Counted from the first letter of the stretch, positions 1 through 64,000 are shown. The stretch: DNA of 64,000 nucleotides from an uncultured Flavobacteriaceae bacterium (GCA_964494625.1 CAZBRT010000004.1:10578-74577), one strand, 5' to 3'. The notes: generated by a model not told the origin, from the sequence alone. Numbers and translations are program-made.

Positions 1-253
1 GTCTTTCCGGCCTTCGTCCCCACACCTGTCCGCTTCACGCAAAACCTCGCCGTTGTCCGCCCGCACTTGCAGCCTGAATCTTCGATGTTTGGAGCGTAAG
101 GCCCGGCGCAAGGATTGCCAAGGCGTGAGGCTGCGCCCTGATCTTCCCACCTGTCTTCTGGGGACATCCGGCGAAAGGCTTGGAATTGTGCACATGCGCA
201 CTTAAGTTGCAGCCCCAACGCGCCCGGACCGGGGCGCCTCCGACAGGACAGCC

Positions 254-1156
254 ATGAGCAGCATAGCGGGCGATATTCGCGGCAGGATCAAGGGATCGCT
301 GACCGCCCTCATCACACCGTTCCGGGAGGGACGGGTGGATGATGCGGCGTTCAAGAAAATCGTGGAGCGCCAGATTGCTGAAGGAACGCACGGACTCATT
401 CCGGTGGGAACAACCGGCGAGTCGCCTACGCTGTCGCATGGCGAGCACATGCATGTGGTCGAGTTGTGCGTCCAGGTCGCGCGCGGGCGGGTGCCGGTGA
501 TCGCGGGGGCAGGGTCCAATTCAACAGCAGAAGCCATCCAGCTCACCCGCCACGCAAAATCAGCGGGCGCGGATGCTGCACTTGTGGTTGCGCCCTATTA
601 CAACAAGCCGACACAGGAAGGCCTGTTCCGGCACTACGAGGCGATTGCGTCGGCGGTTGACCTGCCGCTCATCGTCTACAATATTCCCGGCCGCAGCGTT
701 GTTGATATCTCGGTCGATACGATGGCGCGCATCTCGGCTCTGCCGAATGTGATCGGCGTCAAGGACGCGACGGGCAATCTCGCGCGGCCGAGCCAGCAGC
801 GTCTGGCCAGCGGGAACGATTTCATCCAGCTGTCGGGTGAGGATGGCACGGCGCTTGGCTTCAACGCCCATGGCGGACGCGGGTGCATTTCGGTCACGTC
901 AAATCTGGCGCCAAGGCTGTGCGCGGACTTCCAGAATGCGACGCTCAAAGGTGATTACGCCGCAGCGCTTGTGATCCAGGACCGGCTGATGCCGCTTCAT
1001 GACGCGCTTTTCTGCGAGGCGTCGCCGGGGCCGGTGAAGTACGGTGCGAGCCTTCTGGGGCTTTGTGCGCCCGATACGCGCTTGCCGCTTGTTGAAATCC
1101 ACGAGACGAGCAAGGCCAAAGTGCGCGTGGCGATGGAGAAGGCGGGCCTCCTCTGA
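254..1156 (+). CDS. dapA: 4-hydroxy-tetrahydrodipicolinate synthase
   Basis: 300-aa ORF. TALITPF...[15 protein letters not shown] and the overall layout are typical of DapA-family class I aldolases. Confidence 0.95.
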
Positions 1157-1168
1157 GGCCACAAGGAT

Positions 1169-1654
1169 ATGGCAAAGAAAAAGGACGACGAACGCGCGAT
1201 CAAGATCGTCGCCGAGAACCGCAAGGCGCGGTTCAACTATGAGCTTCACGATTCCGTAGAGGCTGGCCTTGTCCTGACCGGGACCGAGGTCAAGTCGCTG
1301 CGCATGGGCAAGTCGCAGATCGCGGAAGCCTATGCCCAGATCAAGGATGGCGAAGCCTTCCTCATCAACGCGCATATCGAAGAATTCAGCCACGGCAACC
1401 GCTTCAATCACGAGCCGCGGCGGCCGCGCAAATTGCTGATGCATTGGCGCCAGATCGCGAAATTCGCGCAAGGTGTCGAGCGTGAAGGCATGACGCTCAT
1501 TCCCTTGCGCCTCTATTTTGACGAGAAGGGCCGCGCGAAAATCCAGTTGACGCTGGGGCGCGGCAAGAAACTCCATGACAAGCGCAGCTCGATCAAGGAG
1601 CGGGACTGGAACCGCCAGAAGGCACGCGTGATGCGCACGCAAGGCAGGGACTGA
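1169..1654 (+). CDS. smpB: SsrA-binding protein SmpB
   Basis: 161 aa. [12 protein letters not shown]...[13 protein letters not shown] and the basic C-terminal tail are SmpB hallmarks. Confidence 0.95.
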
Positions 1655-2334
1655 TGACGGGTACTGGCGACGACGAAGGCCGCATCAAGGACAAGCTGAT
1701 CGCGACCAAGGAAAAATGGGCCAAGGACGGCCGCCTTCTGACCGGCGCGCCGGACCAGCAGCGCGCCTCTCGTCTGCCGCCGGGCCAGCGCGAAGTCAAG
1801 AACTGGCCGGTTCTGGATCTGGGCGTCCAGCCAATGGTGACGCCCAAGCGCTTAAGGCTCGAGATTGCGGGGCTGGTTGCGCATCCGCAGACATTCACGC
1901 TTGAGGCCTTCATGGCATTGCCGCAAAGCGACATGGTGTCAGACATCCACTGCGTCACCCAATGGAGCCGGTACAACAACAGGTGGCGGGGCGTGTCGGC
2001 GGCGACCTTGCTTGATCTCGTGCAGCCAAAGGCCGAAGCGCGCCATGTGCTGTTCACCGCCTTCGACGGCTACACGACCAATGTGAAGCTGGATGTGTTT
2101 GCCGGGCCAAACGTGATCCTTGCACACAGCTGGGAAGGTGAGCCGATCACGCGCGAGCATGGCGGCCCTGTGCGGGTTGTCATTCCCGACTGGTATTTCT
2201 GGAAGAGTGCGAAGTGGGTCAACCGCATCGAATTTGCGGCAGATGACAAGCCCGGCTTCTGGGAAGTACGCGGCTATCACAACGAGGGCGACCCGTGGGC
2301 CGAAGAGCGCTATGGCGAGGTCAAGTCCGGCTGA
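1654..2334 (+). CDS. sulfite-oxidase-like molybdopterin-binding oxidoreductase
   Basis: 226 aa. DIHCVTQWSR...GGPVRVVIPDWYFWKSAKWV resembles the Oxidored_molyb catalytic domain. The start overlaps the smpB stop. Confidence 0.8.
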   Translation: MTGTGDDEGRIKDKLIATKEKWAKDGRLLTGAPDQQRASRLPPGQREVKNWPVLDLGVQPMVTPKRLRLEIAGLVAHPQTFTLEAFMALPQSDMVSDIHCVTQWSRYNNRWRGVSAATLLDLVQPKAEARHVLFTAFDGYTTNVKLDVFAGPNVILAHSWEGEPITREHGGPVRVVIPDWYFWKSAKWVNRIEFAADDKPGFWEVRGYHNEGDPWAEERYGEVKSG

Positions 2335-2995
2335 TCGCGTCCAGTGCCGTCGCCATCGCCTTCTCGAACATCGCAACCGTCAGCACGCCCGTATTCGTGT
2401 TGTAGCGCGAGCAATGATAGGAATTGATCAGCACAAGGCCGGGCGCCAGCTGATGGCGCGCACCATGCGCAAAGCCGTGTGCTGAAAGGCGCAAGCCCCG
2501 CGCCCGCAAGACGGCGTCATGGGCGATCTTGCCAAGCGAGAGCACGGCGGCCAGTTGCGGCATCGCTGCGATCTCATCACGCAGGAACGGGTTGCAGGCG
2601 CGGATTTCGGTCGTGTCCGGCTTGTTCTCCGGCGGCACGCAGCGCACGGCATTGGTGATCCGCACATCGACAAGCGCCAGCCCGTCGTCGGTGCGCGCGC
2701 CATAGGTTCCGCGTGCGCCCCCCAGTTTGAGGAGCGTGGCATAGAGAAGGTCACCGGCATAGTCGCCCGTGAACGGCCTTCCCGTGCGGTTGGCGCCGTT
2801 CACGCCCGGCGCCAGCCCGGCAATCAGCAAACGCGCGTCGAGACTGCCGAAAGACGGCACGGGCGCGTTGTGCCAGCCGGGCTCTTCCGCGCGCAGTTCG
2901 GTGCGCCACGCGCAAAGGCGCGGGCACAACGCGCAGTCGCGGCCGGGCGCGAAGGGCGCGCCTCGTTCCCTTCGCGGGGCCTTAGAGAATGTCAT
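2321..2995 (-). CDS. uracil-DNA glycosylase, family 5 (UdgB-like)
   Basis: GLAPGVNGANRTGRPFTGDYAGDLLY motif. I trimmed the 290-aa ORF to the ATG at 2995 (MTFSKAP...), because the upstream part is Arg/Ala-rich read-through typical of high-GC DNA. Confidence 0.8.
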   Translation of the reverse strand: MTFSKAPRRERGAPFAPGRDCALCPRLCAWRTELRAEEPGWHNAPVPSFGSLDARLLIAGLAPGVNGANRTGRPFTGDYAGDLLYATLLKLGGARGTYGARTDDGLALVDVRITNAVRCVPPENKPDTTEIRACNPFLRDEIAAMPQLAAVLSLGKIAHDAVLRARGLRLSAHGFAHGARHQLAPGLVLINSYHCSRYNTNTGVLTVAMFEKAMATALDAISRT

Positions 2996-3650
2996 CAATC
3001 GGCGAAGGCGGTGGCGGCGTCTGTTCGGCGCGCGGTGCCGGGCGGCGATCGGGGCGCTCGGGTCGCTCTGGGCGCATCGGGCGGTCGGGGCGCTCGCCCG
3101 TGTCGCCTTCAGCACGTTGCAGCGGTGCGCGCTGGACCGCGGTCTGCAATGTCGCAAGCTCGATGAAGCTGTCGGCCTGTCGGCGCAGTTCATCCGCGAT
3201 CATCGGCGTTGGGGTACGCACGGTCGAGACGACCGAGGTGCGCTTTCCCTTGCGCTGGAGCGCTTCAATCAGGCGGCGGAAATCACCGTCGCCCGAGAAC
3301 AGGATGATGTGATCGACGTGATCGGCAATTTCCATCGCGTCAACGGCCAGTTCGACATCGATGTTTCCGCGCACGCGGCGGCGGCCCATGGCGTCGGTGT
3401 ATTCACGCTGCGGCTTGGTCACCATGGTGAAGCCGTTATAATCGAGCCAGTCGATCAGCGGGCGCAGCGGCGAGTATTCCTCGTTTTCCGGCAGGGCGGT
3501 GTAGTAGAAAGCGCGAACGAGTGTCCCGCGTTTGGAGAACTCGCCCAGAAGACGCTTGTAGTCGATGTCGAAACCCAGCGCCTTGGTGGTTCCATAGACG
3601 TTGGCGCCATCGATGAAGATTGCAATGCGCTCGTGCGCGTAGAATGTCAT
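2982..3650 (-). CDS. NYN/LabA-like domain protein with Pro/Arg/Glu-rich C-terminal tail
   Basis: IAIFIDGANVY...ILFSGDGDFRRLIEALQRKGKR is NYN (DUF88) like. Start set to the ATG at 3650 (MTFYAHE). Confidence 0.8.
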   Translation of the reverse strand: MTFYAHERIAIFIDGANVYGTTKALGFDIDYKRLLGEFSKRGTLVRAFYYTALPENEEYSPLRPLIDWLDYNGFTMVTKPQREYTDAMGRRRVRGNIDVELAVDAMEIADHVDHIILFSGDGDFRRLIEALQRKGKRTSVVSTVRTPTPMIADELRRQADSFIELATLQTAVQRAPLQRAEGDTGERPDRPMRPERPERPDRRPAPRAEQTPPPPSPIDDIL

Positions 3651-3745
3651 GGCAATATGCTCGCGGAAAAATGAATGTGAACCGCAGCCGCGCGGTGTTC
3701 GGCTCCTATAGGGTTTTCTTGTCCGTTTGAGAAGGGCATGCATCG

Positions 3746-4279
3746 TTGTTGATCCATCATGTCCTCCTGGGCCTTGGGGCCAATCTGGCGTCCCACGCAG
3801 GGCCGCCCGAAGCGACGCTGGGAGCAGCCCTTATTGCCATCGCAGAGGTCGCAGGGCCGGTCGTTGCCTGTTCCAGCCTCTATCGCAGCCCGGCGTGGCC
3901 CGATCCGGCAGACCCCGCCTATGTCAACCTGGTTGCAGTGATTGCGACGGGTGAAGCACCGGCTGCACTGCTCCCGATCCTGCGGTCAGTCGAATCAGCT
4001 TTCGGGCGGAAACCCAGTCCCCGAAACGCGCCGCGCCCGCTTGATATCGACATCATCGACCACGGGGGGCTTGTGATGGACACACCGACGCTTGTCCTGC
4101 CCCATCCGAGGTTGAAGAACAGGGCCTTTGTCCTTGTCCCGCTTGCGGAAATCATGCCAGCTTGGCGGCATCCAGGAACCGGCGAGAAGGTGGGGGATCT
4201 TCTGGCTTCCCTGCCGGTGGGCGATGTGCAGAAGACCGTGCTGATCGGGCCGAGGCCAATCTTGGGAAAGTCGTCCTGA
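3746..4279 (+). CDS. folK: 2-amino-4-hydroxy-6-hydroxymethyldihydropteridine diphosphokinase
   Basis: LGLGANL..., RPLDIDIIDHG and LVLPHPRLKNRAFVLVPLAEI are HPPK motifs. Confidence 0.9.
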   Translation: MLIHHVLLGLGANLASHAGPPEATLGAALIAIAEVAGPVVACSSLYRSPAWPDPADPAYVNLVAVIATGEAPAALLPILRSVESAFGRKPSPRNAPRPLDIDIIDHGGLVMDTPTLVLPHPRLKNRAFVLVPLAEIMPAWRHPGTGEKVGDLLASLPVGDVQKTVLIGPRPILGKSS

Positions 4280-4373
4280 AAACCCGCAAATCGTCAGGCT
4301 GGTCGGGGTTGTGCGCCGCAACAAGTTCCTGTATTCCTTGCGGTTCACACTCATCCTGAAGGGTGCATGACGC

Positions 4374-4763
4374 ATGGCGCGCGTAACCGTTGAAGACTGC
4401 GTGGACAAGATTTCCAACCGCTTCGAGCTCGTCCTTCTGGCGGCGCAACGTGCGCGCGCGCTTGCGGGTGGCGCACCGATGACGGTTGAGCGCGACAACG
4501 ACAAGAACCCGGTCGTGGCACTGCGCGAAATCGCGGCCGTCACCATGTCGCACGAGACGCTGAAGGCGGAGATGATCCGCAGCCTGCAGCGCCACAGCGC
4601 GCTTGAGGACGTGCCGGTTGCCGCTGCCTCGGCCATCACCGAAGCCGAAGACGTGCCGGAAGACAGCAAGGTCTCCGAGGAAGATTACCTGCGCTCGGTC
4701 ACCGAGCAGCCGCCCGAGCGGCAGGCCGAACCCGATGACGAAGCCTATGAGGCCGACGTCTGA
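4374..4763 (+). CDS. rpoZ: DNA-directed RNA polymerase subunit omega
   Basis: [29 protein letters not shown]-terminus. Lies upstream of spoT, as is usual. Confidence 0.95.
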
Positions 4764-4841
4764 GGCGGGCGGAACCCGCCTTCAAGGGCCGGCGTTTTCC
4801 GGATTGCGCAAGGCCGCCATGTTGGCGGGTGGAGCCGCACC

Positions 4842-6980
4842 ATGATGCGGCAATATGAACTTGTCGAACGCGTGCGGAGTTACGACCGCAATGCGGACGA
4901 AGCGCTCCTGAACCGCGCCTATGTTTTTGCAATGCGCGCCCATGGCGCCCAGACGCGCGCGTCGGGCGATCCCTATTTCTCGCATCCGCTCGAAGTCGCA
5001 GCCATCCTGACCGAGCTGCGGCTCGATTCCGCGACCATTGCGACCGCGCTCCTCCACGATACGCTGGAGGACACGGAGGCGACCTACGAGGAAATCGAGA
5101 CCCAGTTCGGCGCTGAAATTGCAGCTCTTGTCGATGGCGTCACCAAGCTGACCAAGCTTGAGTTGCAGTCGGAACGCACGAAGGACGCCGAGAATTTCCG
5201 CAAGTTCCTGCTGGCGATGTCGAACGACATCAGGGTGCTTCTGGTCAAGCTCGCCGACCGGCTGCACAACATGCGGACGCTGCACCACATCGGCAAGCAC
5301 GAGCGCCGCCTCAGGATCGCCCACGAGACCATGGAAATCTATGCGCCGCTGGCGGGACGCATGGGCATGCACGAACTGCGTGAGGAACTTGAAGACCTGT
5401 CGTTTGGCGAAATGAACCGCGACGCGCGCGACAGTATCGTGCGGCGGCTTGATTTCCTGAAGGCCGAGAGCGGTGGCCGCGTCGAGCGCATCATCGGCGA
5501 ACTGAAGCAGGTCCTGGTCCGCGAGGGTATCGAGGCGTCGGTGACGGGCCGCATGAAGCGGCCATACTCCATCTGGAAAAAGATGGAGGAAAAGGCAATT
5601 TCGTTCGAGCAGCTTTCCGACATTTACGGCTTCCGCATTGTCGTCGGTGACGAACCCGAGTGCTATCAGGTTCTGGGCGTGCTGCACCGGCGCTGGCAGC
5701 TCGTGCCGGGGCGCTTCAAGGATTACATCTCGCTGCCCAAGCCGAACGGCTACCAGTCGATCCATACGACCATCATCGGACCCGAAAAGAGCCGCGTCGA
5801 AGTGCAGATCCGCACCCGACAGCTTGACGACATCGCCGAGCGCGGGATTGCCGCCCATTGGTCCTACAAGGACAAGCTGGCGCTTCACGGCAAGGTGCAG
5901 GACCCTTATGCGTGGCTGCGCTCCATCGTCGAGATGATCGAGCATGGCGACACGCCGGAAGATTTCCTTGAGAACACGAAGCTGGAACTGTTCCAGGATC
6001 AGGTCTTCTGCTTCACCCCCAAGGGGGAATTGATCCCCTTGCCGCGCGGCGCGACACCCATCGACTTTGCCTATGCCGTGCATACCGACCTTGGCAATAC
6101 GGCGGTGGGCGCGCGCGTGAACGGGCGCGAAGTTGCCCTGCGCACTGAATTGCGCAATGGCGATGAGGTCGAGATCAAGCGTTCGAAGAGCCAGACGCCC
6201 CAGCCGGTGTGGGAAGGCATGGTCATCACCGGCAAGGCGCGCTCGGCGATCAAGCGGTTCATCCGCAACCAGCATCGCGTCGAATTGGTGAAACTTGGCC
6301 ATGCCATCGCTGAACGGGCCTTTGCGGATGTGGGCCAGGAATTCACCGAGAAGGCCATCGACGGTCTGTTGCGCCGCCTCAAACTCGCACGCACGGATGA
6401 AGTCTATGCGATGGTCGGGCAGGGCACGCTGACGCCGACCGATCTCATCGAGATGGTGTTTCCGGGCCTTGTGCCGCCGTCATCGGCGCTGCCGATGCAA
6501 TTGCAGTCGGATCCGGCGCGCAAAGCCGCTGGGGTTCCCATCAGGGGCCTGACGCCGGGCCTTGCCTATCACCTCGCCGATTGCTGCCACCCGCTGCCGG
6601 GAGACCGCATTGTGGGCATCATGGAGGCTGGGCGCGGCATCGTGGTTCATACGATTGACTGCGCCAATCTTGAGGAGTTCCACGACTCTGCGGAGCGCTG
6701 GATTGACCTTGGCTGGGAAGCGCATGCAACCGAAGGCGGCCCGGCCATCGGCCGCATCAAGGTCGAGTTGCGCAACGAGCCCGGTACGCTGGCGGCACTC
6801 TGCACCGCCATTGCGCGTGTCGGCGGCAATATCCACAATCTCAAGATTGCGGAACGCAACCCTGCCATCTTCACCATGGTCGTGGACATCGAAGTGAAAG
6901 ATGCAAAGCATCTGACCAACATCATGTCGGCGCTGCGCGCGTCACCTGTCGTGATGTCTGTTGATCGCCCGCACGAATAG
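4842..6980 (+). CDS. spoT: bifunctional (p)ppGpp synthetase/hydrolase (RelA/SpoT homolog)
   Basis: 712 aa. Contains an HD hydrolase region (HPLEVA...HD), a RelA/SpoT synthetase region (YQSIHTT), TGS and a C-terminal ACT-like domain. Confidence 0.95.
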   Translation: MMRQYELVERVRSYDRNADEALLNRAYVFAMRAHGAQTRASGDPYFSHPLEVAAILTELRLDSATIATALLHDTLEDTEATYEEIETQFGAEIAALVDGVTKLTKLELQSERTKDAENFRKFLLAMSNDIRVLLVKLADRLHNMRTLHHIGKHERRLRIAHETMEIYAPLAGRMGMHELREELEDLSFGEMNRDARDSIVRRLDFLKAESGGRVERIIGELKQVLVREGIEASVTGRMKRPYSIWKKMEEKAISFEQLSDIYGFRIVVGDEPECYQVLGVLHRRWQLVPGRFKDYISLPKPNGYQSIHTTIIGPEKSRVEVQIRTRQLDDIAERGIAAHWSYKDKLALHGKVQDPYAWLRSIVEMIEHGDTPEDFLENTKLELFQDQVFCFTPKGELIPLPRGATPIDFAYAVHTDLGNTAVGARVNGREVALRTELRNGDEVEIKRSKSQTPQPVWEGMVITGKARSAIKRFIRNQHRVELVKLGHAIAERAFADVGQEFTEKAIDGLLRRLKLARTDEVYAMVGQGTLTPTDLIEMVFPGLVPPSSALPMQLQSDPARKAAGVPIRGLTPGLAYHLADCCHPLPGDRIVGIMEAGRGIVVHTIDCANLEEFHDSAERWIDLGWEAHATEGGPAIGRIKVELRNEPGTLAALCTAIARVGGNIHNLKIAERNPAIFTMVVDIEVKDAKHLTNIMSALRASPVVMSVDRPHE

Positions 6981-6989
6981 GCACCACTC

Positions 6990-7769
6990 ATGAATGCATC
7001 TCGGCCTGTCCCCCCCGTGCCCCGGCTGGGCGTGAACATTGATCATGTTGCAACCATCCGGAATGCGCGCGGCGGTCGGCACCCTGACCCGGTGGCTGCT
7101 GCAAAAATTGCCGCTGAAGCAGGGGCCGACGGCATCACCGCCCATCTGCGCGAGGACAGGCGGCATATCGGCGACGAAGACATTGCGCGACTGATCAGCG
7201 AAGTCGGCCTGCCGCTCAATCTCGAAATGGCCGCGACCGATGAGATGCTGGCGATCGCGCTCAAGGCACGCCCCCATGCGGTGTGCATTGTGCCCGAGCG
7301 GCGCGAGGAAGTGACGACAGAAGGCGGACTTGATGCCGCGCGGTACCACAATCACCTTGCGCCGATGGTGCGGGTATTGCGGGAGGCGGGCATCATCGTC
7401 TCGCTTTTCATTGAAGCTGACGAGGCGCAGCTGCAGGCGGCGCGCAGCCTTTCTGCGCAAGTCGTCGAACTTCACACCGGGGCCTATTGCCATGCGGCGC
7501 TTGAAGGCGACGCCAGGGAGCGCGACCGGCTTCTGGAACGGCTGCGGCAGGGAGCGGCACTTGGCCAAAAGCTGGGTCTTGAGGTTCATGCGGGCCATGG
7601 CCTTACCTATGGCACCGTGCCGCCAGTCGCCGCCATTCCGGGCCTGGCGGAACTCAACATCGGCCACTTCCTGATCGGCGAAGCGATCTTTGACGGCCTG
7701 GCACCTTCCATCGCCAAGATGCGGGCGATCATCGAAAAGTCGGCGCGGGATGCGAGGGCGCGCGCATGA
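6990..7769 (+). CDS. pdxJ: pyridoxine 5'-phosphate synthase
   Basis: [16 protein letters not shown]...[11 protein letters not shown] and ELHTG motifs. Confidence 0.95.
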
Positions 7770-8179
7770 TCCTTGGCATCGGCAGCGACCTTATCGACAT
7801 CCGCCGCATTGAGAAAACGCTTGAGCGTTATGGCGAGCGGTTCATCCAGCGGCTCTATACCGGCATCGAGCAATCGAAATCAGAAGGCCGCAAAAATCGA
7901 GCGGCGAGCTATGCCAAGCGCTTTGCCGCCAAAGAGGCCTGCGCAAAGGCCCTGGGCACGGGCTTTCGCCGCAGCGTGTTCTGGCGCGATCTGGGTGTGG
8001 TCAACCTGCCGGGCGGCAAGCCGTCTATGGTGCTGACCAATGGCGCGCTGCGGCGGTTGCGGGAAATCACGCCGCCGGGGCACGAAGCCGTGATCGACCT
8101 CACCATCACCGATGATTTTCCGCTGGCCCAGGCGATTGTCATCATTTCGGCACGGCCGGGCGGCACCACAACTGGTTAA
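7766..8179 (+). CDS. acpS: holo-[acyl-carrier-protein] synthase
   Basis: 137 aa. [16 protein letters not shown]...[18 protein letters not shown] overlap with pdxJ. Confidence 0.93.
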
Positions 8180-8201
8180 TGCAGGCACGCAGATTGCTGT
8201 A

Positions 8202-9119
8202 ATGTCCCCTACAGGGACAGGAACGATGACGCCCGAGGATCAAACGAGCACCACCCCCATGGATATCGCGCCCCCCCAAGCCGAGATGAGCCGCACGGCA
8301 CCAGCCGCGCCGCCGGCTGAAAGCATGGGCGAAAGCGTGACCGAAGGAGTGACCGCGCCGATTGCCGCCAGGCCGACAAAGGCTCTGACCTCGCAGGAAA
8401 CCTTCATCGGCGAAGTAGTGCGCACAATCATCTACGCGCTCGCTATCGTCTTTTTCGTGCGCACGTTCCTCTACCAGCCCTTCGTCATCCCGTCGGGTTC
8501 GATGCGCGGCACGCTGCTCGAAGGCGATTACATCCTCGTCAACAAATTCGCCTATGGCTATTCGCGCTTCAGCATTCCGTTCAGCCCCCATCTGTTCGAT
8601 GGCCGGATCATGGGCAGCGAACCGGTGCGCGGCGATGTCGTTGTCTTCCGCCCGCCGGGCATGCCTTCCACCGATTATGTGAAGCGGATTGTCGGCCTGC
8701 CGGGAGACCGCATCCAGATGAAGGATGGCGTGCTCCACATCAATGGGGCACCGGTCGGGATGGCGCAAATCGCCGACCTTGCCATTGCTGATGGTCGCGG
8801 CGGCAACGTGACGTACAACCGTTTTGTCGAGACGCTGCCCAACGGCATCGCCCACGAGGTCCTTTCCGACGTGACGCGGTCGAGCGCCGACAATACGCCC
8901 GAATACACCGTACCAGCCGACCAGTATTTCATGATGGGTGACAATCGCGACGGCTCGCGTGACAGCCGCTTTACCGAAGTCGGATTCATTCCGTTCGAGA
9001 ACATCGTCGGCCGCGTCGAAAACATCTTCTTCTCGGCGGATGGCAGCGCTGCCTTCTGGGAAATCTGGCAGTGGCCGATGGCCATCCGGTATGACCGCAT
9101 GTTCACGGCGGTCCGCTGA
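8202..9119 (+). CDS. lepB: signal peptidase I
   Basis: IPSGSMRGTLLEGDYILVNK, VKRIVGLPGD and YFMMGDNRDGSRDSR boxes. The start is uncertain; 8202 and 8226 are both possible. Confidence 0.92.
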   Translation: MSPTGTGTMTPEDQTSTTPMDIAPPQAEMSRTAPAAPPAESMGESVTEGVTAPIAARPTKALTSQETFIGEVVRTIIYALAIVFFVRTFLYQPFVIPSGSMRGTLLEGDYILVNKFAYGYSRFSIPFSPHLFDGRIMGSEPVRGDVVVFRPPGMPSTDYVKRIVGLPGDRIQMKDGVLHINGAPVGMAQIADLAIADGRGGNVTYNRFVETLPNGIAHEVLSDVTRSSADNTPEYTVPADQYFMMGDNRDGSRDSRFTEVGFIPFENIVGRVENIFFSADGSAAFWEIWQWPMAIRYDRMFTAVR

Positions 9120-9121
9120 GC

Positions 9122-9808
9122 ATGGCTGGCCGAGACGAGGCGCTGCAGACGCGTGCGGGATACCGTTTCCGGGATACGGCGCTTCTGGCACTTGCGTTGA
9201 CGCATTCGAGCGCAGAGGCAGGCCAGTCAAACGAGCGGCTTGAGTTTCTGGGCGACCGGGTGCTGGGCCTCGTCATTGCCGCGCACCTGCATGACATTTT
9301 CCCCGACACGGATGAAGGCGGCTTGTCGCTCCGGTTCAACGCGCTGGTCCGCAAAGAGGCGTGCGCGGAAGTTGGTCGCGCGCTCGATCTTGATGCGGCA
9401 ATCCACGTGGCCTCCGGCGAGGCGCGCGCGAGCATCACTGCCTCCATGATTGCGGATGCGACGGAAGCGCTGATCGGCGCGATTTTTCTCGATGGCGGCT
9501 ACAAGGCCGCGCGCGACTTTGTGCTGACCCATTGGCAGGCGCAGTTTCACAGACCCGTCACCTCTGGCCAGGATGCCAAGACGCGGCTTCAGGAATGGGC
9601 GCAAGGGCGCGGACGCGGAACCGTTCTTCCACTCTATCGCGAAATCGGCCGCGAGGGTCTTGACCATGCGCCGGTCTTCCGGGTCGAAGTCTCGCTGGAA
9701 GGCCAGTCCGCCACGGGCGAGGGGCCGTCAAAAAGGCAGGCCGAGCAGGCGGCCGCACAAAAGCTGCTTGTTAAACTCGGTCAATCCGGGTCAAACACGC
9801 CTGCATGA
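9122..9808 (+). CDS. rnc: ribonuclease III
   Basis: NERLEFLGDRVLGLV signature plus a C-terminal dsRBD (SKRQAEQAAAQKLL). Confidence 0.95.
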   Translation: MAGRDEALQTRAGYRFRDTALLALALTHSSAEAGQSNERLEFLGDRVLGLVIAAHLHDIFPDTDEGGLSLRFNALVRKEACAEVGRALDLDAAIHVASGEARASITASMIADATEALIGAIFLDGGYKAARDFVLTHWQAQFHRPVTSGQDAKTRLQEWAQGRGRGTVLPLYREIGREGLDHAPVFRVEVSLEGQSATGEGPSKRQAEQAAAQKLLVKLGQSGSNTPA

Positions 9809-10710
9809 GCCAGGAAACCCGAAAGACCCGTTTTGGTGTTGCCGCCGTCATCGGCGCACCTAACGCGGGCAAGTCCACGCTGGTCAACGCAATGACCGGC
9901 GCGAAGGTCACGATTGTCTCGCGAAAGGTGCAGACGACACGCATGCGCGTGCGCGGTGTGATGATGCAGGGCGACGCGCAAATCGTTCTGGTCGATACGC
10001 CGGGGATATTCGCGCCCAAGCGCCGGCTCGACAAAGCCATGGTGCGCGCCGCCTGGGGCAGCCTTGAGGACGCCGACGCCACGCTTCTGGTGGTGGATTC
10101 ATCGCTCTCATCCATCGAGGACGCGCTGGCGCTGGCGGGCAATATCCCGGCCGGCCGCGATCATGTGGCGCTTGTCCTCAACAAGACGGACCTTGCGCCC
10201 AAGGAGCGGCTGCTCGACTACGCGACGCGCCTTAATGCCGTGCGCGCATTCGAAAAAACCTTCATGATCTCGGCGGAGAAAGGTGGTGGCGTCGGTGATG
10301 TTGCCGATTGGCTGGCGGCACAGGCCAAGCCGGGTCCGTGGCACTATCCGGAGGATCAGGCGGGCGACTTGCCCGCGCGCCTCCTCGCGGCGGAGATCAC
10401 GCGCGAGCACGTCTTCGACCGGCTGCACGACGAACTGCCCTATGAGTCCCATGTGGTGACGACTTCGTGGCAGACGCGCAAGGACGGGTCGGTGCGCGTC
10501 GAACAGACAATCCTTGTGGCGCGCGACAGCCAGAAGGGCATTGCCATCGGCAAAGGCGGCCAGACGCTGAAGGCCATCGGTCAGGCGGCCCGCCATGACA
10601 TGGAGGAGGGACTGGGCACAAAAGTTCACCTCTTCCTCAATGTGAAGGTCGATGCGAACTGGTCCCAGTCGAAAGAGATTTTTGGCGAATTGGGCCTCGA
10701 GTGGGAGTGA
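9805..10710 (+). CDS. era: GTPase Era
   Basis: GAPNAGKST, DTPG and NKTD G-motifs plus a KH domain (IAIGKGGQTLK). Confidence 0.95.
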   Translation: MSQETRKTRFGVAAVIGAPNAGKSTLVNAMTGAKVTIVSRKVQTTRMRVRGVMMQGDAQIVLVDTPGIFAPKRRLDKAMVRAAWGSLEDADATLLVVDSSLSSIEDALALAGNIPAGRDHVALVLNKTDLAPKERLLDYATRLNAVRAFEKTFMISAEKGGGVGDVADWLAAQAKPGPWHYPEDQAGDLPARLLAAEITREHVFDRLHDELPYESHVVTTSWQTRKDGSVRVEQTILVARDSQKGIAIGKGGQTLKAIGQAARHDMEEGLGTKVHLFLNVKVDANWSQSKEIFGELGLEWE

Positions 10711-10714
10711 CCGC

Positions 10715-11470
10715 GTGGAATGGCGCGATGAGGCCCTGATCCTGTCCGCCCGTCGGCATGGCGAGACGGCCGCCATCGCTGAATGCCTTACGCGCGCGCA
10801 TGGGCGGCATTTCGGCCTCGTCCATGGTGGCGCGGGCAAGAGCAAAAGCGGCCAGCTTCAACCCGGCCAGCTTGCCATGGTGACATGGCGGGCGCGCCTT
10901 GCCGAAAGCCTTGGCACATTCGAGATCGAGCCCATGCAGTCGCTCGGTGCCCGGTTGATGGATGATCCGCTGCGGCTTGCCGGGTTGATGGCGCTTGCAA
11001 GCCTTGCTTCCGCCGTGTTGCCGGAGCGCGAGCCGCATCAGGCCGTTTTCGACGGCCTGAAGATCCTCCTTCCCCTGATGGCAAAGGAAGATGCGCGGGG
11101 CTGGGGCGCTGTCCTGTCGAAATGGGAATTGGGCCTGTTGCAGGAATTGGGTTTTGGCCTAGACCTTGCCCGCTGTGCCGTCACGGGCAGCCCCGATGAT
11201 CTGGCGTTCATCTCGCCGCGCACGGGCAGGGCGGTCAGCCGCAATGCTGCGGAAAATTACGCACCGCGCCTTTTCCGGTTGCCGCAATTTTTCCTGGGCA
11301 ATCAGGCCCAAAATCCGCCGGACCCCGCCGATGTCGCCGAGGCCCTGCGCATCACGGCGCATTTCATCGAAACATCAATCCTGATGCCGCACGGCCAACG
11401 CCTGCCGGAGGCGCGCGCGCGGTTTGGCGCCATGCTGGCAGGTCACCTTCAGCTCTTCGATCGCTCGTAA
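10715..11470 (+). CDS. recO: DNA repair protein RecO
   Basis: VEWRDEALILSARRHGE... RecO-like N-terminus, in the conserved position after era. GTG start chosen just after the era stop; the 10652 ATG would overlap era. Confidence 0.85.
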   Translation: MEWRDEALILSARRHGETAAIAECLTRAHGRHFGLVHGGAGKSKSGQLQPGQLAMVTWRARLAESLGTFEIEPMQSLGARLMDDPLRLAGLMALASLASAVLPEREPHQAVFDGLKILLPLMAKEDARGWGAVLSKWELGLLQELGFGLDLARCAVTGSPDDLAFISPRTGRAVSRNAAENYAPRLFRLPQFFLGNQAQNPPDPADVAEALRITAHFIETSILMPHGQRLPEARARFGAMLAGHLQLFDRS

Positions 11471-12030
11471 CGCCAGAGAGACGCGGGCGGCACATTTGCC
11501 GTCGCGAACGCAACGCGCCTGCCGCTGAGGCCAAGACGTTCGCGCGGCAGCGGCGAGAACCACGAATAGGTGAATTGCAGGAAGAAGCGGTTGGCCTTCA
11601 GGACGCTGAACATGCCCTCGCAGATTTCAAGCTGCTGGCTGTCGGGAAGAAGCAGCATCGGAATGCCGCAGACGATGCTGCCGACATTGCCGGCAACGCC
11701 GGGCGGCAAGAGGTCTTTCACCTTGCGCGCGTCACCCTGGATGACGGTGATCTTGGGATATGTCTTCTTGAGGTGCCGGGCAAGATCAGGATCAAGCTCG
11801 AAGACAACGAGCTTTTCCGGCGCCACTTTCTTGACGAGTTCAGCCGTGATCGTACCCGTGCCGCCGCCATATTCGAGGACGTATTCGCCCGCCTCGCACT
11901 GGATGTTTTCGGCAACTGCGCGCGCCAGAGCCTTGCCGGAAGGCACAATCGAGCCCAGCCGGAACGGGTTCGCGACCCAGCGTTTGAAAAAGAGCAGGCG
12001 TCCGGAGTTGTTCTGTTCCATCGTCGTCAT
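11449..12030 (-). CDS. class I SAM-dependent methyltransferase (phospholipid N-methyltransferase-like)
   Basis: VLEYGGGTGTIT SAM-binding motif I. 193 aa. The 3' end overlaps the recO 3' end (convergent). Confidence 0.7.
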   Translation of the reverse strand: MTTMEQNNSGRLLFFKRWVANPFRLGSIVPSGKALARAVAENIQCEAGEYVLEYGGGTGTITAELVKKVAPEKLVVFELDPDLARHLKKTYPKITVIQGDARKVKDLLPPGVAGNVGSIVCGIPMLLLPDSQQLEICEGMFSVLKANRFFLQFTYSWFSPLPRERLGLSGRRVAFATANVPPASLWRYERSKS

Positions 12031-12170
12031 GCCGGAAGGGGGGGAGGGACATCTTGCCCAAGCCTACCCGCCAAACCGTCTTGCGCGCAATTGTCATCGT
12101 GGTTGATTGCGGCAACGGACAAGCGCCGCTATAGGCTTCATTCCCAACGCATATTCCGATTCGATGGACC

Positions 12171-14423
12171 GTGACGCCGCCCATGGCCCTGCGCAGCAAG
12201 CCGCCAAAAGACGACGAAATCAGGCCGGAGACGCTGATCCACGCCCTGTCGGAGCGTTACCTTGCCTATGCGCTTTCCACCATCATGCACCGCGCGCTGC
12301 CCGATGTGCGCGACGGCCTGAAGCCGGTCCACCGCCGTCTGCTTTTTGCCATGAGCGAATTGGGGCTGCAGCCTGGTTCCGGCTTCAAGAAATGCGCGCG
12401 TGTCGTCGGCGACGTGATCGGCAAGTTCCATCCGCACGGCGATCAGGCGGTCTATGACGCGCTGGTGCGTCTGGCGCAGGATTTTTCCGTGCGCTACCCG
12501 CTGATCGACGGGCAGGGCAATTTCGGCAATGTCGATGGCGATAACGCGGCCGCCATGCGTTACACCGAAAGCCGTCTGACCGGAGCGGCCGGCCTCCTCC
12601 TGGAAGGCATCGCCGAAAACGCAGTTGATTTCCGACCCACCTATGACGGCGCAGAGCAGGAGCCGGTCGTGTTTCCGGCAGCCTTCCCCAATCTGCTCGC
12701 CAATGGTGCGACCGGCATTGCCGTCGGCATGGCGACCAGCATCCCGCCGCATAATCTGGCCGAGCTTTGTGATGCGCTGATCGACCTCAATGATGATGCC
12801 GACATCACGGACCGTTCGCTCCTCAAGCACATCAAAGGCCCTGATTTTCCGACCGGTGGCATCATTGTCGATGACCGGGAGACGATCACGGCGGCCTATC
12901 GCGAAGGGCGCGGCGCGTTCCGCCTGCGGGCGCGCTGGCGGATCGAAGAGGGTGCGCGCGGCACCTGGTCGATCATTGTCCATGAAATTCCCTACCAGGT
13001 GCAGAAGGCAAAGCTGATCGCCAACATTGCCGAGCTGATCACCTCGAAAAAGACGCAGCTGCTTGACGATGTGCGTGATGAATCCGCCGAGGACATCCGC
13101 ATCGTGCTGGAACCCAGGAACCGCACGATTGATCCCGAATTGCTGATGGAGCAATTGTTCCGCTCGACCGAGCTGGAAGCGCGGATCAGCCTCAACCTCA
13201 ATGTGCTCGATGCGGGCCAGCGCCCCGTGGTGATGAGCCTGAAGCAGGCGCTGAAGGCGTTTCTGGATCACCGCTATGACGTGCTGGTGCGCCGCGCCTC
13301 ATTCCGGCTGGAGCGCACCCAAAAGCGCATCGAGATCCTTGACGGTTATCTTGCCGTCTATCTCAACCTCGACAAGGTGATCCGCATCATCCGCGAGGAA
13401 GACGAGCCCAAGCCGAAACTCATCAAGGCGTTCCGCCTGAACGATGTGCAGGCCGACGCGATCCTCAATATGCGGCTGCGCAATCTGCGCAAGCTCGAAG
13501 AAATGGAAATCCGGGCAGAACATGCGGGCCTGAAGAAGGAGGCCGACGAGCTTTCGGCCCTCATCAAGTCGAAGGCCCGGCAGTCAAAGAAGATCGCGGA
13601 GGAAATCCGCGCGGTTGGCGAGCAGTTCGGTCCGAAAACCGCCATCGGCAAGCGCCGCACCGGCTTTGCCAACGCACCCGCCATCGCCGATGTCGCGCCC
13701 GAAGCCTTCATCGAGCGCGAAGCGATCACCGTCATCTGCTCGCAAAAGGGCTGGATCCGGGCAATGAAGGGACATCGCGACCCCAAGGAGGAGATTGCAT
13801 TCAAGGAAGGCGACCGCGCGCGCTTCTTCCTGCATGCCGAGACGACCGACAAGCTGATTGCATTCGGCACCAACGGCAAATTCTACACGCTCGGCTGCGA
13901 CAAGCTGCCGGGCGGGCGCGGCATGGGAGAGCCGGTGCGCCTGTCGATTGACCTCTCCAACGAAGAGGATCTGGTTGCGCTCTTCGTGCACAGGCCGGAT
14001 CGCAGGCTGCTGGTGGCGTCGCGTACCGGGCACGGCTTCATCGTGCCGGAGAATGATGTTCTCGCCATGAAGCGCGGCGGCAAGCAGGTGCTCAATGTGC
14101 AGCCCGGCGAAAAGGGCGAGGCAGTGCTTTGCCTGCCGGCCGAGGGTGATCAGGTCGCGGTCATCGGCGAGAACCGCAAGATGGTGGTTTTCCCCTTGAG
14201 CGAAGTGCCGGAGATGGCGCGCGGGCGCGGCGTGATCCTGCAGCGCTACAGGGATGGCGGGCTTGAGGATGCGCGCGTCTTCAAGCTCTCCGATGGCCTG
14301 ACGGACGCCAATGGTCGTCAGTGGCCCGCCAGCGAGTTGAAGGAATGGCGTGGCGCGCGCGGCCAGTCGGGGCGTCTGCCGCCGCGTGGTTTCCCCAAGA
14401 CGGGGCGCTTCAATCCGCGCTGA
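12171..14423 (+). CDS. parC: DNA topoisomerase IV subunit A
   Basis: 750 aa. YAMSTI-like block ([24 protein letters not shown]), GKFHPHGD and AAMRYTE active-site Tyr region. Short C-terminal domain as in ParC. An alternative ATG lies at 12183. Confidence 0.9.
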
Positions 14424-14426
14424 GGT

Positions 14427-14948
14427 TCAGCGGACCAATTCAAACTGCTGCGGGCGGCCGTCATCCGCCTGGATGCCCCAATATTCGACGAGCAGCTGAT
14501 ACTTGCCTTCGGGCTGGTAGAGCGTGCGGCGCAGGTCGAGCGTGATGGTGAAGCTGGTCTTGAGCGACGCACCCGCCTCCAGCACGTCCTTGCTGGTGGT
14601 GCCGAGGCAATCACCATCCTCCTTGGCCTGCACAAAGGCGTCACCGCCCGCAAGGATCAGCCAGCGCACCGTGTTGCACGGGTTCGGAACTTCAAGGATC
14701 ACCTCGTTCCCCGTGCGGTTCTCGATAGTGACGGAGACGTTGAACGCGGTCGGTGTGCCATCGCGCATCACGACACTTGTGGGCGCCTCGACTGACACAA
14801 TGACGGCATCCTCCGACAGGAAAGGAATGTCGCCGCGCGCGCCGTAGTAGCCGATGAGCGCGACGGCTGCGACCAGCGCCATGGACAAGGCAAAGGAGCG
14901 GGCAAACATCTGCCGCCTTGCGGGATCGGGCTTTTTGGGCGGGGTCAT
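14427..14948 (-). CDS. membrane-anchored hypothetical protein (beta-rich, 4 Cys)
   Basis: 173 aa. N-terminal TM segment (FALSMALVAAVALIGYY). The ATG overlaps the dctM stop (ATGA), suggesting translational coupling. Confidence 0.6.
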   Translation of the reverse strand: MTPPKKPDPARRQMFARSFALSMALVAAVALIGYYGARGDIPFLSEDAVIVSVEAPTSVVMRDGTPTAFNVSVTIENRTGNEVILEVPNPCNTVRWLILAGGDAFVQAKEDGDCLGTTSKDVLEAGASLKTSFTITLDLRRTLYQPEGKYQLLVEYWGIQADDGRPQQFELVR

Positions 14949-16534
14949 TTGCTCATGGTCTCCGGAAGCCAGGTGGCCAGTCCAGGCCAGAAGGCAAGCA
15001 TGACAAGCATCAATATCTGCAGGCCGATGAACGGCAGGACGCCGCGATAGATTTCAACCGTGCGCACTTCGGGCGGTGCCACCCCGCGCAGATAGAACAG
15101 GGCAAAGCCGAAGGGCGGGGTGAGGAACGAGGTCTGCAGGTTCATCGCCATCATCACGCCCAGCCAGATGGGGTCCACTCCCATAAGGAGCAGGATCGGC
15201 GCGACAACCGGCACGACGATGAACACGATTTCGATGAAGTCGATGAAAAAGCCGAGCAGGAACATCACCAGCATGACGACGATGACCGCGCCGGTGACGC
15301 CGCCGGGCAGGGATGTCAGGAACTGGTGGATGGTCTCGTCGCCGCCAAAGCCGCGGAAGACAAGGCTGAAGAATGCCGCGCCTATCAGGATCAGGAAGAC
15401 CATGGCGGTGATCTGCGCGGTCTGTTCCATCACCGGCCGCAGCACCCCAAAGCGCAACGTGCGCATCAATGCGACACCGGTCGAAATGGCGGCAACCGCA
15501 AAGAGCACAAGGGCTGCCAGAATGGCGGCGCGCTCGCCATCCGTATTGGCGACAAGCCCCAGGCGCAGATCGAAAATTTGTGTCAGCACCAGAAGCGCCG
15601 CAATGGCCAGTGCCCCGGCGATGATGGGCCAGCCGCCCGTGCGCGTCTTGCCCTTCTCCCCGACCAGCTTGAAGCCCGCGAGCATGATGGCGCCCAGCGC
15701 GCCGATTGCCGCTGCCTCGGTTGGCGTTGCCAATCCGCCCAGAATGGAGCCCAGCACCGCAACGATCAGAACGACCGGCGCGACCAAAGCGACCAGCGAG
15801 CGCTTCAGCGCCTTGCGCCAGGGCTCGTGCGCGCCGGTTTGTACCGCAGGCACGCGCGAGGGCCGGATGATCGCAATGATGAACATGTAGGCCATGTAGA
15901 GGCCGACCAGCACGAGGCCGGGAATGAGCGCGCCCGCAAAAAAGTCACCCACTGTCACCGTTTCGGGCGAGAAAATGCCCTGCTTCAACTGCGCCTGCTG
16001 ATAGCTGTCGCGGATCACGTCGCCCAGAAGCACCAGCACGATGGATGGCGGAATGATCTGGCCCAGCGTACCGGATGCGGCAATCGCGCCGGATGCGAGC
16101 CCGCGGTCATAGCCGTGCTTGATCATGGTCGGCAGCGCGATCAGCCCCATGGTGACAACGGTTGCGCCGACGATGCCGGTCGATGCGGCCAGAAGGGCGC
16201 CGACCAGAAAAACCGAAATGCCGAGCCCGCCGCGGATGCGGCCGAAGAGATGCCCCATCGATTCCAGCAGGTCTTCGGCCACGCGGGACTTTTCCAGCAT
16301 GACGCCCATGAAGACGAAGAGCGGCACTGCGATCAGCGTCTCGTTCTGCGTCGTCTGGAAGATGCGGTTGGGCAAAGCGAGCAGGATCGAAAAATCGAAC
16401 GCACCCACCGCAACACCGATGACGGCAAAGAGAAGGGCAACGCCCGCCAGCGTCAGCGCCACCGGAAAGCCGGCGACCAGCATCACGCACATGGCGCCGA
16501 ACATGGCGATATCGAGTGTGTCGCGCAGCTCCAT
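14945..16534 (-). CDS. TRAP transporter large permease subunit (DctM family)
   Basis: About 529 aa and highly hydrophobic multi-pass. Sits in a DctP-DctQ-DctM arrangement. Start set to the ATG at 16534 (MELRDTL). Confidence 0.88.
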   Translation of the reverse strand: MELRDTLDIAMFGAMCVMLVAGFPVALTLAGVALLFAVIGVAVGAFDFSILLALPNRIFQTTQNETLIAVPLFVFMGVMLEKSRVAEDLLESMGHLFGRIRGGLGISVFLVGALLAASTGIVGATVVTMGLIALPTMIKHGYDRGLASGAIAASGTLGQIIPPSIVLVLLGDVIRDSYQQAQLKQGIFSPETVTVGDFFAGALIPGLVLVGLYMAYMFIIAIIRPSRVPAVQTGAHEPWRKALKRSLVALVAPVVLIVAVLGSILGGLATPTEAAAIGALGAIMLAGFKLVGEKGKTRTGGWPIIAGALAIAALLVLTQIFDLRLGLVANTDGERAAILAALVLFAVAAISTGVALMRTLRFGVLRPVMEQTAQITAMVFLILIGAAFFSLVFRGFGGDETIHQFLTSLPGGVTGAVIVVMLVMFLLGFFIDFIEIVFIVVPVVAPILLLMGVDPIWLGVMMAMNLQTSFLTPPFGFALFYLRGVAPPEVRTVEIYRGVLPFIGLQILMLVMLAFWPGLATWLPETMSK

Positions 16535-16541
16535 GGTGTCC

Positions 16542-17372
16542 TTAACCCCGCGCCGTCTGTGCGGGTGGCCGCACAAGCAGGGCCGCCTTGCGGGCGGCCA
16601 TGCCGATGCCCTGCACCCACATCATCAGCGCAAAAAGGAGGATGCAGGTCTTGAGCAGGAACACGGCGGGAAGGCCGCTGGTCTCACGCGATCCCTCCAG
16701 CACCATCCACGAACCGATGACGTAGGGCCAGGCGAGCCAGAAGATCACCGCCATCACCGGAATGAGAAGGAGGAGCGCGCCGGCCAGATCAATCCACGCT
16801 TTGGTGCGCGGGCGCGCTTCGCGGTAGATGAGATCAACGCGCACATGGCCGTCGGCAAGGAGCGTATATCCTGCGGCCAGGAGGAAGAGCATGCCGTGCA
16901 TGTAGAGCATGGCCTCCTGCAGCGCGATCATGCCTTCGCCAAAGACATAGCGCAGCAGCACAATCAGGCTCTGCACCAGAACCATCAGAAGCGTGAGCCA
17001 GTAGATTTCGCCGCGCTGCCAAAAGCGGTTGCGTCCGCCCGACGCTGCCAGCGCCACAAAGCCCGTGATGACCAGCCCAAGAAAGAACGGCTTCTGCTCT
17101 TCACCCAGGAGCCAGGTGATGGTGTCGAGCCGCAGGGCGAGATTGGCTGCCGACAGGATCACGAGCACCGTGCCGGCCAGAATGACCGACCACACGGCCG
17201 TCATCACCAGTGAACGCAGCACGCGGTCGAAACTGGCAGCTGTTGCATCCATCACATCAAGGAATGTCAGCGCACGCAGGCTGCCCGCGCGCGCCGCAAT
17301 GAAAGCGACGACAGGCAGCAATGCCGGCAGAAAGGCCATAAGCCAATAGTGCCATTCAAGTGTGCGCGGCAT
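16542..17372 (-). CDS. TRAP transporter small permease subunit (DctQ family)
   Basis: Hydrophobic protein between the DctP and DctM genes. The exact start is uncertain. Confidence 0.8.
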   Translation of the reverse strand: MPRTLEWHYWLMAFLPALLPVVAFIAARAGSLRALTFLDVMDATAASFDRVLRSLVMTAVWSVILAGTVLVILSAANLALRLDTITWLLGEEQKPFFLGLVITGFVALAASGGRNRFWQRGEIYWLTLLMVLVQSLIVLLRYVFGEGMIALQEAMLYMHGMLFLLAAGYTLLADGHVRVDLIYREARPRTKAWIDLAGALLLLIPVMAVIFWLAWPYVIGSWMVLEGSRETSGLPAVFLLKTCILLFALMMWVQGIGMAARKAALLVRPPAQTARG

Positions 17373-17399
17373 GATCCCCCCGGTTGCGGCGCGTGACGG

Positions 17400-18524
17400 T
17401 CAATAGGGGAAACCGAGGCGGCGGGCAGTGAAATAGCCTTCCTCGGAAATCTCCATGTAACTCATCACGCTCGTGCGGAAGTTCATGTAGCTCTCGTAAA
17501 TGCGTCGGGTCAGATCGTCTGCTTGGCCCGCTTCGCGCACGACCTCGCCCGAGAGGCGGCCGATCTCGCGCATCACGTCATCGGGCATCTTGCGCAATTG
17601 CACGCCATGCTCGTTGACAAGCGCCCTCAGCGCATTGGCGTTCTGCGCGTTGAACTCGGCAAGGGTGTAGCTGTCCTCGGCCTGTGCTGCCGAACTGATG
17701 ATGGCGCGTTCGCGGTTTGACAGGCTGTCCCATACGCCGCGATTGAGGCCCAGCGACAGGCAGGCACCGGGTTCATGGAATCCGGGCCAGTAATAGAATT
17801 TGGCGGCGCGGTAGAACCCGAAGGCGAGATCGTTCCACGGACCGACCCATTCGGTTGCGTCAATTGTGCCGTTCTGGAGGGCAGGGAAGATGTCGCTGCC
17901 TGCCAACGTCATCACATTCGCGCCGAGCCGCCGCAACACTTCACCGCCGAGACCCGGCATGCGCATCTTGAGGCCCTTGAAGTCCTCAAGCGAGATGATC
18001 TCCTTGTTGAACCATCCGCCCATCTGCACGCCGGAATTGGCGCAAGGCATCGCCTTGATGCCGAACTGGCCGGAGAGTTCATCCCACAGCGCCTGTCCGC
18101 CGCCGTGATAGATCCACGCATTGAACTCGTTGGCATTGAGGCCGAAGGGAACCGAAGTGAAGAAGTTGAAGCCCGGGTTCTTGCCCTGAAAATAATAGTC
18201 AGCCGCGTGGTACATATCTGCGGCACCGGTTGAAACCGCATCAAACGTCTCCAGCGCGCCAACCAGTTCGCCCGCTGCATAGACGCGGACGGTCAATTGA
18301 CCGTCGGTCATGTCAGAGATGCGCTGCGCTACGCGCGACGCCGCCGAGCCCAGGCCCGGGAAGTTGGGCGGCCATGCCGTCACCATCTTCAATTCGCGAT
18401 TGCCCTGCGCAATGGCGGGCGCGGCTATGGTTGCGGCGGCTGCAGCGCCGGCAGCGGCGCCTGCCAACAGGCGGCGGCGGCTCAAGAGATTTTCACCGTC
18501 TCGCGTGCGGGGCGGTTTCGTCAT
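17400..18524 (-). CDS. TRAP transporter substrate-binding protein (DctP family), Tat signal
   Basis: SRRRLLAGAAAGAAAA...AIAQG twin-arginine leader. About 340-aa periplasmic binding-protein body adjacent to the permease genes. Confidence 0.85.
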   Translation of the reverse strand: MTKPPRTRDGENLLSRRRLLAGAAAGAAAAATIAAPAIAQGNRELKMVTAWPPNFPGLGSAASRVAQRISDMTDGQLTVRVYAAGELVGALETFDAVSTGAADMYHAADYYFQGKNPGFNFFTSVPFGLNANEFNAWIYHGGGQALWDELSGQFGIKAMPCANSGVQMGGWFNKEIISLEDFKGLKMRMPGLGGEVLRRLGANVMTLAGSDIFPALQNGTIDATEWVGPWNDLAFGFYRAAKFYYWPGFHEPGACLSLGLNRGVWDSLSNRERAIISSAAQAEDSYTLAEFNAQNANALRALVNEHGVQLRKMPDDVMREIGRLSGEVVREAGQADDLTRRIYESYMNFRTSVMSYMEISEEGYFTARRLGFPY

Positions 18525-18548
18525 GGGACCAACTCTCCATTCGGGGAA

Positions 18549-19292
18549 TTATCGCTGCGGCCAGGGCACCCAGCCATCCGGCGTATAGGCTTCCAAAGGC
18601 TTGTACTGCGCCTTGTAGCTCATTTTGCGGCAGCCTTCGACGAGATAGCCGAGATAGACATAAGGCAGGCGGCGGGCACGCGCCTGCTCGATGTGATCGA
18701 GGATCAGGAAGCTGCCAAGGCTGCGGTCCTCTTCGGCCGGATCATAATAGGAGTAGACCATCGACAGCCCGTCCGAGAGCACGTCGGTGAGCGTCACCGC
18801 GATCAGCTTGCCATCCTTGGCGCCATCGGTTGTTTCGGTGCGGTACTCGGCCAGATGGGTGTCGACGCAGGTATCCTCGACCATGGCGATATAGTCGAGC
18901 ACGCTCATCTCGCTCATGCCGCCGCCGGGGTGGCGGGCGTCGAGATAGCGGCGCAGCAGCACGAACTGGTCCTCGGTCGCCAGTGATTCCACAATGGCGC
19001 CAGTCAGGTCGCGATTGCGCTTGAACGTACGGCGCATGGTGCGCGACGGCTCGAAGGCATCGACGAGGATGCGCACCGAGATGCAGGCCGCACAGCCCTC
19101 GCAGGCCGGGCGATAGGCGATGCTCTGGCTGCGGCGGAAACCGAAATGGGTGAGGCTGTCATTCAGGACGCGCGACTGCGATCCCGTCAGCTTGGTGAAC
19201 ACCTTGCGTTCCTGCTGTCCGGGCAGATAGGGGCAAGGGGCGGGCTGGGTCAGGTAGAACTGCGGAAACTTGGTGCCGAAATGCTCGGTCAC
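18549..19292 (-). CDS. bpt: arginyl/leucyl-tRNA--protein transferase (Ate/Bpt)
   Basis: [21 protein letters not shown]...GFRRSQ...YVYLGY motifs of bacterial Ate1-like transferases. Confidence 0.88.
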
Positions 19293-19429
19293 GTCCGGTC
19301 AGGGCCTTGGTACTTGGAGAAGAAGGGGCAAATCACTTGGCCAAGCATGGCACCCAAAGCCGGACTTGCGAAGGCGCAATATTGTGACCGGCTTGGGCCA
19401 GAACCCGGCCTAACCCACTGATTCGGCGA

Positions 19430-20338
19430 TCAGGGCAGGTGATCGGGCGGCAATACCGGGGCTTCCCGCAGGAGCACGATCGAGATGCGACGGTTGGCCG
19501 AGGCATAAGGATCGTCCGGGTAGAGCGGCTCCGACCCGGCCTTGCCGGATACCTGGAAGACGCGGTCTCCCGGCACACCGGCCTGCATCAGGATGCGGCG
19601 GCTGGCATTGGCGCGGTCGGCGGACAATTCCCAGTTCGAATAGCCGTTGGGTCCGACAAAGCTTGCGCTGTCCGTATGTCCCGAGATGTTGAGGCGATTG
19701 GGCAGGCGCAGGACCACTTTGGCAATCTCGCGCAAGAGGCGGCGTGTGCGTTCCAGCGGCTCGGCCGAGCCTGCCTCGAACATCGGGCGGCCTTCCTGAT
19801 CGACGAGCTGGATGCGCAGGCCTTCCGGCGTCATGTCGATGATGATGTTCTTCGAGAGTTCGGCGATGTCGGGCATGTCCTGCATCGCCTGACGCAGCGC
19901 CATCTCTGCCTGCTGAAGCTCCTGACGCTCGCGCTCGGCAATTGCCTCGTCGATGGCGTCTTCGGTGATTTCGGCGGGCGGGCCGCCGGCAGCCACGTCG
20001 GATTCGGTCTCGGCTGTCGGCTCGGCCGTCTCCGATGGCGACATCTTGACGACCACGGCGACCGTGCCGTCACCCTTGGCGCCGTCTTCGCCCAAGGACG
20101 TGCCACCCAATATGCCACCGGAACCCGAGGTGGATTCGCTGACGCTCTGGGGCGCGAAGTAGTCGGCGATGCCGCGCTTCTGCTCGGGGCTGGTCGTGTT
20201 GATCAGCCACATCAGAAGGAAGAACGCCATCATGGCGGTCACGAAGTCGGCATAGGCAACCTTCCAGGCGCCGCCATGGTGGCCGCCGCCTGTGACCTTC
20301 TTCACTTTCTTGATGACGATGGAACCGTCGGCTGCCAT
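19430..20338 (-). CDS. MotB-like flagellar stator / OmpA-family protein
   Basis: N-terminus KKVKKVTGGGHHGGAWKVAYADFVTAMMAFFLLMW (MotB plug/TM), plus a C-terminal OmpA-like peptidoglycan-binding domain (NWELSADRANASRR). Confidence 0.85.
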   Translation of the reverse strand: MAADGSIVIKKVKKVTGGGHHGGAWKVAYADFVTAMMAFFLLMWLINTTSPEQKRGIADYFAPQSVSESTSGSGGILGGTSLGEDGAKGDGTVAVVVKMSPSETAEPTAETESDVAAGGPPAEITEDAIDEAIAERERQELQQAEMALRQAMQDMPDIAELSKNIIIDMTPEGLRIQLVDQEGRPMFEAGSAEPLERTRRLLREIAKVVLRLPNRLNISGHTDSASFVGPNGYSNWELSADRANASRRILMQAGVPGDRVFQVSGKAGSEPLYPDDPYASANRRISIVLLREAPVLPPDHLP

Positions 20339-20476
20339 GACCCTTGCCGCCGCCGGAGCGTTGACCCCGGATGCGCCTGCGCTAGCTTCTCAAGCCAAGC
20401 TAGTGGCAGGGGCTTAAGGTGCGGTTGACGCGCTAGCGCGCCCTTCCGGCTCCCATGGTTGACAAAGGATGAAGAC

Positions 20477-20962
20477 ATGAGCGACCGGCAACGCGAATTC
20501 CGCAATGCGCTGGGGTGCTTTGCGACGGGCGTGGCGGTTGCAACGACGGCAGGGCCTGAGGGGCCGGTGGGCCTCACCATCAATTCCTTTGCGTCCGTGT
20601 CGCTCGACCCGATGCTGGTCTTGTGGAGCATCGACAAGTCGTCAGACCGCTACCGGCTGTTCAAGGCGGCGGCGCATTTCGGCCTCTGCGTGCTTGATGA
20701 TGGGGGGCAAGCGCTTGCAACGCGCCTTTCACGCAAGGGGGGCGGCACGATTGCCGAAGACATCGCCAAATCGGGCAAAGGCGGGGTGCCGGTGCTGCGC
20801 CATGCCATGGCGCATTTCGAGTGCGCGGCAGAGGCGCGCCATGATGCGGGCGATCATGTCATCCTTGTCGGGCGTGTGCTCGAATTCGACTATCGCAGCC
20901 ACGGCCATCCGCTTGTCTATTACCGCGGACGCTATCGGGCGCTTTCAGCGCCCGACGGCTGA
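20477..20962 (+). CDS. flavin reductase family protein
   Basis: FRNALGCFATGVAVATT...GLTINSFASVSLDPMLVLWSI is a flavin-reductase-like FMN-binding domain. Confidence 0.85.
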   Translation: MSDRQREFRNALGCFATGVAVATTAGPEGPVGLTINSFASVSLDPMLVLWSIDKSSDRYRLFKAAAHFGLCVLDDGGQALATRLSRKGGGTIAEDIAKSGKGGVPVLRHAMAHFECAAEARHDAGDHVILVGRVLEFDYRSHGHPLVYYRGRYRALSAPDG

Positions 20963-23346
20963 AGCACCAGCGTTTTGACGATCATGTCGCGATAACGGGT
21001 GGGGTCGGCCGGTATGGTGACATAGCCGCCTGCCGCCCAGATCGGCGCCAGATCGTCAAAATGCGGGCTGTGCGGAATGCCGGACTGGCCGGTTGCAATC
21101 ATGAAACGACTGTTGTCGAGGTCGGCAAGGTCATAGACCGCGCGATAGCCCGACCCGTGAACACCGGCATAAGGCTGTGCGGACCCGAAGCGGTGATCCG
21201 CGCGCGCCAGCGTGAAGCCGCCGCCGTCAAACGGTACCTTGATGTCGTAGAGGTCGCGCAAGACCGGCACAAAGCCGAACGGCCAATGCGTGTTGATGAT
21301 CCGGTGCGCCTCACCCCATTGCCAGGCGGTGAAATCGTCGCCCCATTCGCCGCGCAGTTCGCTCATCGCGGCTGCAAAGGCGATTGTGGCAGCCTTGGCG
21401 CAGTCTTCGGTCTCATTCTCCGTTGCCAGATCATCGCACCAGCGCTGATGAGGGGCTGATCCCTGGATGAGCGGCCACATGAAGCCCGTGCGATAACCCC
21501 ATGCGCTGGCGAAATCTTCCCCCAGTTCATCGGCATAGACCGCGCGGCTGAAGGCGCGCATGAATGAAGCAAAGATCAGCGGCTCAGGCCGCCCCTTTGC
21601 CATGCTGAAATCCCATGCGCGCATTGCGGCAAGCGCGTCCGCGTCCTTGGGCGAAGCTGATATCAGGGGCAGGAGGTTCGGTAACGCCGCCTCGGCATAG
21701 CGGTCGTGGATGTCCATCTGCATGGCGGTCATGTTTTCGACGGTCAGGTCCGTGCGACCCTCCAGCAATTCGGCAATGCGCCAGCCGCGAAACGGCGCAT
21801 CCCACTCGCGGGTGATGATGTAGGGCCAATCATCGGGCACAAGCTGATCGTTGGCGGTTGCAAACCAGCCTTTGGCCGGATTGACCCATTGCGGGTTCTC
21901 GTCGAAGGGCACGAAGCCGATCCAGTCTTCGGTACCGGTCCAGCCGGGCGCGGGCAGAAGGCCGCGAAACACGCCGGCAGGATTGCGCATGGGGATGCGC
22001 CCCGGCATCAGGAGGCCGATCTCGCCCGTGCGGGCGGCAAAGACGATGCTCTGCACGGGGGCCACATAATTGCGCATCACCTCGCGGAATCCGGCCCAGT
22101 CGCGCACGCGTGAAATGCGGTAGGCGCTCTCGATGCTGCGGTCATCCGGCGTCAGAGCCGTCCACGAGAGCGCGAGCACTTGCCCCTCGCGGCGCAGGAA
22201 TTTCAGGGGACCTTCCGCGCCCATATCGGGCAGGACAGGGCCGTGGCGTGTGATACGAACATCTATCGTTTGGGGATCGCCAAAGCGGACATTGATCGTC
22301 TCCTTACGGATGTCGAAAGCACGCGGTCCGTCCGGTGTCTCGTAAGTGTCGGGGTCGGTCCCCAGACGCTCCACGAACAGGTCCTGCACATCGGCGCCGG
22401 TGTTGGTGAAGCCCCACGATGCCTCGCGGCTGCGCCCCAGAATGACAAAGGGCGTTCCGGGAAATGACGCGCCGACGACATCGTTGCCGGGAAATGACTG
22501 GTGGACGAGATACCAATAGGTCGGTGCGTTCATTCCCAGATGCGGGTCATTGGCGAGGATCGGCATGCCCGTCGCGCTATGCGCGCCGTCGACTACCCAG
22601 CTGTTGGACGCGGTAAAGCGCATGTCCTTGGGCAGAAGATCAAAAAGGTCATCAAGCCCTGCGGTCTTCAGGCTTTCCTGAAACAGTTCCACGGCTTCTG
22701 GAGCAAGCGCGGGTGGCTGGAGTTGGCCCAGCGCTGCCGGGTCAAGGCGCTGCAACAGGCGCGCGCGGTTGATCTCGGCAAAGGCATTGGTGGAAAGGCC
22801 CACCGCCAGCATCTTGATTGCCGCTATGGAGTCCGTCGGCTGCCAGGGTTGCGGGGTCAGCCCCAAAATCTCGAACTCGGGCGGCCACGGCCCGCGATGC
22901 TGGGCAAGATAGGCGTTTACACCCGCCGCATAGGCTTCAAGTGCCGCGCGCGTATCTGTGTCGAGCACATTCCATGCCTGATCGGCAGCGTGCGAGAGAC
23001 CGATCGTGCGGATCAGGATATCGATGTCGAGCGCGAAGCTGCCGAATGCTTCTGACAGGCGCCCGCGCACCGCCCGGCGGATGAAGTCCATCTGCCAGAG
23101 CCGGTCCTGCGCATGGGTGAAGCCCATCGCGAAAAAGACGTCGTGCTCGCTCTCGCCGGTGACGTGGGGAATGCCGTGCGCGTCGCGGGCAATCGTGACC
23201 GGCCGTTCGAGGCCGGCAACCCCTATCGTTCCCTCGTGCTGCGGTGCGCCCGAGCGGAGCCATGTCACGAAGAAAGCCGTCAGGAGGACAAGGCCGGCCA
23301 AGCCGATCAGGGTCCATCGGGCAAAAGACTTGAGAAAGCGCTTCAT
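20932..23346 (-). CDS. penicillin acylase family protein (Ntn hydrolase; possible acyl-homoserine-lactone acylase)
   Basis: About 804 aa. Signal anchor, then an SNSWVV nucleophile motif (TASNSWVVDG) typical of the beta-subunit N-terminus. Start trimmed to MKRFLKS at 23346. Confidence 0.88.
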   Translation of the reverse strand: MKRFLKSFARWTLIGLAGLVLLTAFFVTWLRSGAPQHEGTIGVAGLERPVTIARDAHGIPHVTGESEHDVFFAMGFTHAQDRLWQMDFIRRAVRGRLSEAFGSFALDIDILIRTIGLSHAADQAWNVLDTDTRAALEAYAAGVNAYLAQHRGPWPPEFEILGLTPQPWQPTDSIAAIKMLAVGLSTNAFAEINRARLLQRLDPAALGQLQPPALAPEAVELFQESLKTAGLDDLFDLLPKDMRFTASNSWVVDGAHSATGMPILANDPHLGMNAPTYWYLVHQSFPGNDVVGASFPGTPFVILGRSREASWGFTNTGADVQDLFVERLGTDPDTYETPDGPRAFDIRKETINVRFGDPQTIDVRITRHGPVLPDMGAEGPLKFLRREGQVLALSWTALTPDDRSIESAYRISRVRDWAGFREVMRNYVAPVQSIVFAARTGEIGLLMPGRIPMRNPAGVFRGLLPAPGWTGTEDWIGFVPFDENPQWVNPAKGWFATANDQLVPDDWPYIITREWDAPFRGWRIAELLEGRTDLTVENMTAMQMDIHDRYAEAALPNLLPLISASPKDADALAAMRAWDFSMAKGRPEPLIFASFMRAFSRAVYADELGEDFASAWGYRTGFMWPLIQGSAPHQRWCDDLATENETEDCAKAATIAFAAAMSELRGEWGDDFTAWQWGEAHRIINTHWPFGFVPVLRDLYDIKVPFDGGGFTLARADHRFGSAQPYAGVHGSGYRAVYDLADLDNSRFMIATGQSGIPHSPHFDDLAPIWAAGGYVTIPADPTRYRDMIVKTLVLQPSGAESAR

Positions 23347-23426
23347 CCTGATACCGCTTGGTGCCAATGGCGTGCAGAACGAGAACTGGAGCGCCACGCC
23401 CCAAAGGTCAAGCGCGGGAGACGGAA

Positions 23427-24293
23427 ATGGCCAAAGTCGCATTCATCGGATTGGGCGTCATGGGCTTTCCCATGGCGGGGCATCTGGCCAAAGCCGGGCA
23501 CGATGTCACCGTCTTCAACCGCAACCCCGCGCGGGCGCAAGGCTGGGTGGGTACGCATGGCGGCCGTCTTGCCGCAACACCGGCCGCGGCGGCCCAAGGT
23601 GCCGAGATCGTCTTTTCCTGCGTCGGGCGCGATGCCGATTTGCGCGAGATTACGCTCGGCCAGGATGGCGCCTTTGGCGCGATGGCGAAGGGCGCGGTCT
23701 TTGTCGATCACACGACGACTTCCGCCGACATTGCGCGCGAACTTGCGGGCGATGCGCAAGCGCGCGGCTTTGGCTTTGTCGATGCGCCGGTTTCGGGCGG
23801 ACAGGCGGGCGCCGAGAACGGCCAGCTCACCATCATGTGCGGCGGCGATGCGGCGAGCTATGCGAAGGCTGAGGCGGTGATGGCAACCTATGCCAAGCGC
23901 ATGCGGCTTCTGGGGGCGGCAGGCGCCGGGCAGCTCACCAAGATGGTCAACCAGATCTGCATCGCAGGTCTTGTGCAGGCCTTGTCGGAAGGCATCGCGT
24001 TTGCGGTGCGCGCGGGGCTTGATGTGGAAGCCGTGATTGACGTGATCTCGAAGGGCGCCGCGCAAAGCTGGCAGATGGAAAACCGCTGGAAGACAATGGC
24101 GGCGGGCAAGTTCGACTTCGGCTTTGCGGTTGAATGGATGCGCAAGGACCTTGGCATCTGTCTGGATGAGGCCAGGCGCAATGGCGCGCGCCTGCCTGTG
24201 ACGGCACTGGTTGACCAATTTTATGCCGAGGTGGCGGAAAAAGGCGGGGCGAGGTTCGATACGTCGAGCCTCCTCACCCGCCTCATACCATGA
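23427..24293 (+). CDS. NAD(P)-dependent oxidoreductase, 3-hydroxyisobutyrate dehydrogenase family
   Basis: MAKVAFIGLGVMGFPMAGHL Rossmann motif and DAPVSGG motif. Confidence 0.85.
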   Translation: MAKVAFIGLGVMGFPMAGHLAKAGHDVTVFNRNPARAQGWVGTHGGRLAATPAAAAQGAEIVFSCVGRDADLREITLGQDGAFGAMAKGAVFVDHTTTSADIARELAGDAQARGFGFVDAPVSGGQAGAENGQLTIMCGGDAASYAKAEAVMATYAKRMRLLGAAGAGQLTKMVNQICIAGLVQALSEGIAFAVRAGLDVEAVIDVISKGAAQSWQMENRWKTMAAGKFDFGFAVEWMRKDLGICLDEARRNGARLPVTALVDQFYAEVAEKGGARFDTSSLLTRLIP

Positions 24294-24295
24294 AA

Positions 24296-24868
24296 TTACT
24301 GCAGGCCGGCGATGAGCCCGTAGTTGATGTTGTCCGCGAGGCTGCGCTTGTCTGCGGCGCTGGCGGAACCTTCAATGAAGATGTAGGCGCGGCCGCCCGT
24401 CAGGCCGATATGAATGGCGCCATCCGGCAGGATGATGCCGGGATTGCCCCCGAATGAGTCCATTGACGCGCCGATGGATGCCGCCAATTGCGGATTGGAA
24501 AGATAGATCGCCATCGCCTCGGCCATCTGCGAGTCAATGAATACAGTCACCCGCATGGACGTGCCATCCTCGCGGGAATAGTCGCGCGACACCATGGCGC
24601 CCCCCAGATAGGCGGTCGCAACGGCATCATCGTCACCGTCGGCAATGGTCCAGCCATCAAGCGCAGGCAGGGCCTCGCGAAGCGACGCCACCATTTTCCG
24701 GCTGACCTGCTCGCGCGCCGCGTTGAGGTTGCGCAGCGTTTCGGCAGTCCGTCCGCCATCGTAGGCGCTGCGGGCGGCATCGATGCTGTCCGCGATTTCA
24801 TCGGCAAGCGCGAGCGGCGCAAGACAAAGGGTCGCGGTCGTCAGAAGGACAGTGGCAATTTTTCGCAT
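24296..24868 (-). CDS. secreted hypothetical protein
   Basis: 190 aa. Signal peptide MRKIATVLLTTATLCLAPLALA. No family recognised. Confidence 0.6.
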   Translation of the reverse strand: MRKIATVLLTTATLCLAPLALADEIADSIDAARSAYDGGRTAETLRNLNAAREQVSRKMVASLREALPALDGWTIADGDDDAVATAYLGGAMVSRDYSREDGTSMRVTVFIDSQMAEAMAIYLSNPQLAASIGASMDSFGGNPGIILPDGAIHIGLTGGRAYIFIEGSASAADKRSLADNINYGLIAGLQ

Positions 24869-24877
24869 GAAGGTTTC

Positions 24878-25291
24878 TCAGCGTTTGGCGAGAAGATCGC
24901 GGATTTCCTGAAGCAGCACTTCCTGACGCGGCGGCGCTGCCGGGGTTGCCGGCGCGGCGGGCTTGGCGACAAGCCGGTTCACCTGCTTCACCAGAATGAA
25001 CATTGCAAAGGCCACGATCACGAACTTGATCATCGCATTGATGAAGAGCCCGTAATTGATGGTGGCAGCGCCAGCCTTCTGCGCGTCGGCCAGCGAGGCA
25101 TAGTCGCCGCCGGTGAGATTGATATAGAGGTCAGAGAAATCGACGCCGCCCATCGCATAGCCGATCGGGGGCATCATCATGTCATTGACCAGCGAATTGA
25201 CGATGGCCGTGAAGGCGGTTCCCATGATGATACCGACCGCCAAGTCGATCACATTGCCGCGGGCGATGAATGACTTGAAATCCTGGAGCAT
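24878..25291 (-). CDS. mscL: large-conductance mechanosensitive channel
   Basis: [40 protein letters not shown] is the classic MscL N-terminus. Confidence 0.95.
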
Positions 25292-25306
25292 GGGTTCCCT
25301 TTCCGG

Positions 25307-27586
<2,280 letters not shown>

Positions 27587-27587
27587 C

Positions 27588-28625
27588 ATGAGTGACGCTG
27601 AACTCCTCACGGAAGTACGCGGGTCGCTGGGCCTCCTCACCCTCAACCGCCCCAAGGCGCTGAATGCGCTCACGCTCGGCATGGTCCATGCCATGGTGGC
27701 GCAGTTGAAGGTGTGGGCAGAGGATCCCGCCATCAGCACGGTCGCGGTGCGCGGGGCAGGGGATCGCGCGTTCTGCGCGGGCGGAGACGTTCGCGCGTTG
27801 TGGGAAAGCGGCATGAACCGCACCGAATATGCCAGCACGTTCTGGCATGACGAATACCAGCTGAACACCCTCATCAAGGAATATCCCAAGCCCTATGTCG
27901 CGCTGATTCATGGCCTTGTCATGGGCGGCGGGGTGGGTGTGTCTTTCCATGGCAGTCATCGTGTGGTCTGCGAGACGACAGGATTTGCGATGCCCGAAAC
28001 CGGTATCGGACTTTTTCCCGATGTCGGCGGCACCTATTTCCTGCCGCGCCTGCCGGGCCAGAGCGGCCTCTATCTCGCGCTCACGGGTGCGCGTGTGAAG
28101 GCCGCCGATTTGCGTCATCTCGGTCTTGCGACCCATATTGCGGCCTATGCGGACTTCGAGCCGATCATTGCCGCACTGGCGGCGGGCGCGGAACCGGACA
28201 GTGTACTCGCGCCCTATGTCGCCAATGCGACGGACGCGCCCATTCGCGCGCGGCAGGAGGAGATTGACGCTCTTTTTTGCGGCGATGGTGTGGAAGCGAT
28301 CCTGGCAGCGCTGGATCGGGCGCAGACGGATTTTGCACGCGAGACGGCGGCAACGATCCGCACCAAATCCCCCACCAGCCTCAAGATTGCCTATCGGCAG
28401 ATGGTGGAGGGGCGGCGGCATACATTCCGAGAATGCATGAAGCTTGAGTTCCGCGTGACGGAACGCATTCAGCAAGGCGAGGATTTTTACGAGGGCGTGC
28501 GGGCGATCATCATCGACAAGGACAATGCGCCGCGCTGGTCGCCTGCGCGGGTCGAAGATGTCACTGACGCCGCCATTGATGCCTGTTTTGCACCATTGCC
28601 TTCGGGTGAACTGACTTTCCTCTGA
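27588..28625 (+). CDS. 3-hydroxyisobutyryl-CoA hydrolase (crotonase superfamily)
   Basis: LNRPKALNAL...FCAGGDV...GLVMGGGVG...MPETGIGLFPDVGG. 345 aa, with the extended C-terminus typical of HIBCH. Confidence 0.85.
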   Translation: MSDAELLTEVRGSLGLLTLNRPKALNALTLGMVHAMVAQLKVWAEDPAISTVAVRGAGDRAFCAGGDVRALWESGMNRTEYASTFWHDEYQLNTLIKEYPKPYVALIHGLVMGGGVGVSFHGSHRVVCETTGFAMPETGIGLFPDVGGTYFLPRLPGQSGLYLALTGARVKAADLRHLGLATHIAAYADFEPIIAALAAGAEPDSVLAPYVANATDAPIRARQEEIDALFCGDGVEAILAALDRAQTDFARETAATIRTKSPTSLKIAYRQMVEGRRHTFRECMKLEFRVTERIQQGEDFYEGVRAIIIDKDNAPRWSPARVEDVTDAAIDACFAPLPSGELTFL

Positions 28626-28642
28626 TCCTGATGCGGGGACAC

Positions 28643-29533
28643 ATGAGCACGATCGGCTTTATCGGCCTTGGCCACATGGGTGGCCCGATGGCAAAAAATC
28701 TCCTGAAGGCGGGGCACAATGTCGTGGCCTGCGACCTCTCCGCAGCTGCGCTCAAGGATGCGGCAGATGCGGGCGCCCGGACGACGAGCCATGCGCGCGA
28801 GGCGGTCCGGGACGCGGAAATCGTCGTGACAATGCTGCCGGCCGGTGCGCATGTGCGCAGCGTCTATCTGGGGACAGATGGAATTCTTTCGACGGCAAGC
28901 AAAGACACGCTCTTCATCGATTCCTCGACCATCGACGTGGACAGCGCACGCGCCGTCCATGCGGCAGCCGATGCAGCGGGTCAGGCCTTTGTTGACGCGC
29001 CGGTCTCGGGCGGAACAGCGGGGGCCGCCGCGGGCACACTCACTTTCATGACCGGTGGCAGCGATACGGCTTTCGCACGCGCCAAGCCTATCCTTGCAGC
29101 CATGGGCAAGAACATCGTCCATGCGGGCGGCGCCGGCACGGGACAGGCTGCCAAGATCTGCAACAACATGCTGCTTGCCATATCCATGATCGGTGTCAGC
29201 GAAGCCTTTGTGCTTGCCGAGAAACTCGGTCTGGATGCGCAACGTCTGTTCGACATTGCCTCCACCTCGTCGGGACAATGCTGGTCCCTGACCTCCTATT
29301 GTCCCGTACCGGGACCAGTGCCTGCATCGCCCGCCAATCGTGACTATCAACCGGGATTTGCGGCTTCCCTGATGCTCAAGGACCTCAAGCTGTCGCAGGC
29401 TGCCGCGCAGGGTTCTGGCGCGCCGACGCCCCTGGGAGCGCATGCGACGCAGCTTTACGCGATGATGGATGTGGCGGGCAAAGGCGGCGATGATTTCTCC
29501 GGCATTATCCGGTTTTTGAAAGGCATTCGTTAA
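28643..29533 (+). CDS. mmsB: 3-hydroxyisobutyrate dehydrogenase
   Basis: MSTIGFIGLGHMGGPMAKNL, DAPVSGG and GQAAKICNN motifs. An alternative ATG lies at 28631. Confidence 0.9.
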   Translation: MSTIGFIGLGHMGGPMAKNLLKAGHNVVACDLSAAALKDAADAGARTTSHAREAVRDAEIVVTMLPAGAHVRSVYLGTDGILSTASKDTLFIDSSTIDVDSARAVHAAADAAGQAFVDAPVSGGTAGAAAGTLTFMTGGSDTAFARAKPILAAMGKNIVHAGGAGTGQAAKICNNMLLAISMIGVSEAFVLAEKLGLDAQRLFDIASTSSGQCWSLTSYCPVPGPVPASPANRDYQPGFAASLMLKDLKLSQAAAQGSGAPTPLGAHATQLYAMMDVAGKGGDDFSGIIRFLKGIR

Positions 29534-29619
29534 ACATCTTCCTCAAGCCTTCCGAAAGGCGCGGGGCTGTAATTTCCGGAGACGTTCCTGTTTCCTTGCG
29601 TATCCGGAGTGCGTGCCCC

Positions 29620-30150
29620 ATGAGCCATGCCCAGTTGCATCATGCAAAGACCCGTGCTGCCGAGACGGCGGGCGTGGATCCCGCACGCGCGGAACTGAAG
29701 CCGCGTTATCTCGAGACGCTCAACCGCATTGAGCGGCTGCATCGCCAGCTCCTTGATGTCATCAAGGACGAACTGGACCGCGCCAGTCCGCAGGATGTGA
29801 ACTCGGTGCAGGCGCTGCTGCTGTTCAACATCGGTGACGCCGAGATGACGGCTGGCGAGATCCGCACTCGTGGTCATTATCTGGGATCAAACGTCTCGTA
29901 CAATCTCAAGAAGCTGGTCGAGATGGGTTACATTCATCACGCCCGCTCGGAAGTGGACCGCCGCTCTGTGCGTGTTCGCCTTACGGAGAAGGGCCGTCAC
30001 GTCCACAAGCTGGTCACTGGTCTCTTCGACCGGCACACGCTGTCGGTGGAAAAGGTGGGCGGCGTCACTGCCGATGACCTCACCGCCATCAATGGCGGTT
30101 TGAAGAAGCTCGAACGCTTCTGGTCAGACCAGATCCGCTTCCGCCTCTGA
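29620..30150 (+). CDS. MarR-family winged-helix transcriptional regulator
   Basis: NVSYNLKKLVEMGYIHHARSEVDRRSVRVRLTEKG is a MarR wHTH/wing signature. Confidence 0.8.
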   Translation: MSHAQLHHAKTRAAETAGVDPARAELKPRYLETLNRIERLHRQLLDVIKDELDRASPQDVNSVQALLLFNIGDAEMTAGEIRTRGHYLGSNVSYNLKKLVEMGYIHHARSEVDRRSVRVRLTEKGRHVHKLVTGLFDRHTLSVEKVGGVTADDLTAINGGLKKLERFWSDQIRFRL

Positions 30151-30154
30151 ACCG

Positions 30155-30958
30155 TCAGTTCTTCCGTTTCGGTGGCCACGGGATAAAGCCGCTGGTGGTG
30201 GCGATGTATTCCGCATAGCCGGGCTTTGATTTCCTGAGCCCGTGCTCCAGAAGCGATTTCCCCGAGACGGAAACCAGCAGCCACGTCATGACGACGGGGC
30301 CGATCACTGTCCACAGATTGCCTTGATTGGCGGCTGCCAGAACGAAGAGCCCCCACCACATGCAAGCGTCGCCGAAATAGTTCGGGTGGCGCGTCCATGC
30401 CCAGATGCCGGTCGCGAGCACTTTGCCGTGGTTGGCCGGATCCGCCTTGAAACGGCGCAATTGCGCGTCCCCGATGGTCTCGAAGACGAGCCCTGCAAGG
30501 AAAAGTGCCAAGCCACAAATTTCGATGGGACCAAGGCCACCACGGGCGGGCTGCACAATGGCGGCCTGGACGGGCAGGGAGACGATCCACATGAGGACAG
30601 CCTGCAATCCGAACACCATGAGGAGTGACTGCAGGGCAAAGCCGCTGCCAGCCTTGCGGCGCATGGCGGCATAGCGCGCGTCCTCTTCCCGGCTTGCCCG
30701 CCAGCGGGTGAAGAGGTGAAAGCCAAGGCGCAAGCCCCAGAGACACACGCAGGCAAGGACAAGGACCGGCCGGAACCCCTTGGCACCGGCAAACGCGAAG
30801 ACAAAGATTGCAATCGCCGCAAAGCCGGGGCCCCACCAGGCATCGATGAAGCTCACATCCTTGAGGCGCAGGCTGACCAGCCAAAGCGCCAGCATGATGG
30901 CAAGGGTCATCGCGAACGCAAACCCTCCCGCCGCAACCAGTTCTTTGGTAAAGGTCAT
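30155..30958 (-). CDS. DUF1295 / steroid-5-alpha-reductase-like membrane protein
   Basis: Multi-pass membrane protein with the WAWTRHPNYFGDACMWWG motif. Confidence 0.8.
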   Translation of the reverse strand: MTFTKELVAAGGFAFAMTLAIMLALWLVSLRLKDVSFIDAWWGPGFAAIAIFVFAFAGAKGFRPVLVLACVCLWGLRLGFHLFTRWRASREEDARYAAMRRKAGSGFALQSLLMVFGLQAVLMWIVSLPVQAAIVQPARGGLGPIEICGLALFLAGLVFETIGDAQLRRFKADPANHGKVLATGIWAWTRHPNYFGDACMWWGLFVLAAANQGNLWTVIGPVVMTWLLVSVSGKSLLEHGLRKSKPGYAEYIATTSGFIPWPPKRKN

Positions 30959-30993
30959 CTCGACATTTCTCCTCAGGACGGGCGGCAAGGCGC

Positions 30994-31755
30994 ATGGGTG
31001 CGCGGTTCAGCTATCTGGAACATAGCGGGTTTTTGTGCATCGCCCACCGGGGCGGTGCGCTTGAGGCGCCGGAAAATACGATGGCCGCATTCGAGAATGC
31101 GGTCCGCAGCGGCTGCACCTATATCGAAACTGACGCCTATGCGACGCGGGACGGTTACCTATTGGCCTTCCATGATGACCGGCTCGACCGGGTGACTGAC
31201 AGGCAGGGCATGATCGAGGAAACCGATCTGGCGACCGTCCGCACGGCGCGAATCGACCACAATCACCAGATCCCGCTGCTTGAAGAGCTGTTGATCGCCT
31301 TCCCCAAGGCCAAGGTGAACATCGACGCCAAACACGACAAGGCGGTTGAACCGCTGATCGACCTCATCAAGCGTTTGGGTGCGGAGGATCGCGTCTGCCT
31401 TGGCGCATTCTCCGATTCCCGTGTGCAGAAAATGCGCGCGGCCTTCGGGGGCAGGATCTGCACGTCGCTGCCACCTGCCGAAGTGACGCGGCTTTATATG
31501 GCGAAGTTCCGGCTGCCGGTGCGCGCCATCAGTGGCGCCTGCGCGCAGGTTCCTGAACGCCATGGGCGCATCCGGCTTGTTGACCGTGCATTCCTGAAGG
31601 CGGCGCATCGCCGGAACATTCCCGTGCATGTGTGGACCGTGAATGAGCCCGCTGACATGGAGCGTCTGATCGATCTTGGCGTCGATGGTCTTGTCACCGA
31701 TCGCCCGAGCTTATTGCGAGACATTCTCAAAAAGCGGGGCATCACGGCTTCCTGA
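30994..31755 (+). CDS. glycerophosphodiester phosphodiesterase family protein
   Basis: IAHRGG...ENT...ETD...FHDD GDPD catalytic motifs. Confidence 0.88.
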   Translation: MGARFSYLEHSGFLCIAHRGGALEAPENTMAAFENAVRSGCTYIETDAYATRDGYLLAFHDDRLDRVTDRQGMIEETDLATVRTARIDHNHQIPLLEELLIAFPKAKVNIDAKHDKAVEPLIDLIKRLGAEDRVCLGAFSDSRVQKMRAAFGGRICTSLPPAEVTRLYMAKFRLPVRAISGACAQVPERHGRIRLVDRAFLKAAHRRNIPVHVWTVNEPADMERLIDLGVDGLVTDRPSLLRDILKKRGITAS

Positions 31756-31899
31756 AGCCCCGCGCCCACGTGACGCGATGACAATGATCAATGCGGCTGG
31801 CACAAGCCCTTGTCAGAAATGGATTTGCGCCCGAACATGACGCATTATCCACAGCCGCTCGGAAGGACCGAGGCGCGGCGCGGATGGCCTGAGAGGATC

Positions 31900-33114
31900 A
31901 TGAAGTACGAACGCCTCTTTCAAGACGCGATTGCCCGCGTGAAGCGCGAGGGCCGCTATCGTGTTTTCATCGACATCGAGCGGCAGCGCGGCGCATTCCC
32001 GCACGCGACGCATGTAACGCCGCAAGGGCGGCTGCCCGTTACGGTCTGGTGCAGCAATGACTATCTGGGCATGGGGCAGCACCCCAAGGTGCTGGCCGCG
32101 ATGCATTCGGCCATTGATGCGGTGGGCGCCGGTTCGGGCGGTACACGGAACATCTCCGGCACGACACATTACCATGTCGAACTTGAGCGCGAGCTTGCCG
32201 ATCTGCACGGCAAGGAATCGGCACTCATCTTCACTTCAGGTTACATCGCCAATGACGCGACGATCTCGACCATCGCGCGGCTTCTGCCCGGCTGCATCAT
32301 CTACTCCGACGAGATGAACCACGCCTCGATGATCGAGGGCATCAAGCATGCGGGCGTGCTGCGCCGCGTGTTCCGCCACAATGATCTGGCGCATCTTGAA
32401 GAGCTGATTGTCGCGGATGATCCAACCGCACCCAAGATCATTGCCTTCGAATCCGTCTATTCGATGGATGGCGACATTGGCGAACTTGCGGGCTTCTGTG
32501 ACCTTGCGCAGAAATACAATGCGCTCACCTATCTCGACGAAGTGCACGCGGTCGGCCTCTATGGGGCGCGTGGTGCGGGTGTTGCCGAGCGTGACAATGT
32601 CATGCACCGGATCGACATCATCGAGGGCACGCTGGCCAAGGCGTTTGGTGTTATGGGCGGATACATCGCCGCCAGTGCTGCGGTCGTTGACGCCGTGCGC
32701 TCCTACGCGCCGGGTTTCATCTTCACGACATCGCTTTCCCCGGTCTTGACGGCAGGCGCGCTTGCAAGCGTGCGTCACCTCAAGGAAAGCTCGCATGAGC
32801 GCGCGGCATTGTGTGAGCGGGCGGAAACGCTGAAGCGCCGGATGCTGGCGGCCGGCCTGCCGGTCATGGCCTCGTCGGTCAGCCACATCGTGCCGGTGCT
32901 GGTCGGTGATCCCGTGCGTTGCAAGCAGGTTTCCGACTGGCTGCTCTACGAGCACGGCATCTATGTGCAGCCGATCAATTATCCGACCGTACCGCGCGGC
33001 ACGGAGCGTTTGCGGTTCACGCCATCTCCCAATCATGATGACGCGTGCATCGACCGGCTGATCACGGCGCTTGATGCGGCGTGGACGCGCCTCAACATCC
33101 GCCGGGCGGCTTAG
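31900..33114 (+). CDS. hemA: 5-aminolevulinate synthase
   Basis: [20 protein letters not shown], and SMDGD with TLAKAF (PLP-lysine region). Start set to MKYERLF at 31900. Confidence 0.95.
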
Positions 33115-33123
33115 GCGCCCATC

Positions 33124-33309
33124 GTGGGCCCGGGATCAAAGCGCGAAATCATCTTCGAATTCATCCGCATGGGCGGCAGCGTCAAGGTCGCTGCGATTGA
33201 TGTCGCCTCGGGCACCGAGGTCTCGATCATCGGGCCGGCCAATGCGATGGAAATGGACCTGAAACGCCTCGCCGCCGCCAAGCTTGAGCGCATGCTTTCA
33301 AAGAAGTAG
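33124..33309 (+). CDS. small conserved hypothetical protein (about 61 aa)
   Basis: GTG-start ORF EIIFEFIRMGGSVKVAAIDVASGTEVSIIGP..., followed by a strong terminator. I recall similar small alphaproteobacterial proteins, but no family was verified. Confidence 0.5.
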   Translation: MGPGSKREIIFEFIRMGGSVKVAAIDVASGTEVSIIGPANAMEMDLKRLAAAKLERMLSKK

Positions 33310-33323
33310 CCTGGAAAGGCACG

Positions 33324-33352
33324 AAAAAGGGGGCAGATGACTGCCCCCTTTT
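33324..33352. terminator. bidirectional rho-independent terminator
   Basis: AAAAA-GGGGGCAG-atga-CTGCCCCC-TTTT. Perfect 8-bp GC-rich stem flanked by an A-run and a T-run, between convergent genes. Confidence 0.8.
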
Positions 33353-33375
33353 CCAGCTTTGCCTTTGTGAGAGGC

Positions 33376-33828
33376 TTACTTCTTGTTGCGGCCGCGGCGC
33401 TTCGTGCCGGTGCCTGCCACACGGCCCAGGCCGATCTTCTTGGCGAACTCCGAACGGCGCTTGGCATAGTTGGGGGCAACGATCGGATAGTCCGACGGCA
33501 GGTTCCATTTCATCTTGTACTGCTCGGGCGTCATGCCGAAATGCGTGCGCAGGTAGCGCTTCAGCATTTTCAGCTTCTTGCCGTCCTCAAGGCAGATGAT
33601 GAAGTCGGGCGTCACCGACTTGCTGATGGCAACCGCCGGGTCGCGCGTGGCGATCTGGGTCGAATGCGCATCAGTCAGCTGGCCGAGCGTCGCATAGATC
33701 GTGCGCAGCAGGGTGGGCACTTCAGCCGTCGGTGTCTCGTTGTTTGACACATAGGCGGAAACGATTTCGGTTGCGAGTTCGAGCAGGGTGCCTGCACGGC
33801 CCGAAAATTTGTCTTCAGAGTTGGCCAA
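33376..33828 (-). CDS. mucR: MucR/Ros family zinc-finger transcriptional regulator
   Basis: ITPDFIICLEDGKKLKMLKRYLRTHFGMTPEQYKMKWNLPSDYPIVAPNYAKRRSEFAKKIGLG is the canonical Ros/MucR domain. Confidence 0.93.
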   Translation of the reverse strand: MANSEDKFSGRAGTLLELATEIVSAYVSNNETPTAEVPTLLRTIYATLGQLTDAHSTQIATRDPAVAISKSVTPDFIICLEDGKKLKMLKRYLRTHFGMTPEQYKMKWNLPSDYPIVAPNYAKRRSEFAKKIGLGRVAGTGTKRRGRNKK

Positions 33829-34203
33829 GAAATCCTCGTCTTGAGCTGGTGTAATGTTGACGTGCGGGCCGTAAACCTCAAATCCATCCCATGCAATGGG
33901 TAGATTACTGCTGATTGAGGATCATGTGATGACGCAACTTGGATCGATCCCAAAGTGAACGTTGCGTCACGGTGATTCCTCGCGTCATGGAGTGAAACTT
34001 TCGGGATGATCTCCAGCGGTCTCCGGCACTGAGCACCAAAAAAATGTCGCTGACGCCTGGACAAGATGTGGTGCATGGATTTTCCCTCTGCGCTATAAGT
34101 CGGCCTCCACGGTTTTCACCATGGCAAGAGCGGACGGACGGGCCTTTTTGCCCCGCATCTCCTAACCCGCTGTTTCCATTCAGCTATCAGGCCTTGAATT
34201 TCC

Positions 34204-35505
34204 ATGAACGCAACCCATTCGGCTTCTTCTGGTTCGACACACAGCGATTTCTTTGGCCGGTCGCTCCGTGACAGCGACGCCTCGCTCTTTGCGAGCATCG
34301 CGCATGAGCTTGAGCGCCAGCAGAACCAGATCGAGTTGATCGCATCCGAGAACATCGTCAGCCGCGCGGTTCTGGAGGCGCAGGGGTCGGTGCTCACGAA
34401 CAAATATGCCGAAGGCTATCCCGGCAAACGCTATTACGGCGGTTGCGAGTTTGTTGATGTCGCCGAATCGCTGGCGATCGAGCGCGCCTGCAAATTGTTC
34501 AACGCACGATTTGCCAATGTGCAACCCCATTCCGGCGCGCAGGCCAATCAGGCTGTGTTCATGGCGCTGATGCAGCCGGGCGATGTTTTCATGGGACTCA
34601 ATCTGGCAGCGGGCGGACATCTGACGCACGGCTCACCGGCCAACCAGTCGGGCAAATGGTTCAAGCCCGTTCCCTACACGGTCAAGCCGGACACGCATCT
34701 CATCGACATGGATGAGGTGGAGAAGCTGGCGCACGCCCACCGCCCCAAGATCATCATCGCGGGCGGTTCGGCCTATCCGCGCATCATCGACTTCCGCCGC
34801 TTCCGCGAGATTGCCGATGCAGTCGGCGCGTTCTTCATGGTCGATATGGCGCATTTTGCCGGACTTGTGGCAGGCGGCGTCCATCCCAATCCGGTGGAGC
34901 ATGCCCATGTCGTGACGACGACGACCCACAAGACTTTGCGCGGTCCGCGCGGCGGCATGGTGCTGACCAATCACGAGGACATTGCCAAGAAGATCAATTC
35001 GGCCGTGTTCCCCGGCCTGCAGGGCGGGCCGCTGATGCATGTGATCGCCGCCAAGGCTGTCGCATTCGGCGAGGCCCTGAAGCCCGAGTTCAAGCTCTAT
35101 GCCCGCAATGTCGTCGAGAACGCCAAGGCGCTTGCCGAAACATTGCGCTCGCGCGGTCTTGATATCGTCTCGGGCGGAACAGACACGCATGTGATGCTCG
35201 TTGATCTCCGGCCCAAGCGCGCCAAGGGCAACGAGGCCGAAAAGGCGCTCGAACACGCGAACATCACCTGCAACAAGAACGGCATCCCCTTTGATCCCGA
35301 AAAACCCGCCATCACTTCCGGCGTGCGTTTGGGCAGCCCGGCCGCGACGACAAGGGGCTTTGGCGTTGCCGAGTTCCGCCAGGTGGGCAACTGGATCGCC
35401 GACGTGGTTGACGCGCTGGGCACGTCAAACGACCTTGATGCGGTCACCTCGCGCGTGAAGGCCGAAGTCATTTCGCTCTGCCGCCGTTTCCCGATCTACG
35501 GCTGA
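34204..35505 (+). CDS. glyA: serine hydroxymethyltransferase
   Basis: [38 protein letters not shown] and [14 protein letters not shown] motifs. Confidence 0.97.
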
Positions 35506-35514
35506 GGACACAAC

Positions 35515-35973
35515 ATGCGCTGTCCCTTTTGCGGCAATGACGACACCCAGGTGAAGGACAGCCGTCCCACCGAGGACAATTCGGCGATCCGCCGCCGGCG
35601 CTTCTGCACTGCGTGCGGTGCGCGCTTCACGACGTTCGAGCGCGTGCAGTTGCGCGAATTGATGGTCCTGAAGAAGAACAACCGCCGCGAGGCGTTTGAC
35701 CGTGAAAAGCTCCTGCGGTCCATCGAGCATGCGCTGCGCAAGCGCCCGGTCGATCCCGAGCGCATCGAGCGTCTGGTCAACGGCATTGTCCGCCGCCTTG
35801 AGAGCATGGGCGAGAGCGAGATCCAGAGTTCGGTGATCGGGCAATTGGTGATGGAGGGCCTCGCGGGCATTGATCCGGTCGCCTATGTGCGCTTTGCCTC
35901 GGTTTACAAGAATTTCCGTGAAGCCAAGGATTTCGAAGACTTCATCGGCCAGCAATACGGCGCCAAGGATTGA
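35515..35973 (+). CDS. nrdR: transcriptional repressor NrdR
   Basis: MRCPFCG...DTQVKDSRP zinc ribbon plus an ATP-cone. Confidence 0.95.
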
Positions 35974-37040
35974 GCACAAAGCCATCCCGACCGTCTGGCG
36001 ATGATGGGCGTTACATGGCGCTGGCGCTTTCGCTCGCGCGCAGAGGGCTGGGGCAGGTCGCTCCCAATCCCGCCGTGGGCTGCGTGATCGTTGACCGCGA
36101 CGGCCTTGTTGCCGGGCGCGGCTGGACCCAGAAGAGTGGCCGTCCCCATGCCGAAACCATGGCTCTGGCGCAGGCAGGCGCGCGGGCGTCCGGTGGGACC
36201 GCCTATGTCACGCTGGAACCCTGTTCGCATGTTGGCGAAACCGGCCCCTGTGCCGATGCGCTGGTGAAGGCCGGCATCGCGCGGGTTGTCTCGGCCATGC
36301 AGGACCCTGATCCGCGCGTGATGGGCTCTGGTCATGCGCGTCTTGCGCGTGCGGGGATTGAGGTCGTGACCGGCATCCACGAAGCCGAGGCACGCCGCTT
36401 GAACGAAGGTTTCATCCTGCGCGTGACGCAAGGCCGCCCGCTTGTGATCCTGAAGCTTGCGATGTCGATTGACGGGCGCATCGCGACTTCCAGCGGTGCG
36501 AGCCAATGGATCACCGGGGATGCAGCACGCGCGCATGGCCACATGCTGCGGGCAGGGGCCGACGCGATCCTGATCGGTGCGGGCACGGCGCTTGCCGATG
36601 ATCCAGCGCTTACCTGCCGCATCGCGGGTCTAGAGGAGCGCAGCCCCCTGCGTGTCGTTGCCGCAGGCAAGCGCGCCTTCAGGGTGCCGCAGCGTCTGGC
36701 CACTTCACAAGACAAGGCGCCGGTTCTCGTTCTGGGACCAGAGATTGACGCGCAAGATGCTGGCCGTCCCCGTCCCGCCGCCATCCTGAGTGCACTTGCC
36801 GCGCGCGGCATCACGCGGCTTTTGGTCGAAGGCGGCAGCACATTGGCAGGCGCGTTCCTGCGCGCCGGGCAGGTGGATGTGCTCTACGCCTATCGCGGTG
36901 CGGCCATGATCGGTGGTGATGGTCTTGCCGCCACGTCGCCGCTTGGCGCAACGGAAATGGCGCAGGTGGCGCGATTCCGGCTCGAATCCGTCACAACGCT
37001 GGGCGATGATGTGGTGGAAGTCTTCCGCCCGGCAGCGTAA
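35970..37040 (+). CDS. ribD: bifunctional diaminohydroxyphosphoribosylaminopyrimidine deaminase / 5-amino-6-(5-phosphoribosylamino)uracil reductase
   Basis: [10 protein letters not shown]...HAETMAL...TLEPCSH deaminase motifs plus a C-terminal reductase domain. TTG start at 35970; an alternative ATG lies at 36015. Confidence 0.9.
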
Positions 37041-37050
37041 AAGGCGCGCC

Positions 37051-37659
37051 ATGTTCACAGGCATCATCACTGATCTTGGCACGGTCCGGTCGATTTCGCG
37101 GCCGGGCGATACCCGCATCGAAATTGCTACCACCTATGATGTGGCGGGCATCGGGATCGGCGCGTCGATTGCCTGCTCGGGTCCGTGCCTTACGGTGATC
37201 GCGCGCGGTGTCTCGGGCAATGAGAACTGGTTTGCGGTTGAAGTCTCGGGTGAAACGCTGAGCAAGACCAATATCGGCACATGGCAAAAGGGCACAAGCA
37301 TCAACCTTGAGCGCGCGCTGCGCGTGGGTGATGAGTTGGGCGGGCACATTGTCACCGGTCATGTGGACGGGATCGGTCGCGTCGTGTCAGCTGACAGGGA
37401 TGCACAGTCACTGCGCGTGGTGATCGAGGCGCCCGAGGCGCTGATGCGCTACATCGCGCCCAAAGGTTCCATCTGTGTGGATGGCGTGTCGCTGACGGTC
37501 AACGAAGTGGCCGGTCGGCAGTTCGGCATCAATCTCATCCCCCACACGCAAAGTGTGACATCGCTCGGCGGACTTGCCGCAGGCCAGCAGGTCAATCTCG
37601 AGATCGATGCCCTGGCGCGCTATGTCGAGCGGCTGTTGCCGGGCGGAGCGCACACATGA
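37051..37659 (+). CDS. ribE: riboflavin synthase
   Basis: MFTGIITDLGTV N-terminus and the repeated SL(T)VN barrel motif. The ORF was trimmed to the ATG at 37051. Confidence 0.93.
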   Translation: MFTGIITDLGTVRSISRPGDTRIEIATTYDVAGIGIGASIACSGPCLTVIARGVSGNENWFAVEVSGETLSKTNIGTWQKGTSINLERALRVGDELGGHIVTGHVDGIGRVVSADRDAQSLRVVIEAPEALMRYIAPKGSICVDGVSLTVNEVAGRQFGINLIPHTQSVTSLGGLAAGQQVNLEIDALARYVERLLPGGAHT

Positions 37660-38774
37660 AGCATTATACCGACTACATCGCCTCCATTGAGGAAGTGATC
37701 GAGGACGCGCGCAACGGCAAGATGTTCATCCTTGTCGATGCGGAAGATCGCGAGAACGAGGGCGATCTCGTCATTCCCGCGCAGATGGCGACGCCGGACA
37801 AGATCAATTTCATGGCGCGCTTCGGGCGCGGCCTCATCTGTCTTGCGTTGACGAAGGACCGCGCCGAGCAGCTCAAGCTTGGCCCGATGGCTGCCACCAA
37901 CGCCACACGCCACGGCACGGCCTTCACCGTTTCCATCGAGGCCAAGGAAGGCATCTCGACCGGCATCTCGGCCCATGACCGCGCGCGCACGATTTCGGTT
38001 GCGATTGATCCGACCAAGGGAGCCGACGACATCGTCTCACCCGGTCATGTGTTTCCGCTGGTTGCACGTGCAGGCGGTGTGCTGGTGCGCACCGGTCATA
38101 CCGAGGCGGCGGTCGATATCTCGCGGCTGGCCGGTCTTTATCCTGCCGGTGTCATTTGCGAGATCATGAATGACGACGGCACCATGGCGCGGTTGCCGGA
38201 CCTGGTGAAGTTCGCGCAATTCCATGGTCTCAAGGTCGGCACGATCGAGGACCTGATCGAGTATCGCCGCCGCTATGACCATTTCATCCACCGCGCCATC
38301 GAGACCGAGTTCGACAGCGTGCATGGCGGGCACTTCAAGCTCTGCGTCTATATCAACACCATCGAATACGCCGAGCATCTGGCGCTGGTGAAGGGCGATC
38401 TGTCAGCACCCGGACCGGTTCTGGTGCGCATGCATGCCGCCAATGTGTTCGACGACCTTCTGGGTTCGGCGCATGGGCGCGACGACCTCATCCGCCAGTC
38501 GATGGAGATGATTGCTGAGGCGGGGCGGGGCGTGATCGTGCTCATCCGGGAATCGCGCTCGACCTATGTTTCCGACCTTCTGATGCGCACCACACCGCAA
38601 AAGCAGGGCGAGCCCCTGAAGGACTATGGCGTCGGCGCGCAGATATTGCTTGATCTGGGCGTCAGTGAAATGGTCCTTCTCACCCGCACGCCATCGAAGA
38701 AGATTGTCGGCCTTGACGGCTACGGCCTCAAGGTTGTTGAGCAGCGCGCCATTCCGCAGGAGAAGGGCAAATGA
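37656..38774 (+). CDS. ribB: 3,4-dihydroxy-2-butanone-4-phosphate synthase fused to a degenerate GTP-cyclohydrolase-II-like domain (RibBX-type)
   Basis: The N-terminal DHBP synthase domain is intact ([11 protein letters not shown]...TGHTEA). In the C-terminal domain the usual Cys/Zn motif region reads [20 protein letters not shown], with no Cys. Confidence 0.85.
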
Positions 38775-39208
38775 GTGCGAGCCCCCGCGTGCTGATCGTC
38801 GAAGCGCGCTTCTATGACGACATTGCCGACGCGCTGCTTGAGGGCGCGACGCTTGCGCTGACAAAGAGCGGTGCCGTGTTTGAAACGATCACCGTACCTG
38901 GCGCGCTGGAAATTCCCGGCGCCATCGCGTTCGCGGCAGCGACTGGGCGCTATGACGGGTTTGTCGCGCTTGGCTGCGTGATCCGCGGCGAGACCACACA
39001 TTATGAGATCGTCTCGAACGAGAGTGCGCGCGGGTTGATGGACCTGACAGTCGCGCGCGGCCTTGCCATCGGCAACGGCATCATCACGGTTGAGAATGAG
39101 GATCAGGCCTGGGCGCGTGCGCGGGCCAGCGATCTGGACAAGGGTGGTGGTGCCGCCGCCGCCTGTATCGCCATGATGGCGCTTAAGAGGCAATTTGCCC
39201 ATGGCTGA
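38771..39208 (+). CDS. ribH: 6,7-dimethyl-8-ribityllumazine synthase
   Basis: [10 protein letters not shown]...[13 protein letters not shown] motifs. Confidence 0.93.
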
Positions 39209-39707
39209 AATTCCCGGAAATCCTGATGCGTTGCCCCTGCGCACGCTGCGATATCGCGCGCGGCTGGGTGCTGTGCAGGGCCTCTACCGGATGGACATCG
39301 CAGGTGACCAGCTTGAGGACGTGATCGAGGATTTTCTGGATCACCATCTTGGCCATCATCCGGGCGGTGGTGGCCCCGATGCGCTGGGTGAGGCCGATGA
39401 CACGCATTTCGGTTTCCTGATGCGCGGCGTTGCCGACCGGCAGGTGGAAGTTGACCGCGCCATCGAAAGCCAGCTTGCTGAAGGGTGGACCCTGCCGCGC
39501 CTTGATACGACGGTGCGCGCCATCCTGCGCGCGGGCGTGTTCGAACTGATGGCGGCCGGCAGTGTTCCGCCGCGCGTCATCATTGACGAGTATGTCAGCA
39601 TCGCCGACAGCTTCTTTGATGACGCGGAAGTTCGGTTCATCAACGGTGTGCTGGATGCCCTCGCGCGCCGGTTGCGACCCAAGGACATGCATGGGACGCA
39701 GGATTGA
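39195..39707 (+). CDS. nusB: transcription antitermination factor NusB
   Basis: 170 aa in the conserved ribH-nusB-thiL position. ILRAGVFEL...IDEYV motif. Confidence 0.9.
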
Positions 39708-40695
39708 AAGGCCGAGAGCTGATGCGCGGGGCGAGTTCGGCCTGATCGCGCGTTTCCTTGCGCCGCTTGCCCGCGATGTGCCGGGTGCCTTTGGCCTTCT
39801 TGACGATGCGGCCACGCTTTCCGTACCTGCCGGGCACGAGCTCGTTGTCACGACAGATGCCCTCGTCGCGGGCGTCCATTTCTTGCCGGATGATCCGCCA
39901 GACCTCATTGCCCGAAAGCTGTTGCGCGTCAATCTTTCCGACTTGGCGGCCAAGGGCGCGAAATCCTTTGCCTATGCGATGATGCTGGCACTGCCCGCGC
40001 GCGATGACAGGTTTTTGGCCGCATTCGCGCGCGGCCTGAAAACCGATCAGGACAGGTTCGGCATCAGGCTCATCGGCGGCGATACAGTCAGGATGCCCGG
40101 GCCACTCACGCTCTCAGTCACCATGTTCGGGCTTGTGCGCAAGGGAATGATGATCCGCCGCGACGCTGCGAAGCCGGGCGACCTTGTGTGCGTGACCGGC
40201 AATATCGGCGATGCCGGGATAGGACTTGCCTGTTTGCAGCATCGCGCTGCCGGCATGTCGGCGGCTGACCGGAAACACTTCGTCAGTCGATATCATGTGC
40301 CGGAACCGCGCGTGGATTTTGGCCGCGCCCTTTCCGGGATCGCTCATGCTGCCATGGATGTGTCCGACGGGCTTGCCGCCGATCTTGCCAAGCTTTGCAG
40401 CGCTTCTTGTGTCGGCGCGGTCCTGCGGATGGGAGACATTCCGCTTTCGCCCGCGCTGGCGCGGCTGGTACAAAAGGCAGTCGGCCTTCGCAAGGACGCG
40501 ATGGTTGCAGGCGATGACTACGAGATTTTGTTTGCCGTGGCCCCCTCGCGTATTGAGCAGGTCCTGGCGGTTTCCCGACGCACGGGTGTCCGCGTGACCA
40601 TCATTGGTGAGGTCACGAAACGGCGCGGACTTTCGGTCGTTGATGAGGCAGGTCGCCGCGTTCGTCCAGGCCGTTCAGGTTTCGAGCACTTCTGA
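39691..40695 (+). CDS. thiL: thiamine-monophosphate kinase
   Basis: GEFGLIARFLAPL...DDAA...TTDALVAGVHF and GGDT motifs. Start trimmed to the ATG at 39691. Confidence 0.9.
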   Translation: MGRRIERPRADARGEFGLIARFLAPLARDVPGAFGLLDDAATLSVPAGHELVVTTDALVAGVHFLPDDPPDLIARKLLRVNLSDLAAKGAKSFAYAMMLALPARDDRFLAAFARGLKTDQDRFGIRLIGGDTVRMPGPLTLSVTMFGLVRKGMMIRRDAAKPGDLVCVTGNIGDAGIGLACLQHRAAGMSAADRKHFVSRYHVPEPRVDFGRALSGIAHAAMDVSDGLAADLAKLCSASCVGAVLRMGDIPLSPALARLVQKAVGLRKDAMVAGDDYEILFAVAPSRIEQVLAVSRRTGVRVTIIGEVTKRRGLSVVDEAGRRVRPGRSGFEHF

Positions 40696-40700
40696 CTGCA

Positions 40701-40729
40701 CCCATTCATCAACACCCCATTCATCAACA
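40701..40729. repeat. tandem direct repeat CC(C)ATTCATCAACA x2
   Basis: cccattcatcaaca / ccccattcatcaaca are adjacent copies in the thiL-40762 intergenic region. Confidence 0.9.
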
Positions 40730-40761
40730 ATGCGTTAAGGCGCCAGCGCTATGGTTGGACC

Positions 40762-41313
40762 ATGCAGCGCGCTTTCCTTTTCATTGCCGCAATGATGCTT
40801 GTCTTCGGGCAGGGCTTTGGCGCGCCGATGCGCGCGCTGGCTGAATCGGACGCTGCGGACGACGCGGCTGCTGCCGATGGGACGGAGGAAGTCTCCGAAG
40901 AAGACGCTGGCGGCGGCGGTCCGCTTGACTCAAATGACGGCGTTGTCGAGATGCCGATGCTGGTCGCGCCGGTCACGGTCAATGGCCGACTGCATTATTA
41001 CGCTTTCATGCAGGTGAAGCTCGAAGCAGCCAATTTCGACGGTGCGCTTTTGATCCGCGAGAAGGTCGCGTTCATCCAGGACGGATTCCTGCGCGAGGTT
41101 CACCGGGCCTCGATCGCGCTCAATGGCGACCCAAAGACCATCGACGGTGAAGGGTTGAAGCGGCGCCTGATGCTGGTCTGTGATTCGGTTCTGGGTCCGG
41201 GCGTCGTCATCAACATCAAGTTTGGCGAAACGGCTGAAGCCGAAGAATCCGCCGATGCCGGGTCGGTTGACGCCGGATCCCATGGCGAAAGTGCCGCCGC
41301 TGGCGGCCATTGA
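40762..41313 (+). CDS. secreted hypothetical protein (acidic; FliL-like core is only a guess)
   Basis: Signal peptide MQRAFLFIAAMMLVFGQGFGAP. Has acidic low-complexity ends. No family confirmed. Confidence 0.55.
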   Translation: MQRAFLFIAAMMLVFGQGFGAPMRALAESDAADDAAAADGTEEVSEEDAGGGGPLDSNDGVVEMPMLVAPVTVNGRLHYYAFMQVKLEAANFDGALLIREKVAFIQDGFLREVHRASIALNGDPKTIDGEGLKRRLMLVCDSVLGPGVVINIKFGETAEAEESADAGSVDAGSHGESAAAGGH

Positions 41314-41463
41314 AGCCCGGTTCCGGCCCGGCAAGTCCCGTGGTTGAACCGTCAAAACCCTGAAAATCCGTGATTGGGGATTTGCGTCGGCCCCCTTCCT
41401 TTGGCATATACCCCGCCCATTCCGGGGGCCCGGCTGCGGGCAGAAGACCCAAGGGGACATTAC

Positions 41464-43608
41464 ATGGATATGCAAATGATGCTGTGGCTGGTGATCGGCT
41501 GTGGCGCGCTTTCGCTGCTTTACGGTGCCTGGGCCACCAGTTCCGTCATGGCGGCCAGCACCGGCAATGACCGCATGCGCGAAATCGCTGCGGCCATCCA
41601 GGAGGGCGCACGCGCCTATCTCAACCGCCAGTACACGACGATCGCCCTTGTGGGCGCGGTTGTTGCGGGGCTCCTGTTCTGGGCGCTCGGCACGTATGTC
41701 GCGGTCGGGTTCGTGATCGGGGCTGTTGCGTCCGGCGTTGCGGGCTATATCGGCATGACCGTATCGGTTCGCGCCAATGTCCGCACGGCGGAGGGCTCGC
41801 GCAAGGGTCTCGCCTTCGGCCTCAACATCGCCTTCAAGGCCGGCGCGATCACCGGCATGCTCGTTGCCGGTTTGGCGCTTCTGGCCGTCACCGGTTACTA
41901 CATGTTCCTGACGCTGGGTCTTGGCCTGACCGGCAGCGACCGTGTGCTGATCGACGGTCTTGTCGCTCTCGGCTTTGGCGCTTCGCTGATCTCGATCTTC
42001 GCGCGTCTGGGCGGCGGCATTTTCACCAAAGGCGCCGACGTCGGCGGTGACATGGTGGGCAAGGTCGAGGCGGGCATTCCCGAAGATGATCCCCGCAATC
42101 CTGCCACCATTGCCGACAATGTGGGCGACAACGTGGGCGATTGCGCGGGCATGGCCGCGGACCTGTTCGAGACCTACGCGGTCTCGGCGGTTGCGACCAT
42201 TGTGCTTGCTGCCATCTTCTTCTCGGGCGCTGCCGAAACTTCGGCGATGTTCTATCCGCTGGCCGTCGGCGGCGCGTGCATCATCACCTCGATCATGGGC
42301 ACGTTCTTCGTGCGCCTTGGCAAGAAGCAGAACATCATGGGCGCCCTCTACAAGGGCCTCATCGCGACAGGCGTGTTCTCGCTTGCCGCCCTCTGGCCGG
42401 TCACGGATTACGTGCTCGGCATGGACACGCGCTTTGTGGCGACGGGTTCTGATGTCGCCTTCACCGGAATGGATCTCTACTTCTGCGGCGTGATTGGCAT
42501 GGCGGTCACCGCTGCCATCGTCTGGATCACCGAGTACTACACGGGTACCGGCTATCGCCCTGTCGTCTCGGTCGCGCAGGCATCGGTCACAGGTCACGGC
42601 ACAAACGTGATCCAGGGCCTTGCCGTGTCGATGGAGTCGACGGCGCTGCCGGTGCTTACGATCGTTGCGGGCATTGTCGGCTGTTTCACGCTGGCAGGTC
42701 TCTTCGGCGTTGCCGTTGCGGTGACGACGATGCTGTCGCTGGCCGGCATGATCGTTGCGCTCGACGCCTTCGGCCCGGTGACCGACAATGCCGGCGGCAT
42801 TGCCGAAATGTCGGGCCTCGACAAGGAAGTCCGCAAGACGACCGACGCGCTGGACGCGGTGGGCAACACCACCAAGGCCGTGACCAAGGGTTATGCGATT
42901 GGTTCGGCCGGCATGGGCGCGCTGGTTCTCTTTGCCGCCTACACGGAAGACCTGAAATACTTCGCCGCGAATGCGACGGAGTACACCTATTTTGCGGGTG
43001 TCGTGCCGGATTTCAGCCTGGCAAGCCCATGGGTCGTGATCGGTCTCTTCCTCGGTGGCCTTCTGCCTTACCTCTTCGGCGGCATGAGCATGACGGCCGT
43101 TGGTCGTGCGGCGCAGTCAGTGGTGGAAGAAGTCCGTCGCCAGTTCCGCGAAGACAAGGGCATCATGGCCGGCACGTCGAAGCCGAACTATGGCCGCGCC
43201 GTTGACTTGCTGACCAAGGCCGCGATCAAGGAAATGATTGTTCCCTCGCTCCTGCCAGTCCTCTCGCCCTTCGCGCTCTATTTCGCGGTGCTGGCAATTG
43301 CCGACAAGAGCGCGGCATTCTCTGCGGTCGGCGCGATGCTTCTGGGCGTGATCGTGACGGGCCTGTTTGTCGCCATCTCGATGACGTCGGGCGGCGGCGC
43401 ATGGGACAATGCGAAGAAGTCCTTCGAGGACGGCTTTACCGACAAGGCCGGCGTCAAGCACTTCAAGGGTTCCGACGCACACAAATCATCCGTGACGGGT
43501 GATACGGTCGGCGACCCCTACAAGGACACGGCGGGTCCGGCGGTCAATCCCCTCATCAAGATCACGAACATCGTGGCCTTGCTGCTCTTGGCGATCCTCG
43601 CCCACTGA
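41464..43608 (+). CDS. hppA: membrane-bound proton/sodium-translocating pyrophosphatase
   Basis: [39 protein letters not shown] and [14 protein letters not shown] motifs. Start set to MDMQMML at 41464. Confidence 0.96.
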
Positions 43609-43630
43609 CACCCAGGCTGTAACCGAAAGA

Positions 43631-43664
43631 AAAGGGGCGGTTCAGATCGAACCGCCCCTTTTTC
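43631..43664. terminator. bidirectional rho-independent terminator
   Basis: GGGGCGGTTC-agatc-GAACCGCCCC 10-bp stem, followed by TTTTT and preceded by an A-rich run, between convergent hppA and bamE. Confidence 0.85.
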
Positions 43665-43684
43665 CTTTTCAGTACCAGACGGAC

Positions 43685-44149
43685 TTAGCGCCCGGGTTCG
43701 GAGGTCGTGATCGGCGCCTTGCCGACATTGCCGAACATCTGCTGGAGGAAGGTCAGTTCGCGTCCGCGGCTGGGCGTTTCTTCATCATTGAAGGCAACGA
43801 CCCGGCCATCGGCGAGGCCATAGATCTCCGTGCGCGCCACGACATCGTTCTCGTCGAAAACGATGGCAAAGATGCGCCTGTCGGTATGTTCAGGGCGATA
43901 GAACGAGAATTGCGCCTCGGTCGCCGAAACATAGTACCAGGTGCGGTCACCGAAATTGGAGCGGTTGGTGGGCGTACCCAGGGCCGCCTCGACCGTTGTG
44001 GCCGTGTCGGTGCCCGGTACAATCGCCTCCTGCTTGGGAACATCGGCGATGTAGCCGCGCTCGGTCACAACAGGCGAGCATGCGGCAAGCGGCAAAAGGA
44101 TGGCAGCCCCGGCAAGAAGATGCATGCAAAAACGCTTCATGTAAGACAA
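43685..44149 (-). CDS. bamE: outer membrane protein assembly factor BamE (SmpA/OmlA lipoprotein)
   Basis: Lipobox LPLAAC, then ERGYIAD...VEAALGTPT...WYYV, typical of BamE. Confidence 0.85.
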   Translation of the reverse strand: MSYMKRFCMHLLAGAAILLPLAACSPVVTERGYIADVPKQEAIVPGTDTATTVEAALGTPTNRSNFGDRTWYYVSATEAQFSFYRPEHTDRRIFAIVFDENDVVARTEIYGLADGRVVAFNDEETPSRGRELTFLQQMFGNVGKAPITTSEPGR

Positions 44150-44212
44150 ACCTCGCTGGCGTGATGCCCCGTTCCAGTTGACCTACCCCCTTGAGGGGCT
44201 ATTTTCAAGGCG

Positions 44213-44815
44213 ATGAGCACCACCTTTCCAGGATCCGGTATCCTTGCGGGCGCGGCCCGGCAGGTCCGCCGCCTTTTTTCGCCTGCGCCTGAACGGGTCA
44301 GGGCCGACAGGATTTTGGCCAGGATCATCGGCCATGTCCGCAACCCCGGCTTTTACCAGGCGGGCGGGGTCGCAGATACGATCGACGGCCGGTTTGACCT
44401 GATGGCGCTGCATGTGGCCGCCATGGTTCATGCGCTGCGGCAGCAAGGCCAAGAGGGCGCGCTCGCGGGCCGGGCGCTTGAAGAGGCGATGTTTGACAAT
44501 CTTGATGCCGCCATGCGCGAGCAGGGGATCAGCGACATGGGCGTGCCGCGCCGGATGAAATCCCTGTCATCTGCCTGGTTCGGTCGGCTCATTGCCTACG
44601 GCAAGGCATTTGCCACAAGCGATCCGGCGGAAATGAGTGAAATCCTGCTGCGCAATCTTTATCGTGGCGTGCCGCCTTCCGCGCCCCAAATCGCCACGAT
44701 GGTCGACTATGTTGGCGCCCTCAATGCGGCGCTTGCCGCGCAAGGTGCTGCCATCCTTCACACCGAGAATGTATTCATGGCGGATGTGCCGAGTGACGGA
44801 AGAATGCCGACATGA
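44213..44815 (+). CDS. ubiquinol-cytochrome c chaperone (Cbp3-like) family protein
   Basis: GVADTIDGRFDLMALHVAAMVHAL...MREQGISDMGVPRRMKSL matches the Ubiq_cyt_C_chap pattern. Confidence 0.8.
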   Translation: MSTTFPGSGILAGAARQVRRLFSPAPERVRADRILARIIGHVRNPGFYQAGGVADTIDGRFDLMALHVAAMVHALRQQGQEGALAGRALEEAMFDNLDAAMREQGISDMGVPRRMKSLSSAWFGRLIAYGKAFATSDPAEMSEILLRNLYRGVPPSAPQIATMVDYVGALNAALAAQGAAILHTENVFMADVPSDGRMPT

Positions 44816-45390
44816 CCAAGGCACAGAAGGAAGATGGTTGCGGATTGATGCGGCTTGTGCCGGTGCGCGATGCAGGCCGGACGGTGAAGCATTTGGCCGT
44901 GGATGCCAGCGAGCAGGAATGCGCGCGCCTGGCCTTGTGGCTCGGCATTCCGTCCATGCAATCATTCAAGGCGGAGATGACGCTGAAGCTCTGGCAGCGC
45001 GATGGCCTGAAGCTCGAAGGAGAGGGCAGGGCTGCTGTTACGCTCTTGTGCGGCGTTACCGCGCAGGGTTTTGGCGAGACGCTCAGCTTTTCATTCGCGC
45101 GCAGCTATGCGCCGCCGCCTGCAGATATACCCCGGAAGGAAATCGATCTCTCAGCCGAGGAGAGCGATGCGGATGCCGAGGAATTGCCGTCCGGCAGCAT
45201 TGATCTGGGAGCGATTCTGGCAGAGGAACTGAGCCTTGCGGTGCCAGCCTGGCCACGCAAACCTGATGCTGTCTTTGCCACAGGCGCTGCTGTCATGGCG
45301 CCTGCAGCCGACGAAACCCCTAAAAAACCAAATCCGTTCAATGCGTTGAAGGATTTGGCGGGCAAGTCCGCAAAGCCCGCAAAATCCTAG
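44812..45390 (+). CDS. yceD: YceD/DUF177 family protein
   Basis: Conserved position directly upstream of rpmF-plsX-fabH. Acidic C-terminal half with IDLGAILAEELSLAVP. Confidence 0.8.
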   Translation: MTKAQKEDGCGLMRLVPVRDAGRTVKHLAVDASEQECARLALWLGIPSMQSFKAEMTLKLWQRDGLKLEGEGRAAVTLLCGVTAQGFGETLSFSFARSYAPPPADIPRKEIDLSAEESDADAEELPSGSIDLGAILAEELSLAVPAWPRKPDAVFATGAAVMAPAADETPKKPNPFNALKDLAGKSAKPAKS

Positions 45391-45534
45391 CCAAGTGCTT
45401 GCATCGAAGGGGCAATTCGGATCATATCCGCGCCTGATTTGACCCCCCTCGCGCTTTGGCGGTCTCCTGCGTGATCCTGCTTGCTTGCAGGGCGCGGCAG
45501 TGAGGCAAGGCGGATAACCGGAGTTGCTGGTGAC

Positions 45535-45717
45535 ATGGCTGTCCCCAAAAGAAAGACCTCACCTTCCAGGCGCAACATGCGTCGTTCGCATGATGCCCTT
45601 TCGGCTGCATCATACGTCGAGTGCAGCAATTGCGGCGAGTTGAAGCGCCCGCACCACGTCTGTGGCCATTGCGGCCATTATGACGGTCGCGAAGTCGCGG
45701 CGCAGCCGAGCAAGTAA
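45535..45717 (+). CDS. rpmF: 50S ribosomal protein L32
   Basis: [19 protein letters not shown]... with a CxxC...CxxC knuckle. 60 aa. Confidence 0.95.
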
Positions 45718-45768
45718 GACCGCTGCTAGCTGTGGCACGCCGCAGCTCATAGAGGACACAAGACGCCC

Positions 45769-46860
45769 ATGGCGGCGGTTGACGGTCTCATCGTTTCCAT
45801 TGATGCCATGGGCGGCGACAACGCCCCCGACGCGATCATCGCGGGCGTCGCCTTGTCGCGCGAACGCCATCCCTATGCGGGCTTTCAGCTCCATGGCGAT
45901 CCGGCGCGCCTTGCGCCTCTGGTCCAGGCCAGGAAAATCCTCGCCGCTGCAAAAGACGTCGAAATCATTCCGGCACGCGAAGTCGTCGGCATGGCCGACA
46001 AGCCATCGGTTGCCTTGCGCCGTGGACGCGAAACGTCGCTGTGGCGTGCCATCGATGCTGTGAAGGAAGGCAAGGCGAAGGCCATCGTCTCCGCAGGCAA
46101 TACCGGCGCCCTGATGGCGATGTCGCTCGTCCAGCTGCGCACCATGGCCGGCATTTCGCGACCCGCCATTGCCGCGATCTGGCCCACCATGCGGGGCCAA
46201 TCCATCGTCCTTGATGTCGGTGCCAATGCAAGTGCCGACGCGCGCCAGCTTGTCGAGTTTGCGGTGATGGGAGAGGCATTTGCGCGCTCCATCTACGGCC
46301 TCGACAATCCTTCGCTTGGCCTTCTCAATGTCGGGACCGAGGAGATCAAGGGCAACGAGCACGTGAAGACGGCAGCCCAGATGCTGCGCGACCTGAAGCT
46401 GCCGATCGATTTCCGCGGCTTTGTCGAGGGCGACGACATTTCAGCCGGCACGGTCGATGTCGTCGTCACTGACGGCTTTACCGGCAACATCGCGCTCAAG
46501 GCTGCCGAAGGCACAGCGAAGCTCGTTGCCAAATATCTGCGTGATGCGATGCGCCGCTCGTTCCTGTCGAAGCTGGGCGGGTTCCTGGCGTCGGGCGCAT
46601 TCAATACGCTGCGCATGAAGATGGACCCGCGTTCGGTCAATGGCGGCGTGCTTCTGGGGCTCAACGGCATCGTGGTGAAAAGCCATGGCAGCGCCGACGC
46701 GCTGAGCTTTGCGACCGCCATCGACCTTGCCATCGATCTTGTGAAGCACGGGCTTACCGAAAAAATCCATCAGGACATCACGCGCGCCGCGCCGGCCATT
46801 GCCGCAGCGGGTGCCGCATCGAGTGCCTCCCCGGGCATCGCGTCGCCGGGCGGGAACTGA
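45769..46860 (+). CDS. plsX: phosphate acyltransferase PlsX
   Basis: [10 protein letters not shown]...[10 protein letters not shown]...[11 protein letters not shown] motifs. Confidence 0.95.
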
Positions 46861-47837
46861 TGGCGGTCATCCGGTCGCGCGTCGCTGGCCACGGCATTGC
46901 CTTGCCGCCGCGAATTGTCACCAATGCCGAACTCGCCCGGACAATCGACACCAGCGATGAATGGATTGCCGGACGCACCGGCATACGCCAACGCCATATC
47001 GCTGATCCGCCGATGCGGACATCCGACCTGGCGTATGAGGCTGCGGTGAAGGCGCTCGCCTCCGCCGGGCTTTCTGCTACTGACATCGACCTCATCGTCC
47101 TTGCAACCACAACCCCCGACGACACCTTTCCCGCGACAGCCACCGTCGTGCAATCACGCCTCGGCATGAAGACGGGGGCCGCCTTTGACGTGCAGGCGGT
47201 CTGTTCGGGCTTCATCTATGCGCTCAGCATCGCCGACAATTTCATCCGCTGCGGGCAGGCGCAACGCGTGCTGGTGATCGGCGCGGAAATGATGTCGCGC
47301 CTGCTCGACTGGAGCGACCGGGGCACTTGCGTCCTCTTCGGTGATGGTGCCGGTGCCTTTGTGCTGGACGCTGCCATCGGCCACGGCACCAACGACGACA
47401 CGGGGATCCTCTCGACCCACATCTACTCGGACGGCACGCATCGCGAGTTGCTTTATGTCGATGGCGGTCCGGGATCGACGGGGACGACAGGCAAATTGCG
47501 CATGCAGGGCAAAGAAGTCTTCCGCCATGCGGTCGTGAATATTTCTGATGCCATCAGCGCAGCGCTTGCTGCCGTGCGCATGAAGCCGGAAGACATTGAC
47601 TGGTTCGTGCCCCATCAGGCGAACCAACGCATCCTCGACGGGACCGCCAAGCGCCTGGGCGTGCCGCCTGGCAAGCTCATCTCGACCATTGCCCAGCACG
47701 GCAACACGTCGGCGGCCTCGGTGCCTCTGGCGTTCGGGACAGCGGTCGTGGACGGGCGTATCCAGCGCGGGCAGCTCTTGATGCTGGAAGCCATGGGCGG
47801 CGGTTTTACGTGGGGATCCGCGCTTTTGCGCTATTGA
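46860..47837 (+). CDS. fabH: 3-oxoacyl-[ACP] synthase III
   Basis: DTSDEWI..RTGI..R, active-site [11 protein letters not shown] and PHQAN.RI motifs. Confidence 0.96.
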
Positions 47838-47953
47838 GCGCGCCTGCGCGGGCTGAGGCGGGGCCGAGCAGATTCAGATCGCCCTCTATCGTATTGATAT
47901 TGACGGTAAATCCTTATGGGCCTAGCCTTTGCGAGTCGCGAGGGAGAGACCCC

Positions 47954-48292
47954 ATGGCTGAAAAGACGCTGACCCGGGCTGATTTGAGTGAGGCCGTTTA
48001 CCATGAGGTAGGCCTCTCCCGGAACGATTCCGCCGCCCTGGTCGAGGAAGTGCTGGAGGAAATCTCCAAAGCACTCATCGCCGATCAATCGGTCAAGCTC
48101 TCGTCGTTTGGCACGTTCATGGTTCGCCAGAAGGGCGGACGTGTGGGACGCAACCCCAAGACCGGACAGGAAGTGCCCATCCAGCCCCGCCGGGTTCTGG
48201 TGTTCCGCGCATCGCATGTGCTGAAGGACCAGATCAATGGGCGCGTACCGCCGCCTGCTGGCGCAACACCAAAGCCCGCTCCGCAAAGCTGA
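47954..48292 (+). CDS. ihfA: integration host factor subunit alpha
   Basis: [33 protein letters not shown]...GFGTF-like...[12 protein letters not shown]. The ORF was trimmed to the ATG at 47954. Confidence 0.93.
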
Positions 48293-48304
48293 CCTTGACC
48301 GGAA

Positions 48305-48916
48305 GTGCAGCCAACCCCCATGGCCATGACAGAACCTGACTACGATGATCTGCCCGAGCCCCAAGCGGGCGCAAGCACGCGTGGCCAGAAATCGCCCGAA
48401 GCCTTCCGGACGATCAGCGAAGTGTCCGCCGATCTTGATGTGCCGCAGCATGTGCTGCGCTTCTGGGAGACGAAGTTCAGCCAGATACGTCCGCTGAAGC
48501 GGGCCGGTGGCCGACGCTACTATCGCCCGGATGACCTCGACCTTTTGCGCGGCATCCGCCATCTCCTTTACAGCGACGGCTATACGATCAAGGGCGTGCA
48601 GAAATTGCTGCGTGAGCAGGGCCTGCGCAGCGTGATCGAAACAGGCCGGTCTTCGGTGAAGGCGACCAATGCGCCGGGCCGCGCGCGCGCGCAAAGCCGC
48701 ACGCGCTCCCCCGTTGCAGCTGCCCCTGCGGCGGCGCGCCCGCCGGAGATGCAGGGCGAGGCGGACCTTGCAGCCGGGGAGTTGAATTCGATCCTGGTGA
48801 CCGGGCCCCTAGATTATACCCAGCGCGAGGCGATGCAAAGCACGCTGGGGGCCTTGATCGACCTGCGCACATGGTTCGACAGCCAGCGCAGCCGTTTGGG
48901 CCGCCGCGCGGCCTAG
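48305..48916 (+). CDS. MerR-family transcriptional regulator
   Basis: [55 protein letters not shown] is a MerR HTH. It is the conserved partner downstream of ihfA. The start is uncertain (48305/48320/48326). Confidence 0.85.
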
Positions 48917-48966
48917 AATTTTCCCGATATTCTACCGGTTTGCGCCACGTGTGGGCCAATTGCGCG

Positions 48967-48995
48967 TTGCGTGCAAATGGCCAACTGCCTATAGT
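48967..48995 (+). promoter_or_regulatory. sigma70-like promoter candidate for tRNA-Pro
   Basis: TTGCGT-N17-TATAGT, about 75 nt upstream of the mature tRNA 5' end. Confidence 0.35.
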
Positions 48996-49071
48996 CCGCG
49001 GCCTTGCGGAGGCCGGTTGCCCGCTTTCCCCCTGATCGCGGGCATAAGCAACCAGCCATCACCGCCACGGT

Positions 49072-49148
49072 CGGAGCGTAGCGCAGCCTGGTAGCGCATC
49101 AGTCTGGGGGACTGGGGGTCGTGGGTTCAAATCCCGCCGCTCCGACCA
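49072..49148 (+). tRNA. tRNA-Pro (anticodon GGG)
   Basis: Hand-folded 77-nt cloverleaf. The acceptor stem pairs CGGAGCG with CGCTCCG. The D arm is GCGC-AGCCTGGTA-GCGC. The anticodon arm is TCAGT-CTGGGGG-ACTGG, with G37. The T arm is GTGGG-TTCAAAT-CCCGC. CCA is encoded. Confidence 0.93.
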
Positions 49149-49260
49149 ATGATTTCAAATAGTTAGCGTTTGAGAGCGAGCCATCATTTTTTAGGCGGCA
49201 ACCAGCGGGCAACCAAACGACGGCATATGCCCGCACCGGCCGGGTCGCGAATGGCGGGCC

Positions 49261-50262
49261 ATGCGCGCGGAGAAAAAAATGACCAAACCGAAACGAAGAC
49301 CGAGCGCAAAGGGAAAACGGCATGGCCGGGTCCCGCTGCCAATTGTTGCAAGCGGCGCGACATGGGGCGGCGGCAGCTTCAAGCCGGAGCACATCGATGC
49401 AGCGTTTCAGATTGCGCTTTCATCGGGCCAGTCGGCGTCGGGCTCCGTTCCGGAATGTACGAGTGACGATGCGGCCCACGTGAATAATGCCTTTCTGTTT
49501 CACGCGGCGCTGCTTGACGCCCAGTTTCAAGATGCCAACAGGCGGAACCTGCTCTGGCTCAAAGCCGTCGAGAAATGTGCAGCAAATCTATGCGAGCTGC
49601 TCGACAGCAAACCCGGCGCGCGGACGCACGTCACCCACGAACAAAAGCGAATTTTCCTTTCATTGCTGATGCAGATGGCCCCCGACCTGCCCGAGGCAGC
49701 CGAGACGTATTTGCTGAATAAAGTGGATCCTCGGAACAGCACTGGCTTGTATGCGGCGCTGTTGGCCGATGTCGGAGCCATTGGGAAAGTGCGCAAACTG
49801 AACATCTTCGACGCGATGGCGCGTGCGCACTACGCGATCCAGTTCGTGCTCGCTTCGGCGAAGGCCGTTCGTCAAGCCGTGAAGCCGAAACGCGGCCGCC
49901 CGCAGTCTGTTGCAGACAATTTTCTCCTGAAGCGTCTGATCGAGGTCTTCGAGCAGAAGACCGGGCAAGTGGTCACACGAAGTGTGGCGTCAGAGCCGGG
50001 CAATCAAGTGGAGCGGGGGCCGTTCATCTTCTTCGTTCGTGCGCTGGTCGACATGTTCATCGAGCCGCGCGGCAATGTAACGGCAGGTGAAACACACGCG
50101 GGCCAAGAGACGAATCCGCCGGGAATAATCGCCTGCCCCGAAATTGACGGGCTCGAGCCGGAAGTCTGGCTCCGGCACATCCGAGAATTGGCAAGGCATG
50201 GCAATGCACTCGGGGCGCTTGTCCGGCGGATCAAGTCAGCGAAGGCCAAAGCGCGAAGCTGA
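49261..50262 (+). CDS. hypothetical protein
   Basis: 333-aa ORF with a basic N-terminus (KPKRRPSAKGKRHGR). No recombinase motifs and no family recognised. Confidence 0.5.
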   Translation: MRAEKKMTKPKRRPSAKGKRHGRVPLPIVASGATWGGGSFKPEHIDAAFQIALSSGQSASGSVPECTSDDAAHVNNAFLFHAALLDAQFQDANRRNLLWLKAVEKCAANLCELLDSKPGARTHVTHEQKRIFLSLLMQMAPDLPEAAETYLLNKVDPRNSTGLYAALLADVGAIGKVRKLNIFDAMARAHYAIQFVLASAKAVRQAVKPKRGRPQSVADNFLLKRLIEVFEQKTGQVVTRSVASEPGNQVERGPFIFFVRALVDMFIEPRGNVTAGETHAGQETNPPGIIACPEIDGLEPEVWLRHIRELARHGNALGALVRRIKSAKAKARS

Positions 50263-50389
50263 CAGCCGATCCGGTGAGTGTCGGCGCACAACTTAATTCT
50301 CAAGTTTCGCGCGCTTTTTCACCATTAGCGCTCAGCCGGTGCCTCCTGCTCATTCCCCGCAAGCGCGATGCCGCGCTGAAAGGGGATTG

Positions 50390-50593
50390 ATGATGTCAAA
50401 CAACTACCGCTTGCTCACGACAGCCGAGGCAGCGCGCATGCTGCAGATTTCACCGAGCGCTCTTAACAAATGGAGGCTGACCGGCGGCGGTCCGCACTAC
50501 GTTAAAGTCGGGCGCTCCGTTCGCTATTCTGACGGCGAGATTGCGGCCTATATCGAGCGACAAGTCCGCGTCTCGACGAGCGGGGGATCGTGA
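50390..50593 (+). CDS. AlpA/excisionase-type helix-turn-helix DNA-binding protein
   Basis: LLTTAEAARMLQISPSALNKWRLTGGGPHYVKVGRSVRYSDGEIAAYI is an HTH_17/AlpA-like pattern. GGGGA Shine-Dalgarno lies 5 nt before the ATGATG. Confidence 0.8.
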   Translation: MMSNNYRLLTTAEAARMLQISPSALNKWRLTGGGPHYVKVGRSVRYSDGEIAAYIERQVRVSTSGGS

Positions 50594-51270
50594 TGCCCCA
50601 GATACATGAAAACCCCGGCGCGGCGGCAACCGCGCTCGAGGCTGATCACGAAGCAAAGCACGCCGATTTTGCCGCTTGCCGCGCCCAAAATCAAGCGACC
50701 CTCTTGGCAACTTTCGGCATCGGCGTAACTGATCCTTATGCGTCTCAAAAGATTGCGGCGCTGAAGCGGCGCGGCATTTTTGCGCGGCATGGCGTTACCG
50801 CCATTCCGGTAATCTGTGGCCGCGACCCGTTGGGCGCGGCAATTGAAGTGCCATCGTGCCCGGCGTCACTTGATGACGTTCTTGGCCACCTGCGTTTCAA
50901 TCCCGCCGCACCTGAGCCATGCGACCTGACGCCCGACCACATCGATGCCGACTTCATCGGCAGGCTTGAGCCTGATAATCCCAGCACGCTGGTTCTGGCG
51001 GTAACCGTTCGCGATTGGCTTGCATTTTGGCGCTTCGCACCTAGCGGACATCCCGACGGTCGGGTGGACGCATGGCCCGGCGCAAATTTTATTTGCAGAC
51101 ACGATGATCGCACCTTGCGCCGCATTGCGTGGCGTCTAGCTGGCTCTCGCATCCGCGTCGCGGTCATCGGCAATGGCGGGCGGCAAAGGAAGGTCGCGGA
51201 AAAACTCGCCCGAATGGTTGTGCCGCCAGTACCCTCGATAATTCGCCTCGCGCGCGAGGTGGAGCCATGA
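50590..51270 (+). CDS. hypothetical protein
   Basis: 226 aa, translationally coupled on both sides (GTGATG at the start, ATGA at the end). No family recognised. Confidence 0.55.
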   Translation: MMPQIHENPGAAATALEADHEAKHADFAACRAQNQATLLATFGIGVTDPYASQKIAALKRRGIFARHGVTAIPVICGRDPLGAAIEVPSCPASLDDVLGHLRFNPAAPEPCDLTPDHIDADFIGRLEPDNPSTLVLAVTVRDWLAFWRFAPSGHPDGRVDAWPGANFICRHDDRTLRRIAWRLAGSRIRVAVIGNGGRQRKVAEKLARMVVPPVPSIIRLAREVEP

Positions 51271-52919
51271 TCCGGCCCGCAATCATTCCCGGTTCTGTCT
51301 TCGGGGCACCTGAGCACATTCCATCGGTACCAATCGTGGGCGGCAACCACGAAGGTGGTAATGGTCAGAAACATCCGCATACAAAAGCAGTTGATGCACT
51401 TGAAAACATTAACCGCGAAGAAACCGAGGTGGTCGATGCGCGGCGTGACCATGACGGGCACTCTCAGGCGCAAATCCTTTTGCGGATCGCGCAGACGGCA
51501 AAGCTGTTTCACGATCCTGCAGGAACGCCATACGCCGACGTCACTTTGAAAGGTCATCGCGAGACGCTGGCTGTGCGGGGCAAGAATTTCAAGATGTGGC
51601 TGACGCGCGAATTTTTCAGCGTATCGGGTGCCGCACCAAACTCAGATGCCCTCGCAAAGGCAATTTCATGGGCTGAGGCCAGCGCGTTAATCGATGGCGA
51701 TGAGCGACCGGTCTTCATCCGCATCGGCCATCACGACGGCAAGACTTATCTCGATCTTGCCGATGACGTGTGGCGCGCTGTTGAGATCACGGCTAATGGC
51801 TGGCGCGTTGTGAGTAATCCGCCTGTCAGGTTCCGCCGCACGCCCGGCATGAGGCCGTTACCGGCGCCACAACACGGCGGCAGCATCGATGCGCTGCGTC
51901 CGCTTGTGAACGTCAAGCGCGAAGAAGACTATACTTTGCTAGTCGCGTGGCTGATCGGCGCACTGGCACCCGCCGGACCTTACCCGCTGCTGGCCATCAA
52001 TGGCGAGCAGGGTAGCGGAAAGACCCGCCTTGTCACGCTTCTGCGTAACCTGATCGACCCGAACGCGGCACCAACACGCGCAATGCCGCGCGATGACCGC
52101 AACGCCTTCATAAGTGCCTCGAACTCATTTCTGCAGGTTTTCGATAACTTGTCAGCGGTGACGGCAGACCTTAGCGATACGTTGTGCCGTATCGCGACTG
52201 GCGGCGGCTTTGCAACGCGGGCGCTTTATACGGATGGCGACGAGGTGCTGATCGACGTCGCGCGGCCGATATTGTTGAACGGTATCGGTGAGGTTGTTGG
52301 TCGGCCCGATCTGATGGATCGCGCCATCAACGTGGCGCTTGCACAAATCGAGGAGGGCAAGCGGCGCACCGAATCTGAATTGAAGGCGGACTTTGAACGC
52401 AGCCACCCGCTCATTCTGGGCGCGCTGCTCGATGCCGTTGTCGTCGGCCTGCGCCGTCTTCCAGAAGTGCATCTGACAAAGGCGCCGCGGATGGCAGACT
52501 TTGCCCGCTGGGTTTCGGCATGTGAGCCGGGGCTTTGGGAGGGCGAGAAATTCCTCGCCGCCTACAACGGGAACAGGGCAACAGCGGTCAGCGATCTGCT
52601 TGATGCCGACATTGTGGCTGCTGCCATCCGGCGCTTCATGCGTGCCCGTGACGAATGGTGTGGGACGGCGTCCCTGCTGTTGAGTGCGCTCAACTCGCAG
52701 GAGAGGGACAAGGGCAGCCGGGCGCGGGGCTGGCCAGAACTCCCGAAGACACTTTCGGATCGCCTCCGGCGTTTGGCTACAGCAATGAGGGCAAACGGGA
52801 TCGACGTTGCCTTTAGCCGCGAGGGGCACTCTCGCCAACGCCTTGTCCACTTGCGCCGCGCATCTGCGTCCGCTCCGCCCGCTCCGTCCGCAGAGGGTCG
52901 GGAGGGGCACAATGCTTGA
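51267..52919 (+). CDS. P-loop NTPase, MGE replication helicase-like (SF3 / primase-associated type)
   Basis: Walker A AINGEQGSGKT and Walker-B-like FLQVFDNLS, about 300 aa downstream of an N-terminal unknown domain. The arrangement after an AlpA-like gene resembles P4/PICI-type replication modules. Confidence 0.65.
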   Translation: MIRPAIIPGSVFGAPEHIPSVPIVGGNHEGGNGQKHPHTKAVDALENINREETEVVDARRDHDGHSQAQILLRIAQTAKLFHDPAGTPYADVTLKGHRETLAVRGKNFKMWLTREFFSVSGAAPNSDALAKAISWAEASALIDGDERPVFIRIGHHDGKTYLDLADDVWRAVEITANGWRVVSNPPVRFRRTPGMRPLPAPQHGGSIDALRPLVNVKREEDYTLLVAWLIGALAPAGPYPLLAINGEQGSGKTRLVTLLRNLIDPNAAPTRAMPRDDRNAFISASNSFLQVFDNLSAVTADLSDTLCRIATGGGFATRALYTDGDEVLIDVARPILLNGIGEVVGRPDLMDRAINVALAQIEEGKRRTESELKADFERSHPLILGALLDAVVVGLRRLPEVHLTKAPRMADFARWVSACEPGLWEGEKFLAAYNGNRATAVSDLLDADIVAAAIRRFMRARDEWCGTASLLLSALNSQERDKGSRARGWPELPKTLSDRLRRLATAMRANGIDVAFSREGHSRQRLVHLRRASASAPPAPSAEGREGHNA

Positions 52920-53888
52920 TGAATGTCCAGCACAAGCGGACGCAGAGGACGCATGCGCACAGATCTTCACGTGACGCCCGCCATTGGCCCAGCCGACCGG
53001 ATTGCGGCGGCGTTCATGGCCGCCGCCCATGTGCTGGCATGGGCGGCTCATTTCACCTCAGCATCCCTTAACCGCCTTGCCGCCCTGATCACCCGTGCGG
53101 CGCTTCGACCCTGAAAGGAAGCCGTTAAAAGTCAGGCTTGAAACAAGCCCTTCACACCGGCGACCGGCGTCCGTGCCGCGCGCGCGCTCACCCAATGCCT
53201 CTCGTCTACGCGTCAAACGACCAAGAGCCGGGATCGCGGGAATCTGCCGCGTCTGGCTCTCAAGTAAGCGCCCAGTTTCAATTCTTTCAACGCAACTTGC
53301 TGAGACTGTGTCCCGGTGGGATCATGTTGGGCATAGACAAGTTCTCAGCGGATTGCCAAGCACGGAAGCGCTGCACCTCCCGCACGGCGACGCGCAAGCT
53401 TAGCACAGTTTCAGCGGGATTGATGCGTCCAAGGGGCAGGGGGCTATTTCGTTTCTCGATCCCGCCTAGGCGCGACACCAAAATGATCTGTCATTGCGAT
53501 CAGCTTACTTCTGGAGAAGCAAGAGTTCTTCCGCGCTCGTTGGAGTGCCCGCAAAGACAGCGCGGGCGGCAGTGATTGTCATGATCGCTGCCACCCGCAC
53601 CCTTCGCGCTTTAGTGGCCTTCATTGAAGGCCTCAGGCTCGCTTCTCAGCAATGCTCACTTCTGTTTCTTGGCTGATGTCAGGGTTCTGCCATGTGATGA
53701 TGCAAACGTCTACTCATGTCCGCGCCAATCGGTCGAAAGATCGGCGCGGAAGGTGGCAACAAACGCGACCAGCGTTCCTTTCGTTTCCCTACCATCTCCA
53801 GACGTCGCTCAGGATGCACGGATCAAAAATTTAGTGCCGCGGACTTGGGCTACGGCAACGCGCCGCAAGAGACCGAGATATGGCCGGT

Positions 53889-54311
53889 TCAGGCCAACTT
53901 GACCAATTTCGCCCTCTGCCCAGCCCGTATCCAGACGATTGCATTCTGGCCAAACTGCCGCCCGAGCTGACGCGCCATGGTGAGGTCGACACCGCAAACT
54001 AACAGGCTTTCTTCTACCGGCCACTCTCCATCGTCACCTTTGCCATAGCCAGCCACTGTCATAAGCCGCAGGCGCTTCGTAGTGGACAGAAGCCTTTTGT
54101 GGGCCGCACGATTGTGAACCTTGCTCCGCGCAGCGCTTGCCGGGTTCCAAGCGGTCACAAAGGCCGCAGAGTGCACTTGAAGCCTGCCTAGAAGCCGGTC
54201 GACTTCAGCTGATCGTTTGCCGACGCGGGCAATGATGTCACGCGGCTTCTGGCGGATCACATAAGCGGTCGCCCGATAAGCTGCCTCAAGTCTGGTCGCA
54301 CGTGCAAACAT
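53889..54311 (-). CDS. DUF3293-like protein
   Basis: FVTAWNPAS...GYGKGDDGEWPVEESLLVCGVDLTMARQLGRQFGQNAIVWI fits the DUF3293 pattern as I remember it. Start set to MFARATR at 54311. Confidence 0.65.
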   Translation of the reverse strand: MFARATRLEAAYRATAYVIRQKPRDIIARVGKRSAEVDRLLGRLQVHSAAFVTAWNPASAARSKVHNRAAHKRLLSTTKRLRLMTVAGYGKGDDGEWPVEESLLVCGVDLTMARQLGRQFGQNAIVWIRAGQRAKLVKLA

Positions 54312-54450
54312 GGGCAAACCCCTCACGTTCAGCCCACACGCTTCGCCATCAAGCATGTCGTGGACCTACTTCGCTTCACGATCACACTCTGACATCCGTT
54401 GCTGGCGCTGGCGGCGCCGTAGCAAGCGTATCAACCGGCTTGAAGATCGC
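54283..54450. repeat. direct repeat copy A (168 bp)
   Basis: Near-identical to 55182-55350. The last 64 bp are identical, and the middle 25 bp or so diverge. Covers the 3' end of the clamp-like gene, the intergenic spacer and the DUF3293 start. Confidence 0.95.
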
Positions 54451-55110
54451 CGTGACAGGCTTGGCGCTCATCGGCATGAAAACGCCATACCAACCCGGCG
54501 CTACCGACGCGGTGACAAGCGACGGTGCCTGCTGGTGATTTGGTCCGCCCTCGTTCCTGCCAAACGTGATGGCAATGTGGTGCCCGCCGCTCGCCTTTTG
54601 CAGGCGGATCAGCAGGGCGGGGTTGAGGCCGATTGACGGCGGGGTGCCGGGCTCGCTGACATCCGGCAGCACGCGCGCCCAATCAGGGAACGTGCCGTCA
54701 ATCTCGGCAGGCGTCTCGATGACGGAGAGCACGGCCCCATCGCTCGCGGTGAGCGAGATGCGCATCGGGCGGGAGCGACCATCGGCAGTGGCAGGCGTCG
54801 TATATTCCAGCCTGACGAGGGCCGTCACGGGGGAGTAGCGGCCACCCTTGCAGGCGGCCTTCAGCATCGCCGCGATCTGCTTGATAGCGTCGGTCGAGAT
54901 GATGATCTCGCGCTCGCTGGTGATCAGGTCGCCGTCGGTTTCTTCGGTCAGGCGGTGGACTGACATGATGTGGCCATCGGTGGCCGCAAGCCAGATGTCG
55001 CCGTCTCCGTCGGGCGCGCTGATGCAGACGCCGTTCAGGTAGTATTGGGTCTTTTCATTGCTGGCGGCGTGGGCGGTCTCAATCAGTTTCTTTGCAGGCA
55101 CGATCCACAT
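54382..55110 (-). CDS. DNA polymerase III beta (sliding clamp)-like protein, two-domain length
   Basis: QYYLNGVCIS...WLAATDGHIMSVHRL and IDGTFPDWARVLP resemble the DnaN YLxGV...ATDGHRL and FPDYxxVIP motifs. It is only 242 aa, versus about 370 for DnaN. Confidence 0.6.
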   Translation of the reverse strand: MWIVPAKKLIETAHAASNEKTQYYLNGVCISAPDGDGDIWLAATDGHIMSVHRLTEETDGDLITSEREIIISTDAIKQIAAMLKAACKGGRYSPVTALVRLEYTTPATADGRSRPMRISLTASDGAVLSVIETPAEIDGTFPDWARVLPDVSEPGTPPSIGLNPALLIRLQKASGGHHIAITFGRNEGGPNHQQAPSLVTASVAPGWYGVFMPMSAKPVTAIFKPVDTLATAPPAPATDVRV

Positions 55111-55181
55111 GTGTTTTCTCCGGTGTCGAGAGGAAAATTATGCAGGTGGGAGGGGATTTCTCCCCCCGTTGCTGTCAGGCG

Positions 55182-55350
55182 GCCTCAAGTCTGGTCGCAC
55201 GTGCAAATAGGGGCAAACCCCTCATGTTCAGCCCTCGCGTCACGGCAAAAAAGCAAGTTGCGGACCTAGTTCACTTCACGATCTCGCTCTGACATCCGTT
55301 GCTGGCGCTGGCGGCGCCGTAGCAAGCGTATCAACCGGCTTGAAGATCGC
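55182..55350. repeat. direct repeat copy B (169 bp)
   Basis: Matches 54283-54450. Covers the 3' end of 55276-56046 plus a relic of the DUF3293 start region in which the ATG is destroyed (gcaaacatggg becomes gcaaatagggg). Confidence 0.95.
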
Positions 55351-56046
55351 AGCAAGGTTTGCGGGGAACTCTCCGCTCCAGCTCGATTGCGGCCCGATAG
55401 AAAGGATGTCGTCCAGCGCCGCCAGCAGGCTGTCACAAGTCTCAGCAAGGCCTGCGGCCCCTTCAGCTGCCTTCTGCAGAAGATCCAGCCCGTTCTCCGG
55501 TGATGCGCCCGATGCACACACCGTCAGATCGGCGAGATCGGCTACGGCCAGCGCCTTGTGCCAATGAGCCTCGACAATCTTTGCCGAGGATGGCGCACGT
55601 CCTAGCAATTGCGCTAGCATGGTCGCAATCTCGTAGGCCGTCTCTGCCGCTTGAAGCTCCTCCGCATCGGGATAGGGTTTCGCCTTGCGGCAATCATCCG
55701 CCGTGTCGTTCTGGCCGATGCTGTCCAGCGCCGCAGGAATGAACTGGGTGACAAGCAGCGTGACGAAGCGCCGGTACCGGGCTTCTTCGTCAGCGTCACT
55801 GCCGCGCGAGCCCAGCATGCGGTGCAGGTAGGGAAGGAGCCGTTGCCGCTCCGCATCCGGCAGCCCGTCATTGATCCCCCGGCAGACGGAAGCGATTACG
55901 GGCGAGGTGCACGGCCCCGCCTTGTCCGAGTGCGCATAGCCCGCGATGAAGTTGGCGAGTTCCATCGCACAGAGCTGACCCGAACCCTCGTCATGCGCAC
56001 CTGCGTTCAGCGTGATTTCGGGGAACATGGCTTGTAGGTTGATCAT
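55276..56046 (-). CDS. hypothetical protein
   Basis: 256 aa. The N-terminus is NAGAHDEGSGQLCAMELANFIAGYAHSDKAGPCTSPV. The C-terminal 20 aa (IFKPVDTLATAPPAPATDVR) are identical to the clamp-like protein tail. Confidence 0.6.
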   Translation of the reverse strand: MINLQAMFPEITLNAGAHDEGSGQLCAMELANFIAGYAHSDKAGPCTSPVIASVCRGINDGLPDAERQRLLPYLHRMLGSRGSDADEEARYRRFVTLLVTQFIPAALDSIGQNDTADDCRKAKPYPDAEELQAAETAYEIATMLAQLLGRAPSSAKIVEAHWHKALAVADLADLTVCASGASPENGLDLLQKAAEGAAGLAETCDSLLAALDDILSIGPQSSWSGEFPANLAAIFKPVDTLATAPPAPATDVRARS

Positions 56047-56180
56047 CTTTGCCTCCTCTTGAGTTCAGCCACTCTTGTGACCGGTCCGGCTAATGGCGCG
56101 CAGGACCGCCTCAATCTGTCAGACACGCGGGATTTCTCCCGCGCGCCTGACGCACCTTCACGGTCACACCACCGCTTTGC

Positions 56181-57515
56181 TCAATCCTTGACCCCCTGCT
56201 CGCGCTTGCGGCGCAAGAAGCTCATGCGGCTTGTCTCGGCGTCCCGGTCGAACGCTTCCGCCTCGCCAAAGCCGCGCAGCTTCCGGCGCATTTCCTTGGA
56301 CTGATAATGCGCTTCCTTCTGCAGCGCCATCTCGTCCCGCTGATGGGCGTAGCGGGAAAGGGTCGCGAGCGCATCGCGGACCCACTGATTGGATCCGGCT
56401 TCTTCACGAGCGGTCGCGAGTGTCGCTTCCACCTGCCGCCAGTCGCCACGCTGTGCGGCCGCCGCTGCCTGATCCATCAGTTCAGCAGCGCGCGACTCAC
56501 AGATGCGCGCATGGACTTCCTCGTTCCGGGGCAGGGCTTCAAAAGCAGCCGCCGTCATCACCGGCAGGCGCAGCGTTGCCTCCACCGAGACCGGCCCCCT
56601 GCCAAGTGCATGGAGCGTGACCTGACAGGAGAGGACGACGGGAGCGGTTCCCTCCACTGCAAGGGTCGCCGGGATGTGAATCTTGACCACCGAAATGGCA
56701 CTGGAACCTGACGCAACATCGGGCAACAGAAGCTGCTGGCCCTCGCGCAGGTGCCCATTACGTTCGTCAATGCGAGTGCCATCCGCCGGCGTGAAGCGAA
56801 GCGCAAGGTTCGTCGCGCGCATCGCCCGCAGGGCATCCAGCTCCTGCTCATAGCAGCCGATCAGTTCGGCCGAGGTCTTGCCGTAGTAGGCGTTGCCCGA
56901 GCCAAATTTGGCCATAACTGTCATCAGGCTCTCGCCAAAGTCTTGACCGATGCCAAATGTCGAGGTGGAAATGCCTGCGCGAGCCTGTTCCCGGCAAAGA
57001 CTGCTGAGCAGCACCGGATCGGTGAGCCCGCGATTAGCGATGCCATCCGAGAGAAGCAGCAAGCGCGCAAGGCGATCCACGGGCTGACTGCCCGGCACGG
57101 CATCGCCGAGACCTTGGCGCAGTGCGGCGATGCCCGTGTGCCATCCCGCGTGCAGATCCGTCATGCCACGGGGCGTCACTGCGTCGACCGCGTCGCGCGC
57201 ATCACTCCAGTTTCTCAGCGGACCAAAAGGCACCACCTCCACGGCCATGTCATCATAAGCGATGACGCCGATGCGATCGTTGCTGCCGACGCGATCGATG
57301 ATCGCGCGTACGCAGCGCTTCACGTCCTCAAGGGACAAGGCCATGGAGCCGGAGCGGTCGATCACGATGGAAAGATCAAGCGCTGCGCCATTGGGGATAG
57401 CATCTTCCTGTCCGGTCGCGCTCACTTTGATGAGGGCGTCGATCGCATTGTCACGGCCTGCGATGAGGCCCTGATGCAGGGGCAGGATTTCAAGGGTGAA
57501 GTCAGTCATGGTCAT
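56181..57515 (-). CDS. von Willebrand factor type A (vWA) domain protein
   Basis: Canonical MIDAS IVIDRSGSM, IGVIAYDD and LLLSDGIANRG. This is followed by a beta-rich region and a helical, charged C-terminus. Confidence 0.85.
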   Translation of the reverse strand: MTMTDFTLEILPLHQGLIAGRDNAIDALIKVSATGQEDAIPNGAALDLSIVIDRSGSMALSLEDVKRCVRAIIDRVGSNDRIGVIAYDDMAVEVVPFGPLRNWSDARDAVDAVTPRGMTDLHAGWHTGIAALRQGLGDAVPGSQPVDRLARLLLLSDGIANRGLTDPVLLSSLCREQARAGISTSTFGIGQDFGESLMTVMAKFGSGNAYYGKTSAELIGCYEQELDALRAMRATNLALRFTPADGTRIDERNGHLREGQQLLLPDVASGSSAISVVKIHIPATLAVEGTAPVVLSCQVTLHALGRGPVSVEATLRLPVMTAAAFEALPRNEEVHARICESRAAELMDQAAAAAQRGDWRQVEATLATAREEAGSNQWVRDALATLSRYAHQRDEMALQKEAHYQSKEMRRKLRGFGEAEAFDRDAETSRMSFLRRKREQGVKD

Positions 57516-57676
57516 ATTCCTTTCAGGGGGCTAGGCGGGGGTTGAACAAGGCAGCGCAAAATGCACGCAGATATCCGTCACCGGCAGACGGCCGGTGCTG
57601 GCCTGCACCAATCGGGGCAGGGATCAGGCTTGAAGCTGTGGGTTGGTTTTCAGCTCAGGGCTTCGGCGCACGGGCC

Positions 57677-59401
57677 TTAGCTGAGCGACAACCGGGGCAA
57701 TCGCTTCCACCGGCTGCGCAGGCTCTCGAACAGAAGGCCAAACTGGGCAGTCAGTTGCGCGCCCTCGGGCAAGCGCGCAACATAGGGGCTGAAGTAGCGG
57801 TACTGCTCGACCTGCAGGCGATCCAGCTCGGCCTTGCGATCTTCCGCTGCAAGAACGATGGCGCGCCGGGCCACCGTCTCAAGCCAGCTGATCGCCACAA
57901 TCCGGGCCGCATGAAGGTCGACGGGCTGCGCGTCGTTTTCGCGGGCGGGAACCAGCTTGAAGTGCACGCGGGAGCCAAGTTTGACCTTCTTGGCGGCAAC
58001 AATGTCCTCGCCGGTCAGCTGGATATCGACGTCATCAAGGTCGCGCACCCCCGGCACTTTGTGGAACCGCCTTGATCCCGGAAAATGCAGCCGGACCGGG
58101 ATCGATAGGCGGCTGCCAGCGCGCAAATCGCCCAAAGGAATGATGAAGGGCTTGCCAGCGCCTGTTGCGCCATCTTCGCCGACGCGCCCAATAAGCCCCT
58201 TTTTCCAAGAGTCGATACCGCCATCAAGGCGCGGAGTGACGATGAGGCTGCAATTGCGGGCCACGATTGGCCGGAGCGTGAGGTGGTGTGCCAGAACGTG
58301 TTCTGAGAGATCACACAGTGTCTCGCCAAAGCGGAGCGGCGCGCCATCCTCTCCACCGCCTTCCATGGCAAGAAGCAGCGCCATGTCGGGTCGCGCGCCA
58401 AGGCCCAACGCAACCGTCTTGATGTTGGCATTGGCCAGTTCGGCAGCAGCGTTGGCGACTTGGCGCGGGTCGTTTTCGCCCCGGTCAGTGCCTGCATCAG
58501 TAAAGACAAGTACACGGCATGTGATACCTGGCTTGGCGTATTCCGAGAGTTCTTCCGCCGCTGCGAGCCATGTGTCGACAAGATCAATGGCGCTGGCGGC
58601 ATAGCCAACGCGCAAAACCTCGCGCGCCGCCGCCTTGCCACGACGGTCCATGGCGGTCAGCGGCATCGCGCGGACCGGCCCCTTATCGCCCCAGAAGATC
58701 GCAAGCTGATCTTCCGCCCGCATCGCTTGGATGATCTGCTCCAGAGTGCGAGCAGCGTTTGTGCGGATGGTGCTTGAGCGCGTATCGATGACGGCGGCGA
58801 CAATGTTCGGCGGCGCATCTTTGGAGGCGGGGGATGAGGCGATGGTACCGGCTGATTCAGAAGCGCCCTGATCACCCGCAACCGCTTCGATGGTTACAAC
58901 GACATGACGAACCGATCCGCCATTGTTCCAGCCCAGCTGCCGATCCACGCGTGTCGAGACGGCGAGAGACCGGGATTTGGCAACAGGTGTGGCAAGTTCC
59001 GTGTGCTTTGCTGTCTGCGGCACCCGAGGCGGCATATCAACTTCATCAGCTTCACGCGACTGCAGACGATCGCGCAGCGCCTTGATCCTGTCCTTGAGGT
59101 CTGCGTGCTGGGGCAACAACAGAGACCGCATGCGGTCTTCACTGGCCGTGGCCAGCCACGAGAGGATCGCGGGATAGCGCAGCTTTTCGACCTCACGCAG
59201 GTGCCGGATCACACGGGCGCGGATGAGGTGGGTGCCCGTGTAGTAGGAAGCGCGCGCCTTTCCCTCAGGTCCAGCCAAGAGTTTCTTTTCGATATAGAAG
59301 CGGATGAGGCGCTCGTCGACGCCAGAGGCATCGGCAAGCTCCTTCAGCGAATACTGGTCCGCCATCGCCGTGGTGTTGATCGGTTCATCACTCATGGTCA
59401 A
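57677..59401 (-). CDS. MerR-type HTH fused to a vWA-like domain
   Basis: The N-terminus YSLKELADASGVDERLIRFYIEKKLL...YYTGTHLIRARVIRHL is a MerR HTH. The central region is vWA-like (VAAVIDTRSS..., VLVFTDAGTDRG, VALGLG) with a non-canonical MIDAS. The post-vWA region is arranged like that of the downstream gene. Confidence 0.75.
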   Translation of the reverse strand: MTMSDEPINTTAMADQYSLKELADASGVDERLIRFYIEKKLLAGPEGKARASYYTGTHLIRARVIRHLREVEKLRYPAILSWLATASEDRMRSLLLPQHADLKDRIKALRDRLQSREADEVDMPPRVPQTAKHTELATPVAKSRSLAVSTRVDRQLGWNNGGSVRHVVVTIEAVAGDQGASESAGTIASSPASKDAPPNIVAAVIDTRSSTIRTNAARTLEQIIQAMRAEDQLAIFWGDKGPVRAMPLTAMDRRGKAAAREVLRVGYAASAIDLVDTWLAAAEELSEYAKPGITCRVLVFTDAGTDRGENDPRQVANAAAELANANIKTVALGLGARPDMALLLAMEGGGEDGAPLRFGETLCDLSEHVLAHHLTLRPIVARNCSLIVTPRLDGGIDSWKKGLIGRVGEDGATGAGKPFIIPLGDLRAGSRLSIPVRLHFPGSRRFHKVPGVRDLDDVDIQLTGEDIVAAKKVKLGSRVHFKLVPARENDAQPVDLHAARIVAISWLETVARRAIVLAAEDRKAELDRLQVEQYRYFSPYVARLPEGAQLTAQFGLLFESLRSRWKRLPRLSLS

Positions 59402-59549
59402 GCCGCCTGTCTCATAAAATCTCGGGGGATCGCCCCCGTGCTAAGTCGCGTGTGGCCCACTCGCGGGCGCTCCCTCTAGGAACTTGTCGACGGTTCCGTG
59501 CCCAAGGCACCACCCTCAAGGCCAGAAGGTTATCGACCCATTTCCTCAT

Positions 59550-59604
59550 CATATAGTATGGCGTAATAGAATTATCAAGCCATATTGCCGTTATTCCGCA
59601 TGGC
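59550..59604 (-). promoter_or_regulatory. candidate promoter plus operator for the MerR-vWA gene
   Basis: On the minus strand there is TTGATA-N17-TATATG. It overlaps the palindrome TATGGC-N16-GCCATA (59557-59584), and a third half-site CATGGC lies at 59599-59604. The whole lies in the most AT-rich patch of the island. Confidence 0.35.
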
Positions 59605-59686
59605 GGGATAAGGCTGGTCCCGGCAACGAACGCGGGCGCAATGTGGCGGGAGGATTTCACGCGTAGCACTTCTGTCGGCCGCCTCA

Positions 59687-60325
59687 TCAGTGGAGCCCAC
59701 TGTCCCGATGCCCTCTGGTGTAGCCCAGACGGATCGCAGTTTCGTAAGCAACTTGCGGCGGGTTTTGTCCGTTTTGATTGGCGATCTTGACAAAGTCACC
59801 GGTGAGTATCTGCACGCCGCGATTGACAAGGTGAGGTTGGCCGCCGCAGGGGGCATGCAGCAGGGCCCGGAAAAATCCATCAAGGTAGTCGAGCGCGTCA
59901 TCGTAGTCGGGGACAAGCTGCCGGAAACTCTCCTCTTCAGCTTGGGTACGAGAAATCAATGCACCAGCTTCGGTTGCCTCGCCCCCGGAAAATGAGTGTT
60001 CAAGGTGCTCAGTAAATCGGGCAATGATGGCGTCTTCGCGTTCGGTGTCATGCGCTTGATCGACACGTTCAATGTCCTTGCTTGCGCTGCTGATGAACTT
60101 GAGTGCATCGGCGGCACGACGCATTGTGGTCATGATGACCACGACGGCACTTGGGTTGCGGTCAGCAATCAGGAGGTCAGCCGCCATCGAAAGTTTTTGC
60201 TCGACGAAATCGAGATAATCGGCGGTCACACGCATCAGCGTTTGATAATCTGAAGCCTTGCGGGGCTGGCGGTCTGCGTCGCTATGGGAATTTTTGGTCA
60301 GGGATTGGGACATGGCGTGCTCCAT
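59687..60325 (-). CDS. hypothetical protein
   Basis: 212-aa ORF, 30 bp downstream of the preceding gene on the same strand. No family recognised. Confidence 0.55.
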   Translation of the reverse strand: MEHAMSQSLTKNSHSDADRQPRKASDYQTLMRVTADYLDFVEQKLSMAADLLIADRNPSAVVVIMTTMRRAADALKFISSASKDIERVDQAHDTEREDAIIARFTEHLEHSFSGGEATEAGALISRTQAEEESFRQLVPDYDDALDYLDGFFRALLHAPCGGQPHLVNRGVQILTGDFVKIANQNGQNPPQVAYETAIRLGYTRGHRDSGLH

Positions 60326-60355
60326 GGATCTTGTGTTCTGTTTGATCTTTTGATG

Positions 60356-61459
60356 TCAGTCGACCAGCGGCGGCAGCTGCAGTGCGTTGCGCTCACCCGA
60401 TTGCGGGGCTAGAAACCGGCGGCAGTTGACATAGCGCTCTAGGGATTGTTGGGCTGAGAAGGGCTTTGGCGGGGGGCTGCCGAACTCGATCTCGTGCCAG
60501 CGATATCGAAAATGCGACAGGAAGAGCCTGAGTGTGTGGCGCTTGGCGCGTTCATGAATATCTATGTCTGGCAGTTTTCCCGCGGCATAGGCCACATAGT
60601 CGTCGGCATCCTTGCCGATGTGACGTTCGCTGAGGGCTTTGGCTGCAAGTTCAGCGAACTGCCCCGCCTCGCTTCTTGCAGTAATTATTTCCCTGAAGTT
60701 GACATAGGCGTGCCCATAAACACCGTTGGGATGGCCCGACGACTTTGCAAGTAAGCCGGCCAACCTCCAGCAAAGGTCGCGCACATGCGGCTTACATGCC
60801 TCGAATGAGATCGCCTCGGCCAGATTTGCGCGGGTGAGCCAATCGTTGCCGAGATCTTCGTCGTCTGGAGTATCTGTGCCATAATTGTTGTCCCGGCACT
60901 GACGGTTCTTCATTTGTCGAATGATTCGACGGGGATTGCGCCCGGCGGCGACGGCTACTGCGGTGACATCTTCGAGCGTGAGAACGTGTTGGGAGCAAAC
61001 CACACGGGTAATCAAATCCTCCGCCCTCTGAGCGCTGTACAACTTTGCCGTGGGATCAAGCCCCGCAATGCGAAGCAAGCGACTCTCTGTCGGGATCTTT
61101 TGCAAGTCGAAGAAGGATATCAATCCAGCGGCGCTGACAGCATCAACGCCGGGGATGGACCGCAGCCAACGCCCAATTCTCTGACTCTTGGCGTAGTCAT
61201 CTAGGACCGTCATGATGCCGTGTTCGACGGTTTCCGTGCGAACAGTCATCCACTGAGTGACGCCGTTTTTGCCCGTGGCACCCTTGGTGCGCGTCAACAA
61301 CTTCGCGGCTGATTTTAGGATGCGCTGGAGATCCAAGAAGGTGCGGGCGAGATGCGCCGCTTCTGTCTTGGTCAGGGGGCGAGGTTCGGACCCATGGATG
61401 GGCTCTTTGCCGTCAGAAAAATCGGGTAAGTCAGGTGGACCTGAATCGGTCGTGGTCAT
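60356..61459 (-). CDS. hypothetical protein with IS110-C-terminal-like helix-hairpin-helix segment
   Basis: LRSIPGVDAVSAAGLISFFDLQKIPTESRLLRIAGLDPT resembles the Transposase_20 HhH region. No DEDD/RuvC-like N-terminal domain is seen. Confidence 0.5.
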   Translation of the reverse strand: MTTTDSGPPDLPDFSDGKEPIHGSEPRPLTKTEAAHLARTFLDLQRILKSAAKLLTRTKGATGKNGVTQWMTVRTETVEHGIMTVLDDYAKSQRIGRWLRSIPGVDAVSAAGLISFFDLQKIPTESRLLRIAGLDPTAKLYSAQRAEDLITRVVCSQHVLTLEDVTAVAVAAGRNPRRIIRQMKNRQCRDNNYGTDTPDDEDLGNDWLTRANLAEAISFEACKPHVRDLCWRLAGLLAKSSGHPNGVYGHAYVNFREIITARSEAGQFAELAAKALSERHIGKDADDYVAYAAGKLPDIDIHERAKRHTLRLFLSHFRYRWHEIEFGSPPPKPFSAQQSLERYVNCRRFLAPQSGERNALQLPPLVD

Positions 61460-61999
61460 GGCTAGCTTCCTAAGTTTGACGCTCGCGAAACGCGTATCCC
61501 ATGCCGAACCCGATTGTTTGCCATTTGGGGCCGCATGCCGCTGAACGCGGAACCACCTTGCCCGGGCGCGGGCAGGTTGGCGGAGGCACGTGCCTCGCTC
61601 GCTATGCTGATGGATGTGATGCTGCTGCTGGTGCCAGCAGCGCCGCTATGTGGATTGGGTCATTGCTCGTCTCCCTCTTTGCCTCATGGCCTCGTCTTTG
61701 AACCACCGTGCCGGAGTAGGTCGGTTGGCGGGGCAGCGCCCCTTCTTGACGAAATTCTCAATGACCACACGTCGATCATCGACCTCTTGAACGCTAGTGA
61801 AGGATTCTGCTTTTGTAAAGCGGATGCTGCACGAGCGGTCTGGCTCTGAACTTCCTTTGTAATTTTGGCGAAATTTTGTCAGGTCGCCGTTGTTTCATCT
61901 TGTGCTGTTGTCGAAGGCTGGCGACGGCACTGAAGGGCCATCAACCTCCACATTATATCAAACCCGCCATGTCATGCCTGCCCCTGTGCATGAAAGCTC

Positions 62000-62233
62000 T
62001 CATCCTGTCGCCTGCACCAGCTTTGCCGTCTTCTTGTCATAGACGAAGCCGGTGATCGTGCCGTCCTTGATCTTGGCGATGGCTTCGTCGATCACAAAGC
62101 GCGGGAGGTCGCCGACGACGCGGTAGAGGCGATGTGTCGGTTTGGGGCTCTTCGCAGGTTCGGGCTTGGTTTTTTGTTTTTCGGCATGGAAAGGGCTCCT
62201 CTTTCTTTGCCGCAGACCATTCCGCGGCTTCAT
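62000..62233 (-). CDS. small basic hypothetical protein (start and frame uncertain)
   Basis: 77-aa reading from the ATG at 62233, with no Shine-Dalgarno. A strong SD (GAGGAG) precedes an out-of-frame ATG at 62187. Confidence 0.3.
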   Translation of the reverse strand: MKPRNGLRQRKRSPFHAEKQKTKPEPAKSPKPTHRLYRVVGDLPRFVIDEAIAKIKDGTITGFVYDKKTAKLVQATG

Positions 62234-62506
62234 GGGAGACACGAGCCGCTGGCCAAGGAGACGACGATCACACCCCGTCAGCCCCGAAGGGCGAGCGGAG
62301 CTGCACGGAGCAAAGCGGAGGAAGCGAGCTGGGTTGAACGGCGTCGGGCCAGCGGCACGAAAGCGCCCAAGAAGAAGACGCGAATTGCTCGAAGGCACGA
62401 AGGAGCCGATTGGCAAGAAATACCAAGCAGATAATCGCGCATCAGCACGCGCGCGCCTGCGCGCCTCCGGGCGCGGCGAGTCCGATCAGGCAAGTTTCAT
62501 GGTACA

Positions 62507-62911
62507 ATGGAGATGTGGTTCGCACGTTGTGCGGGCAGGCGGGGTTTAGTGGAACAATGGATTTCCGCGAGCGAGGGCTTCATTCAAGCTGATGTCATCC
62601 GATGGACGGAAGGCATCTATGCCAAACGCCGCCGCAAGAACGCGAAATCTCCGCGCATCGGCGAACGCCAAGTCACCGCAGAAGTTCTGGCAGGGACAGA
62701 TGATGGCTGGCTCAAGCTGCTGGTGCTTGGGAGCATCATCACCAAGGACGACTACGCGGGCAGCCGCCTTCCTCCCCTGAACACAGGCGAGCAAATCAAA
62801 CGCGCCCGAAAGACCGTCGAACGCGGCAAGCCGGAACGGCTCTTATGGAGAAAGGAGCCCGCACGCGCCGCTATTTGTGAGCAAAGTAAGTTCATTGAGA
62901 ACCCACCGTAA
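62507..62911 (+). CDS. hypothetical protein
   Basis: 134-aa ORF and the only plus-strand ORF in this part of the island. No family recognised. Confidence 0.4.
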   Translation: MEMWFARCAGRRGLVEQWISASEGFIQADVIRWTEGIYAKRRRKNAKSPRIGERQVTAEVLAGTDDGWLKLLVLGSIITKDDYAGSRLPPLNTGEQIKRARKTVERGKPERLLWRKEPARAAICEQSKFIENPP

Positions 62912-62925
62912 CGTGCCCAAATTTT

Positions 62926-64000
62926 CTAGCCTTGACGTGCCCGCCGAAGAATGTCGGCCATGAAGTCCCGCGCACCCTGAAGCTCCGGGTCAGAATCGAG
63001 ATCGCGATGTTCGAGGACTTTTTCGACGAAGCCGGGTCCATGCCCGCCATCGATGCTCCGACAAAAACCTTCTAACTCGCCTTCCGGCACGATCGACAAC
63101 CCCACCGTCGAGCACCGCATAAGTATGCTATCAAACTTTTTCACTGCTTCGCCTTGAGGGAGCCCCGCTCTTCCTGCACGCTTCACATCGTCCCAAGGGG
63201 AGACCGTCTTGAATATGCGATTTATCGCCTTTTCCTTTTCCTTTGGGAAAGGTTCTGTCCCCCCAACGCCTTGCAACTCGCTTCGAATCATTTCTGCAAC
63301 CTGCTCAGCATTGAGCGGCGGCTTCCTGCTTTCAATCGCGGTCTTTAGAGCCTTCCAGTCGCCCTTTACTGCGTCCCATGATCCACCAAGCGTTACAAGC
63401 AATTTGCGGAATGTGTGCTCTACGTTCAGTAGATCAACATCTGCAATCACCGTAACCGGAACGTCCAATTCCTTGAGCATAACGGCTAGATTGGCCATGC
63501 GATGCTTACCTGCGGCGTGAATGAAGAGCACGTCCGCGCGGCGTGTACCTGATACGGCATTTGTTTTCAGAATAGAGCTGTAGAACAAGCAATCGGCATC
63601 GGATTCGCAGATAACAACATGCTGATAGAAAATGCCCCCGAACACGTTGGAGTATCGGGTGAGCGTGTCGCTAGCGATTTCAGCCGTACGTTCCTTGCTA
63701 AGCTCTTTGACGCGATTGACCGATTCGTGGCGTTGGATACGAACGATCCGGACCTTGTTTGCGCCGCCGGAAATTAGACCTTCGAGAACATCCGCACTGT
63801 GGGTTGCGATGAATAGCTGTGACTTCGCTTTCCGTTCGCGCGCGATGAGTTCCCCAATCAATCTAGCTTGGGGTGGGTGCAAGAACGCTTCTGGCTCATC
63901 AAGAAATTGAATAGAGTGATTATCGGCAACAAGTATGTAAAGCAGAACCGTCGCAAAGCTCCGCATTCCATCGCCTTGCGCTTCTAACGGAGTAGCTTGC
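62926..64000 (-). CDS. OLD-family ATP-dependent nuclease (ABC-type ATPase + Toprim), 5' end outside the window
   Basis: QGDGMRSF signature-like, FLDEPEAFLHP Walker B and IATHS. The Toprim-like part is VVICESDADCLFY...VTVIADVDLL. The reading frame stays open to position 64000. Confidence 0.8.
   Translation of the reverse strand, partial: QATPLEAQGDGMRSFATVLLYILVADNHSIQFLDEPEAFLHPPQARLIGELIARERKAKSQLFIATHSADVLEGLISGGANKVRIVRIQRHESVNRVKELSKERTAEIASDTLTRYSNVFGGIFYQHVVICESDADCLFYSSILKTNAVSGTRRADVLFIHAAGKHRMANLAVMLKELDVPVTVIADVDLLNVEHTFRKLLVTLGGSWDAVKGDWKALKTAIESRKPPLNAEQVAEMIRSELQGVGGTEPFPKEKEKAINRIFKTVSPWDDVKRAGRAGLPQGEAVKKFDSILMRCSTVGLSIVPEGELEGFCRSIDGGHGPGFVEKVLEHRDLDSDPELQGARDFMADILRRARQG

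Follow-up and report, generated by a model that had tools for sequence, protein, structure and literature searches.

The window analyzed here is a 64,000-nt stretch of DNA from an uncultured Flavobacteriaceae bacterium, in which three genes follow one another on the minus strand: a 256-aa gene (56046..55276), a clamp-like gene (55110..54382) and a DUF3293 gene (54311..53889). The locus sits inside a 32.7-kb integrative island bounded by a pair of tRNA-Pro ends. The attL copy is the 49-nt 3' end of tRNA-Pro(GGG) at 49100-49148 on the plus strand, and its perfect repeat lies 32.7 kb downstream at G000:C4:92381-92429, beyond the window. A tyrosine integrase (C4:91113-91601) adjoins this second tRNA-Pro-end copy (attR). 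The cargo of the island also includes an OLD-family nuclease, a T5orf172/MUG113 protein, a helicase and a MerR-vWA/vWA pair, and the island looks like one of the defence type. No PADLOC model was matched by the 256-aa, clamp-like or DUF3293 gene, and membership of the three genes in a known defence system was dropped for that reason.

The 256-aa protein has no Pfam match. It belongs to a large uncharacterized family with 2,872 representative homologues, the nearest of which is ∼44% identical over part of the length. The clamp-like protein (242 aa) scored 26.8 bits against Pfam DNA_pol3_beta_2 (cut-off 27) and matches beta clamps in the PDB, covering only clamp residues ∼135 to the C-terminus (domains II-III). 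It is not a full bacterial beta sliding clamp (DnaN), which has three domains and ∼366 aa. The clamp fold ends at ...GVFMPM (approximately residue 214-216), which corresponds to MPL/MPM at the end of bacterial clamps; this end was placed by PDB sequence alignments, the AF2 model being unusable (3-sequence alignment, pLDDT 34). The DUF3293 gene encodes 140 aa from the ATG at 54309-54311 (Pfam DUF3293, 78 bits). Alignment of homologues puts the N-terminus of the family exactly at this ATG, which is served by a GAGGGG ribosome-binding site. The nearest DUF3293 homologues are only ∼43% identical, and the contexts of distant DUF3293 genes revealed no conserved neighbour.

Two copies of a 171-nt repeat

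The clamp-like gene is bracketed by direct repeats. Copy A (54280-54450, 171 nt, minus strand) comprises the tail of the clamp-like gene, its stop codon, the spacer and the working DUF3293 start, and copy B (55179-55350, 172 nt, minus strand) comprises the 3' end of the 256-aa gene, its stop codon, the spacer and a relic of the DUF3293 start. Both were delimited by repeat search, MAFFT, BLAST and global alignment; repeat search and MAFFT gave a period of ∼899-900 nt. Read on the coding strand, each copy contains the last 21 codons of a gene, the stop, a spacer, and a ribosome-binding site with the first 11 DUF3293 codons. The conserved AAYRAT motif of the DUF3293 family begins where the repeat ends. 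The initial annotation had described 168-bp direct repeats around the clamp-like gene that run from a gene 3' end through its stop and spacer into the start of the next gene. These repeats are real and lie where it had placed them, with a measured extent of 171/172 nt, and the layout is the same on the coding strand.

In the global alignment the two copies occupy 172 columns with 19 mismatches and 1 indel (20 differences, 88.4% identity). When one copy was queried against the 2.97-Mb genome by BLAST, the other was detected at E = 2.4e-57 and no third copy was found in the whole genome. Self-comparison of the island, the check suggested with the initial annotation, agreed: it recovered the same repeat pair and no further copy of the clamp-bracketing unit. 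The differences are distributed unevenly along the coding strand (chi-square p = 3e-6). The tail-coding block contains 0/64 differences (55287-55350 of copy B, minus strand, is 100% identical to 54387-54450), the centre with the stop codons and spacer 16/55, and the block with the ribosome-binding site and first 11 DUF3293 codons 4/53. The identity of the last 64 nt had thus been read correctly. The block of ∼53 nt is also present, but with 4 differences where 3 mismatches had been counted, and the diverged centre, previously put at 25 nt, has 16 differences over 55 nt.

The relic in copy B (55179-55231, minus strand) still holds the DUF3293 ribosome-binding site and initial 11 codons, but CTA stands in place of the ATG at 55208-55210. 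A DUF3293-start relic with a destroyed ATG had been proposed for this copy and is indeed there; the homologue alignment supports the ATG as the true start of the gene. Two of the 4 differences in the 53-nt relic block fall in the start codon (chance ∼0.02), which suggests selection for silencing the 11-codon remnant frame that precedes the clamp gene.

The shared tail and the relatives of the clamp-like gene

The clamp-like and 256-aa proteins both end in AIFKPVDTLATAPPAPATDVR, after which the clamp-like protein reads V-stop and the 256-aa protein ARS-stop. The shared C-terminal tail had been noted as 20 aa long; the sharing holds, and the length is 21 identical residues. Local alignments (HMMER) of 256-aa protein homologues reach query residues 236-240, and the tail begins at 233/234. 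MAFFT aligned ANLAAIFKPV of the 256-aa protein with the C-terminal ...RVxAYxxLV helix of the family, and the AF2 model of the protein has a helix at 227-235, with pLDDT 61-66 after residue 231. Because the homologues align into the first tail residues, the tail is native to the 256-aa gene.

Close relatives of the clamp-like protein are limited to P0002 (84% identity) and P0003 (79% identity) among 5.8 billion clusters, both on short contigs (L005 and L006; 1.2 and 1.6 kb). The two relatives are collinear with the window protein through ...EPVTAI. Beyond this point they carry the basic tail NKPKAVAQKRKEAVAA, whereas the window protein reads FKPVDTLATAPPAPATDVRV; they depart from the window from A-I-N-K-P onward and have the C-terminus ...AINKPKAVAQKRKEAVAA instead of the shared tail. 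At the DNA level, BLASTN homology between the window and L005/L006 is found only from 55158/55186 to 54436/54437 (86 and 82% identity). Profile scans with the clamp alignment in the genome and metagenome contigs gave only distant relatives (24-46% identity), which are uninformative on the junction, and plasmid and phage collections contained no match to the clamp protein or the locus. A class-wide DNA search with the locus (400 genomes) returned chance-level fragments only. The three genes were not found in 300 genomes of the order, nor was any close relative of the 256-aa gene or DUF3293.

In both L005 and L006 the order is a gene ending in ...IAEAA-stop, then a G/C-rich hairpin, then the clamp gene. 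The upstream gene in L006 scored 20.1 bits against Pfam DUF932, where 23 is the cut-off, and is thus weakly DUF932-like. Traces of this module are present in the window. GAG GCC GCC TGA at 55175-55186 (minus strand), immediately following copy B and ahead of the clamp start, represents the last three codons and stop of the DUF932-like gene; the DUF3293 relic is in frame with the stop of this lost upstream gene. A degenerate G-rich/C-rich hairpin of the DUF932-clamp module was located by alignment at 55148-55167 on the minus strand (GGGAGGGGAGAAATCCCCTCCC in L006 vs. GGGGGGAGAAATCCCCTCCC in the window). No DUF932 gene is present in the genome itself, and the donor is therefore regarded as foreign.

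Since the relatives have a different native tail, the last DUF932-like codons and the hairpin survive, and the homology of the 256-aa family enters the tail, the clamp-like gene is, to judge from the sequences, an incomer between the 256-aa gene and DUF3293. The same three observations support the initial annotation, in which the gene was taken as an addition at this place. As inserted cargo (54382..55110, minus strand) it would consist of codons 1 to ∼222 from the DUF932-clamp module and a borrowed end of 21 residues. This swapped C-terminal part is an appendage, because the clamp fold stops at ...GVFMPM. The dN/dS of the clamp gene is 0.26-0.28 vs. the relatives and 0.20 between the relatives, and the gene is evidently still under purifying selection.

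The two joins and the proposed history

Join 1 lies on GAGGCnGC (55179-55186), which encodes E-A-A in the same frame in both parents. L006 reads gccgaggccgccTGA and DUF3293 reads cttGAGGCAGCTtat. Written as triplets, DUF3293 has AGA CTT GAG GCA GCT TAT, the donor-type gene GCC GAG GCC GCC TGA, and the window AGA CTT GAG GCC GCC TGA. The parental overlap is 8 nt, of which 7 match, and BLASTN homology to L006 starts at 55186. Join 2 lies on the short homology GCGATCnnCAAGCC (54437-54450, minus strand), with 12/14 nt common to the clamp relatives and the 256-aa gene and with A-I-x-K-P encoded in both parents. The triplets here are GGC GAT CAA CAA GCC G in the clamp relatives, TGC GAT CTT CAA GCC G in the 256-aa gene, and GGC GAT CTT CAA GCC G in the window clamp gene. 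BLASTN homology to L005/L006 stops at 54436/54437, and 54450 is where the repeat begins. The reading frame is kept across both joins.

We consider both joins illegitimate, short-homology joins because at each of them one parental homology gives way to the other over a few shared bases, with no longer stretch in common. The initial annotation had attributed the event to recombination between junction sequences. This was not borne out, as the joins lie at 8- and 14-nt homologies (7 and 12 matching) instead of a pre-existing shared junction. Homologies of 7-12 nt that keep the amino acids on either side unchanged may in part be the outcome of selection from a large pool of recombinants and not of the mechanism itself. 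The donor-type module (DUF932-like gene, then clamp gene) is present in L005 and L006. An empty recipient site, with the 256-aa gene followed directly by DUF3293, was not found in any collection searched. We infer the ancestral layout, since no related island with an empty site was found.

The repeat is probably no working device but the scar of an illegitimate short-homology recombination that inserted the clamp gene, duplicated the junction and swapped the tail of the incoming gene. The ancestral island would have contained the 256-aa gene ending in ...AAIFKPVDTLATAPPAPATDVR..., the spacer and DUF3293. The insert is ∼730 nt from a different mobile module (DUF932-like gene, hairpin, clamp-like gene). 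Join 1 ties DUF3293 codon 11 (R-L-E-A-A, GAGGCAGC) to the DUF932-like end (E-A-A-stop, GAGGCCGC), and join 2 ties the clamp-gene end (A-I-N-K-P, GCGATCAACAAGCC) to that of the 256-aa gene (A-I-F-K-P, GCGATCTTCAAGCC). Re-entry into the island 171 nt upstream of the exit leaves the stretch between the two points present twice; the repeat period of 899-900 nt equals the ∼730-nt donor segment plus the 171-nt duplication. On this reading the clamp-like protein lost its own basic tail (NKPKAVAQKRKEAVAA) and now reads into the tail of the 256-aa gene, and a dead DUF3293 start was left upstream of the clamp gene, its ATG being mutated to CTA later. The centre of the repeat has diverged by ∼0.15 substitutions per site per lineage. 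This is similar to half of the clamp-gene dS of 0.32 (window vs. L005), and the insertion event is therefore probably old.

Two routes may have produced this arrangement. There is a sizeable chance, short of even, that it arose by one replication template switch, in which the fork would leave the island at GAGGC, copy the donor to GCGATC and return 171 nt behind the exit. With slightly more reserve, we also consider a two-step origin, in which two related islands that had already diverged lay in a tandem array or cointegrate and underwent two separate deletions or crossovers at short homologies; copies A and B would then be diverged orthologues from the start. Constraint differs by block: neither copy of the centre codes for protein, the relic can change freely in copy B only, and the tail can do so at synonymous sites only. 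When constraint was allowed for, a single event with neutral drift gave rough p values of ∼0.04 for the tail and ∼0.06 for the relic block, and a single event with simple neutral drift fits the uneven 12% divergence only marginally. Because selective constraint differs among the blocks, the unevenness is weaker evidence for the two-step route or for later gene conversion. The perfect identity over 64 nt is best explained as a recent recombination or gene-conversion patch.

Other explanations of the repeat were weighed against this insertion scar. A duplication generated by mis-joined reads has next to no probability, given the 20 differences between the copies and their unique flanks; moreover, the copies are separated by a 729-nt gene with independent relatives, on a contig of 192 kb. 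The shared tail had also been offered as a possible docking peptide. If so, the 21 residues would be a functional docking or targeting peptide needed by both proteins, e.g., for binding a shared partner like the neighbouring vWA proteins, and their identity would come from selection. This would agree with the 0/64 nt differences in the tail block vs. 20 in the rest of the repeat, and with the open frames kept through the tail in both genes, the clamp-gene join being in frame. However, no synonymous site has changed, and peptide selection would not explain the 64-nt identity because such sites would not be preserved by it. The clamp relatives at 79-84% identity have an unrelated tail, and the final residues have already diverged (V-stop vs. 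ARS-stop). The tail is a Pro/Ala/Thr-rich appendage outside the clamp fold, modelled with moderate confidence on the 256-aa protein (pLDDT 61-66). It is absent from the other proteins of the genome, and a degenerate back-translated DNA pattern for PVDTLATAPPAP gave no match in metagenome contigs. The duplication extends 107 nt beyond the stop codon, through non-coding DNA into the next gene, and since these 107 nt are included it is a DNA-level event, not a peptide module. On these grounds a docking function is very improbable, and the best reading of the shared tail is that of a by-product of recombination.

The repeat could also be a portable junction module, the 171-nt unit serving as a recurrent island boundary for homologous gene swapping. 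The clamp cassette would then have arrived as a circle or fragment with its own diverged unit, by Campbell-style integration, and would be excisable via the 64-nt core. The copies are diverged, as expected if one came with the cargo, and the 64-nt perfect core would be a good substrate for homologous recombination. The OLD nuclease gene is also bracketed, by a 102-nt repeat of a gene 3' end (93% identity; 62005-62106, minus strand, with the partner at would-be 64688-64789, past the window end), which was detected by the self-comparison of the island. This second bracket repeat flanks the 584-aa OLD-family nuclease gene, and both of its copies encode PRFVIDEAIAKIKDGTITGFVYDKKTAKLV on the minus strand, the C-terminus of the 405-aa T5orf172/MUG113 gene and of a dead fragment. 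The OLD gene start overlaps the stop of the 405-aa gene, and the G+C content of the OLD region is 0.56 vs. ∼0.62. The second repeat shows that the island was rebuilt more than once in the same style, a recurrence that also speaks for the insertion scar. It leaves a more systematic cassette exchange with a small probability.

The two bracket repeats have no sequence in common, however, and the joins between unit and cargo in the clamp region are short-homology joins to a DUF932-clamp module without the unit. The idea of a modular shuffling site, raised in the initial annotation, received no support: the unit has no copy elsewhere in its own genome, in plasmids or in 400 genomes of the class, its tail has no match in metagenome contigs, and no genome among 300 of the order has any of the three genes. 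We consider a portable junction module unlikely. There is a decidedly slim chance that the island may gain and lose single genes by an undescribed route that duplicates 100-170 nt of target, with the 64-nt core allowing a reversible pop-out of the clamp cassette; if true, the junction would be a genuine gene-shuffling site of defence islands.

Several other classes of element were rejected. For an integron attC site, there is no IntI-type integrase or attI beside the locus (the genome has 5 PF00589 matches, and the one on the contig is the island integrase, 26 kb away), the folds of both copies were no better than those of shuffles (z = -1.0 and -0.5), and the genome has only two copies. For a diversity-generating retroelement, no RVT_1 match was found in the genome (97% complete); the coding block has 0 differences, and the 20 differences are of all base types, after the stop codon and not adenine-specific. 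Transposon or IS target-site duplications measure ∼2-15 bp vs. 171 nt here, and the insert has no transposase and encodes only the clamp-like protein. L005 and L006 lack the 6-nt TGACAG/CTGTCA match seen at the two ends of the insert. A site-specific integrative element would need to be reconciled with the lack of a recombinase between the repeats, with no known empty site, and with island att sites that are 49-nt tRNA-Pro ends. Searches of Rfam and a terminator scan gave nothing relevant for a small RNA, riboswitch or terminator in the repeat.

Comparison with known recombination processes

Homology-facilitated and double illegitimate recombination take place during DNA uptake, a subject of older work on Acinetobacter. 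Short-patch double illegitimate recombination has been described in bacteria (bioRxiv 10.1101/2023.11.22.568220). The clamp-gene insertion is like such bacterial illegitimate recombination in that foreign DNA is joined at few-base homologies on either side, and neither a recombinase site nor a transposase is involved. It is unlike it in that the recipient join points are crossed, leading to 171 nt being duplicated and not deleted or replaced, and in that the insert is a whole gene with both joins in frame. Replication template switching (fork stalling and template switching; microhomology-mediated break-induced replication) is mostly described in eukaryotes. Its hallmark is a duplication that flanks an insertion, each breakpoint carrying a short homology, and this is the arrangement seen here. 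For this locus the one-step origin is a candidate that cannot be proved because the copies are now 12% diverged.

In the Hendrix model, mosaicism of phages and islands results from illegitimate recombination at gene boundaries followed by selection; lambdoid phages have 'boundary sequences'. The present locus agrees with this type of mosaicism, as the joins are at or near gene ends, open frames are kept and the modules come from unrelated elements. It differs in that both parental junction copies are retained, and such scars are rarely preserved. Unlike the situation with the lambdoid boundary sequences, no conserved boundary sequence was found among the relatives here. Phage 21 and e14 integrate in the 3' end of E. 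coli icd and bring a substitute 3' end. The similarity to these elements is that a diverged direct repeat of >100 nt from a gene 3' end brackets the insert, with the upstream gene intact. In our case, however, the insert is without integrase or att core, the repeat enters the start of the next gene, and its outer ends are short-homology joins.

We concluded that the locus is a clear example of a known, ordinary process in an unusually legible form, and that it reveals no new molecular system. Rarely can a horizontal gene insertion be followed to the single base at both of its joins, as it can here, with the donor-type module, the homologies at the joins, the inactivated start codon and the exchanged protein tail all in view. 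The locus illustrates island mosaicism and the accidental gain of a new protein C-terminus. It also calls for caution, since peptide tails common to neighbouring genes need not be functional modules.

Boundaries of the island

The 32.7-kb island lies between two identical 49-nt copies of the tRNA-Pro(GGG) 3' end, one at 49100-49148 in the window and the other at 92381-92429 in the contig's own coordinates (G000:C4). No integrase is visible beside the tRNA because the tyrosine integrase of the island (G000:C4:91113-91601) is located at its opposite end, beyond the window. A 315-nt island stretch at G000:C4 ~88637-88946 (window-equivalent ~78060-78370) matches positions 463602-463913 of a second contig of the genome (G000:C3) with 85% identity.

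A second bracket repeat

A 102-nt repeat pair flanks the OLD-family nuclease gene (62926-64680, minus strand, 584 aa). The copy at 62005-62106 is 93% identical to its partner, which lies outside the window at G000:C4:75265-75366 (window-equivalent 64688-64789). What is repeated is the 3'-terminal part of a T5orf172/MUG113 gene (405 aa), the copy downstream being a dead gene remnant. Besides the nuclease gene, the two copies enclose a further ~820 nt.

The bracketed clamp-like gene and its neighbors

The 256-aa protein (55276-56046) belongs to a large family with 2,872 representatives that is without a Pfam model. Its members share an N-terminal motif, C-x-M-E...H-S-D-x-P-x-C-T-x-P-V, an Ala-rich, low-complexity middle part and a conserved C-terminal helix (...LDxxLxIGP).

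In the donor-type module, carried by two short contigs, a short ORF rich in Cys (58-75 aa; L005:965-1141 and L006:1351-1578) has a start codon that overlaps the clamp gene stop (ATGA). This ORF gave no Pfam match and was not transferred to the window.

The clamp-like protein itself (54382-55110, 242 aa) matches bacterial beta clamps in domains II-III only. Just two close relatives were found among 5.8 billion protein clusters; remote relatives (~30% identity) occur commonly in metagenome contigs from the environment, of which several are freshwater or marine.

What the first reader, a model, noticed from the sequence alone, without database searches (positions are those of the whole stretch)
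56181..59401. MerR-HTH-vWA fusion plus a second vWA protein: a candidate two-gene module without the usual vWA partners
The 574-aa protein joins a clear MerR-type DNA-binding domain to a vWA-like fold. Its metal site is non-canonical (VIDTRSS instead of DxSxS). The 444-aa protein 161 bp downstream has a canonical MIDAS (VIDRSGSM) and the LLLSDG block. After the vWA fold both proteins continue with a beta-rich segment and a helical, charged C-terminus, so they look like diverged paralogues: one may be catalytic or ligand-competent and the other regulatory. Bacterial vWA conflict systems that I know pair vWA with MoxR-type AAA+ ATPases or with kinase/phosphatase partners (TerY-type). No such gene lies within several kb on either side. 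A transcription-factor-vWA fusion is not an architecture I recognise as characterised. The pair sits in an island string that ends in an OLD nuclease, so by association it could be a defence, abortive-infection or element-maintenance switch. This is a hypothesis.
Basis: partly seen in the sequence, partly recalled or inferred. Interest (0 to 1): 0.7.

Follow-up and report, generated by a model that had tools for sequence, protein, structure and literature searches.

The report
MerR-fused pseudo-vWA plus vWA partner
Two neighbouring genes encode a DNA-binding protein fused to a crippled copy of an ArnB-type vWA sensor, plus an intact copy; they are a rare fused form of a widespread, unstudied bacterial MerR + vWA gene pair that probably acts as a transcription switch and often sits in phage-defence islands.

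Summary
ORF 57677-59401(-) joins a MerR_1 HTH to a full vWA / beta-sandwich / helical-bundle module whose MIDAS is degenerate. ORF 56181-57515(-), 161 bp downstream, is a paralogue (24% identity, E 2e-9) with an intact MIDAS. Both have the ArnB / Sec23-24-core architecture. The family-B profile matches archaeal ArnB (8s05) over its whole length, E 4e-21.

The pair is syntenic in three lineages (about 100%, 80% and 55% identity) with unrelated flanks. In two more distant lineages the MerR part is a separate gene just upstream, and the intact paralogue is still adjacent. In all 29 genome loci that carry a "family A" vWA protein, from many phyla, a MerR gene lies directly upstream. The window therefore holds a rare fused and duplicated variant of a widespread MerR + ArnB-like vWA operon. 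I found no name for it in Pfam, NCBIfam or PADLOC and no literature on it.

A promoter with a GCCAT/ATGGC dyad (59545-59604) is conserved upstream. No MoxR, kinase, phosphatase or FHA partner is present. Closer relatives sit beside Hma, Druantia-like, DISARM, McrBC and BREX genes.

Most likely it is a self-contained MerR-type switch with a heteromeric vWA sensor. A defence role is plausible but untested.

The parts
57677..59401 (-). Gene A: MerR-HTH fused to a pseudo-vWA ArnB-like module. It is 574 aa from TTG 59401; the probable start is ATG 59395, giving 572 aa.
   Evidence: ORF list. Identical to public protein P0001. Pfam MerR_1. AF2 model, pLDDT 81.5. Foldseek hits 4fx5, 5a8j and 8s05.
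59174..59353 (-). MerR-type winged HTH, residues 17-76. It is followed by helices to about residue 119; the last of these, 102-119, is a putative dimerisation helix modelled with low confidence.
   Evidence: Pfam PF13411, E 6.5e-10. AF2 secondary structure. 47% identical to the separate MerR protein of L011.
58283..58807 (-). vWA-fold domain of gene A (residues about 199-373) with a degenerate MIDAS. D206-T-R-S-S lies at 58772-58786; the MIDAS Thr is replaced by Ile272; T301-D302 are kept.
   Evidence: BLASTP to gene B. Alignments. MIDAS column table.
57686..58267 (-). Beta-sandwich (residues 379-484, together with N-terminal strands 146-173 at 58883-58966) and C-terminal helical bundle (residues 496-572) of gene A. 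The C-terminal tail found in MIDAS-intact relatives is missing.
   Evidence: AF2. Tail-length analysis.
56181..57515 (-). Gene B: stand-alone ArnB-like vWA protein with an intact MIDAS. It is 444 aa; the probable start is ATG 57509, giving 442 aa.
   Evidence: Pfam VWA. AF2 pLDDT 90.1, pTM 0.87. Foldseek 8s05_A, E 6e-22, TM 0.63/0.71. Profile versus ArnB, E 4e-21, over the full length.
56826..57383 (-). vWA domain of gene B (residues 45-230). MIDAS D53-R-S55-G-S57 lies at 57345-57359; T119 and D157 are also present.
   Evidence: These columns are invariant in alignment A2. Column table.
56184..56282 (-). Conserved basic C-terminal tail of gene B, ending ...SFLRRKREQG.
   Evidence: Alignment A3. 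In family A the tail is retained only where the MIDAS is intact.
59545..59604 (-). Candidate promoter and operator of the module: CGCCATG-N13-CAATATGGC-TTGATA(-35)-N9-CGCCAT-N2-TATATG(-10). There are three GCCAT/ATGGC half-sites forming two overlapping dyads.
   Evidence: It is the only conserved block in the upstream region between the window and the about 80%-identity lineage L005. A partial match, AATATGACTTGAC, occurs in L011. The simple sigma-70 scan did not call it.
57516..57676 (-). 161-bp spacer between genes A and B. It has no strong terminator, and AAGGA precedes the start of gene B. The relatives have spacers of similar length (113-167 bp).
   Evidence: Sequence. Terminator scan. 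Gene tables.

Best explanation
The two genes form a self-contained regulatory module. It is a derived version of a widespread bacterial operon in which a MerR-family DNA-binding protein works with an ArnB-type vWA protein (vWA domain inserted in a beta-sandwich, followed by a helical bundle).

Shown:
- Gene A fuses the MerR HTH directly to a 'family A' ArnB-like module that has lost its metal site and its C-terminal tail.
- Gene B is a paralogous ArnB-like protein that keeps both.
- The A-B pairing is conserved across five lineages, in two gene orders.
- MerR-A linkage holds in every family-A locus examined.

Inferred:
- The MerR domain dimerises and binds the conserved GCCAT/ATGGC dyads that overlap the -35 and spacer of the module's own promoter (59545-59604).
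- The vWA module takes the place of the effector-binding domain of classical MerR regulators.
- In this lineage the sensor is split into a structural pseudo-vWA subunit (A, tethered to DNA) and a ligand-competent subunit (B).
- B's MIDAS, perhaps together with its conserved tail, captures an acidic residue of a protein ligand or of a partner, and so switches transcription.

The module travels as cargo in variable, mobile and defence-rich regions. Its output is probably control of itself and of neighbouring island genes in response to an intracellular protein or stress cue.
For: - Domain architecture: Pfam MerR_1 and VWA. AF2 models with pLDDT 81.5 and 90.1. Foldseek top hits for both proteins are the ArnB complex 8s05, the ArnB paralogue 5a8j and 4fx5. 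The family-B profile matches ArnB over residues 50-411, E 4e-21.
- Paralogy: BLASTP E 2e-9.
- Conserved pairing: the same order and spacing in the window/L001/L002, in L004-L007 (80% and 84% identity) and in L003/L008 (59% and 52% identity), with unrelated flanks.
- Split forms (Rosetta-stone evidence): L011/L012 carry MerR (192 aa, HTH 47% identical), then 3 bp, then P0109 (33% identical to A), then B (39% identical). L013 carries a divergent B, then MerR, then P0110.
- General linkage: 29 of 29 family-A loci from Alphaproteobacteria, Chloroflexi, Planctomycetes, Acidobacteria, Melainabacteria, Actinobacteria and Gammaproteobacteria have a MerR ORF abutting or overlapping the vWA gene. The P0280 contigs show the same.
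- Docking motif: split MerR partners carry a conserved C-terminal motif, W.R..ITPD.EL.VRG...ER.AD.LR..L. It is kept in the read-through fusions P0129 and P0149 and lost in the window's tighter fusion. This is consistent with a docking element made redundant by covalent linkage.
- MIDAS and tail: the five MIDAS residues are invariant in canonical family A. The MIDAS is degenerate only in a clade that also lacks the tail: 10 of 10, against 0 long-tail cases. The B partner appears only in a sub-clade of that clade.
- Operator: a conserved promoter/dyad block lies upstream.
Against: - No experiment and no heteromer model: A-B contact is inferred from gene neighbourhood only.
- The promoter has a 17-bp spacer in the window rather than the 19-20 bp typical of MerR activators. 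The dyad is short, and similar 5-bp dyads occur by chance elsewhere.
- The predicted dimerisation helix is short and of low confidence.
- The MIDAS-tail co-loss is a single evolutionary event (one NJ clade), so it is weak as statistics.
- No conserved regulated target gene was found. Downstream genes of 9 family-A loci are unrelated.
- P0112, which has a degenerate MIDAS, has no B neighbour.
- The ArnA/ArnB authors found no direct DNA binding for the archaeal complex (PMC12852372), so analogy cannot supply the mechanism.
Confidence: 0.5

Rival explanations
1. The pair is itself a phage-defence or abortive-infection system. B's MIDAS recognises a phage protein, and the MerR-A/B complex then acts as the effector, for example by shutting down or activating transcription or by sequestering a target. 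On this reading it is more than a regulator of other genes.
For: - The window island carries an OLD-family nuclease, and T5orf172, DEAD-helicase and SLFN/AlbA genes lie just beyond the window.
- The 80%-identity relative lies between HmaA/HmaB (1522 and 706 bits) and DruE-like genes.
- P0110 is next to McrBC, Vsr and Dcm.
- P0112 is next to BrxB.
- The P0280 module is next to an integrase and BrxR-BREX.
- L045 is next to DrmD at 830 bits.
- It is a compact two-gene cassette with variable flanks and a patchy taxonomic spread.
- The island sits after ihfA-like/merR/tRNA-Pro, as does P. aeruginosa defence hotspot cDHS1 (PMC10250203).
Against: - No PADLOC model matches either vWA protein. The only hit is a weak one of the HTH to mad1.
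- No enzymatic or membrane effector domain is present.
- Across 124 neighbours of family-A genes, many are housekeeping genes (AcrB, CPSase, TrpA, aldehyde dehydrogenase).
- Regulators also accumulate in defence islands (BrxR, CapW), so context does not distinguish an effector from a regulator.
Confidence: 0.22
2. It is a divalent-cation-responsive MerR regulator. The MIDAS metal site, rather than a protein ligand, is the sensor, by analogy with metal-sensing MerR proteins.
For: - MerR-family HTH, with weak NCBIfam similarity of relatives to CadR/PbrR, MerR and SoxR and PDB similarity to CadR.
- MIDAS residues are strictly conserved in canonical family A and in B.
Against: - Neighbours show no recurrent metal transport or resistance genes.
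- The DNA-bound subunit in the window has lost its metal site.
- MIDAS sites normally use the metal to bind a protein carboxylate. They are not known as metal-concentration sensors (established knowledge of vWA/integrin I domains).
Confidence: 0.1
3. It is a toxin-antitoxin-like addiction module. The HTH protein would be an autoregulating antitoxin whose C-terminal motif neutralises the vWA protein.
For: - In the split forms, a small HTH gene overlaps the downstream gene by 4-14 nt.
- The HTH protein has a disordered linker plus a short conserved C-terminal motif.
- The location is mobile and variable.
- One partner has a weak AbiEi_4 hit.
Against: - The HTH and vWA parts are fused into one polypeptide in at least three independent lineages (window type, P0129, P0149). 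That is hard to reconcile with toxin release.
- A 430-aa scaffold fold without an enzymatic domain is unlike known toxins.
Confidence: 0.06
4. The two genes are adjacent only because of a local duplication and have no functional link.
For: They are paralogues.
Against: - They are only 24% identical and belong to distinct sub-families. A is nearer to other family-A proteins than to B. The duplication is therefore not recent.
- The pairing survives down to 33-39% identity and in two different gene orders.
Confidence: 0.03

Closest known systems
ArnA/ArnB archaellum-regulatory module of Sulfolobus (PDB 8s05, 5a8j; PMC12852372, PMC6509490)
   Same: - Both window proteins share ArnB's three-part architecture: a beta-sandwich split by a vWA domain, followed by a C-terminal helical bundle. 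This holds by fold and by sequence profile (E 4e-21).
- As in ArnA/ArnB, the vWA protein is encoded next to a small partner that has a nucleic-acid-binding-type N-terminal domain, a flexible linker and a C-terminal docking element.
- The role is regulatory, not enzymatic.
   Different: - The partner is a MerR HTH, here fused, instead of a zinc ribbon plus FHA.
- There is no Ser/Thr kinase or PP2A phosphatase nearby.
- One copy has lost its MIDAS, and a second paralogue is added.
- The host is bacterial, and the module is island-borne.
Classical MerR-family one-component regulators (MerR, CueR, SoxR, BmrR, TipAL)
   Same: An N-terminal winged HTH of the MerR_1 type is followed by a helix and then a C-terminal signal-receiving part. 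A candidate dyad operator overlaps the -35/spacer of the module's own promoter.
   Different: - The sensor is a 430-aa vWA / beta-sandwich / helical module, in other lineages a separate protein, rather than a small metal- or drug-binding domain.
- The spacer is 17 bp rather than 19-20 bp.
- Dimerisation and DNA distortion are untested.
TerY-P triad (Gao et al. 2020 defence system: TerY vWA + PP2C phosphatase + Ser/Thr kinase)
   Same: An intracellular bacterial vWA protein with a MIDAS, located in conflict or defence islands.
   Different: - There is no kinase or phosphatase.
- No PADLOC TerY model matches.
- The protein is twice the size, with ArnB-type extra domains.
- It is coupled to an HTH.
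MoxR-vWA (and vWA-MoxR-VMAP) systems
   Same: A vWA protein with a MIDAS acts as an adaptor or sensor in a small operon.
   Different: There is no AAA+ MoxR ATPase within about 10 kb. The partner is a transcription-factor domain.
Sec23/Sec24 core of the eukaryotic COPII coat
   Same: The same trunk (vWA) + beta-sandwich + helical arrangement. Two diverged paralogues act as a pair.
   Different: No zinc-finger or gelsolin domains, and no membrane-traffic context. Heterodimerisation here is only inferred.
Defence-island transcription regulators such as BrxR/CapW (WYL-domain)
   Same: An HTH plus sensor domain regulator, carried next to BREX, DISARM and similar systems.
   Different: The folds are unrelated. 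No evidence yet links the MerR-vWA module to control of a particular defence operon.

Membership tests
MerR family of transcription regulators | N-terminal winged helix-turn-helix of the MerR type | tested here: met
   Pfam PF13411, 39.4 bits against a cutoff of 21.6, residues 17-76. AF2 shows helix-turn-helix, wing and helices with pLDDT about 90.
MerR family of transcription regulators | Long antiparallel coiled-coil dimerisation helix after the HTH | tested here: inconclusive
   A helix is predicted at residues 102-119, but pLDDT is below 50 in the monomer model and the helix is shorter than usual.
MerR family of transcription regulators | Dyad operator inside a promoter with an over-long (19-20 bp) spacer | tested here: inconclusive
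   A conserved GCCAT/ATGGC dyad overlaps the -35 and spacer at 59545-59604. The spacer is 17 bp in the window and ambiguous (16-19 bp) in L005. Binding was not tested.
vWA domain with functional MIDAS | Rossmann-like vWA fold | tested here: met
   Gene B: Pfam VWA, E 4e-12. Gene A: no Pfam hit, but BLASTP to B, the AF2 model and Foldseek show the fold.
vWA domain with functional MIDAS | DxSxS motif plus downstream Thr and Asp | tested here: met
   This row is for gene B: D53, S55, S57, T119 and D157 are all present and invariant in its family.
vWA domain with functional MIDAS | DxSxS motif plus downstream Thr and Asp (gene A) | tested here: not met
   Gene A has D206-T-R-S-S and Ile272 in place of Thr. 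Only Asp302 is kept. The pattern is the same in the three lineages.
ArnB-like / Sec23-24 core architecture | Beta-sandwich topologically split by the vWA domain, followed by a C-terminal helical bundle | tested here: met
   AF2 secondary-structure order. Foldseek probability 1.0, TM 0.63-0.73 for B against 8s05, 4fx5 and 5a8j. Profile match to ArnB residues 44-383.
ArnA/ArnB system | ZnF-FHA partner (ArnA) and control by Ser/Thr kinase and phosphatase | tested here: not met
   Pfam finds no FHA, zinc-ribbon, kinase or phosphatase gene within about 10 kb.
TerY-P defence system | TerY-type vWA + PP2C + Ser/Thr kinase triad | tested here: not met
   Neither vWA protein hits PADLOC. No kinase or PP2C neighbour.
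MoxR-vWA systems | Adjacent MoxR-class AAA+ ATPase | tested here: not met
   No AAA_3, AAA_5 or bpMoxR hit in the neighbourhood.
YfbK / DUF3520-type vWA proteins | vWA with an N-terminal PF12450 domain and a C-terminal PF12034 (DUF3520) domain | tested here: not met
   Pfam gives no such hits. YfbK-like proteins appear only as remote hits, E about 5e-9, covering 43% of the query.
MerR + ArnB-like vWA operon (unnamed family defined here) | A MerR_1 HTH encoded immediately upstream of, or fused to, a family-A vWA / beta-sandwich / helical protein | tested here: met
   Fused in the window. Split in L011, L013, L014-L019 and in 29 of 29 genome loci.

The most novel reading that the evidence does not exclude
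The MerR + ArnB-like vWA operon is a new, widespread class of bacterial one- or two-component sensor. In it, a MIDAS-bearing Sec23/24-like scaffold detects an intracellular protein, for example a phage or mobile-element protein, and directly drives a MerR-type transcription switch. The window's fused pseudo-vWA + vWA heterodimer would be a specialised anti-phage or island-guard version that turns on neighbouring defence cargo. This would also give the first direct link between ArnB-type scaffolds and DNA binding, which is the missing step in the archaeal ArnA/ArnB pathway.
Probability: 0.2. Interest if true: 0.8.

Novelty: new variant of a known kind. Interest (0 to 1): 0.62.

Why it matters
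- ArnB-type vWA scaffolds occur in all three domains of life (ArnB, Sec23/24, plant WAV3). How the prokaryotic ones reach gene expression is an open question. The 2026 ArnAB structure paper concludes that an unknown DNA-binding factor must mediate the effect (PMC12852372).
- Here the bacterial homologues are linked, and in this window covalently fused, to a MerR DNA-binding domain in every family-A locus examined. That gives a directly testable route from scaffold to promoter.
- The module is common across phyla, yet it has no curated family, no defence-system model and no literature that I could find. Characterising it would annotate many 'VWA domain-containing protein' / 'MerR family regulator' gene pairs.
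- The window's version, a pseudo-vWA tethered to DNA plus an intact paralogue, is a natural dissection of structural and ligand-binding roles.
- It sits in defence islands, so it is a reasonable candidate for a phage-sensing switch.

Tried and rejected
- Word-indexed homologue search with the 574-aa protein found only 3 proteins. Repeating it with a family-A alignment was swamped by generic vWA proteins and added little.
- tblastn of the 574-aa protein against PLSDB plasmids found no match.
- The genome-contig scan with the 574-aa protein found no relative. The A3 alignment was too diverse to seed a scan.
- I looked for a conserved third gene. The upstream 212-aa and downstream 256-aa ORFs of the window have no counterparts in L005 or L008 by BLASTP. 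A 213-226-aa divergent gene is shared by L004/L005 and L003/L008 but is absent from the window. Genes downstream of family-A proteins in 9 loci are unrelated to each other. I rejected a fixed third component.
- TerY-P, MoxR-vWA and YfbK/DUF3520 memberships were rejected (see the membership tests).
- I searched for the operator dyad elsewhere in the window as a sign of a regulon. Only chance-level matches inside coding regions were found.
- Literature searches for MerR together with vWA in several forms returned nothing relevant.
- The MIDAS/tail co-loss looked like a strong 10-to-0 association. The NJ tree shows it is one clade, so I do not treat it as independent replication.
- Follow-up of the neighbouring 367-aa TIGR-Tas-like ORF found no relatives in metagenome, viral, plasmid or phage collections.


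Full report
**1. What is in the sequence.**
Two co-directional ORFs lie on the minus strand: 57677..59401 (574 aa) and 56181..57515 (444 aa), separated by 161 bp. Public gene calls start six bases inside each ORF, giving 572 and 442 aa (P0001 and P0004). Pfam places a MerR_1 HTH at residues 17-76 of the long protein (E 6.5e-10). It places VWA, VWA_2 and VWA_3 at residues 47-217 of the short one. Pfam sees no vWA domain in the long protein. The two proteins nevertheless align over 269 residues (24% identity, E 2e-9).

AlphaFold2 models show the same order of elements in both: N-terminal beta strands, a vWA domain, the rest of a beta-sandwich, then a helical bundle. In the long protein this is preceded by the HTH and a low-confidence linker helix. 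Mean pLDDT is 90.1 for the short protein and 81.5 for the long one.

The MIDAS of the short protein is complete: D53, S55, S57, T119 and D157. That of the long protein reads D206-T-R-S-S with Ile272 in place of Thr, and this pattern is conserved in its relatives. That includes the absence of MoxR, kinase and phosphatase genes nearby and the OLD-family gene at 62926 onward.

**2. What fold and family.**
Foldseek against the PDB gives the same top hits for both models:
- the ArnA-ArnB complex of Sulfolobus (8s05, deposited as 'an archaeal ortholog of the Sec23/24 core motif');
- the ArnB paralogue 5a8j;
- the Catenulispora vWA protein 4fx5.

Inter-alpha-inhibitor heavy chains and Sec23/24 follow these. 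A sequence profile of the short protein's family matches ArnB over residues 50-411 (E 4e-21). The similarity is therefore homology across the whole three-part architecture, not only the vWA domain. The paper on 8s05 describes ArnB as a vWA domain inserted in an eight-stranded beta-sandwich plus a regulatory helical bundle. It notes bacterial look-alikes (4fx5, YfbK) and says that how ArnAB reaches transcription is unresolved (PMC12852372).

**3. Two sub-families.**
An exhaustive HMMER search of 1.84 billion representative proteins with the long protein's profile found one full-length cluster only. The next hits were about 410-450-aa proteins that align with residues about 143-570, so they lack the MerR part. 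An alignment separates two groups:
- 'Family A' has the N-terminal motif DRxLxWxxGxSVRY. The C-terminal 430 aa of the long protein belong here.
- 'Family B' ends in SFLRRKREQG. The short protein belongs here.

My own HMMs for the two families separate them cleanly.

**4. Conserved pairing.**
- The fused gene A plus gene B occur together, in the same order and with similar spacing, in three lineages: the window with its identical contigs L001/L002; L004-L007 (80% and 84% identity); and L003/L008 (59% and 52% identity). The flanking genes differ.
- In L011/L012, the nearest unfused family-A protein (P0109, E 8e-61) lies 3 bp downstream of a 192-aa MerR gene whose HTH is 47% identical to the window's. 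A family-B gene 39% identical to the window's follows it.
- In L013, P0110 is preceded by a 207-aa MerR gene, and a family-B gene lies divergently upstream.
- P0112 has the MerR gene but no B.

These cases split one polypeptide into two genes, which is classic Rosetta-stone evidence for a functional link. B stays adjacent in two different gene orders.

**5. The general rule.**
A scan of one genome per species returned 80 loci. All 29 whose vWA protein scores as family A have a MerR ORF abutting or overlapping the start of the vWA gene. They come from Rhodobacterales, Acetobacterales, Rhizobiales, Chloroflexi, Planctomycetes, Acidobacteria, Melainabacteria/Obscuribacterales, an actinobacterium and a Pseudomonadales MAG.
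- The abundant P0280 cluster shows the same, with a 14-nt overlap.
- Eight family-B-like loci, from cyanobacteria, an acidobacterium and others, also have a MerR partner.
- Independent fusions with an intact MIDAS exist: P0129 (671 aa) and P0149 (619 aa).
- The separate MerR partners share a C-terminal motif of about 45 aa, W.R..ITPD.EL.VRG...ER.AD.LR..L, which has no Pfam family. P0129 and P0149 keep it, and the junction still reads ...GGTTM. They look like simple read-through fusions. The window's lineage has deleted the motif. I read it as the element that docks the MerR protein on the vWA protein; this is an inference.
- Neither NCBIfam nor PADLOC has a model for A, for B or for the partner. 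Five literature searches found nothing on a MerR-vWA module.

**6. MIDAS and tail.**
Among full-length family-A proteins:

| MIDAS | Tail after the conserved Trp | Count |
|---|---|---|
| intact | at least 30 aa | 58 |
| intact | shorter (mostly 24-29 aa) | 7 |
| degenerate | 3-20 aa | 10 |
| degenerate | long | 0 |

A neighbour-joining tree puts all ten degenerate proteins, plus P0118 (short tail, intact MIDAS), in one clade. The B-associated ones (P0110, P0109 and the window type) form a sub-clade. The pattern is thus a single evolutionary history and not replicated evidence. It suggests an order of events: tail loss, then MIDAS decay, then recruitment of an intact paralogue. It also suggests that tail and MIDAS work together. 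In the window, A has neither and B has both.

**7. Regulatory DNA.**
The only block conserved between the upstream regions of the window and L005 is CGCCATG-N13-CAATATGGC-TTGATA-N9-CGCCAT-N2-TATATG, at window 59604-59545 on the minus strand. L011 has AATATGACTTGAC at the equivalent place. It looks like a sigma-70 promoter with three GCCAT/ATGGC half-sites forming two overlapping dyads around the -35 and spacer. That is the geometry expected for a MerR-type operator, although the spacer is 17 bp. The crude promoter scan did not call it, and such short dyads occur by chance elsewhere.

**8. Context.**
- The window comes from a Micropepsaceae-like alphaproteobacterium, judged from housekeeping proteins that share 90%-identity clusters with MAG proteins of that name.
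- The island begins right after tRNA-Pro (49072-49148). That tRNA follows an IHF/HU-like gene and an unrelated MerR gene. The same landmarks flank defence hotspot cDHS1 of P. aeruginosa (PMC10250203).
- The island holds an AlpA-type HTH, a large ATPase-like protein, a truncated DnaN-like gene, the vWA pair, a TIGR-Tas/IS110-like ORF and an OLD-family nuclease. Beyond the window it holds T5orf172, a DEAD helicase and an SLFN/AlbA gene.
- In L005 the pair sits between HmaA/HmaB and DruE-like genes.
- L045 has DrmD next door. L013 has McrBC, Vsr and Dcm. The P0112 contig has BrxB. L019 has an integrase and BrxR-BREX.
- Over 124 neighbours of family-A genes the picture is mixed, with transposases and helicases but also ordinary metabolic genes.

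**9. Interpretation.**
The best-supported reading is a self-contained MerR-type switch whose effector-binding part is an ArnB-like vWA scaffold. In this lineage that part is divided into a DNA-tethered pseudo-vWA subunit and a ligand-competent paralogue.
- Shown: the architecture, the homology to ArnB, the conserved linkage and the conserved upstream block.
- Inferred: DNA binding at that block, A-B contact, the ligand-sensing role of B's MIDAS and tail, and any output.
- Rivals: a stand-alone defence system, a metal sensor and a toxin-antitoxin-like module cannot be excluded. The fusions argue against the toxin-antitoxin reading.

**10. Verdict.**
The fused, duplicated form is very rare, but it belongs to a widespread and apparently uncharacterised MerR + ArnB-like vWA operon. 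I rate it a new variant of a known kind (ArnB-type regulatory scaffolds; MerR regulators), of moderately high interest.

Noticed in passing
window 61504-61612 and 61666-61757, minus strand: Two tandem full-length matches to the Rfam SAM-I/IV riboswitch aptamer (RF01725): 56.7 and 54.9 bits against a gathering score of 41.1, with the conserved core preserved. They lie directly upstream of the 367-aa ORF 60356..61459(-) and at the head of a long co-directional gene string. Each aptamer is followed by a mini-ORF of 5 or 10 codons. A SAM-off switch in front of island cargo could respond to SAM depletion, for example by phage SAM lyases. That idea is speculative.
   Followed up: partly
window 60356-61459, minus strand: A 367-aa ORF hits NCBIfam NF052498 'TIGR-Tas system RNA-guided endonuclease' at 77 bits (below the cutoff of 100, E 1.8e-21, profile positions 33-214 of 215). 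It also hits IS110 Transposase_20 and phrog_4285 'transposase', more weakly. TRF found no tandem guide array nearby. No relatives were found in metagenome, viral, plasmid or phage collections.
   Followed up: partly
window 54280-54450 and 55179-55350: A direct repeat of about 170 bp (90-93% identity, 900-bp spacing) covers the last ~23 codons and the downstream DNA of two unrelated ORFs: the DnaN-like 54382..55110 and the 256-aa 55276..56046. Both proteins end in ...IFKPVDTLATAPPAPATDVR. It looks like a cassette boundary or a recombination scar.
   Followed up: no
window 54382-55110, minus strand: A 242-aa ORF resembles only the central domain of the DNA polymerase III beta clamp (Pfam DNA_pol3_beta_2; phrog_947 and phrog_3007). 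It is a stand-alone clamp-like protein carried by the island.
   Followed up: no
window 47800-49150 and onward: The island starts immediately after tRNA-Pro (GGG), which follows an IHF/HU-like gene and an unrelated 198-aa MerR gene. The same landmarks (ihfA, merR, tRNA-Pro) flank core defence hotspot 1 of Pseudomonas aeruginosa (PMC10250203).
   Followed up: partly
window 59423-59438, minus strand: A GC-rich hairpin, CGGGGGCGATCCCCCG followed by AGATTTTATG, lies in the presumed 5' leader about 30 nt before the start codon of the MerR-vWA gene. L005 has a hairpin at a similar position but without the T run. It could be an attenuator or a leader structure.
   Followed up: no
L005 1-5469 and 13067-21329; L045 3972-7055: In the 80%-identity relative, the MerR-vWA/vWA pair is wedged between a complete Hma pair (HmaA 1522 bits, HmaB 706 bits) and DruE-like Druantia genes. 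In an unrelated MAG, a split MerR-vWA pair lies next to a full-length DISARM DrmD (830 bits).
   Followed up: yes
L011 292-870, L013 994-1617, L014 1880-2530 and about 30 other loci: The stand-alone MerR partners of ArnB-like vWA proteins share an undescribed C-terminal motif of about 45 aa, W.R..ITPD.EL.VRG...ER.AD.LR..L, after a disordered linker. No Pfam family matches it.
   Followed up: partly
L009 1889-5353 and 7002-13046: An orphan family-B vWA gene (P0010, 37% identical to gene B) lies beside a histone-deacetylase-like gene, two Exo_endo_phos genes and a CHAT protease. A MoxR/vWA set lies a few kb away. This is a different conflict-system-like setting for the same vWA sub-family.
   Followed up: no
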